Positions 1-63,325 are shown, numbered from the whole stretch's first letter. The stretch is 63,325 nucleotides of DNA, filler included, from 14 parts of 14 records of this genome joined end to end with filler, not necessarily neighbours in it, one strand, 5' to 3'. Notes: generated by a model not told the origin, from the letters alone. Numbers and translations are program-made.

Positions 1-93
1 CTGCCTCTGTCACCGCGTACCAGCTGAGCTTGGTGCGCCACAGCTAGGCCGGGAGACCCCTCCTCCGCATCGTGGAGAGAAGCCCCGAGGGGG

Positions 94-837
94 ATGATGC
101 CCAGGCGAAGCAGCTTTGTGGCCTCCGTGTTGGCTCTCCTCAGCTGCCTCCTGTCCGGTGCATGGGCGCAAGATTGCGCTGAGGGGTACGGTGCTACGGT
201 ACGTCTATCAGCGGCGCTCGAGCGCCACACAACACCCTACAGCTGCGGCACGCACACCTTCCTGGCGCCACGTTCCCCCACTATGCCGCATAGCATATTC
301 ACCCTGGCCACCGTTCGAATGCGCCCAGATGGACCAGATTATCTCCGTGGTGGGCGAGGTCTACTCTATGCAGCTGGAGGTAGATGCAGCGATTCGTGCG
401 ATCACGGTACGTCCCGGCCTCCGGTTTCTCGAGTCTGTTTGACTGTAGGGTGGCGAGGTGGCTCCGGCTCATACAGTGTTACGCGATCGCAGGATGAGGC
501 TGCGGGTGTTTTGCCGCCGACCACTTCTCTGGGTTCGTCGGCACAGATCGAGTTGAGCAACGAGTTCGTCAACTCACTGACTGACAACGCGGGGGGCGCT
601 ATGGACGATGGAGTCCTAACACCGGAGGAGCTGCAGTCGGACCCAGAAGGCCAGGCTTTGTTGGCTGCGCTGCAGCAGCAGATTGCGGATCAGATGGGGG
701 TTGACCCAAGCCGGGTTCAAATCGAGGGCTTGAATGTTGAAGGTTCGGGGCGGCGGCTGCAGCAAGGGGGGAAGCTCGCTGGGTGGGCGTTTTGCCCGAC
801 AGTGGAGTCGTGCACCGTTGATGTGGCGTACCAGTGA
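94..837 (+). CDS. Small secreted protein with an RRLQ motif, unknown function (probably 3 exons)
   Basis: Signal peptide (SFVASVLALLSCLLSGAWA/QD). Phase-0 GTACGT donors at about 199 and 407 with CAG acceptors at about 328 and 492. C-terminal part reads IADQMGVDPSRVQIEGL..GSGRRLQQ. Confidence 0.55.
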   Translation: MMPRRSSFVASVLALLSCLLSGAWAQDCAEGYGATVRLSAALERHTTPYSCGTHTFLAPRSPTMPHSIFTLATVRMRPDGPDYLRGGRGLLYAAGGRCSDSCDHGTSRPPVSRVCLTVGWRGGSGSYSVTRSQDEAAGVLPPTTSLGSSAQIELSNEFVNSLTDNAGGAMDDGVLTPEELQSDPEGQALLAALQQQIADQMGVDPSRVQIEGLNVEGSGRRLQQGGKLAGWAFCPTVESCTVDVAYQ

Positions 838-911
838 GTTAGGGTGTGTGGCGATGAGCTGCAATCGAGTGCTTTATGTTTTGAACAGTATGGGCGAGAT
901 CCAAGGCGGTA

Positions 912-2343
912 CTAGTCTGAGGTCGCTGCGGCCGCAAATGTGGGGTCCGTGTCGGCAGCAAGGACGGGGTCTACGGCAAGTACGGCGTCCAAAGCGTTGG
1001 CTGCCGCAGCGTCGTTTGCCGCGGCGCTGGCTGCAGTAGTGTCCGCAGCAGTCGCCGCCGGATTTTGGGCTGCAGACGGTTGCTCCGCCGCCGCCGCCGC
1101 CTCCGCCTCCGCCGCCGCTTCTGTAGGCTCGGCAGCGCCCGTAGATGCAGCGGGTGCAGCTGCGTCGGAATCTGGTACCACCGTGTCCTCTGCTCCATCC
1201 TGCTTCTCCGGCGCTTCGGCAGCTGTGTCGCCTGTGGCCGCTGCCTCTGGCTCAGGTGCCGGTGGCTTCGGGGCATTTTTGGGATTCGATGGATCGTCTT
1301 TCCACATAGCAGCAACTGCCCGGAACGCGTCCGTCCGGCTCGCCCCAGGGTTTGCCTTCATGTAGCTCGGTACTTCCTTCGATATGTACTTGTTGTATGC
1401 ACTCGGTGGGCGCTTGACTTTCGGCTTTTCCTGCGGCGCAACGAGCAGCGAACAGTCAAAGTAGAGCTTCTCAAATGGTCACCGGTCGTTGCTGTCAGCA
1501 GAGCGTATGTCCAAGCACACCTCCGGCGGTACGTAGTCGTCAATCACTTTCTGCAGCCCCCTGATTATGTCAGCTCGCGGCGCGTCAGAATCCAAATCCT
1601 TTAGGAGATACGAGAGCGCTTTCAGCTCCGGATCGGACAGCTTCATCAAATTCGTCAGCTCTGGAAGAGACGCAGAGGATGTGCACAGTCCGGCACGCGG
1701 GCAGTGAGAATGCTTCGTGAGCCGTATACACAAGCTTAGTGCCTGGCACACAACAGATGGCGCAGAAACACAAGCAACCTAGCGGTCGTACTTTCTACAG
1801 GAGCCGGCCCAGTCTTCTGTCTCTTAGCGCCTGAGACAGACCGCCCGACTGGTAAGCGATGGAGCCGCAGGTTGCTAGCAGTTCGCTGATGCAATGAGCA
1901 CAGGCGATACCTTTCTGCTGCTCTTCATACGCCTCCACGTGCTGCATCGCCCCGCCCAAATTTGCCAGTGGCTCCCAGGTGTCGTGCTCCGGCCCAAATC
2001 CAGCCCACCGCACAAGATACTTCTTTCGCTTTTTGTCCAAGATCTGTGCACGCGGGAATGCGGTGCGGTGCTCTCAGCAGGGCAGAGCGCACAAATCGCA
2101 GGCACGCGGCTCGCTCACCTTCTCCACCTCATACTCGTCCTCGTCCAAGTCGGCCGATTCATCACCCTCCTCCTCCCCATCCGCTTTGTCGCTCCCAGCA
2201 GCTCCTGCCTGGTCCTGTTCCGGCTCCCCAGGCTTTTCCGCTCCCGCTCCGGCTACCTCTCCCTCCCCTTCCCCTTCCGTTCCCGCCGCTTGCGCCGGCG
2301 CCGGCGCCGCCGGTACCGTCTCAACCTCCATCTCCTCCGCCAT
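912..2343 (-). CDS. Chromodomain + YABBY/HMG-box-like chromatin protein, 5 exons
   Basis: Removing GT-AG introns 2044-2118, 1849-1910, 1661-1791 and 1431-1520 gives one frame. It contains the chromodomain YEVEK|ILDKKRKKYLVRWAGFGPEHDTWEPLANL and the YABBY-type helical motif KRPPSAYNKYISKEVPSYMKANPGASRTDAFRAVAAMWK, with acidic/Ala-rich tails. Confidence 0.85.
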
Positions 2344-2841
2344 CCCCGCAGTCAGCTAGAGCAGATCCTGTCTGGCCTGGGCGGCTTTGAGGAGCGCCGA
2401 ACCCCCCCCAGCTCCCCTGTCGGTGCCCTGACCCTGAGTCGATAGATAGCTTCTTGATAAGTCGAATAAGGGTACAACAGAATTGTCGAAATAGGGCTAT
2501 TTTCCAGTACAGGCTGGGCAAAAAGTGTAAATTGAAATAGCCCGGCGCTTGATTTTGCATGAATGAGATCCGCCCCCCCGGGGCCGCTTTCAGAGAACCG
2601 ACTCAGAAACAGAATGAATGACCGGCGCTTGCGGGGCGGGCGTGGATCGATCCTCAGTCGTCACGACGGCCGCCGCGCGCGCGGCCGCGCCTCGCGCCGC
2701 GCGCGGGCCCACTCGACCCACGCCGCAAACCGCCCGAGCGAGGGCCGAGGGGTGCGCACGTCGTAGGCGCTCGGGCGCTCGCTCCCTGGCGCTGGGCGGG
2801 CACAGCAGCGCAAAACTGCACCGAACCCATTATCACAGATT
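2344..2841. promoter_or_regulatory. Probable bidirectional promoter between head-to-head genes
   Basis: About 500 bp between divergent start codons (2343 minus, 2842 plus), with an AT-rich patch followed by CGCGCGCGGCCGCGC runs. Confidence 0.45.
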
Positions 2842-4277
2842 ATGCTCGTCACAGCGCGCCTCCTCGCGCTGATACCACACGCAGCGGCAGCAGCGCACGA
2901 GTCATTGCAGCCCACAGCAGCGCCACTCGCCAGCCGTGATTGGCCGCAGATGGGTCGCACCCCGAGCTTCGAGTCAACCTCGAACGTGTCTGTATCTGGC
3001 GCACCTCACGCCGAGTGGACTTTCAAGGGTGCAACTTCGCGGTTGATCTCGTCCCCCGCGGTTTATGACGGTATCGTGTACGTCGGCTGCGACGATGGGC
3101 ACCTCTACGCGCTGGAAGTGAACACCGGCAGGCAGCTCTGGGCCTTCGCGCAGAGCTGTATGCCAGCCACTGCCGAGAAATGCGGTGGAAATGGCATCCG
3201 CTCTTCGCCCGCGGTGGCATCCGATGGCTCTGTCGCATTTGGCAGCTACGACGGCCACGCGTACAAAGTGGACAAGATGGGCAAGCTACTCTGGCAATAC
3301 AAGGTCCCGAAGCCGATCTACTCCCCAGCGACCATCGACTCGGACGGTACTGTGTACGTCGGAACAATGAGAGGCGACAACTGTCTATACGCGATCAATG
3401 GCGATAGTGGGAAGCTCAAGTGGAAAGCCTGTGGCGAGCGACTCTTCGGCGAGATGAACAGTGGCGCGGCAATCGGCGCGGCTGGTGGCCCCGCAGCCGA
3501 CATAGTCGTCGTGAACAACTTTGACAAAAACATTCGCGCTTTCGACCGTCCGACCGGTAAGCTCGTCTGGTTGCACAAAGTCGGTGGGCCTTCTGGTGGT
3601 AGTGCCACCATCGTTGGCTCCACTGCCTACATCGGCTCATGGGATCGCAACTTCTATGCGCTCGACATCCACACCGGTGCGTCGCAGCTCGTGCTCTCTG
3701 TCTGTGGCTGCTGTCTCATCGCCTGTCGTGGCCGCAGGTAGCGTGAAATGGGTATTCCCAGCAAAGGGAGAGATCGAATCGCACCCTGCTTACGCCGATG
3801 GAATCGTGTACATCACAGCAGAGGAGTCTCGAGCGCTCTTCGCAATCAACGCGAGCACTGGAACGCAGATCTGGAACTACACTGGACCGACCGAAGAAGT
3901 CAACGGCTCACCGACCATCACACCGACGCTGGTGTTTGCGGGAGCCAACGATGGGTTCATGCATGCAGTACATCGAAGCACGGGTACCCTGGCTTTTAAG
4001 GTTAGTAGCTCATGCCACGTTAGGTTCCGATGCAGTTCGCGAGGTGAGCTGGCGTGATTCGGCAGCTTTCTTTGGTCTTGGCTGTGCTCTGCTTCAGGTG
4101 GCCATGCCCGAGGATTGTCCACACGTTTTTTCTTCAGCGGCCGTCGACGGCAAAGGCATGGTTTATTTCACTTGTAACACTGCCGGTCCCGGAATTGACT
4201 CTGCTGAGGGTGAGGACTTTCCGTCAGGGGTAGGGATCCTCTTCTCGATTAACCCGACCCTTCACATGGAGGGCTGA
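2842..4277 (+). CDS. PQQ-like (BamB/AfsK-type) beta-propeller repeat protein, probably secreted
   Basis: Repeated SSPAV..G.VYVG..DG.LYAL...TG...W motifs and an N-terminal signal-like peptide. Introns 3677-3737 and 4001-4097 join the frames. Confidence 0.85.
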
Positions 4278-4625
4278 GACGAGAGCGCTGTGGGCGTTTC
4301 CACCTGGTGACACCATTCGCATTAGTTGGGGGAGCCGACCTCACCCAAAGCAAAGGCTTCTGAGTGGAGAAAAGAGGCGTTCGAAAAGCTGGTGGGAGGG
4401 GGGCGAGCACACAAGCCCTCTACGCCTCGCAGGTGAGCTCGGCGCGCCGTGAGGTGTTGAAATGCAACGAAGAGAGTCGTACGGCGGTCACGCAAATCGC
4501 GATCAGACAGCACGAGACAATAAGACTACGGCTGTTGACAACGGAGGGTCGAGCCAAGGTGCCTAAGTAGTGTTTCCTTGTATTATTGCACAATATCCCA
4601 CCACATTACGATAGGCGGCCTGCAG

Positions 4626-5813
4626 TTACCAGTCGCCCGAGTTGCCGTTCTCGCCCCAGCCATCTCCCTTCTCTGCTGGCGCTGGTTCCGCCTCTCCCTT
4701 CTCGGCCTTTTTGGCCTGAAGTTCCTCCTGCTTTGCGACAGTCTCCTTGATGGACTCGATGGCCTTGGCGACATTCTCTTTCGTGCCAGAAACCTTGGCG
4801 GAGTCTGTATCGCGCTGAATGTCTACCTTCGCGCCACTGCTCTCCTGCAGTGCTGCGATACTGGTGCCGCCCTTGCCGATGATCGAGCCGATTGCGAACT
4901 TGGGGATATCGACAGTCTCGACAATATGTCCCTTGGGGAGCTCCTTGCCCTTGGCCTCCTTCGCGAGCACCGCTTCTACCAGCGTGCGCGCCTTCGTTAC
5001 CGACTCCTTTGCGCCACTCAGCCGGACGCTCGGTGGGTCCCGCTCCACGTTAACTCGCGCGCCGCTGTCTTCCTGGATGGAGCGAATAGTCTCACCACCC
5101 TTGCCGATCACGGCACCGATCGCGCTGGCTGGGCACTCAACAGTCTCGGAGTACTTGGCATCCCTCAGCTGGGCCTCAATCAGCGCACGGGCCTTTTTGA
5201 CCGCCTCCTCCGTGCCGTACATGGCGCAAACTGATCCCAGGCCGCGCTCGATGTCAATCTTCGCGCCCGACTCCTGCTGCAGCCGCTTGATGTTCGAGCC
5301 ACCCTTGCCCACGATCACCGGGACTCCGTCCATGCCTACATCCATGAAGTCCTTTGCGTCGTACTTCGGGTCAAGCAGGTCGGCGATCAACTCCTGAGCC
5401 TTGGCGACAGCGGCTTTGCTACCGGAGATGTTCACTACGCCGCTGCCCTTCTCCATGTCGACCCGCGCACCGCTCTCATCCTGAACCTTCCGGATGTTCT
5501 CACCCCCGCGGCCGATCACAGTTCCACCCTTGTCCCCGACTTGGATAGTCGCGGTCGCTTCGGGCTTCGGGCCCTCGACTGCTTCGGCAATTAGGACCTT
5601 GGCCGAGGCGATCTGGTCGGCACTGCCGGAGATCTTGACCACACCGGAGTCCTTCTCGATGTCCAGCTTCGCGCCGCTCTCAGCCTGGATGGACTTGATC
5701 GTCGACCCGCCGCGCCCGATCACAGCGCCGACGGCTTTGCCGAGGTCGATGGTCTCGAACGGGCCGGAACCCGCACCGATGATTTCCATGACTTGCTTTT
5801 TCGCGCTTTTCAC
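4626..5813 (-). CDS. Multi-KH-domain RNA-binding protein (at least 5 KH repeats), 5'-truncated by contig end
   Basis: Five (V/I)(I/V)G(R/K)GG..I..(I/L/V)Q..SGA.(L/V/I)(D/N)(I/M/V) repeats. The upstream sequence looks like an intron 3' end (GCTGAC...CTGCAG). Confidence 0.9.
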   Translation of the reverse strand: MKSAKKQVMEIIGAGSGPFETIDLGKAVGAVIGRGGSTIKSIQAESGAKLDIEKDSGVVKISGSADQIASAKVLIAEAVEGPKPEATATIQVGDKGGTVIGRGGENIRKVQDESGARVDMEKGSGVVNISGSKAAVAKAQELIADLLDPKYDAKDFMDVGMDGVPVIVGKGGSNIKRLQQESGAKIDIERGLGSVCAMYGTEEAVKKARALIEAQLRDAKYSETVECPASAIGAVIGKGGETIRSIQEDSGARVNVERDPPSVRLSGAKESVTKARTLVEAVLAKEAKGKELPKGHIVETVDIPKFAIGSIIGKGGTSIAALQESSGAKVDIQRDTDSAKVSGTKENVAKAIESIKETVAKQEELQAKKAEKGEAEPAPAEKGDGWGENGNSGDW

Positions 5814-5892
5814 CTGCAGCATCATGCAGCGTTTGGGGGTCAGCCGCCGATCGGAGCCAGCGGGCAGTGGTGAGCGGGAGCAGCAACGGGCT

Positions 5893-5992
5893 NNNNNNNN
5901 NNNNNNNNNNNNNNNNNNNNNNNNNNNNNNNNNNNNTTAATTAATTAANNNNNNNNNNNNNNNNNNNNNNNNNNNNNNNNNNNNNNNNNNNN
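5893..5992. other. Artificial contig-joining linker (first of 13; others 9884-9983, 14615-14714, 18751-18850, 22008-22107, 26192-26291, 31025-31124, 36217-36316, 40853-40952, 45997-46096, 51480-51579, 56227-56326, 60106-60205)
   Basis: Identical N44-TTAATTAATTAA-N44 spacer that puts stop codons in all six frames. Confidence 0.98.
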
Positions 5993-6208
5993 ACACGCCA
6001 GAGGGCAGAGGGCAGAGCAGCTGCTGCCAGCAGAACTTGAAGTTGAAAGTATCTAGTATGAAGTGCACACTTCACACTACCACCTAGGGCACTAGCTCGA
6101 GGCAGGCGCTGGCGCTGTGGTCTGGAGCACTGGGTGATGTACTATATAGTAGAGTGCGCTGACATGGCTATGGCACGGTGCAGCAGGGCTGTCTGATTTG
6201 CGGAACAG

Positions 6209-9200
6209 ATGCTGCACGCCGACGGCCAGCTGGACGCCCTTTCAGTCAGCGCTCAGGGACAGGAACGGGATGAGGAGGAAGCTGGAGACGCTTCGCAGAT
6301 CGAGCTCATTCCTGTGGTTAGCAAAGAGCTCCGCCACCGCGACAGCACGACGCTCTCGACCATGGCTGGACTGCGCACCAAGGCGCAGCGGCTCGCGCGC
6401 CACAGGAAGCGCGAGTTGCGGAACCCAATGCGTGAGCACAGCACCGAATACGTGATCAACATGTGGAAAGTTTACAACCACTTGCACCTCGGCGAGCGCC
6501 ACACAGCGCAGCTCCTGAGTCTGTTCATCTATGCCGCCTACGTCTACTTCCTCACTTATTTGCTGGCGCACGTGCCTCCACCTGCGACAATGCTGCGCCA
6601 CGCAGAGGCCGTATCGGACCTTCTGCTCGGCGAAGAATTTGACCAGCAGACCACCCACATTTACAAGTCCTGGTACGACGTGATGACCGAGCAGGAGCTA
6701 TGGGAGTGGGCTTACGGCCCTCTGGCTGCCGCAGTGGGAGGTAGGAATGGCAGCCTCGACGCGCTGCTCGGCACAAATTGGCTGATCGGGCCGGTTCGAA
6801 TTCGCCAGGCGCGCTCACGGCAGGTGACCGACGACTGCAGATCCACGTTGCAAAATGTCTTTGGTCCCGCGACGGCTGACGAGCTCTACGCCCGTGGCGT
6901 CAAGTGTACGAGGGACTGGGAAGAACTGGGCAGAGAAAACGTAACTGACCCAGAGTTTCTCGATTTCAGCTACCCGCTGTCGTCGCTCGGTGAATGTACC
7001 TATGCATCGGCAGCGTGCGCCACTGCTAATGCGCACTGCAAGTCAGCCGAAGAGGTGGACTGCGCCAAGTGGAATGGTGACGAAGATGGCTGCAGAGAGG
7101 CGGGTAACTGCACCTTTGCCAAGCAGTCATTCGTACTTGCGTTTCCGCAATGGTGGGAACAGCTGCGCAACGGCAGCTGCGCCGACGACCCTTCGTCGGA
7201 CATTTGCCAAGGCAGATACTGCTGCTCGCACGTACGCTGCTATAAGAGTTACAGCGAGCAAGAAGAACACGCGACCAACGAGGATAAAATTGAGACCGCG
7301 TGCTCCATGAGACGCTTCGCAGCCAACCTCACGTGGAACCCGAAAAGTAGTTACCGGAGCAAGGTCCGAATGGACTCGACGGAATCCGAGTCGCTTTGGG
7401 CCAAAGCGATGGACGTCGGCGATGGTGGTTACCACATCGACCTGCCAGGTGATAGTGCGACGCTCGTACCCATGCTCAAGGGCCTGCAGGAGCTCGGGTT
7501 TATCGATCAGTTCACCCGCTCTGTCGACTTCCAGCTCGTCCTGATGAACAGCAACCGCTTCTCTGTGGCGGAAAGCACGATGTTGAGCAGTCCAATGACT
7601 CGCGCTACGGAGCACCACCCGGTTGTGATGGTCAATGTGGACCTGAATTTTATGTTCTCGCCGAGTGGGTTCTTGTCAAAGTACGACCGTATCACCGCGG
7701 TTCAGCTGAACCCGACCCACAGAAGCAACGAGTGGCACTTGGCATCGGAGGTGTTGCCGATCGCTGTACCGATCTGTATGCTGCTGCTGGAAATTGCGCA
7801 GATAAACGATTTGGGATTAGTGCGCTGGATATCCGATTTCTGGAATTTCTTTTCAATACTTTACATTCTCTCTATGTGGTTATGTTTGGATCATGTGATG
7901 CGGTATTTTCGCGAGGAGAGTGAATTCCTTGATCATTACAAAAACATCTCGAGCTTCGAGTACTTCAATGACATGATGCCGCTTCGCGATAGTTACAAAG
8001 ACATGAATAAATTTATCGGTGTCTTCATGTTCTGCTCGTGGTTGAAGGTTTTCAAGTACACCAAGATATTTCGGTCATCACAGGTACTGTGGAATACACT
8101 TTCCGCTGCGCGGTATCAGCTTATAGCCTACAGTTTGGTGATGCTTTTGATGATCAACGCATTTGCCATGATGACCGTAATGCTCTGGGGCTACAACTCC
8201 AAGTTCTTTCACAACGTCCCGACCGCGTTTTTTGCACTTGTCCGACTGGCTGCTGGGGAGGCTGATATGGAGTATGCAGAGCTGAAACGCGGAGACTCGT
8301 CGATGACGCCATTTGTCTTCATGACTTTCATTTTGGTCGTCGCGGTGATTGGGATGAACATGATGGTTGCTATCGTGACCGATTTTTATGAGAAAGCGCG
8401 CAACGAGGAGCGTGCATGGAACATGGACACGCGGTGGATCCAGGCGACCTTCTCGGGCAAAACGCAATACGAGGACTTTTACCGTGGAAAGGGACTGTGG
8501 AATGAACCAGTGGCCGAGAGTATTCTTGGCCCGATTGGTGAGCTGTGGAGCACGTTGCGAGGGCACTGGGTAGTCAAGCCAATCCCTATCGGCTGCGGGC
8601 CGCGGAAGTGGAATGCAATCGAAGAAAAGGTCGAGTCGAAGTTTGAGACACAGAAGTATCCATTTGTCTTACACCGATCTTCCTTGGTATATTTGCGGTA
8701 TCGTGTTGAGAGTCATGAGCACGACGAGAGATGTCAGCAGGCGCACGTGCAGCAGGAGCATCCTGGTGCCGAGCAGCTTGCTGAAGCCGACATGAAGCTC
8801 ACGAAGCCCCTGCACGCACACCGACTGAAAAAACATCACGGATACCGCCAGAAACTTTCGCGCTCTTCTGAAAAGTGGAACCCGCTTGTGTCACGTGACA
8901 AGTCGGAGATCTCGTGCCACTCTCCGGAAGACACACGCACCAAGCGGGAGCGCATAAATGCGCCCAGACAGCCTGTTGCACTCAACGTCTGGATGGCGCC
9001 GGAAAACTTCTCGCAGTACAAGGGAACCAGCTATCTCGAGTTGCTCAAAGGTCCAACATACAAGGGCAAACCTGTTGACACAATGGACCGACCTGAGCTG
9101 CAAGAGATCCTGAAAGAGCTGCTTCTGGAAGTCAACTCGAATCCAAATCTGAACCGAGAGTCGTTGCACGGTCTCAATACGGACCAACTTCGAGAGTCGT

Positions 9201-9883
9201 TGCACGGTCTCAATACGGACGAACTCCAGGACCGACTGCGCGATCTCCTGGCTGGTCTGCAACGCACTACCGAGGCTTGTACGGCTCAGGGATCCGCTTC
9301 GCAAACGCCACAGCAGCAGCATATCGGCAGTGGTGATGAGCTTTCGCTCCTGACATCGGAAGAAGGTGGAGAAGACCTCCCTGGCGAGATCGTGTTGGAG
9401 TTCCAGAAGCTAATGCCTGTCCGACGCGCAACGAAGGCCGACAAAGCCGCTATCACGGTCTCGATCGAAGATGCTAGAGAGAACTATCACGAGGCGTTAG
9501 AACAGGGCCACGCGCTCGGGCAGTGCTACCAACACTCCACAGTCGCAGATGGGGACAGGCTGGACGGTGCTAAGGGTTGCCGACTATGTGCAAAAATCAA
9601 TGCGTGTCGCAAGAGAGCGCAGGAGTGCGAACAGCGACTCCAAGAGCTGCATGGATATCGTGCAGCGCTTGAAGGTGTAGAGAGGATCATGGTTTTCCGA
9701 GTCAAGTCTGTTGATGCATGGCAAAAATTTCGACCCATGGACATTCGCTCGGATGATGTTGCTGGAAAGCTAGGCGAGAAGCTCAAAGACCAGTGTCAAA
9801 AGAACAGCGAGGGGCTTGACGTCATTACGAAAGAAGACGTGTTGCAGGTTCTGGTAGAGGTGGTTGCAAATGTCATGCGACAC
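6209..9883 (+). CDS. Polycystin-2 (PKD2/TRPP)-like cation channel, 3'-truncated
   Basis: Polycystin (TOP) domain motifs ELWEWAYGPL, NWLIGPVRIRQAR, GGYHIDL and LQELGFIDQFTRSVDF. TM helices include S6 FILVVAVIGMNMMVAIVTDFY. Long cytosolic tail. Confidence 0.88.
9155..9226 (+). repeat. 36-bp in-frame tandem duplication (RESLHGLNTDQL/RESLHGLNTDEL)
   Basis: cgagagtcgttgcacggtctcaatacggac is present twice at a 36-bp period. Confidence 0.95.
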
Positions 9884-9983
9884 NNNNNNNNNNNNNNNNN
9901 NNNNNNNNNNNNNNNNNNNNNNNNNNNTTAATTAATTAANNNNNNNNNNNNNNNNNNNNNNNNNNNNNNNNNNNNNNNNNNNN

Positions 9984-10425
9984 GCCTGAGCCTGAGCCTG
10001 AGCCTGAGCAGGAGCAGGAGCAGGAGCAGGAGCTCGATGATGTCGCAATTTTGATTGCGTTCTATTCGGAGTGTGAGCCGGATTTTGCGAATGCTCAAAA
10101 AGTCAACAGGATTCTTCGAGCCTATCGAAAAAAGGCTTTAAAGACAAATCAAACTGCACAGTGGCGAGAGCTGATGTACAGCTCAATCGCAACGCAGCGT
10201 GGGGAGGATCCGCGGGACTACTGGCAGCGCGTTGGTAGCTCTCGTGCTTCTGCTGCCACCTTGAGGTCTGATGTGGAGGCGCCAGCTGCTGCTGTGCTGG
10301 CCAGTGCCCCTAGGGATCCCAGGCTCGGAAGAGGACGGCCACCGCCGCGTCAGCCACGAACGCGAGCCCGTCGCCCAAGGATCACAGCGACACTGGTTGC
10401 AAGTAGGGTCCAGCCGCAATCGTGA
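9984..10425 (+). CDS. C-terminal fragment of a hypothetical protein (EP/EQ repeat followed by a small helical domain)
   Basis: Open frame from the contig start: PEPEPEQEQE..LIAFYSECEPDFANAQKVNRILRAY..WRELMYSSIATQRGEDPR. Confidence 0.55.
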
Positions 10426-10592
10426 TGGTACGATGACTTTCCAGCGATTACTAGACGACTTGGTGTCGCATGATTGGCCTATGGCAATGAATTCAAGAAT
10501 GCTGCATCACATTCGTACGAACAGACTTCGATAACACACTTGGCGCTATTGTTATGGACAACAGAGCCACATGTTCGTTTTGGACCTGAAAT

Positions 10593-13500
10593 TTACTCAT
10601 TTGCGCCAGCTACATGGCCAGTGTTGCGGAACGTGAAATTTAAACGTCCTGGTACCATATGCAGCCAGCTTGGGGCGGTGCCCTTGTCAACGCCTGCTAC
10701 TCCGTGGAACGCCAATCTGCTTTTCCCACCGAAGACAAGCAGGTCGCCACTTTCCAATCTCACGATAGATGGCTCGGTCCCACCTTCGATCGCAACTGGG
10801 CTTCCTCTTTCGTCGAACTCAAAGCGATCATGGCCGTATGCAAAATTCGCTGCAGCACCCACCGAGAGTGACACAATCGGGTCACCTCTCGCAATGACTT
10901 CGCTCGCCTCATCTCTGTCCTGGTGGACACCGAGCCGTCCCGTGGTAGAACCAACACGCTCGTCCCCAATCGGATAAAAGTTCACGATGCATGCGTCATG
11001 ACTTGTGTCCGGGATAGAGCCATCGGCCACCTGTGTCCTGACCAGGTTGAGCCCAGACTTGAAAGCCGCAGTGAGCAGATCGGGGATAGGCGGCGGTTTC
11101 GCGCTATCGTAGTCATGGCGGCGATCCTCATACAGCCTTGATTGTAAATTCCAGTGCCCTACACATTTGCAAGACAGGAGTGAGATAGATACGCGTGCTG
11201 TTGACACCCGGGAGGTAATGTGGACATCCGAGCAGCAATCAGGCACGACTCACACCCGAGATTCATCATGAAAAGCTTCTGTGCCCCTCGACTCCCGTAG
11301 CTAGGAATGTAGAATCCACCGTCTCCAACACCAAGCGCTCCCGTAGCGTTAACTATCTCCTGTTGCTCACGCGGGCTCAGAAAGCCGCGCACGATGGCCA
11401 TTCCTTCCTGTAAGACTTCTACTGTCAGCTGTGAGAGGTCGGTCGAATGTGGGAGCACAGATGCTGCACACGGCGGTGGCCTAGTTGGTAGCAGGTCTAC
11501 CACACTCAGGTTCGTTGCAATGCCCACATCACCCGGCACACGCTTACGGCCTTCCATGCTCGCTGCCAGTGCTACTGCGATATCATTTGATTCATCCAGC
11601 TCAGCCTGCAAGTTTGACTTGGCACCAGCACCACGATTCTTCTTGTGATTGGTGTGCTTTTGTAGAGAGCGCTGGGAGCCAAGACCCGCCCTCGCCATCG
11701 CCGCAGTCTTTGCAGGCAGCTTCCATATCTTTACACAACATTCACGCACTATCAGTAACACATCTGGAGATGATATGAGACGGCTGCGACACGATCTGTG
11801 CGAGTCACTTACCTTGTGCTGACCACTCACGCGCAGTGGCACGAGCAGCTGAATCGGATCTTTAGCTACAAACAGGTATGAGGAACCATTGCCTTCATCC
11901 ACCAGTTCGCCACGCTGGCATCGGTCGCGGTACTCATCCTGGTCGATGCAGTCTGTAACCTCGATGCATCCAAGCAACATCGACGATGGAAAGTGCTCTG
12001 GCCAGGGCCATTCCTCCTGCTCACCACGGCTCACTCTTTCTTCATACTCTTGTCGCATCTCCTCAGCTTCTGAAGGGTCACAGTCACGGATAGTGCTGGC
12101 GATCCAGAGGCGGCCACCTGTTGGAACGTGAAGCACGTGCAATACATGCCAGCAGTTGTGTTAGCCCAAGAGAGTGTGTGACTGAGAACCAACTGTAGCA
12201 GCTAGAATGTCCCAGTGATCAGGTACCAGAGAAAGTGCGTCAGTGCTGCTTTACGCACGATGTGCAGTCGGCCACTCACGACCCTCCACCGTTTTGATTC
12301 CAGCAACGAGAAGGGAAGCCCACGGTTGATGCATGCTAAGACACATCCCACTGTCTCTATCCATACCCATGCTGTCCACGGAATAGCTCCCGCCACCAAC
12401 CGTCCCGAAGACATTTTGTACCCGCGTTTTGCCCTTGCTTATGTACTCTTCGTCATTGTCGGCGTCTTGGGTGTTCATCTGAGCGCCATCAATGTTCGAG
12501 CGCCAGTAGTCGAGGTCCGTCCCACCACTGCCGGCATCGTCCTGAACACGCGATCGCGCGGACGACTTGCTTTCGCTGCTAGGCTCAGCATCTGGAAGAG
12601 CAGATATGATTGCAGTGTAGGCAGGCTTAGGACCGCGCAAAAAAGGGTTGCTGTAGCTGCCCCTGCCACCACCTTGGCTCCCGGCGGTAATTTCAGTCGT
12701 GCTGTTGCCACTCCGGCCACCACTGCCCCCCACCACCACTGCCCATCACGTTGTTCGCGCCGCCGCCATAAGCACTCGTACCTACGCCGCCATCATCATC
12801 GTCGTCGTCATTGTCCGTCATGCCGTCGGTATTGTCGCCTTGTGAAGCGTCGTTTTCGGGCGCGGTGATGCTGGGCATGATTTTACGCCCTGCAAAGTCA
12901 AATGACAGCTTCACTTTGCGCGCCTCTTCCCGTTCTGCCTTCTCCTTAAGCTCCGCATCAATGATGCCCTGCTCGTGCTTCTTGCGCTCCTCATCGTTCA
13001 GCCACATCAGCGTTGTCGCGGAAGCATCATACCAGTCACTCTGATCGTCGATCACTTGGGTACGCTTCGCAGCCGTGCGGTCAAATTCGAGTAGCTTGTC
13101 CTTCGCCTTGCGAGCCTTCTCGGCAAGCTCTTCGGGAGTCGCTTCTGTGGCGGGTGTACCAGGCTTTTGGTCGGGGTTTACGCTCGAGCGACCTCCCTTG
13201 ATGATCACACCCTCGTCAGAGGGCTTCGCAGTCGCTCCTCCACCTCGGCGGCTGCGGCCCTGGGCTCCAGCTCGGCGGGCATCGCGCTGCCGGCGACCTT
13301 GTTTCTGGCGCTCTTTCTGCAGCTGCGCAAGCTGCTCCTTGCTGCCCTCGACCTGCACTCCGCACGCGTACTCTTGCTGCGGGCTGCCATCCCCATCGCA
13401 AAACAAGCAGGGCCCGAGCCCAATCTGTTCGCAAACGATGAGCCCACACGCGCCACAACTGCCGATCAGCCGGTGGTGCATTCCTTGACACAGGCACATC

Positions 13501-14177
13501 TGACGTCCTTTTTTCAGGAGTTTCGATGGGTCGGCCACGCGCAGGTTGGTGGTCTTGAAGTCCACCCCGCCCTTTTTCTGCCGGTTTTCGCCTCGTTTTG
13601 CGATATTGCCGGAACGTGCAAGGATAACTGTCGAACCATTAGAGTCTTGAGTCTTCGCCTCCCCCTTTTCGGCTGCTGGGCGCACTTGATTCGGTTTATG
13701 TGGCTTCTGCTGCTTCCTCGGGACGACGAGTGTGTCGTCCTGGTCCTTCTTCGACTTGATGTAGTAGCCACCGCCAAGCGGCGGAGCAGCCGCGGCAACC
13801 GGTTCGGGTTCGGGCTCCGGCTCGGGCTGCGGCCGCAACGTGGGCGCGGCTTTTGCTGTTGGCGCACTGCTTCCGGCGGCTGCTGCAGCGCGTTCGGCCT
13901 TCCGGGCAGCTGCCCGCGCAGCTGCACGCTCGGGCCCGGGCGGCATCGACTCCCACGACACCATGCCCGACGAAGTGGGTGCAGGTGCGGGCGCAAGCGC
14001 CGCTGGCGGCGGTGAGACCGGCGCGTGCCCGCTGGGCTGCTCCAGTCGTGGGTCCTGGCCGAGCACAAGCTCAATCGCAGCGCTCGGGTCGCTGTTCAAC
14101 TCCAGCGCCATCCGAGCCTTGCCCTCAGAACAGCAGCACACGTCCACCACCATCGCAACCATACTCGGGTCCACCAT
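10593..14177 (-). CDS. TRIP4: TRIP4/ASC-1-like protein (UBA-like, zf-C2HC5, ASCH) fused to a UIM-like motif and an AlkB-family 2OG-Fe(II) dioxygenase; one frame break near 12726-12731
   Basis: Zinc finger CLCQGMHHRLIGSCGACGLIVCEQIGLGPCLFC; KDKLLEFDRTAAKRTQVIDDQSDWY; SFDFAGR; ASCH CLSMHQPWASLLVAGIKTVEGREW..HR|GRLWIA..GQHK|IWKL; AlkB DACIVNFY, HQDRDE, FHGV and RLNFTFR. Introns 12118-12258, 11729-11812 and 11159-11253. Confidence 0.85.
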
Positions 14178-15107
14178 CCGACCTGCACCGCGCGATCTCT
14201 CAGCCTGTCCAGCGTGGCCGCGCGATCTCTCAGCCTGTCCAATGTGAACAAAAGATCAGAGAAGCTCGTAATCAACCTGGTGCAACACTGCGAATCTGGA
14301 TCTCGAGGAGCGCCTCCGGCCTGCGAGCTGCGTGTGTGTACACAGGCAGCACGAACACCAGCTGCAGCGCACGCCGTACCGGAGCGCGCGCTGGACCTGC
14401 TCGCTGCTGGCCCGGGGGGCGCGCGCGCGCGCGGCACGCGCGCTGGCCCCCGCGGCGATCGAATCACGAGATCAGTGGTTCTCGTCTGGTTCTGGTTGCC
14501 TCAACCCTCAGCCAACGTGCGGCTACGATGAACACAGCGGGTACTAGTAAGTCAGGCAGGACACGGTAAGTATAACGTGACCGGATAGCGGTATTTTGCC
14601 TCATTTGGGGCACTNNNNNNNNNNNNNNNNNNNNNNNNNNNNNNNNNNNNNNNNNNNNTTAATTAATTAANNNNNNNNNNNNNNNNNNNNNNNNNNNNNN
14701 NNNNNNNNNNNNNNCTTGTGATCTCAACTCGTCGTAGCCGCTGTATGAGAATCAGCCTGGTGCAGCATGGTGTTCGTTCTGCTGACCATCAATTCGGAGT
14801 CACTGTCAATCTGGGCACTGCACGCGCTGCAGCTGCGGCTCATGCAGGTGCGGTGGTGCGCCGGTTGCATCCGGATCCTACGTATAAATGTAGATATATG
14901 CATCCGGTATGGATGTCGCGCACCCGAGCCCTTGCGGGTTCGACAATTTGTACCGAGTTTGTACTTGCGATATATCTAGCGCGCGCGCCGGCGCGCCGCG
15001 AACTAGAGGCTCGCGCCAGGTTGTCGCGACCCACGACCGGCGTAGCGTTCGTAGATATGCATTTGATGACAGTGTGTTGCTCGGGGAGATCGCCCCTGCA
15101 CGCGCCG

Positions 15108-17372
15108 ATGACGCTGCTGCTGCTGCTGCTCGCATTCGCCCTTCCTTGCATAGTGTCCCTCGACAATGGGCTGGCTCAGACGCCCTGGATGGCCTGGTCA
15201 GCGTGGGAGGTCTTCCGCTGCACGACATGCGAGCAGGATCCCGACAACTGTCTGAGCGAGCGCCTCATCAAGGACACTGCGGACGCGATGGTCAAGGGGG
15301 GGTTCCGCGACGCAGGTTACAAGATCGTGTGGATCGACGACTGCTGGGCACTCAAAGAGCGCAACGCTACCGACGGAAGGCTCGTCCCCGACCCCTCCCG
15401 CTGGCCGCATGGGCTCAAAGTGGTTGCGGACTATGTGCATTCGCTGGACATGCAGCTTGGGCTCTGTGCGTGCTGTATACAAAGCTGTCGTGCTGTCGAC
15501 TTCGACGTTCTAGCTCCGTTCTCTCCTGCTGGTCCTGCACGCTCTCGGCTTGTACCCACTTGCTGATTTTTCGCTCCGTATCTCATGCGGTGCGCCGATT
15601 GTGCCGCAGACGGCGACATTGGGACGAAAACTTGCGCAGGCTTTCCCGGCCTCGGGGGTGGTTCACCTGAGGACCTCGCCGCCGACGCGCAACAGATGGC
15701 AGAGTGGGGGATCGATGCCTTCAAGGTGGTGAGGTTGCGGAATGCTCGCGCCTGCCGAGCCTCAGGTCGCCTCTCATACAGATGAACACGGTCCATATTC
15801 TTTTGCGCAGGACGGGTGCAACGCGGTGGTTCCCGAGATGAAGTCGACGTACCCAGCGCTAGGGCGCGCGTTAGTGAGTGTACTGAAATGCAGCAGTGAC
15901 CTGCTTCTGTTCTCCAGAAACAGCGTAGCGAACTGATACTGGGTGGTTGTCTGGCACGCTGACAGAATGCGACGGGCCGGCCGATGATCTACAGCTGCAG
16001 CTGGCCCGACTACGAGCGCTCCAGTTCCATTGCCGTTAACTTTTCCCTGGTGGCCGAGCACTGTAATTCGTGGCGCATATTCTGGGACGTTCGTGAGTAT
16101 GACAATGTACACTTGCTTGCTGAAGGTGTCGGATGGACTCATACTGACGGTTGCTACAATGCGCAGAGGCAGGGCAGTACGCGCACACCCAGGCGCAGCG
16201 GTACGACTGCGCCAATGGTGTGATGGAGTTCTGGGGCTCTGGTTCCACCATGGCGGCCCAGCAGTTCTCGCCTAACTGCCCAGGCGATTGCCGCAACCAC
16301 CCAAAGCCAGTGAATCACACAGCGATGGTGGTGGCGGCGGGTCCAGGCCGGTGGAATGACGCCGACATGCTTCCCATCGGCGTCACCTTCACCATGAGCG
16401 GAGACGGCAAAAGGGTGCCCGTGAAAGCATTCACCCTTGACCAGGCTTGGTCAGCGTTTGCAATGTGGGCTATGCTAGCCTCGCCGCTGGTGAAAATGAC
16501 CTCCCATCCCGTGTCACACTGTCATCTTTCATGTTTGTACTGCCGCACACCTGCTTTCACTGACGGAACTTGCTGGCCGCTATGTGGAACAGATGATTGG
16601 GGCGGATATGCGCAATATGTCAGCTGAATTTCGGGAGGTGTGGCTTAACGAGGAGCTCATTCGCGTGAACCAAGACCCGCTGGGGAAGCAGGGTGTGCGG
16701 ATTCGTGGAAACGCTACTGAGTGCCAGGTGTGGCTGCGGCACCTCGACAATGGCAACGAGCTGTATGTCGTGCTCTTCAATAACGGCCAAGGGAGCTGCG
16801 CACCTTCTGCGCCTGCACCTGCGCGGTTCGCAGGGCCTTTCAAGCGCGCTTATTCGGACAACGACTGTCCGAACATTGGCAACCACCCAGGGAAAACGGT
16901 CGCGCAATGTGAAGAACTGTGCGCGACTACGCCTGGTTGTGACGCCTTCAACTACGGGAGCGGGTGCTCACTGCGAAGCTGTGGCGATACCCATCTGGGC
17001 AACCCTACATGGGATGATCCTCGCGTGGTGTCATATCGCACATCATCGTCGGTGCGTGACGACCAGCTCTGCGTAGCATGCCATTCCGCGTTGCGCTGCA
17101 CCACGGGACCGCAACAAGACGCTCACTGCGTCTGCTCTGATTGCTGCTGCTCTTTGAAATCGCAGGCGCCTGCTGCGAATGCTACGATGGGGTTCACATG
17201 GAAGGAGGTCGGGGTATCGCCTGAGTGCATGATGTCGACCACGGAGCTGATCACAGGCGCGTATTGGGGCACGATACAGGGGCAGCTTAGCGTGTCCTTG
17301 CGTCCGCAGGCGTCCGCAGCATTCAGGATGCACCCGCACTGCGACGTACCGGCACCACCGCCACCATTTTGA
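15108..17372 (+). CDS. GH27 alpha-galactosidase/alpha-N-acetylgalactosaminidase with an inserted PAN/Apple-like module, secreted, about 7 exons
   Basis: Signal peptide, then LDNGLAQTPWMAW, WIDDCW, WGIDAFKV|DGCN, YSCSWP, CNSWRIFWD, GPGRWNDADML and VNQDPLGKQG. Several GT-AG introns. Confidence 0.92.
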
Positions 17373-17662
17373 CGCCTGCATAATTATCGAAGCTAAATCG
17401 AGGTAGTTGTAGCCGGACGACTGTGCTGGGCAGCGGAGGAAGGCGCCAGTTTTGTGTGTGCCTTCACTGTCGGAAATGAGCAGTGAAAAGCGAAAAAGTG
17501 TTTTTGTCACATTGTCAGCGAGCGGCCTTCTGCAGCCGATTGCAGCGAAGGGACAAATGAAGTAGTGAATCAGCAATCCATGCAAACGTTGAACATCGCA
17601 TTCGCCACGCACAATGCACCACTCGAACCACTGACCTAGTGTCCAGTTTGAAGAGCTCTTGA

Positions 17663-17700
17663 GTGTGGGCGGGCAGGAGGCGACTTCTGCCCGCCCACAC
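17663..17700. repeat. GC-rich inverted repeat/hairpin between convergent genes
   Basis: gtgtgggcgggcag-gaggcgactt-ctgcccgcccacac has 14-bp perfect arms. Confidence 0.85.
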
Positions 17701-17854
17701 CGCCCCGTCGCGATCGCTAAACCCAGACTCAGGCGTGGCAATCTCGTGGTTGCGGTTTAAAACACAAGTGGTTTATCGCGAAAACGATTGACATTGATGC
17801 TGCTGTATGCTGCTGGACAAATTTCTGGTTGGTCGCACGTTGTAGTGGGGATAT

Positions 17855-18750
17855 TCACAGGTCTTGACAGGCGCTCAGGCACCCACGCTTCCACGCATCG
17901 ATCATCTGTCGCGCCATCACATTAGGCGCAATAATCTTGTTGTCACCTAAGTCGACACCCGTGCTCGGATCGATGTCATGCTCGGACAGCCATTCAACAA
18001 TAGCCTCTCGCTCGTAAGTCATTCCTGTTTTCATCACCATGACTGGGTCACGCATGCACTCGCTCGTAATCGGGCAGCACAACTCGTCTGGAGGCGTTCG
18101 GAACAGTGTCGATGCATCGTCTGCATCTGATTTTACACTAGGGCCCGTAGGAGCTTGAATGGCTGGGCTGAGTGAAGATGGCTGGTGCTCCACCTCAAGC
18201 TCTAGGTCTGGCTCTGGCTCTGGCTCTTGCACTTGTACTTGCAGCTGCACTTGCTCTGGCGCATGCTGGGGCCTACTTGTCGCCTGAGCACGACGAGCCG
18301 CGGCCGCTCGCTTTGCCTGCTGCTGTCTCCGTCGTTTCTCTTTTTTGCGCTGTGCCTTCTCGATATTGCTTGTAGCACTTGATGACTCACCGTCTAGCAT
18401 CGCCATTAGTTCCATTTCGGCGATCTTCGCCACTCGTTCCCTCTCTTCAAACGCTTGTGCCACCGCGCTCTGCACCTCATCACATAGATGTGCAAGCTCG
18501 ATGCTCCCGGAGAACAGAGACACGACCTTTTCAGCAGCGCGCTTCGCCTCAGATAGCCTGCCAGACGCCAACAATTGGAGAGCCTCTCGGTGTAGGGCTG
18601 CAGCAGTGTGCTTTGTGTTGAGATCACGTAGCCAATACAATGCTGCGGTGTTGTTGCACGCTCTGGCGATGTCTGCAGCGGTCTGATTGATTGAGTTGGT
18701 TGCAGTCACATCACATCTGACCTCCACAAGCAGCTGCATGCAGTCCACAT
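17855..18750 (-). CDS. Ankyrin-TPR-coiled-coil-U-box E3 ligase, 5'-truncated
   Basis: Ankyrin end (DCMQLLVEVRCDVTATNSINQTAADIA), a TPR-like helix pair, and U-box PPDELCCPITSECMRDPV..TGMTYEREAIVEWL..DPSTG. Confidence 0.85.
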
Positions 18751-19178
18751 NNNNNNNNNNNNNNNNNNNNNNNNNNNNNNNNNNNNNNNNNNNNTTAATT
18801 AATTAANNNNNNNNNNNNNNNNNNNNNNNNNNNNNNNNNNNNNNNNNNNNATGGACGAAATGGAGGTACTTCCCCCCCCCTCCCCCCCCCCCACCTTTTT
18901 CTCTTCCCCCCTCCCCCCTTCCCGCGCTCCCTGGCGTCTACACACTGTACACAGCGGCACGCCAGCATCGGGTCTGTGCTGCCTTGTCGCACGGGTACCC
19001 GTAGTGAGCTGTGCGGCAGGGGCTGGCTTCGTGGTGGGGATCCTGCATGCTGCGCGAAGTGGCCAGGAAGGATATGGCGGGGGATGGGTGGGGGATTGCT
19101 GCTCGGGGGTCCACGTTGGGTCCCAGTCGCGCGGTCCACACTGAGTGTGCCGTACCTGCCGCTGCCCGTGTCCTGCAG

Positions 19179-20120
19179 CTGTACAACGTTGTGACCCCGG
19201 AGCGAGGTGTGTCGTACACCCCGACGTTGGACCCGCGCAAGAAGGAAGACCCGATCTTCCCAGACAGTGATGTCGTCGAGCTCATCAACGCTCCTGCTCG
19301 CGCACTGGCTGCCGACATCAACACCGCCATCGCTGGCGAGGTTGGCAAGGTGTTCTCCGGTGACGATGTCGAGAAGTTCCAGCAGGCTGTTGAAGGAACC
19401 CTGTGTCAGGCCCCGCTGGTCGACCCCACATCCCCGTCCCCGGAGCTCGACTTCTCCGGCACACCGGCCGTGCTCGAGCAGGTCTTCGCGGAGAAGTTCC
19501 CGGACGTCGACGGCTCCGCCATCGTCGCTGCCTTTGCCGCGGAGATCGACGAGGTCGCTAACGGCGCGGCCGCGGCAGCCGCCGCGGCGAAGGCGGAGAA
19601 GGTCTCATCCGCTGCTGCCGTGTGCGCGGGCATGACGGGCACCACTGCAGTCTTCGCCGGCGCCGACGCCGCGAAGTGGATGGCTGAGGCATCCAAGCTG
19701 ACTTGCGTAGGCGCGGGCGCGGATGAGCTGCTTGCCCCGTACCCAGCAGTGGCTGCTCAGTTCTCCAAGTTTGTTGCCAAGCCGACCGCGAAGGCCGCGA
19801 AGGACATGGCAATCGCATACAGTGCCGAGTGTGATGATGTCGAGGCCGTGGGCACGATGGTCGAGCTGCTGGAGGCGCTTGTCATCCAGTCTGCTCTCTA
19901 CTCGGACGCCGGGCTCAAGGCGGAGCTCGCCGCCGTCTTCCCCAGCGAGGCTGCGCAGGCCAAGGCCTACGCCTCGTGGTGGCCGGCGTCGGGTGACGCA
20001 GCCACGGATGCCGTGGCTATCTGCTCACCGTTTGACGTGGTCGCCGACAGCGCTCTGTCTGACGCTGACTTCGTCAAGACAAAGGCCATTGTCACCAAGC
20101 ACATGATGGCCATCGCATAA
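19179..20120 (+). CDS. Last exon of an Ala-rich hypothetical protein with strong G/C-ending codon bias
   Basis: CTGCAG acceptor at 19178, followed by a long open frame with nearly all C/G third positions. No family recognised. Confidence 0.7.
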   Translation: MYNVVTPERGVSYTPTLDPRKKEDPIFPDSDVVELINAPARALAADINTAIAGEVGKVFSGDDVEKFQQAVEGTLCQAPLVDPTSPSPELDFSGTPAVLEQVFAEKFPDVDGSAIVAAFAAEIDEVANGAAAAAAAAKAEKVSSAAAVCAGMTGTTAVFAGADAAKWMAEASKLTCVGAGADELLAPYPAVAAQFSKFVAKPTAKAAKDMAIAYSAECDDVEAVGTMVELLEALVIQSALYSDAGLKAELAAVFPSEAAQAKAYASWWPASGDAATDAVAICSPFDVVADSALSDADFVKTKAIVTKHMMAIA

Positions 20121-20446
20121 ATTTGAAGTGGGTGCTATCTCAATACACGTGTGCGTATATTGATCCTGAGTATTTCCCTAGTTGTTCAAGCACGACACAA
20201 CGCTGCTAGCCACTTCGAGTATACTCAGCTTGTTTCTAGATGTCTGTGGCTGCGTCACGTGTGATCTCTTCGCGTCTCTTATATTCCACACGGATGTCCG
20301 CAAACACACAGAGGTATGCATGACTGTTCAGAACCATTTCGTCTGCATCTGCAGGCATCTCCTACTAGTATGGACATGCTGAACATTCAGCTAATCTTGT
20401 GTGAAAAGTGTGCTTGCTTGATGATAGTAAGGCAATTTCGCTCTAT

Positions 20447-21553
20447 TCACAGCTCTTCCATTTGATCGCCACGCCTGGTGTCGAAGCCACGCCCCATACC
20501 ACCACCTGCCCCTCCGCTTCGCAACAGCTCGTTCTCTTCGCGCAGCCGTGCCAATTCCGACCTTTCCTCCGAGGACATGAGAGCCTCCCGACGTAATCGT
20601 TCGTTCTCCTCCCGAAGAGTCTCACCTTGCCCCGACTGCGACAGCAGCGGAGCATCCTCTTCATCGCTCCCATCTGCGTATATTCCTTGGCTCATTCGCG
20701 CAGCGTCGCCACCGCGCCAGCGGTTGAGTTTGAGCTCAGCACTTCGCTTGAATCGCATGATTGACTCAGTCAGCTCTGGAAACTCGCGGTGCATTGGCTC
20801 CAGAATCCAGCGGTCGATGTCCGTGATGCCGCAGCACGTGCGCAATGTGAACATAATTAGAACCGCGAACAGAACCCACCGCAGTGACCAGTGCAGATGC
20901 TGGACGAGCCAGTACATGAACCAGGCGAAGGCCAGCATCGCAACTCCGACACAGACGACCTCCTGCGTGATCTCACCGGCTTGGTACCGACGGTAGACCT
21001 CACGCCCTCCCCACATGGCGTTCTCGACAGCCTCTTCGCCTTTCTCGCTAGCCATCCTGGATACATCCTCGACCCACCGCGAGTCGTAGCTGTCCCTTGC
21101 CCGGCCAGCCCCGCCTTCCCACGTGCCGTCTGCGCTTTGCGAGGTGCTGCGCCGCGCCTCTTCCTCCTGCCGCCGCTGCTGCTCTTGCTGTTGCCGCTCC
21201 CACCGCTCCGGGTTGTTGACGAACGGCATCTCTGGCGGCGGGGACGGTAGGGACGCCGAGGGCGCCGTGCTGCCGCGCGGATTCTGGCGGTAGTCCTCAT
21301 GCATTTGCCTAGTAGGATCATCGGCGAGGCGAGCCCCTTGCCCGGCTGGCTCGTACTCCGGCTCGTACTCCGGCTCTGGCGCACCATCGCCCCCGCCCTC
21401 CTCTCGCGCAACCGCGGCGGCGAACGGGAAAGCGTCGTCATCGCGGCTCGGCTCGGCCGCGGGCTCGTAGTCATGCGGCGTCGCCGAGTGGAACATCTCG
21501 CTGCTCATGCTGCTCGTCATGCCAGAGCTCTCCAGATCCGTCGAGTTCCGCAT
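20447..21553 (-). CDS. Hypothetical membrane protein (2 TM helices, C-terminal coiled coil)
   Basis: Continuous ORF with hydrophobic segments VVCVGVAMLAFAWFMYWLV and WVLFAVLIMFTL, then LREENERLRRE heptads. Confidence 0.7.
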   Translation of the reverse strand: MRNSTDLESSGMTSSMSSEMFHSATPHDYEPAAEPSRDDDAFPFAAAVAREEGGGDGAPEPEYEPEYEPAGQGARLADDPTRQMHEDYRQNPRGSTAPSASLPSPPPEMPFVNNPERWERQQQEQQRRQEEEARRSTSQSADGTWEGGAGRARDSYDSRWVEDVSRMASEKGEEAVENAMWGGREVYRRYQAGEITQEVVCVGVAMLAFAWFMYWLVQHLHWSLRWVLFAVLIMFTLRTCCGITDIDRWILEPMHREFPELTESIMRFKRSAELKLNRWRGGDAARMSQGIYADGSDEEDAPLLSQSGQGETLREENERLRREALMSSEERSELARLREENELLRSGGAGGGMGRGFDTRRGDQMEEL

Positions 21554-22246
21554 GCTCTCGCGCCACCCGCCACCGTATGTATATACAGCGCGCCCACCTC
21601 CTGGCGCCCGCCCTCTGCGTGCACGCCTGTGCCCCTGTGCGCTGTGCCGTGTAACCACAGCGCAGCCGTGTCCCCTTGCGGTCAGCAGCAGAGAGCAAGC
21701 AAGAAGCCCACGGGCCAGTACGCAATATACCGTGCCTCCCCCCCCCTCTCCGCCTTCTCTCCGCCCGCGCCCTGCCTGCAGGCCCACAGACCTGCCTGCC
21801 TGTCAGTCTCTCGCGTCTTGATCAGGGCCTTGTGCGCGCAGCCGAGGGCGCGGGCTCTCTTGTGGCGCTGCTGTCGTGGGGGGCGCTGCTAGACTATCGA
21901 GTACGGTATCGTATCCCAGTGATTTCTCGACCCCCTCCCCCCTCGCCCTCCCTCAGGCCGGACGCTACTATTCATAGTAGTTGAGAATTGAGTGCCATTT
22001 GTCGGTCNNNNNNNNNNNNNNNNNNNNNNNNNNNNNNNNNNNNNNNNNNNNTTAATTAATTAANNNNNNNNNNNNNNNNNNNNNNNNNNNNNNNNNNNNN
22101 NNNNNNNTCAAACTATTGATCTCAAAGGGCTGTGCTGTACTAGTAGCGTGGAAGCGTCCCTCGGGAGCGGGAATTATATAATCTTGAAATCATGGATCCT
22201 CATACTCAAAAGGTACCAACAAACGAACGCCACACGCGCTCGAGCG

Positions 22247-23998
22247 ATGCGCTTGGCTGCCTCCAGGCGGCTTGCTCGCACGCTGTCCGCTCTGGTACCT
22301 TCAGAAGCCGCCACGACCACGGAGCATGTCCCGCTCTACTGGCGAGGCGCCACGCAGCAGCTACGAGCCATTCGAGCGGGGGAGCTGTTGCCCTCGACAT
22401 TGCTGGAACTGTACATTGGTCGCGTTGAAACCATGGACAGCGAGCAGACCAACGCCGTGGTCGTGCGGGATTTCGCTCGAGCACGGAAGCGCGCGGTGGC
22501 AGCAGACGAGGCCGCCGCAGCTGGCGAGTGGTGGGGGCCACTGCACGGTCTTCCGCTCACGGTGAAGGACAACCTGGATGTCGCTGGTCTGCCTACCTCG
22601 CGTGGCGACGTCGATCTGGCCAGTGGCACTAGTGCCGTGCACAGCGATGCCGCAGTTCAGCGGCTGGAGGCGGCAGGTGCCATTGTATTTGGTAAGACCA
22701 ATCTGCCACTGCAGGCCAACGATATCCAGAGCTTCAATGATGCTTTCGGTACGACAAACAACCCACACGATCTCACGCGAACGCCCGGGGGATCGTCTGG
22801 TGGAAGTGCTGCAGCCGTTGCAGCTGGGCTCTCACCAGTCGAGCTGGGGACAGATATTGGAGGTTCGCTGCGATTTCCTTCGCATTGCTGCGGGATATAT
22901 GCGCACAAGCCAACCTTTGGCCTAGTTCCCAAGCGTGGAGGCGACGGCGTGCCAGCTGAGCCCATTGACCTATGGGTGATTGGTCCACTCGCACGTTCTG
23001 CGGAAGATCTACGCACGCTGATGACTGTGCTTGCAGACCCGGCCGCCGCAGAGCTGCCTGCGGGCGGTGTTGCCGGCTCTCCAGCCGCGGAGTTTTTGCT
23101 GGATCTGACTGGACAGACAATCACTACTTTGAAAGGATGCCGTGTGGCTGTGTGGGGAGATGATATAGTCTGCCCAGTAGGCGAGAGCGTCGCTGCTGCC
23201 ATGGACCTTGCCGTACGTGCGCTTCGCTCGGCAGGCGCTTGTATCTGCACTGATGCACGACCTGCCTTCGACCCGGCGCATTCACACCGCACGTATCTCC
23301 AGTTGCTTGGTGCGGCGACCGCTTCGAGGATGGGCCCTGAAGCATCGGCCACCCTGCTTAGCAGGAGCTTGCACTACAACAGCCTCTGGACAGAGGACGA
23401 TGTTGTGCCAGAAAGTGGTCTGGGAATCACTGACTCGGAGTGGATGGAAGTGAGCGCCATGACAATGCGCCACGCGAGGTGGCTTGCAGTAAACGAGCAG
23501 AGGGCAGGTCTCCGCATGGCCTGGGCTGGTTTCTTCAAAGATGTTGATGCGGTTATCATGCCCATCGCACCAGTGCCTGCGTTTACGCACGACCAAGATC
23601 TGGCAGACGCGCCGTACTGGAGACACTCGGGCCGCCGGGTCGCGCTGGACGTGAGCCCGGCGCGAGCGGCTGCGATTGCTGCCGCGAACACAGATCCAGC
23701 CCTTGCTGAAGGCTTTGCTGAAGGAAATGCTGGTGAATTCTGGCTTCCGTATGAGCGCCAGGTGTTCTGGGCAGGGCTTCCGACGGTTTGCCACCTCCCT
23801 GTGACTGCTGTGCCAGTGGCACCGCCTGCTGGCGCAGTGCTACCATGCGGATTCCAGGTTGTTGGGCGAGAGTGGGGAGATGGCATCACACTGCGAATCG
23901 CAGAGCTGCTGGCAGCGCACTGTGACGAGCTACTACAGCAAGGAGATGCCGACCTAGGGAGGGTAGGTCGCTGCGCTGTTCCAGCTGCTTTTCAGTGA
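22247..23998 (+). CDS. Amidase-signature family amidase, intronless, with a possible mitochondrial presequence
   Basis: GPLHGLPLTVKDN (catalytic Lys), TPGGSSGGSAAAVAAG and GTDIGGSLRFPSHCCG (Ser-cisSer-Lys triad). Arg-rich N-terminus MRLAASRRLARTLS. Confidence 0.93.
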   Translation: MRLAASRRLARTLSALVPSEAATTTEHVPLYWRGATQQLRAIRAGELLPSTLLELYIGRVETMDSEQTNAVVVRDFARARKRAVAADEAAAAGEWWGPLHGLPLTVKDNLDVAGLPTSRGDVDLASGTSAVHSDAAVQRLEAAGAIVFGKTNLPLQANDIQSFNDAFGTTNNPHDLTRTPGGSSGGSAAAVAAGLSPVELGTDIGGSLRFPSHCCGIYAHKPTFGLVPKRGGDGVPAEPIDLWVIGPLARSAEDLRTLMTVLADPAAAELPAGGVAGSPAAEFLLDLTGQTITTLKGCRVAVWGDDIVCPVGESVAAAMDLAVRALRSAGACICTDARPAFDPAHSHRTYLQLLGAATASRMGPEASATLLSRSLHYNSLWTEDDVVPESGLGITDSEWMEVSAMTMRHARWLAVNEQRAGLRMAWAGFFKDVDAVIMPIAPVPAFTHDQDLADAPYWRHSGRRVALDVSPARAAAIAAANTDPALAEGFAEGNAGEFWLPYERQVFWAGLPTVCHLPVTAVPVAPPAGAVLPCGFQVVGREWGDGITLRIAELLAAHCDELLQQGDADLGRVGRCAVPAAFQ

Positions 23999-24317
23999 CA
24001 ACGGTGCTACCATCAGAACCAGAATGCACGAATCGGTTGAATATGTCCGTTCCGACTCGCCTTGTTGACATTATAACCTACACAGCAACTATAGATTTAT
24101 TGATCCCGCGACCTACTGATACCATAGCTTGCCGATTGGCATGAAAGCGTGCGGCACCTTCATGCTGCAGTCGGTGACACCGAGAAGAGACAGAGGCAGC
24201 AGGCAACCATGGCATTAAGAATGAGTCAGAGTCATGAAGAGGTATACTGTAGGTGACGCGACATCCGCGCGTGCGGTGAAAGCAAGCCGCGCATGCACGC
24301 AATCAGTGCTGGGCAAC

Positions 24318-25892
24318 TCACAACAGACCGCAGAGCAAGACAACCACAGCAATGTTGATCATCCCATAGAAGAAGCCGCGCCCTTCCAGCACCTTCGGGG
24401 CTGTTTTCTGCAGCATGATCATTACCAGCGAGTAGAAGCAAAGGAAGAGCATCAGCTTCTCTGCCTTCTGCAGGTCGTCATTCTCACGTTTCATGTAAAT
24501 ACCTTTGCAAGCCTCCGGCTTGTCTTTCCAAAATTCGAGCTCTGTCCCAGAGATCTCGACGCAGAGCCGTAGCATCTCCTTTCCTTGGTCCCGCAGCTGG
24601 AGAGTGTAGGCTGACTCCCGCATCAACGCAGGATATAGCACGAAGCGATACATCATGCGGAACAGGTGCTGAGCTACTTCGACTGCGAGCTCGAATCCGA
24701 TCAAGACAAGATCCTTCGGCAGCCACTCCGCAAGTTCACGCAGCTCCTGCAGGACGAAGAGCGGCCGGATCACTGCAGCAGCACCCGCGATACCGAGGGC
24801 GGCGGAGCGCATGGCCCCACCCGTGCCCTTCAGCGCCGAGATCACGGGCGCGTCTCCCTGAAGCGCCATCGCAGAGGCACATTCCACAGTTCATAGCAAA
24901 GTTAGAGGAAGAGGGTGGACGAAGCTAGTCAGTCGCGCGTCGCCCAGGGGCTGACGACGCACCGACTTGCGCGCGTTCAGATCTCGTTTCCACAGTGCGG
25001 CTGGCAGCTTGATAGCCACTCCTCCCACATTCGCATCAACAGGGTGATCGTTGAGGCCGAGGCCAACCACGTGTAGGCCAACAGCCAGTGCACCCGCCAG
25101 GAGGAGAGCTAGGATCGAAAGGAAGTTGAAGCCATTCGATGGCCTCAGGACCGAGAAGCCGAGCAATCCGTAAATGGCGAAAACGATCTGCTCAACGCGC
25201 GTGGCGGCTGTGCTCCACTGCTTCTTCAGCTTGGATTCAATGTTGCTCTTCTGTACGGAAGGGTTGGTCGCGAACAGCGCAGTCTGGCTCTGCTTCACCT
25301 CGTCGGCCGGTATTGTGTACCGGTCAGCACCATCCGCGAGCAGCTCAGCGCACGGTACGAACAGCGGTGGCTGGTTGGCCTCCGGCTGGTGCCACAGCCC
25401 CTTGACGCCCTTGCCGGGCGGATTCACGTAGTAGGCGGAGTTGTCCTTGTCACCACTGACTTCGGGCATAGCCAGTTCAAGCGCATTCTCCAGTTGCGAT
25501 GCGGACTCGTGCTCGTGTGCGACGAGGCGGTCGTTCTTATCCTGGGTGACGGTGATGGAACACTTGGGCAGCGGCACCGCGAAGAGGAAGCGCCCGAGGA
25601 CGCAGGCCCCGGTCATGAGGACGCAGAATCGCTGCAGAGCAGCCTGCCCCCACACCGTCTCCGCGAACGAGTTCATGAACAGCCCCGGGAGTAGCAGAAA
25701 AACGACCGCCGCGAGCTCGCATGCCCGCTGCAGGTCGGGCAGCCACGGCGCGGTCCCACCCACCTCCTTGTACCGCCGATGCCGGGCTTTGATCAGCGCC
25801 GGCGAAGGGCTGCGCCCACGGCCGCGCCCACCAGGCGTCTCCGCCTCGCCGCGTGCCGCCGGCGACGCGCTGCGCTGCTTCGAGGCCGGCAT
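24318..25892 (-). CDS. Hypothetical multi-pass membrane protein, 2 exons
   Basis: Two ORFs are joined by a GTGCGT...CTGAC...TTCAG intron (about 24858-24962). Several hydrophobic helices. Confidence 0.6.
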
Positions 25893-26624
25893 CCCGGTGG
25901 CCAACCCGATGCCCAACCCGATGCAGCGAGCGCCAGCCCTGCCGCCCACCGTGCCAGATGACGTGCCAGTAGAGATTACGGTACCGATACGGTAGAGTTT
26001 TCCCGCCAGCCCGCACGCCCTCCAATCAAGAATCAGGAATCAAGCGCCGGAGTATATGATCGGATTATAGATCATTGTTGATGCAATTACAGTATTCGAA
26101 GTATTAGGAATTCCTACATGTACCGGTACTAGATCTAGCTAGTATGGCTTTTGAAAAGAGAGAATGCAGAATCAGAACAACCAGCGAATCANNNNNNNNN
26201 NNNNNNNNNNNNNNNNNNNNNNNNNNNNNNNNNNNTTAATTAATTAANNNNNNNNNNNNNNNNNNNNNNNNNNNNNNNNNNNNNNNNNNNNGGCAGAGTT
26301 CTATTCCCTTAGTCTCATCGCATACTGTAGCCCAGCACGCATCACGCGCGCATGTACACACACATACAAAGTACTATGAATGGGATGATATACTAATAGT
26401 ATACGTACCGCGACCGAGTGTGTACGTATGCGCGCCTTGTAGGCAGTAGCGCGCGACGCGACTAGCACGGCACTGCCGAGTTGCCGCTTAGTTCGTAGGC
26501 GCTGGCCGCCATGTGGGGTGTGCCTCGGCGCACTGCCTTCGCACGCAGGACATTTACCCGTGCGTTTTTACATACAGGGCCGATAGAAGGGTGCTCGGCC
26601 TCGGCGAGCTGCAGGCGAGCCCGT

Positions 26625-27735
26625 ATGTACGGCTACTGCAGATGCGGCACGGCCGCCGCGGGTGTCTGTCTCGCCGGCGGCGCGGCGGCTGTGGCGTCTG
26701 CGGGTTGTTGTGCTGTCGCCGCGTGTGATGAGAACCGAACGGCGCTCAGGAGCGTCGACTTGACCGGCGATGGTGTGCGTGAGACAACAGCGTACGACAC
26801 GGTCGGCGACGGCAAGGTGGACGCGCTGGATACCTCAGGGGATGGCCAAGTCGACACAGTTCTCGTTGACCTGTATCGCGACACCCCGCTGCGGTACGTG
26901 GGCTACAGCAATGAGATCGGCGAAGCTTTCCGCCCAATCGTTCCGCGCCTGGTCGTTCCGAGCTACGCCCTCGCCATTGTTTACGTGTTGGCAGACACTG
27001 CGGACAAAGCGAGGAGGGCCCGCGACCTTTCGGTCGCCGAGTCAGGTGCTGCCGACACGCGCCAGGTGCTTGAGCAAGCTGGAGATTGTCTGGTGTGGCA
27101 GCTGTTGGCTTCTGTGTTCGTTCCGGGCGCAGTTATCCACCAAGTCGTTCATTTTCTTGGACGAGCCATCAAGGCCGCGCCCACGCTTCCACCCATGAGT
27201 ACGCGTTGCCAATCCGATGCAGTGGCAAGCCCAGCAACTGGTGCTGTCCGCCGCCCTGCATCACGATCATTGCATCGCTCCTCAAACAATCAGTTGGTTT
27301 ACGCGCGTGGATAATTGTGCCTGTCTGCAGTTCAGACATGGGGCGCGACGCTTGCTGGGCTAGCCACCATTCCATTCATTATTCATCCGATTGACCATGC
27401 AGTCGACTATGTACTGGACAACTCTTTGCGAACCCTCTACACGACAGCAGGCGCGACGAAAGAAGTCGGAAGTATGTCCGTCCTACGCGTGTCTATCTTC
27501 ACTCTCTGTTGTTGAAGCGATACATGCAGACTAGTAAATGGTCTTGCTCGTCTGCTGATGCGTGACGTTGCTGTCTGCGCGCTGCTCAGATGTAGTCGGC
27601 CACCTTGACCTGACCGGAGATGGGGTCGCTGAGACCACAGCTTACGATACTGTGGGTGACGGCAAAGCAGACGCGCTAGACACCTCAGGCGACGGTCGCA
27701 TCGACACGAAATTGCGGCCAGCGAATGAATCGTGA
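26625..27735 (+). CDS. MTFP1: Mitochondrial fission process protein 1 (MTP18/MTFP1) with DxxGDG repeat modules at both ends, 3 exons
   Basis: DLYRDTPLRYVGYSNEIGEAFRP, YVLADTADK, WQLLASVFVPGAVIH and GLATIPFIIHPIDHAVD. Introns 27199-27330 and 27472-27589; stop at 27733-27735. Confidence 0.9.
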
Positions 27736-27994
27736 AACAACACAGGACCACGTATGTACTATTCGAATACTACCAAGGTAGGGAGGGAGTGTGCTGTATG
27801 CACAGACTGGTGCGGGTTGGAAAGACACACAGATTGTGCATTTTGCAGTGCTTCGATTTGTCCACCGAGTTCGTCCTATGCCACTTCATCACATCGAGAC
27901 GCTTTCCTCAACCCTCCTCGCACCTCGAAAGATCGTCCCACCCATCAGCGTCGTCTTTACTTTTCCCTTTGTCTCTAGGTCAGCTAGATATGCA

Positions 27995-30756
27995 TTATAG
28001 ATGTCTAGGCGTGGCCTCGCGGGGTCGTGCGCGGTCGTACACATCAGCGAATATTGATGCGCGAGAATGAATTTGAACTGGTGTTCCCGTAAGATCAACC
28101 TCGCCAGCATGTTGCAACGATATACGCAGGGGAATCGTGCCTTGCGATAAGATCGAGACTGTCGTATTCGTTTCCCGCACGTCAACAAGCAACTTCGACC
28201 CCAAATAATGCAAGCCTCGGACAACAAGTTGCGTTGTGTTCGGCAAAAGTCGAGGTGCAATAATTTGCAGCTCGTTATCACCCCAGCGAATACCACTATA
28301 CCCTGCCCAGACTGACTGCAGGTAGACCCCTGCACCAGTGAGGAAGTTCGGACAGCCGCCGCCGCCCATCTGTTCCGACCAGATGCGAAATGGTCCATAG
28401 AGATTGGACTGTGTAGACTTCGCGAGGTAGTGGTCAGCGGCAGAGTAGTTCCCGAGATCGGCATATCCAATAGTGAACATGCTCCAATACATGGCGTTGC
28501 CTGTTGGCCCTGTACAACCAAAGAAAACGAACCACACGTCAGGTGAGTCTACGTGCGGATGCTGTGCGATTGTTGCAATCGAATATATGACCCTTACATT
28601 GTGTCGCGTAGAAGTCAAGGTCTGCCGCAGCGACATCATCGTCCAATACACGCCGGGATATGTTGAGAGGATATCGCAGCATAATCACGCCGATCCCATT
28701 GCACTGGTCTTTGCCTCCTGCCCAGCAGCGAATTATCTTGCGGCCATCCTCCGAGCTGCCGTACGCAATTGAGGCGGGGATCGCATGTATCAGAGCCGAC
28801 CAGTTCGCACCTATCGCTTGTGTCTTCCCAGATCTTGCTAGCAGCGTGGCTGCATCAACTGCGTGCTGTAGCGAGTGCAGCGCACTCGCGAGATCATACG
28901 TGTTGTCCAGTGCATCCGAATTTGATTCATCGGGCCCTCCTGCATCAATGAGAGAAATATTGGAGAGGTTTCCATCTGGCTCTGATGTAAGACGGCTGGC
29001 CCAGAATTCAGCAATGCCTGAAATGACAGGCCATCCGATGCGTTTTAACCACTCCAGATCGTGAGTGGCCTGCCACACCTGCCACATGGCGAGTGATACA
29101 TCACCGTTGATATGAATCTCCTTCACTTCATTTTGCTGGGCGAATAATGGACACGCAGCCAAGCCAGTAAATGCTGATTCCCACGGATACTTTAGCCCAG
29201 CCGTTTTCGTGAGTGCGACTGAATTGTTTCTCGCTGCACCCATGCGATCGTAGCGATACTGCATGGCAGCCTTCGCCATCTGTGGGTGAAGCAGTAGCAG
29301 ATTTGGCCAGATGAACTGCTCAACATCCCTGCCCATCCACAACATACACCACGGGGTCAAGGCAATGTCCGATACATAGCCGTGCAACAACGTTGTGGTG
29401 TGCGGACCAAAATGTGTGTCCGTTGTAGCAACCGTTGGGGAGACCGCCAGGGCTGGTGGAGAAGTTTAGCTCGTCGCGCACGCTGATCATAATGCCATAC
29501 AGGCTACTGTTCACCGACAGCGCTAGCTCTAGATTCCCCCCAACTTCGATCCGAGAATCCCAAAGTGCCTCTTGCGCTGCAGCATGGGAGGCAATCAACA
29601 TGGCTGCTGAACCACGGTGAGACTTCCACGCAGTCACGGCATCGGCAAGTGGGTCGGTACTTTCTAGACTTGTGTAAACCGTTGTTAGCACTGAACCACG
29701 TCCCGTTGGCCCACTGCCAGTGGACACCTCTACCTCGTTCGTATTGTAGCATATCGCAATGGTCACTAGCTCTGCACCGGCTTCGGCAACGGCCGTCCGG
29801 CCTACTTGACACGTTGCACCCGGCGTGGACACGTCGCTCGGCGCAAAGGCAACTGTCGGTGCAGCAGATGCAGACCAATGGTAGCGCACGCTCATCACCA
29901 CAGATGAGCTGTCGCCAATGCCTGTGCCGTTAACAAAGACATCAGTAATCAGCAAATGCATGTCAGCACGGTGTGCATAATGTCGTAACGTCGCCTGGGC
30001 GCCTGCGGAGTTCACATAGAGCTCTTCCACGGTCGCTTGCTCGAGGTCAAGCGCTAGGGCCTCTTGATGCCACCCTGCACTGCTGATCCGACCCAGCAGC
30101 AGTGGCACACCGGCGCGTTGGCTGACTCCGCTGCCTTTCTCTGGACCGAAAGGTGGGGGCAGTGCCCCGCTCATCACGCCAGCAATATACATTGTGCCAC
30201 CTGTCTGCGCAAACTGGGCAGCCATATAACCATTGCCAAAATTGGGCAGAGGACCGTGTACAGTGCCAGCTGCTGGTGTGATAGCCCACACCAGGTTGCC
30301 AGCTGCGTGACGCCGTAGCCATCTGGCTGGCAATTGCACAGCAGGCGGGGGTGGTGGTGCTTTGGAACAAAGCTGCTCTCCGTTCCCGACGTCACGAACG
30401 ATGATAGCAGTCTCACCGTGGTTGGCAACGAGTCTGCCGCCACAGTGAAGATTGCAGTTCTTGTCATGATAGTGGCTGGCAGGCCCGTTCCAACTTGCGC
30501 TGGCACAGTTTTGGTGCGAGACACACATAGCTGCACAGGCCTCCGCTGACTGAGCAGGACCGGCACCAACGTCCAGATGTCCTGGATTGGCGATATCCGA
30601 GTTGTGGTGAATTGTCCAGTTCGCTGTCGACACAGCTGTCATGTTGACGGCAATGTGCTGCTCCTCTGCGGCGCAAGACGCAGCACCGAGCAGCAGCATG
30701 GCGGCAGCAACACGGCCATACAACGGACCCAAGGTCGCCCGAGCAGTCAGCCTCAT
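27995..30756 (-). CDS. GH65-like glycoside hydrolase (PGGHG/acid trehalase-like) with an N-terminal PAN/Apple module, secreted
   Basis: SPGGLPNGCYNGHTFW|DVEQFIWP, YPWESAFTG, EIHINGDV, GPDE, AMYWSMF and NFLTGAGVYLQSV. Signal peptide, PAN-like CAAMCVSHQNCASASW, two introns. Confidence 0.85.
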
Positions 30757-31329
30757 CGTCGGTCCGGGTCGTATATCGTTAGCTCAGAGGGTGGGTTGGA
30801 TTCGATTCGTTGTGACTTGTGAGCATGCAGTGTGCGCCGCCGCCGCCGGGTGCGTACTGTACAGTATGCACAGCATGCATTGCCGCGAAAATGCTAAATG
30901 GGACCCCGTGAACTCAGACCGGCCGCGCGCCGCCGGTGCATGTTTTTCGCTCAAATGGCCGGCTCGCTGGCGATGCTCGCGCTACTGCCGGGGCGCGTTC
31001 TCAGCGGGTAGGGGGAGGATGCGCNNNNNNNNNNNNNNNNNNNNNNNNNNNNNNNNNNNNNNNNNNNNTTAATTAATTAANNNNNNNNNNNNNNNNNNNN
31101 NNNNNNNNNNNNNNNNNNNNNNNNCTTGATTTGCGTGAATGAGAATCGACCTGGACGAAGTACCGTACGTAACCGGAGATGGATGGTGGTCACGGCCAGG
31201 CTGCAGGCAGGCAGGGTCATGCACGGCAGTGGTCCAGGTCGTGCCGTGGGTGCTGGACCGCAGTGTAGAGCCCTCCTGAACTGTCGAGCACCGGGGGCCA
31301 GGGCGCGCGGCTCGTGACGTTTTGAACCG

Positions 31330-32208
31330 ATGCTGCTACATGTGGCTGCCGCGCTGGCGCTTGGAGTGGCATATGTGCAGAGCTTGCATGGCGTCTGGCT
31401 CAGTGCGCTGGGGACAGCGGCAGTCCTCGCCGCGGTGTGCATGGTTTACAGCGTGTACTACGTCGCAGCATTTGCCTACGAGATCAGGGGCTCAGAGGTG
31501 CTCTCAGTCTGCTGGAACCGTCATATCGTTAGGGATGCTAAAGCTTCATGCAGGGCTCTGTACGGCAAACCATTTGACTTTGATGATGCGCACTATGAAG
31601 AGTATATGATGCAGGACGAAGAAGAGGCGAATTTAAACTACTTTGACCGATTCCTCGCGCGCAAATTGTCGTTTCTATGCTGGCCCTCCTCGTGCTTTGC
31701 GCCGGAGCTGGCACACGAGCTGCTGGAACACGGGATAGGGGAGGAGGATGTCCTTCTTGATATTGGTGCGGGTTTGGGGCTTGCCATGTTGACCTTTCAT
31801 CACCTGCTACCTTGCAGGCGGATCCATGGCATTGAAGCAAGTCACCAGCTCTTCGATGTCTGTCGAGCGAATCTCGAGCTGGTTGATAGTGGACGCTTGA
31901 AAGTGGAGTTGGGAGATGCGACTAGGTTCAATATCCCAGACGATGTGACGTTCATCTACATGTACAACAGTTTTCAGGACAAAATTGGGTGCCCCGCGGA
32001 AGAGCAACACGAAAAGTTCATTGCCCAGTTGAGAGCCTCAGTGCAGCGCTCACCACGCCGACTCGTATTTCTACTATACGATTGTGACGACGAGGATGAC
32101 GAGGACAACACTAGGGATCCTTACGACGATGCTTTTACACTCCTCAAAAGTGGTAAAGCAGGACCGGACGTCTTCTGCTGCTATGAATGTACCCGCGTAA
32201 AGGAGTAG
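31330..32208 (+). CDS. Class I SAM-dependent methyltransferase with an N-terminal membrane anchor
   Basis: Motif I LLDIGAGLG, IHGIE, GDAT and post-II FIYMYNSF. Hydrophobic N-terminus. Confidence 0.8.
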   Translation: MLLHVAAALALGVAYVQSLHGVWLSALGTAAVLAAVCMVYSVYYVAAFAYEIRGSEVLSVCWNRHIVRDAKASCRALYGKPFDFDDAHYEEYMMQDEEEANLNYFDRFLARKLSFLCWPSSCFAPELAHELLEHGIGEEDVLLDIGAGLGLAMLTFHHLLPCRRIHGIEASHQLFDVCRANLELVDSGRLKVELGDATRFNIPDDVTFIYMYNSFQDKIGCPAEEQHEKFIAQLRASVQRSPRRLVFLLYDCDDEDDEDNTRDPYDDAFTLLKSGKAGPDVFCCYECTRVKE

Positions 32209-32311
32209 ACCCGAGGTGGTTCGCGGCTTAGTGGCAACGTGAATAGACCGAGTGTATTTCTTGCAAGTCGTTGGCGCGTAGCTGAGGTAGCGTCTATCGC
32301 ATCCTGCAGCC

Positions 32312-35300
32312 TCACCGCCCAGACACGACTCCGACCACACCCGTTCCACCGTCGCGATTTGGTGCCGGCGAGGGTGGCAGGGAAGGTTGAAGAGCAGAGG
32401 ACTCCCGGACGGCAACCATCGGATGCTGGCCCTCAAATAGTTCAGTTCGCGCAACGTCTACATACTTGTTGCAGAACTCCCTGAAAATTCGCATCTGTGC
32501 GCACATTAATGGCAAAGCAACGCGATTAGCTGTTCTCGTATGATGCCGCAGCAGCCCAACCAGCACAAGAAGCGTACGCACCAGAGTCTTCTTCCATTTC
32601 GCGGACTGTCCAGCTTCGCTCTGCGCCAGCGAAGTCGCATAAGACCGCTCGGACGTATCGGACACGCTCCCATGACCTCCAAAACTATGCGACGTCGCCG
32701 ACCGCATCCGCAACGGAGAGGCGGGAGGCGAACTCAGCGAAAGTGCTGTGTCTGCACGAGATCTACCTATTGCTTCCTGTACTGCATCCTGCTCTCCCAC
32801 TATATCGTCAGTATCTTCCGGCAATAAGCCGTTGCGTGCCAAATAGTCCGCTGGTGCAAGTGGAGGTCCGCCATACGTCCGCAAAAATCCCAACTGTAAG
32901 AACAAACACCCACGGTAGGAGTTATGATGCATCCACTGGCAGGCGCGGTCCGGCGTCGCTGTGGTTACTCTGCACGCACGATTGACTCGGCTGAGGTCTG
33001 GAATGGATCCTGCGTGATCTCCGCCGCTGCAAGCCGTGCCTCCCGCTGAAATGCATCTGCCATTACGTTCGCGCGGTTTGCGTCTGCTTCCGCTTCCCTC
33101 TTGTCAAGCACAATTCGCTGATCGCAAGCAAACGGAGCGCAGCCGGACGAAACAAGTGGGAAGTGGCAGTTGATGAGCGAGCAGCCAGCACAGTTCGGAG
33201 TGGGGTTGGGCAGAGACTAAGCAAGCGAACAACCAACAGCATACACAAGACTGGTAGATAATTGTCGTGCGCACCGCTGCCTTCCCACGCTTCTGCAGCT
33301 TCTTGAAGTGCTCCATATCGCATCTGCCAAGAGCCTTCATGCCTTCGTCAATGAATGCCATACGCTCTCGTGCCTCAGCCAACACATCATCACTGATACC
33401 TTCCCGGGCAATCAGGCGCTCAATCACCCCAAGTGCCTCCACAAGCTCGTCGACCATTCGACGTCTATTTGAGCCAGGTGCGTCCAGCCATGCATCCCAC
33501 AGAGCAGATGCACTCGACCTGAGCTGGGTTAGCTCCTCCCGCTCACCATCGTGCACCTCTGAACGCCTTGAGAGCTCTGCCTGAGCTGCATTCCAGCTCA
33601 GCTCGAAGACGTTATAATGAGCCCGATGAATGCTCAGCTCCCCATCGCGTACTGCCGCCGCAGCCTCAGCTCTGGCCTCTTCTTCCCGTGCTTTGGCGGC
33701 AGTGACCTCGCGGATATGCTGCGGAGAAGAAGGTGATGCCCACCACTGCTGAAACGTATCAATTGCCACCATGTCTTCACCCCAATCAACCTGCTGCTGG
33801 CTCGCAGCAGCTTGCCATTTCTTGATTGCGTTTGCTCTCGGCGCTGGAATCGCGCCCATGTCTTTCATGGCTCTATCTAGGTCCAACTCTGAAAACCCAT
33901 CGCCGAGCATTTGGCACACCAAGTCATGCACATCAGACCGTCGCGCGAACATTTTGAACACCGTTCGACCACCGTCTTCCGGCTGTACAATTTCGAAGCA
34001 TGGCATGGCTGCAATATGTTCTCGCTGCAGCAGCTCCTGAACATCGTGCCGCTGCTTTTTGCAAACCTCGGCAAATGATCCTGCTGACCGCATCGCCTGC
34101 TGCTTGGTGATATGGGCGCGCTTACACTGCTGCAAGGCAGCAGTGGTAGTGTCAGCGACTGCCGCCGCAGCCTCTTCTTGCCGGGCGAAGGAAACTAGAC
34201 CCCATGAGTTGTTCAGGCCATCTCGAGTGCGCACGTTAGCCGCTAAGACCCTGCCGTGCGACTCAAACATCTTCGCCAGCACTCTTGTAGTTGTAAACTT
34301 GCCGAGTCCCCCGACATGTATGCATGTCTGCTCGAAAACACTCATGTACTCGCGGGTTGGATCTTTTATCTGAGATGCTGCCGTCACTAAGTTCTGCGTG
34401 AGCTGAGCGCCAAGCTTGTTGATAGGCACGCTTCCGAGTGCGTGCTCCATTTCTTCAGCCTTCGTTTGGTGTTCAAGGATACGCACGAGTCCCTCGAGGC
34501 AGCCCACGAGGTCGAGCACCAACTCGAGGTCTGAGTGCCAAATTTTCACAGCGTCCGGGTCGATTTCGACGACTTCGATTACTACTTTGCAAAGGTGATG
34601 AATAGATGCCCGACCAAGGCCCGCAAACGCATGCTCAACCTCTGTCTCTGAATGCGCATGGTGTATCGACATCGCAACTGCACGTGCGCGATCTAGAATT
34701 CCAACCTCCCTAGCCCATGCGGAGTTCGACTTGGCAGTTATGAACACGCCGTGCGTGGTTGCTCGCTGTGTCGCCCTGCGAAGCCCAGCTGCTCCTCCAG
34801 GGAACTCCTCAATTGCCGCTAGGCTCCGCACTCGTTCTTCTCCGGCGACCGCTTCATCAAGTTGCGAGCGATCGCCGCTGTCTCGCAGCGCGACCACTGC
34901 GGACGCGTAGCTTTGCTCAGCGTCCAAATATGCGCCTGCAATCTCCTGTTTGGCAGCTAATGCCAAACAGTCAGCCGCACGCTCGACCGGCGCAACAGGC
35001 TCGAAAGCATTCATTAGTGCTTCGAGACATTGAAGCATTGTCTCGGCAGGGGCTTCTGAAGCAGTTGTTGCACCAATGTTCATCTCGTGTAGAGCAACTG
35101 CAGCATCAGCTGCAGCAACGGACTGCTCGCTTCCTTGTTGTAGCGGCTCCATGTCACGTGTCAGACGGTAAAGTCGACGATGAAGCTCTGTTTTCTCGCG
35201 CCGGGGCATCCCGAGCCGCAGCAGTGAGGTACTGTGGGATATCCGTATCGCCTCTTCCATAGTTTGCTGCACGATCTTCCGATCTTCCCGATCGTTTTTG

Positions 35301-36216
35301 AAGTTGCAGAAAGCTTTTTCGATTCTGGCCACGTTGTCCATGTGCAGAGCCTCAGCCGTTTCCTTCTTGTCCTGTTCGTACTGAGCTTTCTGTTGTTTCA
35401 TCTCTGCTTCGTGTAGTAGCGCACTGAATTTGACGTCTGTCGGGCGAAACGTAAGGAGCGCGTGATATGTCTCGATCGCGGCGTCAAAATCAGCCGTATC
35501 AACAGCAATGCTGGCACGAGCAAGCATCGCCTCAATCTGCTTGTTTGTGATGTGTTGCTTCTCGCCGCTATATATGCGCTCCTTGTGTAGCATTCTGCGA
35601 GCTTGTTCCTTGAGCATGAGCAGAGCATCGCCAGCCTTGGTGGTGGTCAACTGCGTTTTCGTCCACCACTCCGTAAACTCGTCCAGCGTGATTTCTGCAC
35701 TTCCATCGCTGTCGATCTCCGTCATCACTGCCTGAAGGTTGCCATCTGTTAGCGACAGCCCGAGTTGCGCCGCGAGCATCTGCACCTCCTCTGCTCCAAT
35801 GGCGCCGTCGCCGTCAGTGTCGAAGAGTGCGAACGCTGCAGCACATTCCTCCTGACGCGACTTGAGCTCATCAGTTTCTTGATGCTCGAGAGCTAGCTGG
35901 ACATGAGCATCCTCAAGCTGTTCTGCAAGCGCTAAAACAGAGTCGAGGTCGTGCGCCTGATCCGCAGAACGCATCTGCTCGACCATCTGCTGCTCGTAAG
36001 CTTCTTCCGCGGCAAGCTTGTCTGCGTCTGCCGCAATCTTTTCCTGCTCTGCTCTGATTGCCGCGTCGGCTCTGAAGGTCGCAGCAGCTGCCCTGACGCC
36101 GTCCACCGACAGGTCGAGAGGGCTGCCGGAAGGCGCAGCGTCTGCAGCGGAACTCGTGGTCGGTTGGGATTCGGAGTCCGGCTCGAGCTCGGGCTCAGGC
36201 TCCGGCTCCGGCTCCG
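32312..36216 (-). CDS. Large EF-hand/TPR/RRM protein, 5'-truncated; 3' exon structure uncertain
   Basis: EF-hand pair DTDGDGAIGAEE and DSDGSAEITLDEF, TPR-like helices, and RRM IHVGGL..SWGLVSF. Confidence 0.75.
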
Positions 36217-36442
36217 NNNNNNNNNNNNNNNNNNNNNNNNNNNNNNNNNNNNNNNNNNNNTTAATTAATTAANNNNNNNNNNNNNNNNNNNNNNNNNNNN
36301 NNNNNNNNNNNNNNNNCCGTTCACCAGTCGTCATCAGAGTCGGCCTGGTTGCGGTCGAATCCGAACCCACCAGGCGTGTGCGAAGTCTGCGGACGGAAAG
36401 TTCAGCCAGTCAGTCCAGCCAGGGGCAGAACGAATAGGTGAA

Positions 36443-39400
36443 CTACAGCAAAGAAGCGCAGCTCACCTCAAACTCGTCGTCGCTTAGGCCACTGGCGCCA
36501 ATGGATGCATCATCGGAGGGCATTGAAATCCCACCGTCTGAATCGTTACCGTCGAACCCGAAAGCGTCGACCGGCTCCTCAATGTCACTTTGTATATTGT
36601 TCTCAGAAGTCGGTGGCTCTGGTTCTGTCGGTGTCTCTGGCTCCGTCGGTGGCACTGGTTCTGTCGGTGTCTCTGGCTCCGGGTCCTGCTGTAAGCCCAA
36701 GGACACCTCTTGTTTGGCATCTACCACTTGTTCAAACGTACTCGTCGGTTCCATTTGCGGCTGAAGGTGTTGGTGAGATGACTCCTCTACTTCTGGACTT
36801 GGAGCACTGACCTTCACCGAGGAACCTGGACCGAACAATGCCTCGTCATCTAGCGATTCTAGCGATGATACCTGCTCCGCCAAAATCAACAACAGCCTCG
36901 TCTTAGAGATTTATTGCCTAAACTGCAGTCATTTGTCTGTCTGGACCTCAATTCGAAAGATGCTCAGAGCGTACCGAGCCGTCTGTCAACTCATGCCCTT
37001 CATCGTCATCGTCATCAGATTTGCTTGCCACTGGCATCGCGTTTATCATCTTTCTGGATGTATCCGCCGATTCTGGTGAGTGTCTCAGAGCAAGCTGCTG
37101 CTCAATTACAGTTGGTTGTTTCCTTTCAGGTTTGGCTTCCGGCTCGTGCTCAATCGTTGGTTGGGCAAGCATCTGGTGCGGTAGTGGCGGCGGCTGGCCA
37201 ACGTTTGGTGTCCTGTTCCGGCTTGATGCCATGGTACTATTATGTTGTTCTGACGAGGCTGACCCGGAACGGGCTGGTGTCAAGGTTCTGCAGCGCACAC
37301 ACGAAGCGATCAGTTGTGGAAACAATACAGCCATCGGCTAAGGCCGAACGGTGCCACACGGAGACTTAATCTGCGGACGCAAACGATGATGACTCCTTAC
37401 CGAGTGGTATCAGTTGGCGACGACTGATCGGGCGCAGCTAACGGTGATGTGTCCTCAGGTTGTTCAAGCATGGCCCTGAACCAACCACCAGCACTTGATA
37501 AGTACACATACGTTGTACTGTGCAAAGCATCGCAGGTACTGGCCCCAGCAAAGTCGTGGAGGTGGAGGCGCTGGTGAAGAGAAAGACGATTCAAACGGAG
37601 TAGTGAAACGACAGAGCGCTGGATTCATATTAGCGCGCACCGTTGCTTCTTCCTCCACGCTTGGCGCTGACTAGCGCTCAACCCAGGCGGAGGCTCACCG
37701 ATATTTTCTGCGCTGCTACTATGACCTGGCGTGCCATTCGATGTGTTGCGATAGTCAGACATGCTTGATGCAGTCTTCATCATCCTTTTATGCGTTGCGT
37801 GTGATGCAGTTGTCGTACCGCTCCGTCTTGCAGATGCTGTACTGTTTCGCGAGGTCTCTGATTTCGTCGGTGTTGAAGCAGCGAACCCAGACTCAAATGC
37901 AGGTCGCGGGTGCTGCCTCTCTGCATCCCACTCACCACTCTCTTCCGACTGGTCATCAAGGTGCTCTTCCACCTCCGTGATGACACCTGAACATCCACGG
38001 GTCCACGTAGCAATGATGGAATATAGACAGCACCAGGGCAAGGTGTGACTGCAGCACAGAATGCTGAATAGGAGCGCACCGGCTGCAGATACAGAGGGCG
38101 TCATCACTGTGAGAACTGCTTTGCCTTCTTTGTACTTGACAGTCATTTTGTCAGCGTATTTGCCTCTGACCCTTGCATTCGACAAACAGCTCTTGTAGAG
38201 CTTCAGAAACTCATCGAAGTCGAGCACACCTACAGCGCACAACGCAGTGTCAGCAAGATGGAAACGATTACAACTCAAATAGCGCACTTCCTCGATTGTT
38301 GATTCGTTGCAGCGGACCGTTCTCATCCTTGTCACGTTTGCGCAGCTCATCGCTTACAAAAGTCTGCCACTGGTTTTCATCCAGCCGCAGGTCCAACAGA
38401 TCTTTCAGGACCGCTTGCAGCTCATTCATGTCGATCGTGCCGGAGTTGTCCACGTCGTACTTCTGAAAGAGCTGCTTGGCAACGCGCGCGTTCTTGCCAG
38501 TGATCTTACGCACAGTCTTTTCAGCGTATCGACGTTTGACATCCTCTGAAGCTAGGCACTTTTTGTAGAAAGCAACAAATTCCTGCGGCCAGAGATCAAC
38601 CCACCGAGCCGTCCATCTATCTCAGTTGGACTATAATCTGACACATTATCTACCGTGCACAGAAATGCCGCATGCAATCACTACGATAGGCATACCTCGA
38701 GGTCGAGAGTGCGCGATCCATCGACATCCAAGTCAGCGAAGAATGCATCTGCGTATGCCTCGAACTGCTTCTTCGGTATCGAGATCCCGAGCGTCCCCAA
38801 GATCTGCTTGAACTCACCGAGATCGAGCTCGCCGTCGCCGTTAATGTCTGCGGAATGGAAGGCATGGACCGCGCGGTCCTGCTGCTCGAGGTCGAGGTCC
38901 AGTGCCTGCTCAGATGTTGTGTCCAGCATCCACGCAAACAATTTCGAGGTGAGCGGGACAAACGAAAATGCATTTGATCAGTGTCTCTCAGAATTGCAAA
39001 GTCTCGTACCTGCATAGCGTTCTCCATCTCAGACGAGAAAGAGGAATACGATTCGTACGCAGCGCTGCGTGGCGAAGGGGTCCCTAGCTCCGGTGCATCA
39101 CTGAGCCCCGCGAGTTTGGATGGCGTGTAAGCCTCTTCCAATTCCTTGAGCTGCCGCTCTCGCTCCTGAGCCTTTCTGTCCACTTCTGCTCTTTCTGCTG
39201 CAAGCCGCGCTTCTTCCTCTTCCTGCTTCTGTTTCAATTTCCGCGCTTCTTCTTCTTCAGCCAGCCGTGCAGCCTTCTCTTCGGCCAACCGCGCCGCTTC
39301 TGCTGCCGCAGCCCGCTGTTCCTCTTCGGCCCGTAGCCGCTCACGTTCAGCCGCCGCTTCTTCCTCCTGCTTCTTCACTACTGCTGCCGCAAGCTCTGCC

Positions 39401-40704
39401 TGCCTTCGGTCCTCTGCTTCTTTGGCCACCCTGGCAGCAGCCTCTTCTCGCAATCGTTGCTGCTCCGCCTCCTCGGCTTGACGCTGCTGTTCTGCCAGCA
39501 GCAGCGCTGCCATTTGTGCCTGCCGTTGCTCTTCCAGACGCTGCGCCTCCAAGCGTCGCGCCTCCTCAGTCTCTGCTCTCAAGCGGGCCTCCTCAGCCTC
39601 CTGCGCCACGCGCTCCTCCTCCAGCCTTTGAGCGCGCTGCTCACGTAATTTCCTGACCTCAGCCCTTCCCTGCTGTCCGCGGCGCACCGACTGTATTCTG
39701 CATGCGGCGCCAGACTCTTTCCGTCGCACTTCCTGCCGCTCCGTCGCGACACGCCGGCCTTGGCGACCGCGAGCGGCAGACTGCACCCGCGTCGCTGCAT
39801 CGTCCATGGCTTTTCGTGCTGCCTCTTCAGCAGCCTGCGCCTCGCGCTCCAGGGCTCGCCTCTCAGCCTCCTCGGCGACTACTGCCGCCTCCGCCGCCGC
39901 TGCGGCCTCAGCTGCTGCGGCCTTTTCCTCAGGTGTGAGGCTAGCCTTGCGAACCTGTCGCAGTCTGTCCCTCGCGCCGGCCAGCTCCTGAAGTAAGTCT
40001 TCCAACTGTGCCACATGTGCCTCTGGACCCGCGGGGCCCATACCGGTGGTATCCGTCTGTGTGCCGTCGATGGGTAGTACGCCCCACTCCGTTCGGGTGT
40101 CGGGTGCGTCGCACAGCGAGGCCTGCATCTCCTCGAGCTCCTGGCGCACCGCGGCTGCCATATAGCTCAAGCGCATGTCCATCTTGCCGGCGTCGCGCCC
40201 TTCGATCCATTCAAATGGGTATACCACACCACGTGCTGGCACGAGCTGCTCCGCCAGCTGGCGCGTCGTTCCTGCCGCCAGCACCGGCTGTGCTGACGCC
40301 GGCCGCCTGCGAGTGTGCCGCCCGTTGCGACCGCCAGTCTGCCGCGCCGCCGGTTTCCGCGGCGGCGCCGGCTCAACCGGACGCACAACCGTCAAAATCT
40401 GCGGCGCTCCGTATACCGCCTGTGTCCGGCGATTCGCACGTACCGCGCTACCAAACGCCCGCGGCGGCGGCTGCTGCTGCCGCTCATGCACGCACCTCCT
40501 CCGCGCTTGCCCACGACCGCTCGCCGTCGACGGTCGAACTCCCCCACGCTCTGCGCGCTCCCCCGCCTCTCCCAGCAGCCCGGGCAGCACGGCTGCCGGC
40601 GCTTTCCGCTTCTGCCTCGGCTTCTTCCTGCTACGCGATGCAGCGCGCGAGCCCACCGCCTTCCCCCAGAGAGGGCGAGGCACGCCCTCCGCCGCCTTGG
40701 GCAT
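36443..40704 (-). CDS. IQ-motif, coiled-coil, multi-EF-hand protein, multi-exon
   Basis: IQ motifs AATRVQSAARGRQGRR and AACRIQSVRRGQQGR, an E/R/A-rich coil, EF loops DINGDGELDLGEF, DVDGSRTLD, DVDNSGTIDMNEL and DKDENG, and a low-complexity tail. The 3' end is uncertain. Confidence 0.75.
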
Positions 40705-41098
40705 CCTTTAGCCGTTGCAGCCGTTCTACAGACGTTATGAAACAGCCGTTACACAGCTGTACGCTCGCGGCCCGACGGCGCGCGCGCAGTACACCGTCAT
40801 GGCGTGCGTCGTCCGCGTGTAGGCAACCTGGGCACTGCTGGGCACTCGAAGTNNNNNNNNNNNNNNNNNNNNNNNNNNNNNNNNNNNNNNNNNNNNTTAA
40901 TTAATTAANNNNNNNNNNNNNNNNNNNNNNNNNNNNNNNNNNNNNNNNNNNNTTGACCCGTCCTGCAGTCTCTGCGGCGCCATGCGGTGGTCCGACGCAA
41001 TGAGCTCGCGGATTTACTGATATCATGAGACGTTTCTGGTGGGTATTTCGTAGACAAAGCTTGTAGACCCGGGTCCCTCTGCGTGCGTGCGGCCTCGG

Positions 41099-44000
41099 AT
41101 GGCCGTAGTGCTCAAGGCCGCGGAGGTTGTGGGCGCTGCCGCCGAACCGATGGAGGAGGATCGACTCAGCTTCGCGTCGTACTCGTACAGCAGCGAGTAC
41201 GGAGGCCAGAGCCAGGCTGGCGTGGACGAGGATGTGGGCGCCATCGAGTTCGAGTACATCGAGCCGGTCGCTGCGAGGGAGATCAGGGTGTTCGGTGACG
41301 GCTCGATCCTGCCAGCCGGCGCCTTCCTCAGCCACGGGGCGCTCATGACGATCGACGGCCTGCCGGGAACCTACGTGTACAAAGATGAACACGAGCATGG
41401 GATCAAGCGCGCGGCTGAGGTCAAGTTCGACGCGGACGACGAGGTGGAGCAGGAACGGGCGCTGGCGCTCGCGGATCGTGTGGCTGCTGCTCCGCCGGGG
41501 CTCGAGCGCCCCCGGGCAAAGCCTTATTGGAGCCGGGTGGAGGCAGTGCCGAAACCAGCGCTGTACCTGTACCGAAGTCTCATCTCGGCGCAGATCATCC
41601 TTAAAGGCTTCGAGTGCACCTTTGCAAAGCTCTACGTTCCAGAAAGGTGGGAGCGGAGCGACCTGAGTTGGGTAAAGAAGGGCGCCTGGGTAGAGTTCAA
41701 CCCTGCAAACAAGTTACCAGAACCAAAGCTTGGCGTGGTGTGCATCGATCCCATTCCCAGTCGAGGATTTTCTGAGATCAAGATTCGCTTCGTTGACGGC
41801 ACAGAGTCCGACTACATACAGACGGACTCGTCAGAAATGCAGCGGTGCGTCGTGACGCAGCTGGTGTTTGTGTGCGACGAGCACGAGGCGCACAAAATAT
41901 CACATGCACTGCGTAGGGCACGGGACCATGGTCACCCTAAGCACCATGGGAATCAGTACGAACTGAAGCTCAAAGGCAAAGGCCAGGTCACGTTCGAACT
42001 CGCCACGAAAGGAGCGACGGTGACGGAGCACCCAGAGGGCCCAGTGAAGTACAACTATCGGCGCGTATATCCAACGACGGACGGGCGAATACGCAAGCGC
42101 CACCCGATGCGCTCTGCGCGCACTCCATCCGGTGACTTTCCGGACGCAAACCCTCCTCCAAACACGCCACACTACGAGTCGGAGCTTGGCCTCGATCCGC
42201 CAGTGGAGCATTTCCTCGGCGACTCACCTAAGCCGGAGGACCTGCTGGAGCCTTGGGTGGAGCCAGAGCCAGCGCCAGAGCAAGTGCCACCGACCTGGAG
42301 GGAGATTCGGCAAGCAGAAATTGAGGCAGAAGTTGATGCAAAGCAACAACTGAGTGAGAAAGGCATCTTTGGGAGGCTGTTTGGATGTGGACGTGGCAGC
42401 AAGACACGGAACAGCCGCAGAAACAAGAACTATGTCTACGCCCTAGAGAAAAGTGATTCAATGCCTAAGGATGAGGACAAACTTGGTGTGTCTGAACCGA
42501 ATACGATGGAGATGGAGCCGATCACTGAAGAAGAAGAGGATTTTCTGCTTTGGCCCTGCAGTCAGAGTTCGGACGACCAGTCTGATTATAGTCTGCAGCA
42601 GCAATCCGACGAAGAAGCCTACTCCTCAGGTCGTTTCCATGACGCAACCGACGAAAGCGACCAGCAAACAGGGAGCTATGTGATAATTGATAGAGCTGTC
42701 CAGTCGAACAGCATGGCACCCGGTCCTGAAGATGCGGTGGCGCCATGGCGCTACGAGGCTTTGGCTAGTAGTCCAATTTATCAAGACGCCTTATTGGATG
42801 CCGAAGAGCTCGACATGCTGGCAAAAGGAGAGGTTATCGTGGCTCTGGCAAGACAGGAAGTCGATGGAATTGGCTGGGTGCAGTGCTCTCTCGGCTGGGT
42901 GCGCTCGGTGGACGATAACGCCAAAGCGTTGCTTTCTCTGGTCGCACCTGTTGACGCTCAAGCGCCATCGATGGGCTTGCCAGGACTGAAGCAGCCACAT
43001 GAAGAGACGCACAAACCAGTGTCCACCGACGGAACGGATCATTCGCGACCCGTGCAAGACACTGTTAGCACATCTCCCGAGCTGCAAATCGAAGGTGTAG
43101 ATTTAGTTCACGCAGCGGGAGATTTTGCAGCGACTGAAGCTGCGAACGAGTCGGGGTGGCTGCCGGAAGATTTGAGCGGGGGTTCGTGGGTAGACCTCAG
43201 ATCTACGTTGTTGCAAAACAAGCCGGGCGCCGTGGTGACAATGGAAGGTGCTGTGTGGTGGCCACAAATACGACCGCCTCTCACATCGAAGCAGAAAAAC
43301 CTGCTCGCAAAGCGCGAAAAGGTCAAGAAGAGGCTGGCGAGCAAGAACGCGACCAGTGTAAACCCGGAGTCAACGTTAGAAGCTCTTGCGCCAGACCCTC
43401 CTGTACTAGTAGAGCGGCTTGCGCAGGAGTCCGTGTCTATGGACGCTACACAAGCAGCCGTGACACAAGCCGTAGCGGACCTCATCTCTGAGGTTGAGGC
43501 AAAGTGGGTCGAAGGAGCGTCGAAGTCGAAGGAGCGGACGAATGGAGCGATCGTAAAAGTGCCTGACAGGGGTGATGATTATGATCGCCAGCTAGTTGAG
43601 GAGATGCAAGGGGCTACTGTAGAATCCATCTTACGGCCGGAAGCGGCTGAGAGGCCAGACCTGGTCACAAAAGATCCCGAGGCGGAACAAGCAGTGCCTG
43701 ACAACACAGTGGTAACGCGGGAGCCTGATGTGCTGCAGCCACGAGATACCCTAGAAGAACGGATGGCAAAGATGGACTCGTGGCAAGATCGTTGGATGAA
43801 GCGCACACAGATTGAAGAGCAGCAATTGGTCAAGACAGCGAACATGGTAACAGTTGAGACGTTCATGGACGAAGAGTACGCATTCAATCTGAAAACGGCA
43901 GAGGAGCTAGTGGATGAACTCACTTGGGCTCCCCCACAAGCCCAGCATGCCGTCTCTGAATGGTTCTACACGATTGGGCTCGGTCATATTGAGCCACAGC

Positions 44001-44683
44001 TGCAAGACCGGATCTACGATGACCGATTCCAGGATGAGTTTCTGCAGAGTCTATGTGGTCCGGGTGGCATGACATTCGTGGAGTCACTCGACGGTGGCCG
44101 CATCTCCGAGCTGATCAAGCTGCTTGAGCTCGGGCCGCCAGCGGAGACGGTCTTTCGCCAGGAGCTTCACCGGCGGACAAAGAATCCTGAGCATGCTCCG
44201 TTGCCAGGTATGGTCATGATGGCTGATAAGGATGTCAGCAAGAATAGCCAGGAGAAGGGCACGATACTGACGACCAAGAAGAAGACCAAGAACAAGAACA
44301 AGAAGAAGAAGAAGCAAGCCTCACCGAGCAGCCTTGAGGGGAAAGAGGAGGAGATTGAAGAAACTGCTCAAGAGCAGTTCGAGAGAATTATGCGCGAAGA
44401 AGCAGCGGCGGCGAAGGCAGCCGAGGAGGCGGCGGCGGTAGCACAGGCCGCGCTGCTGGAAGATAGCGAGCGTGCAGCAGGGCGAAACACGAAGAAGAAA
44501 AAGAAGAAGAATGCCAAAAAGAAGGCACAAAATCAGGAGGACGGTGACGCCAGCCCCAAGCCTGGTGCTCAAGTAGCAGCGCAAGCAGAGAATGAGAACC
44601 AACCAAAGGCCAAGAAGAAGAACCAACCAAAGGCCAAGAAGAAGAAAACAAAGCAGCCAAAGGCCGAGAAGAATAATTACTAG
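41099..44683 (+). CDS. Large hypothetical protein with SH3-like modules and a Lys-rich C-terminus
   Basis: ORF of about 1190 aa. WRYEAL..LAKGEVIVALARQEVDGIGWVQCSLGWV resembles bacterial-type SH3b; poly-Lys tracts near the end. Confidence 0.7.
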   Translation: MAVVLKAAEVVGAAAEPMEEDRLSFASYSYSSEYGGQSQAGVDEDVGAIEFEYIEPVAAREIRVFGDGSILPAGAFLSHGALMTIDGLPGTYVYKDEHEHGIKRAAEVKFDADDEVEQERALALADRVAAAPPGLERPRAKPYWSRVEAVPKPALYLYRSLISAQIILKGFECTFAKLYVPERWERSDLSWVKKGAWVEFNPANKLPEPKLGVVCIDPIPSRGFSEIKIRFVDGTESDYIQTDSSEMQRCVVTQLVFVCDEHEAHKISHALRRARDHGHPKHHGNQYELKLKGKGQVTFELATKGATVTEHPEGPVKYNYRRVYPTTDGRIRKRHPMRSARTPSGDFPDANPPPNTPHYESELGLDPPVEHFLGDSPKPEDLLEPWVEPEPAPEQVPPTWREIRQAEIEAEVDAKQQLSEKGIFGRLFGCGRGSKTRNSRRNKNYVYALEKSDSMPKDEDKLGVSEPNTMEMEPITEEEEDFLLWPCSQSSDDQSDYSLQQQSDEEAYSSGRFHDATDESDQQTGSYVIIDRAVQSNSMAPGPEDAVAPWRYEALASSPIYQDALLDAEELDMLAKGEVIVALARQEVDGIGWVQCSLGWVRSVDDNAKALLSLVAPVDAQAPSMGLPGLKQPHEETHKPVSTDGTDHSRPVQDTVSTSPELQIEGVDLVHAAGDFAATEAANESGWLPEDLSGGSWVDLRSTLLQNKPGAVVTMEGAVWWPQIRPPLTSKQKNLLAKREKVKKRLASKNATSVNPESTLEALAPDPPVLVERLAQESVSMDATQAAVTQAVADLISEVEAKWVEGASKSKERTNGAIVKVPDRGDDYDRQLVEEMQGATVESILRPEAAERPDLVTKDPEAEQAVPDNTVVTREPDVLQPRDTLEERMAKMDSWQDRWMKRTQIEEQQLVKTANMVTVETFMDEEYAFNLKTAEELVDELTWAPPQAQHAVSEWFYTIGLGHIEPQLQDRIYDDRFQDEFLQSLCGPGGMTFVESLDGGRISELIKLLELGPPAETVFRQELHRRTKNPEHAPLPGMVMMADKDVSKNSQEKGTILTTKKKTKNKNKKKKKQASPSSLEGKEEEIEETAQEQFERIMREEAAAAKAAEEAAAVAQAALLEDSERAAGRNTKKKKKKNAKKKAQNQEDGDASPKPGAQVAAQAENENQPKAKKKNQPKAKKKKTKQPKAEKNNY

Positions 44684-44871
44684 TACAGCGTTAAAGCCGG
44701 CCAAGCCCAGCGTGCTTCGAGAGATAATCAAGCATCGCCACTCTTCGTAGTCGATCAGAGACCCAAGGTGCGGCACATTTGCAGCTGTCATGTACTGGTG
44801 AGTTAGGGCGCAGCAGTTTTTGTCCCGGGGAAAGTCATTCAAGCCCCGATTGTGGTGATCGTACAATTGAG

Positions 44872-60710: not shown

Positions 60711-62235
60711 CGCTGCCCCGCCCCCCAATGCTATGCCGTCAACCCAAAGGCTCCCGAATTCACACCGTTTTCCACAGGCGATGTCCAACGCTCGAAATCT
60801 CTTTTGCTCTTTTCTACGGTAGACTACATAGACTGTAAGACACTATGATTGTCTTTGCGTGGATGGGAGGTGACTGGGAAGTAATGTGGTTTCGAACTGG
60901 GCGGGAAAAGCCTCCTTTTTCCCCGTTTGTCCGCTGAATCTGACCCTGTTTTTGCTCCGTCGATGTTCCCCCGCAAAACGCTGTTTTTCATCTTTCCACG
61001 TAAATTATCTTCCCGTTCAGAACAACACGGATATCTGTGTCAATGCTGGGAAATATCGCAGCGACTCGAGATGGTCATACAGGTGCACTCGATTTCTGAG
61101 TGAGAACTGCATTTGGACTCTGAGAACTGACCGAGAAAAAAGAACAGTTCTGTGTACGGAGGTTGGCCGTGGATTGATCCTCAAACGCCAAGGTGGCCTA
61201 TGTTTCCCGCGCCATTTGAGGCGTGGATTCTCTCCCTCAGCTCTCGGACGACGCCGTCCCTAAATCCTCTCTACTGTGCGATTTACATACTATTTTCTCA
61301 TTCTTATCGCCGCATCCCCCCCGCCGTAGTAGTAGTCACTGCATAAATAGCGGCTAATTCGAGCGGCTGCTCGAGGTGCTTCGACCGGAAAGTCCCTGTC
61401 CGGTGTAGAAGCACCATAGACCGTACCATAATACGGTTAACAGGACTTCCTGGGCTGTGTCCGATAAAATGATCGATCAGAGAGTTGAATTCTGGCGCCC
61501 AGAATCGGTCGGGAGCATCCGGTCGTCGCTCCCATCGCGGCGCGACAGCATCCGGGACGGCAGCGGCGCCAAAAATCAATTCGATTGATTGGGAATCCCC
61601 CACTCATTTTTCAGAAATCAGAAAGTGGACTCAATTGATTGGTATCTCGTGCTGATGATAGAGAAAAATGTATAGAGTTTACCTGATCTGAATGTGGGGG
61701 ACTGGGAACTTCCTACCCGGGAGCCGTGAATTTCTCTGGCAGCCGAAAATTTCAGTCAAATGGCCGCAATTTTTGATCTTCTTCCCCGATTTTTCAGGCG
61801 GTTAGACCCTTCAAATTCGGCCCTGCACGCACACAGTTTACACTCAGCAAACAGTGAGCGTGTTCTACGCCCACCGCATTCTGCATGGCGTCGTCCGATC
61901 ACTTCACAGCCGAGCCAGAACAACAGGAACACTAGGGAATCATGCACGAAAATACGCAGCGATTCGAGTAGCGCTAGCTGTCCCAATGTATTTCTCAGTA
62001 CCTTCTCAACACCCCAAACGCCATTCACACTCAAGTTGGGTCAGAAAATTCATTTCTTAAGTCATTCAAAACCCTAGTGAATTCATGAGTAATTTGAAAC
62101 AAAAAGCGACTCTCTCTGGACCACACCGAAACCGCCCGCGTTCCTCAGTGTATTCTCCATACGCTAAACGGCTCCACAATCGCTCCTACCGTGCCATTCC
62201 CCTTCCCTGCAGATTCTCGACTTGTTTTGATGTAG

Positions 62236-62300
62236 AGATTTGACTGGGAGATTTGACTGGGGGATTTGACTGGCGGATTTGACTGGCGGATTTGACTGGG
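62236..62300 (+). repeat. 13-bp tandem repeat x5 (RGATTTGACTGGS)
   Basis: agatttgactggg agatttgactggg ggatttgactggc ggatttgactggc ggatttgactggg. Confidence 0.95.
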
Positions 62301-62484
62301 GGGGGGACACGTGTCGCTGTAGACCAGTGCGTAACGGTCGGGTTTGAATAGCATACCACGCCGCGCGCGGTGTAGTTCAGAGACGGCTCGGGTTTGAACC
62401 GCAGGGGGCACCCTCCTCTGCGGGAGGAAGGGGGGGGGGAAGGGGAAGGGCAGCGTGGGAGATTTTTCCCTTGCGGGCATCGCG

Positions 62485-63325
62485 ATGGCGCTGGCGATGG
62501 CCGGCCATGGGAGCGCGGGGGGGCAGCTGGCGGAGCTCACCGCCTGGCTGGACATGGTCGCGCATGCTGGGGAGTTCGCGGGGACGTTCGCGCAGCGCGG
62601 GTATACGACCCCGCAGGCGGTGGCGCGCTCCGGGCTGACGGAGGAGAACCTGCGGGCCATGGGGATGTCGAAGATGAAGACGCGCAAGGCGGTCCTGCAC
62701 GCGCTGAAGGGCGTGGCGGCGTCACCGATGATGCCGCTGCCGGAGCCGCCGCCGATGATGCCTGAGCTGGAGCCAGAAATGCCCGTCGACGCCTTCTTCG
62801 CTGCTCCAGCGGCCGGCGGGACAGACGCGATGGGCCTAGCCGGCAGCCCCTGGGACCCGGGCTGGGCTCCGGCGCAGCCCAGCGCGGCGGCGGGGTCTTC
62901 CGAGAGCTGGAATGTGCGCCAGCGCCCTCCTTGTCTCCCCTCCCATGTCGCGTTGCGCTGCGCCCAACTGATGAATCGCGCTGCTGCGTACAGGCTCTCC
63001 CACCAGGGCTAGGCGACGTGGACAGCGGAGTACCCGGGCTGGACTGGGGCGCCGAGGCGGCGTCGTTCGGAGCTTTCCCAGGTGATCATCCTTTCGGTGG
63101 ATTCACGGCGGCGGCAGCAGCGAGCGGCGAAGCAGCGGCGGACTCGTGGACGCCGCCGTGGGAAACGAGCAGCTCAGGCCCTGAGCAGAGCAGACTTGTG
63201 CAAGTGACGTCCAGCGCGGAACCAGCACAGACGGACTCCCGCTTTGCAACACAGCCGCAGCAGCAGCCGCCGCAGCTGCCGCAGCCGCAGCAGCAAGTGC
63301 AGCAGCAGCAGCAGCAGCAGCAGCA
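62485..63325 (+). CDS. SAM-domain protein, 3'-truncated at a CAG (poly-Q) tract
   Basis: LTAWLDMV..FAGTFAQRGYTT..LTEENLRAMGMSKMKTRKAVLHAL, a Pro-rich linker, and a probable intron at about 62914-62992. Confidence 0.7.

Follow-up and report, generated by a model that had tools for sequence, protein, structure and literature searches.

A TRIP4 gene carrying an AlkB-type dioxygenase domain in a protist, and its counterparts in divergent eukaryotes

Does one marine protist gene encode both the ASC-1 subunit TRIP4, a cofactor in ribosome rescue and repair, and an AlkB dioxygenase and, if so, what might the joint protein do? The window analyzed here, a stretch of 63,325 nucleotides, had been read from its sequence alone as holding such a fusion, interrupted by three canonical introns and running in frame from an ASCH domain into AlkB. 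ORF reading of the window placed the gene on the minus strand, as are all features below, at 14177-10593, with its ATG at 14177-14175 and its TAA stop at 10595-10593; these are exactly the limits given by the sequence-only reading, and the start codon agreed with the aligned N-termini of the homologs P0001 and P0003. From the ORFs, the intron model, and these N-termini we took 10593-14177 as the whole TRIP4-AlkB coding region. Removal of three introns and one surplus G gave a predicted protein of about 1087 amino acids, with the domain order UBA-like N-terminus, zf-C2HC5, TRIP4_3rd, ASCH, a linker with a UIM-like motif, and AlkB dioxygenase. The three introns held up, with GT-AG ends and homologs that were uninterrupted at the junctions (HRGRLWIAS, GQHKIWKL, and MMNLGWHWNLQ). 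Intron 1 (12118-12258, 141 nt, GTGCGT..CAG) was placed by P0001 and P0128, which read continuously as AHRGRLWIAS; intron 2 (11729-11812, 84 nt, GTAAGT..AAG, in frame and stop-free) by an RNA contig of run X19 and by the continuous GQHKIWK of P0125, P0126, and P0128; and intron 3 (11159-11253, 95 nt, GTGAGT..TAG) by P0125 and P0133, which read through as LGWHWNLQ or WGWHWNLQ. The in-frame passage was also borne out, as a single stop-free ORF of 333 amino acids (11159-12160) contained the C-terminal half of ASCH, the linker, and the N-terminal half of AlkB, and the fusion is therefore independent of the splicing model. The window consists of short contigs chained by artificial N linkers; the entire gene lies within one of its pieces, 9984-14614.

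One feature of the gene had been overlooked by the sequence-only reading. The part of the protein with zf-C2HC5 and TRIP4_3rd and the part with ASCH sit in different reading frames, the switch being an excess of 1 nt in a run of six Gs at 12726-12731, as judged from the overlapping frames, contigs of other runs, and homologs. Contigs of the DNA run X1 and of the RNA-library run X5 lacked one letter at 12726, which restored the frame, and in protein alignments P0001 and P0003 continued without interruption across this position. We also considered an intron that would bridge the frame change near 12700-12900 and rejected it; dozens of GT/GC..AG candidates fitted mechanically and none was singled out, and the homologs and other runs indicated a homopolymer excess. 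The frame break is thus confined to the window and is not biological. A pseudogene inactivated by this frameshift would account for the frame change that the assembled window requires, but the contigs of two other runs carry one G less, there are no further stops, all catalytic residues are retained, and the break sits in a homopolymer, a common place for assembly errors; we regard inactivation as very improbable. Equally improbable is an artefact, either a chimera of assembly or amplification or two adjacent genes read as one. The make-up of the window from short linked contigs and the patchy RNA cover might invite such a reading, but the gene lies wholly inside one piece, its junction is one ORF covered by independent contigs of other runs, and the fusion recurs as single ORFs in many independent assemblies and lineages. 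A chimera of amplification or assembly was ruled out by these many independent homologs. We are nearly certain that this is a real and intact nuclear gene in which TRIP4 and AlkB are fused in one protein.

Contigs of public runs also bore on transcription. Splicing of intron 2 was seen directly in RNA, where the oligo-dT RNA contig of X19 joined 11728 to 11813, skipping 84 nt (with CT..AC ends on the plus strand) precisely as predicted. An RNA contig of run X16 stopped at 11158, the edge of intron 3, which is a weak hint of splicing; its final single unplaced letter is evidence neither way. The X5 RNA-library contigs retained all three introns, may represent DNA, and are uninformative on transcription. 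RNA cover of the gene was patchy, with uncovered stretches counting neither for nor against, and among the public-run contigs over the gene no single RNA contig linked ASCH to the catalytic core of AlkB. Within exon 4, RNA contig X19 (11337-11474) continued into 114 unrelated letters, for which no second occurrence was found within the window; this loose end at 11337 may reflect a chimeric contig or another allele.

The TRIP4 part was recognized by both profiles and structures. The zinc finger zf-C2HC5, at 13392-13505, matched Pfam PF06221 at 1.6e-7 (31.6 bits against a cut-off of 25.8) and aligned to residues 138-209 of human TRIP4 (8alz_A), in agreement with its proposed position upstream of ASCH. 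It is followed by the TRIP4 third domain, TRIP4_3rd, at 12876-13046 (PF23134, 1.5e-7, 32.2 bits against 27.7; 8alz_A residues 251-342). The ASCH domain is divided by intron 1, its N-terminal part, CLSMHQPWASLL...GIKTVEGR, forming the end of exon 2 at 12259-12340 (PF04266, 2.7e-5, 25.2 bits against 21.2 for this part) and its C-terminal part occupying exon 3 at 11813-12117, which matched the human TRIP4 ASCH structures 8yxw, 2e5o, and 8alz at about 1e-13. GIKTVEGR is the GxKxxExR octapeptide of this ASCH; octapeptide classes of ASCH are treated in the available part of a preprint (10.64898/2026.02.27.708502). In the PDB comparison the N-terminal part of the protein matched human TRIP4 (8alz_A) at 3.8e-22 and yeast RQT4 (7zpq_CC) at 0.0066, the match to the latter being 3.8e-8 for the plant relative P0266, as would be expected of orthologous N-terminal regions. 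By these sequence matches we identify the TRIP4 part as a genuine orthologue of TRIP4/ASC-1, the yeast RQT subunit Rqt4; Rqt4 itself has no AlkB domain, in contrast to the window protein. The zinc finger, third domain, and ASCH are common to human TRIP4, as seen in the human ASCC3-TRIP4 module, and to the window protein. The two differ at the N-terminus, where human TRIP4 has a TRI4_N domain; Pfam gave no match to TRI4_N (PF23135) in the window protein.

The AlkB domain is divided between two exons. Its N-terminal part, LTVEVLQEG...KLFMMNLG, lies in exon 4 at 11254-11428, assigned by alignment to E. coli AlkB and the fused homologs and, through P0266, to the N-terminus of the rice structure 5xeg, and its catalytic core fills exon 5 at 10596-11158, where the 2OG-FeII_Oxy_2 profile (PF13532) matched at 1.3e-30. 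Exon 5 corresponds to positions 49-194 of the 194 in this profile and the exon 4 part aligned to the N-terminal strands of homologs; full length was judged by homologs whose single ORFs span profile positions 1-194. Exon 5 contains HQD (10917-10925), a distal H (10704-10706), and the RxxxxxR motif RLNFTFR (10626-10646), which fall in the columns of H131/D133, H187, and R204/R210 of E. coli AlkB; the first three make up the HxD...H iron triad of this family of Fe(II)/2-oxoglutarate dioxygenases. The residue letters of E. coli AlkB were verified against its sequence (L081). The complete domain predicted earlier, with HxD, distal H, and RxxxxxR, was thereby confirmed. Thirteen of the 14 key positions checked in E. 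coli AlkB, a stand-alone enzyme of 216 amino acids, are identical in the window: W69, Y76, N120, Y122, L128, H131, D133, D135, H187, R204, N206, T208, and R210; the sole differing position is R161. These include D135, the nucleotide-recognition lid aromatics W69 (its column in the exon 4 part) and Y76 (in exon 5), and all five of N120, Y122, R204, N206, and R210, the residues that bind 2-oxoglutarate. Conservation of this kind makes it quite probable that the domain is an active dealkylase. Its nearest solved relative was rice OsALKBH1 (PDB 5XEG/5XOI), which matched across all of exon 5 at 8e-28, followed by E. coli AlkB (7.6e-10), human ALKBH1 (0.21), and ALKBH2 (0.4). No ALKBH3 chain was found for exon 5 at E≤1 or for P0266 at E≤0.001 in the PDB comparison, which supports the proposal that this AlkB is of the bacterial-AlkB/plant-ALKBH1 type and not of the ALKBH3 type. 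The solved rice chain is the 231-amino-acid AlkB domain, and its likeness to the window protein was judged over that domain. A strict orthologue of E. coli AlkB was considered as well and rejected, the scores with the NCBIfam AlkB equivalog models (67.9 and 59 bits) being far under the cut-offs (267 and 231).

Two further elements had been described as ubiquitin readers, and both proved weaker than stated. In place of the TRI4_N of other TRIP4 proteins, residues 1-40 (14058-14177) form a UBA-like three-helix bundle in an AF2 model, with helices at 4-14, 18-27, and 31-39 and a pLDDT of about 91. The top Foldseek matches of this bundle were NAC, EF-Ts, HYPK, UBA, and ASCC2-CUE domains, every one with E>1, and most of the best 50 belonged to UBA, CUE, NAC, HYPK, or EF-Ts, none with E≤0.001. 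Beyond the end of ASCH (IWKL) the protein continues into a basic linker of low complexity, some 100 amino acids long (together 11429-11728), delimited in the ORF and conserved among close relatives only. It contains, at 11549-11596, the motif DESNDIAVALAASMEG, which fits the UIM pattern of an acidic run followed by hydrophobic-xx-A-xxx-S. This motif is kept in P0001, P0124, P0125, P0127, P0128, and P0129 and also visible in P0126; it is missing from the aligned distant fused proteins. Pfam gave no UBA or UIM match on the N-terminus and linker, even at E≤10. Thus the three-helix fold of the proposed UBA-like N-terminus appeared in the predicted model, but with no Pfam match and no Foldseek match at E≤0.001, and the proposed UIM matched at the level of the motif and was conserved, but within the close clade only. 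Both elements are best called putative ubiquitin readers, suggested by a motif and a predicted fold.

We examined how far the fusion extends among other eukaryotes. The close relatives P0001 and P0124-P0129 retain it at 70-88% identity, and distant fused proteins do so at 23-45%; the UIM-like motif is found in none of the protist proteins at this greater distance. Five environmental contigs encode the architecture as single ORFs; ASCH and 2OG-FeII_Oxy_2 were present in five of five long environmental ORFs scanned, four of which had zf-C2HC5 and TRIP4_3rd as well. The architecture was found at 10 of 42 environmental TRIP4-like loci, counting only loci with enough downstream sequence, and ASCH with AlkB in nine of 10 database proteins scanned. 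A word-limited protein search with exon 5 for longer relatives yielded at least four matches, which is not a count of relatives. All four domains occur in UniRef entry A0A7S4BLK2 of the haptophyte Chrysotila carterae (P0292), which, like the environmental L004, L040, L049, and L064, shares zf-C2HC5, TRIP4_3rd, ASCH, and AlkB with the window protein; TRI4_N, absent in the window, scored above the Pfam cut-off in L040 and L049 and below it in L064. The poly-A check of environmental contigs was uninformative, L010 alone ending in eight As. NCBI entries of two dinoflagellates also contain the fusion, but their AlkB domains align with HxE and without an equivalent of R204, indicating that activity is not uniform in the family.

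A shortened form exists in land plants. Proteins of Riccia (P0033), Diphasiastrum (P0266), and Ginkgo (GbALKBH1B) combine zf-C2HC5 and TRIP4_3rd with an AlkB at the C-terminus that belongs to the same subfamily, as does the window protein, but ASCH, which the window protein retains, was missing from both of the land-plant proteins scanned, the liverwort and the lycophyte. ASCH and AlkB are thus not obligately coupled. The lycophyte protein matched rice OsALKBH1 at 8.9e-75. For the plant architecture an ESM Atlas score of 0.83 was only a lead; the domain scans and structure matches carry the claim. In a quick AlkB tree with E. coli as sole outgroup, the AlkB of the window grouped, on a long branch, with those of the land-plant TRIP4N-AlkB proteins (SH-aLRT 91), which suggests, without proving, a single origin of the fusion. 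The novelty claimed for this architecture was not supported, as the fusion is widespread in algae and shortened in land plants, and wide occurrence was among the grounds for refutation named in the sequence-only reading itself; database annotation of fusion proteins consists of generic automatic names only, and we found no paper discussing the fusion, although a survey of Ginkgo lists the domains in passing. We conclude that several divergent lineages of eukaryotes have retained this fusion and that TRIP4-AlkB is an unstudied protein family, not a one-off.

What might this protein do? In the available part of Jia et al. 2023 (PMC10076317), the zinc finger of human TRIP4 docks on ASCC3, its ASCH is positioned where the DNA leaves, and ASCC3 can bind either TRIP4 or ALKBH3 but not both at once. 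The human ASCC-ALKBH3 repair complex embodies the same idea as the window protein, an AlkB dealkylase partnered with the ASC-1 helicase complex, but there TRIP4 and the dealkylase are separate proteins, whereas here the dealkylase is covalently within TRIP4 and falls outside the ALKBH3 clade. Following the human ASCC3-TRIP4 structure, we propose that the protein would bind a helicase of the ASCC3/Slh1 type through its zinc finger, that ASCH would lie at the exit of the unwound strand, and that AlkB, on its flexible linker of about 100 residues, could strip methyl lesions of the m1A/m3C type from single-stranded RNA or DNA as it emerges. In human cells this task falls to ALKBH3, acting in trans; the fusion would accomplish it in cis and would sidestep the competition of TRIP4 and ALKBH3 for ASCC3. 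As an overall explanation, a TRIP4-AlkB fusion with helicase-docked dealkylation is the one we favor, with moderate confidence; by analogy with the human complex, the chances are about even that AlkB acts on the helicase-delivered strand as proposed. That such a protein would bring repair to stalled ribosomes or to DNA, as the sequence-only reading proposed, is an inference.

Against a role in repair stand the unchanged MMS sensitivity of human cells after TRIP4 knockout, within the accessible text of PMC10076317, and the description of rice OsALKBH1, in the available portion of a review (PMC8118384), as an N6-methyladenine demethylase and not a damage-repair enzyme. The latter would suit a protein that reads and erases N6-methyladenine, in which ASCH recognizes the modified base and AlkB erases 6mA/m6A within the role of TRIP4 as a transcription coactivator; its function would be regulation and not damage repair or ribosome rescue. 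OsALKBH1 is the nearest solved relative (5xeg, 8e-28) and its knockout raised 6mA, as far as the same portion of the review goes; in the part of Iyer et al. 2016 (PMC4738411) at hand, the ASCH of TRIP4 is proposed as an m6A discrimination module and AlkB fusions to reader domains are noted. The substrate pocket, however, is like that of E. coli AlkB, including the D135 equivalent, although this does not discriminate, as rice 5xeg also has HQDKD at the motif, and in current structural work TRIP4 is seen bound to the ASCC3 helicase (PMC10076317, available part). We think a regulatory eraser unlikely. Still less probable, and in our judgment quite doubtful, is an enzyme with two catalytic heads, in which ASCH removes N4-acetylcytidine and AlkB demethylates the same RNA substrates. 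The window's ASCH does have the GxKxxExR octapeptide GIKTVEGR, and overexpression of the human TRIP4 ASCH in E. coli lowered tRNA ac4C according to the available text of a 2026 preprint (10.64898/2026.02.27.708502), but the same text gives TRIP4_ASCH as inactive on the free nucleoside, and the land-plant relatives lost ASCH and kept AlkB.

Returning to helicase-docked dealkylation, we can offer a bolder scenario, which we advance only tentatively and consider somewhat unlikely to hold in full. The fusion may have a single origin, at an early point on the line that led to plants, haptophytes, dinoflagellates, and this protist, and may represent an ancestral ASC-1/RQT helicase module with AlkB on the TRIP4 adaptor, cleaning methyl lesions from the helicase-extracted RNA or DNA strand; land plants would later have swapped ASCH for AlkB at the strand exit, and animals would have replaced the cis domain by a separate, competing ALKBH3. 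If this were true, those plant enzymes of the 'ALKBH1' type that have zf-C2HC5 at the N-terminus would be helicase-docked repair or quality-control factors and not free epigenetic erasers.

For the window itself the practical gain is a corrected gene model. For the family, the recurrence of this natural fusion argues strongly, on comparative grounds, that its two parts, TRIP4 and the AlkB dealkylase, act on a shared substrate within a shared complex. In human cells, by contrast, TRIP4 and ALKBH3 are separate proteins in competition for ASCC3, and TRIP4 is considered dispensable for alkylation repair. At stake is the hypothesis that AlkB repair, whether on DNA or at collided ribosomes, is linked by the TRIP4 zinc finger to the ASCC3/Slh1 helicase, and the range of the family, from haptophytes, dinoflagellates, and uncultured marine protists to land plants without ASCH, makes it testable in tractable organisms, for example a haptophyte in culture or a liverwort. 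The plant proteins of ALKBH1 type that include zf-C2HC5 may likewise call for reinterpretation.

The TRIP4-AlkB gene lies on the minus strand, with its ATG at 14177 and its TAA stop at 10595-10593, exactly the ends of the interval 10593-14177 proposed by the sequence-only reading. Thirteen linkers of the form N44-TTAATTAATTAA-N44 separate the 14 pieces of roughly 3-6 kb between 5893 and 60205, so that the adjacency of pieces is artificial; the entire gene falls within the single contig piece 9984-14614. An ORF of 333 aa at 11159-12160 contains the C-terminal half of ASCH, an in-frame intron, the linker and the N-terminal half of the AlkB domain, and as it has no stop codon, the fusion is independent of the splicing model. 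Used as the query of an exhaustive HMMER search, this ORF yielded 364 proteins at E<=1e-3, seven of them at E<=1e-30. Homologues P0124 and P0125-P0129, 70-88% identical, kept ASCH-linker-AlkB over whatever part each covers, and with the stop-free ORF they bear out the claim that ASCH reads in frame into AlkB. A word-based protein search returned three further homologues: P0001 (891 aa, 70% identical), a full TRIP4 continuing into AlkB; P0002 (41% identical), fused as well; and P0003, truncated within ASCH.

All three introns, on the minus strand, were canonical: intron 1 at 12258-12118 (141 nt, GTGCGT..CAG), intron 2 at 11812-11729 (84 nt, GTAAGT..AAG, in frame and stop-free), and intron 3 at 11253-11159 (95 nt, GTGAGT..TAG). 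Homologues were continuous across each junction, as AHRGRLWIAS at intron 1 (P0001 and P0128), GQHKIWK at intron 2 (P0125, P0126, and P0128) and MMNLGWHWNLQ at intron 3 (P0125). Intron 2 is divisible by three in length, and its retention would add 28 aa near the end of ASCH; P0124 retains an in-frame intron, and its insert at this position is likewise stop-free but unrelated. Contigs from four public runs were compared with the gene region. In a 203-nt contig from the oligo-dT transcriptomic run X19, 11728 was joined to 11813 and 84 nt were absent, with ends CT..AC on the plus strand and GT..AG on the gene strand, demonstrating that intron 2 is spliced as predicted and that the RNA connects ASCH with the linker. 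A contig from the RNA run X16 covered 10940-11158 and ended exactly where exon 5 begins, a weak hint of intron 3. A second X19 contig matched 11337-11474, the start of AlkB, followed by 114 letters absent from the whole window; the contig may be chimeric, or its extension at 11337 may stem from another allele or a splice partner not yet known. Contigs from the RNA-library run X5 were unspliced and so carry no weight for expression. RNA support is partial: no single RNA contig of the runs examined linked ASCH to the AlkB core.

The reading frame required one correction. The sequence-only reading had ASCH in frame with AlkB once three introns were removed; its introns stood, but it overlooked a 1-nt frame break in the G6 run at 12726-12731, and the ORF encoding zf-C2HC5 and TRIP4_3rd (12693-14255) differs in frame from that encoding ASCH (12251-12745). 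P0001 and P0003 showed no interruption across the glycine-rich stretch where the frame changes. Contigs from both the DNA run X1 and X5 were one letter short at 12726, and one G fewer in the run restores the frame. We read the surplus G as a homopolymer difference arising in assembly or between strains rather than as the mark of a pseudogene. Without the three introns and this base, the protein comes to about 1087 aa. As for an intron bridging the frame change, many GT/GC..AG pairs fit mechanically, so none was singled out. Just 5′ of the ATG, at 14178-14255, a stretch of about 32 nt starting GCGCGATCTCTCAGCCTGTCCA occurs in two tandem copies; the X1 contig skips 39 nt of this leader and the X5 contig is two letters short, differences that are copy-number variation.

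Pfam detected zf-C2HC5 (1.6e-7), TRIP4_3rd (1.5e-7), the first 27 profile positions of ASCH where exon 2 ends (2.7e-5), and, within exon 5, 2OG-FeII_Oxy_2 (1.3e-30; positions 49-194 of the 194 in the profile), and no TRI4_N in the window's protein. Among solved structures, the first 482 aa matched human TRIP4 (8alz_A, 3.8e-22) over the zinc finger and third domain, and yeast RQT4 (0.0066); exon 3 matched TRIP4 ASCH structures at about 1e-13. Judged by these matches, the part upstream of AlkB is a true TRIP4 orthologue. In a sequence search of the PDB, exon 5 matched rice 5xeg (8e-28), E. coli AlkB (7.6e-10), human ALKBH1 (0.21) and ALKBH2 (0.4), with no ALKBH3 match at E<=1, which agrees with the earlier assignment to the bacterial-AlkB/plant ALKBH1 type rather than ALKBH3. 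According to a review, 5XEG is OsALKBH1, for which 6mA demethylase activity is reported (PMC8118384). We aligned the window, exons joined, with E. coli AlkB from NC_000913.3. At the E. coli active-site positions checked in this alignment, the window was identical at W69, Y76, N120, Y122, L128, H131, D133, D135, H187, R204, N206, T208, and R210; R161 was the sole difference among the key positions checked.

Two ubiquitin readers had also been proposed. The motif DESNDIAVALAASMEG (11596-11549) fits the UIM pattern and was conserved in P0001, P0124, P0125, P0127, P0128, and P0129 and visible in P0126; it gave no Pfam UIM match even at E<=10, and it was absent among the distant fused proteins compared, which confines it to close relatives. 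Loose pattern matches in environmental locus L004 and in homologues P0013 and P0292 lay inside the AlkB domain or lacked an acidic run, and were rejected. An AF2 model of the N-terminal 56 aa, built on a 4-row alignment, predicted three helices (pLDDT ~91 over residues 1-40). Foldseek returned nothing at E<=0.001 with this model; its best rows were nearly all NAC, HYPK, EF-Ts, UBA, and CUE, with the ASCC2 CUE domain at rank 4. The N-terminus is thus UBA-like by predicted fold, and its ubiquitin binding putative.

An alignment covering the junction, used to scan metagenome contigs, matched 425 stretches, 114 of which encode a relative; among the best 80 of these 114, AlkB lay downstream of a TRIP4-like ASCH in 10. 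Restricted to the 42 of these 80 with at least 900 nt downstream, AlkB was present in 10 and absent from 32. In five loci the architecture formed one uninterrupted ORF (L040, 924 aa; L064, 920; L049, 965; L004, 784; L025, 905); Pfam found ASCH and 2OG-FeII_Oxy_2 in all five, zf-C2HC5 and TRIP4_3rd in four, and TRI4_N above cut-off in L040 and L049. In L025 (2-2716), DUF2196 (3.8e-16) sits between ASCH and AlkB. A profile of the five ORFs searched against 5.8 billion proteins gave 488 matches; by precomputed Pfam annotation, 17 of the 120 matches listed combined PF13532 with TRIP4-family domains, including proteins of the haptophyte Chrysotila carterae (UniRef 'ASCH domain-containing protein'), the dinoflagellates Effrenium voratum and Durusdinium trenchii (ASCH plus AlkB) and the liverwort Riccia sorocarpa. 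Our own Pfam scans of database proteins bore this out, with AlkB in 10/10 and ASCH in 9/10, and further showed all four domains in Chrysotila A0A7S4BLK2 (P0292, 859 aa). The land-plant proteins P0033 (Riccia) and P0266 (Diphasiastrum) carry zf-C2HC5, TRIP4_3rd and AlkB without ASCH; P0266, the best long relative of exon 5 (41% identity), matched human TRIP4 (1.5e-34) and rice 5xeg (8.9e-75) among solved structures. As a lead only, the ESM Atlas suggests a 54-member, mostly streptophyte cluster with TRIP4N-AlkB architecture (score 0.83). The dinoflagellate proteins P0009 and P0010 have HxE in place of HxD and lack the N120 and R204 equivalents, and may be altered in 2OG binding or activity. In a quick, E. 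coli-rooted tree comprising 30 AlkB domains, fused protist domains spread over several clades and the window's lay beside plant rows (SH-aLRT 91) on a long branch (1.63), compatible with, though not proof of, a single old fusion event.

The earlier suggestion that the architecture is new does not hold, as the same fusion is present in environmental loci and in public protein databases (Chrysotila, dinoflagellates), where it also goes by such generic names as 'Fe2OG dioxygenase domain-containing protein' and 'alkylated DNA repair dioxygenase AlkB'. The full-text literature searched, to which subscription journals do not belong, contained no description of a TRIP4-AlkB or ASCH-AlkB fusion, though Figure 4 or the supplementary material in Iyer et al. 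2016 may show one; the only mention touching the architecture within that search came from a Ginkgo family paper, which lists 'the zf-C2HC5 domain in GbALKBH1B' and says no more of it (PMC13296198). Since a family of such fusions, uncharacterised as it is, can already be seen in public databases, the window's gene adds one member to it.

Elsewhere in the window, a eukaryotic rDNA unit on the plus strand (46887-51402; 18S, 46887-48694; 5.8S, 48941-49094; 5′ part of LSU, 49500-51402) could place the organism taxonomically. Eukaryotic ORFs on other pieces, at 6197-9880 (+), 22109-23998 (+), 4626-5891 (-), 33104-36214 (-), and 52882-56226 (+), include a polycystin-type cation channel, an amidase, a multi-KH-domain protein, an EF-hand/RRM protein and an fn2/NIDO protein; none of these five is an ASC-1 complex relative.

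How might the two halves work together? Of the rivals to the model favored below, we give most weight to an N6-methyladenine reader-eraser linked to the coactivator role of TRIP4, favored by the relationship of this AlkB to OsALKBH1 and by the proposal, in the part of Iyer et al. 2016 consulted, that the TRIP4 ASCH reads m6A (PMC4738411). Next comes a two-headed RNA eraser whose ASCH additionally removes ac4C, an idea resting on an excerpted preprint on ASCH and ac4C. An artefact, whether a chimera or neighboring genes misread, ranks third and is nearly excluded by the stop-free junction ORF, the single contig piece and the recurring fused homologues; a pseudogene ranks last, nearly excluded by the X1 and X5 contigs one G shorter at 12726.

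We favor a model drawn from the human complex. Jia et al. 2023 (PMC10076317) report that human TRIP4 uses its zinc finger to dock on ASCC3, at the C-terminal cassette, that this puts ASCH at the DNA exit of the helicase, and that TRIP4 and ALKBH3 are mutually exclusive on ASCC3. By homology, the fusion protein would dock on an ASCC3/Slh1 homologue like human TRIP4, and its AlkB, tethered behind ASCH on a flexible linker, would dealkylate the emerging single strand, candidate substrates being unwound DNA or the mRNA pulled out of collided ribosomes; all of this beyond domain content we infer. The main argument that TRIP4 and AlkB activities share a substrate is that the fusion recurs in several lineages. 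Compared with systems already described, the window's gene is a cis variant of the ASCC-AlkB partnership.
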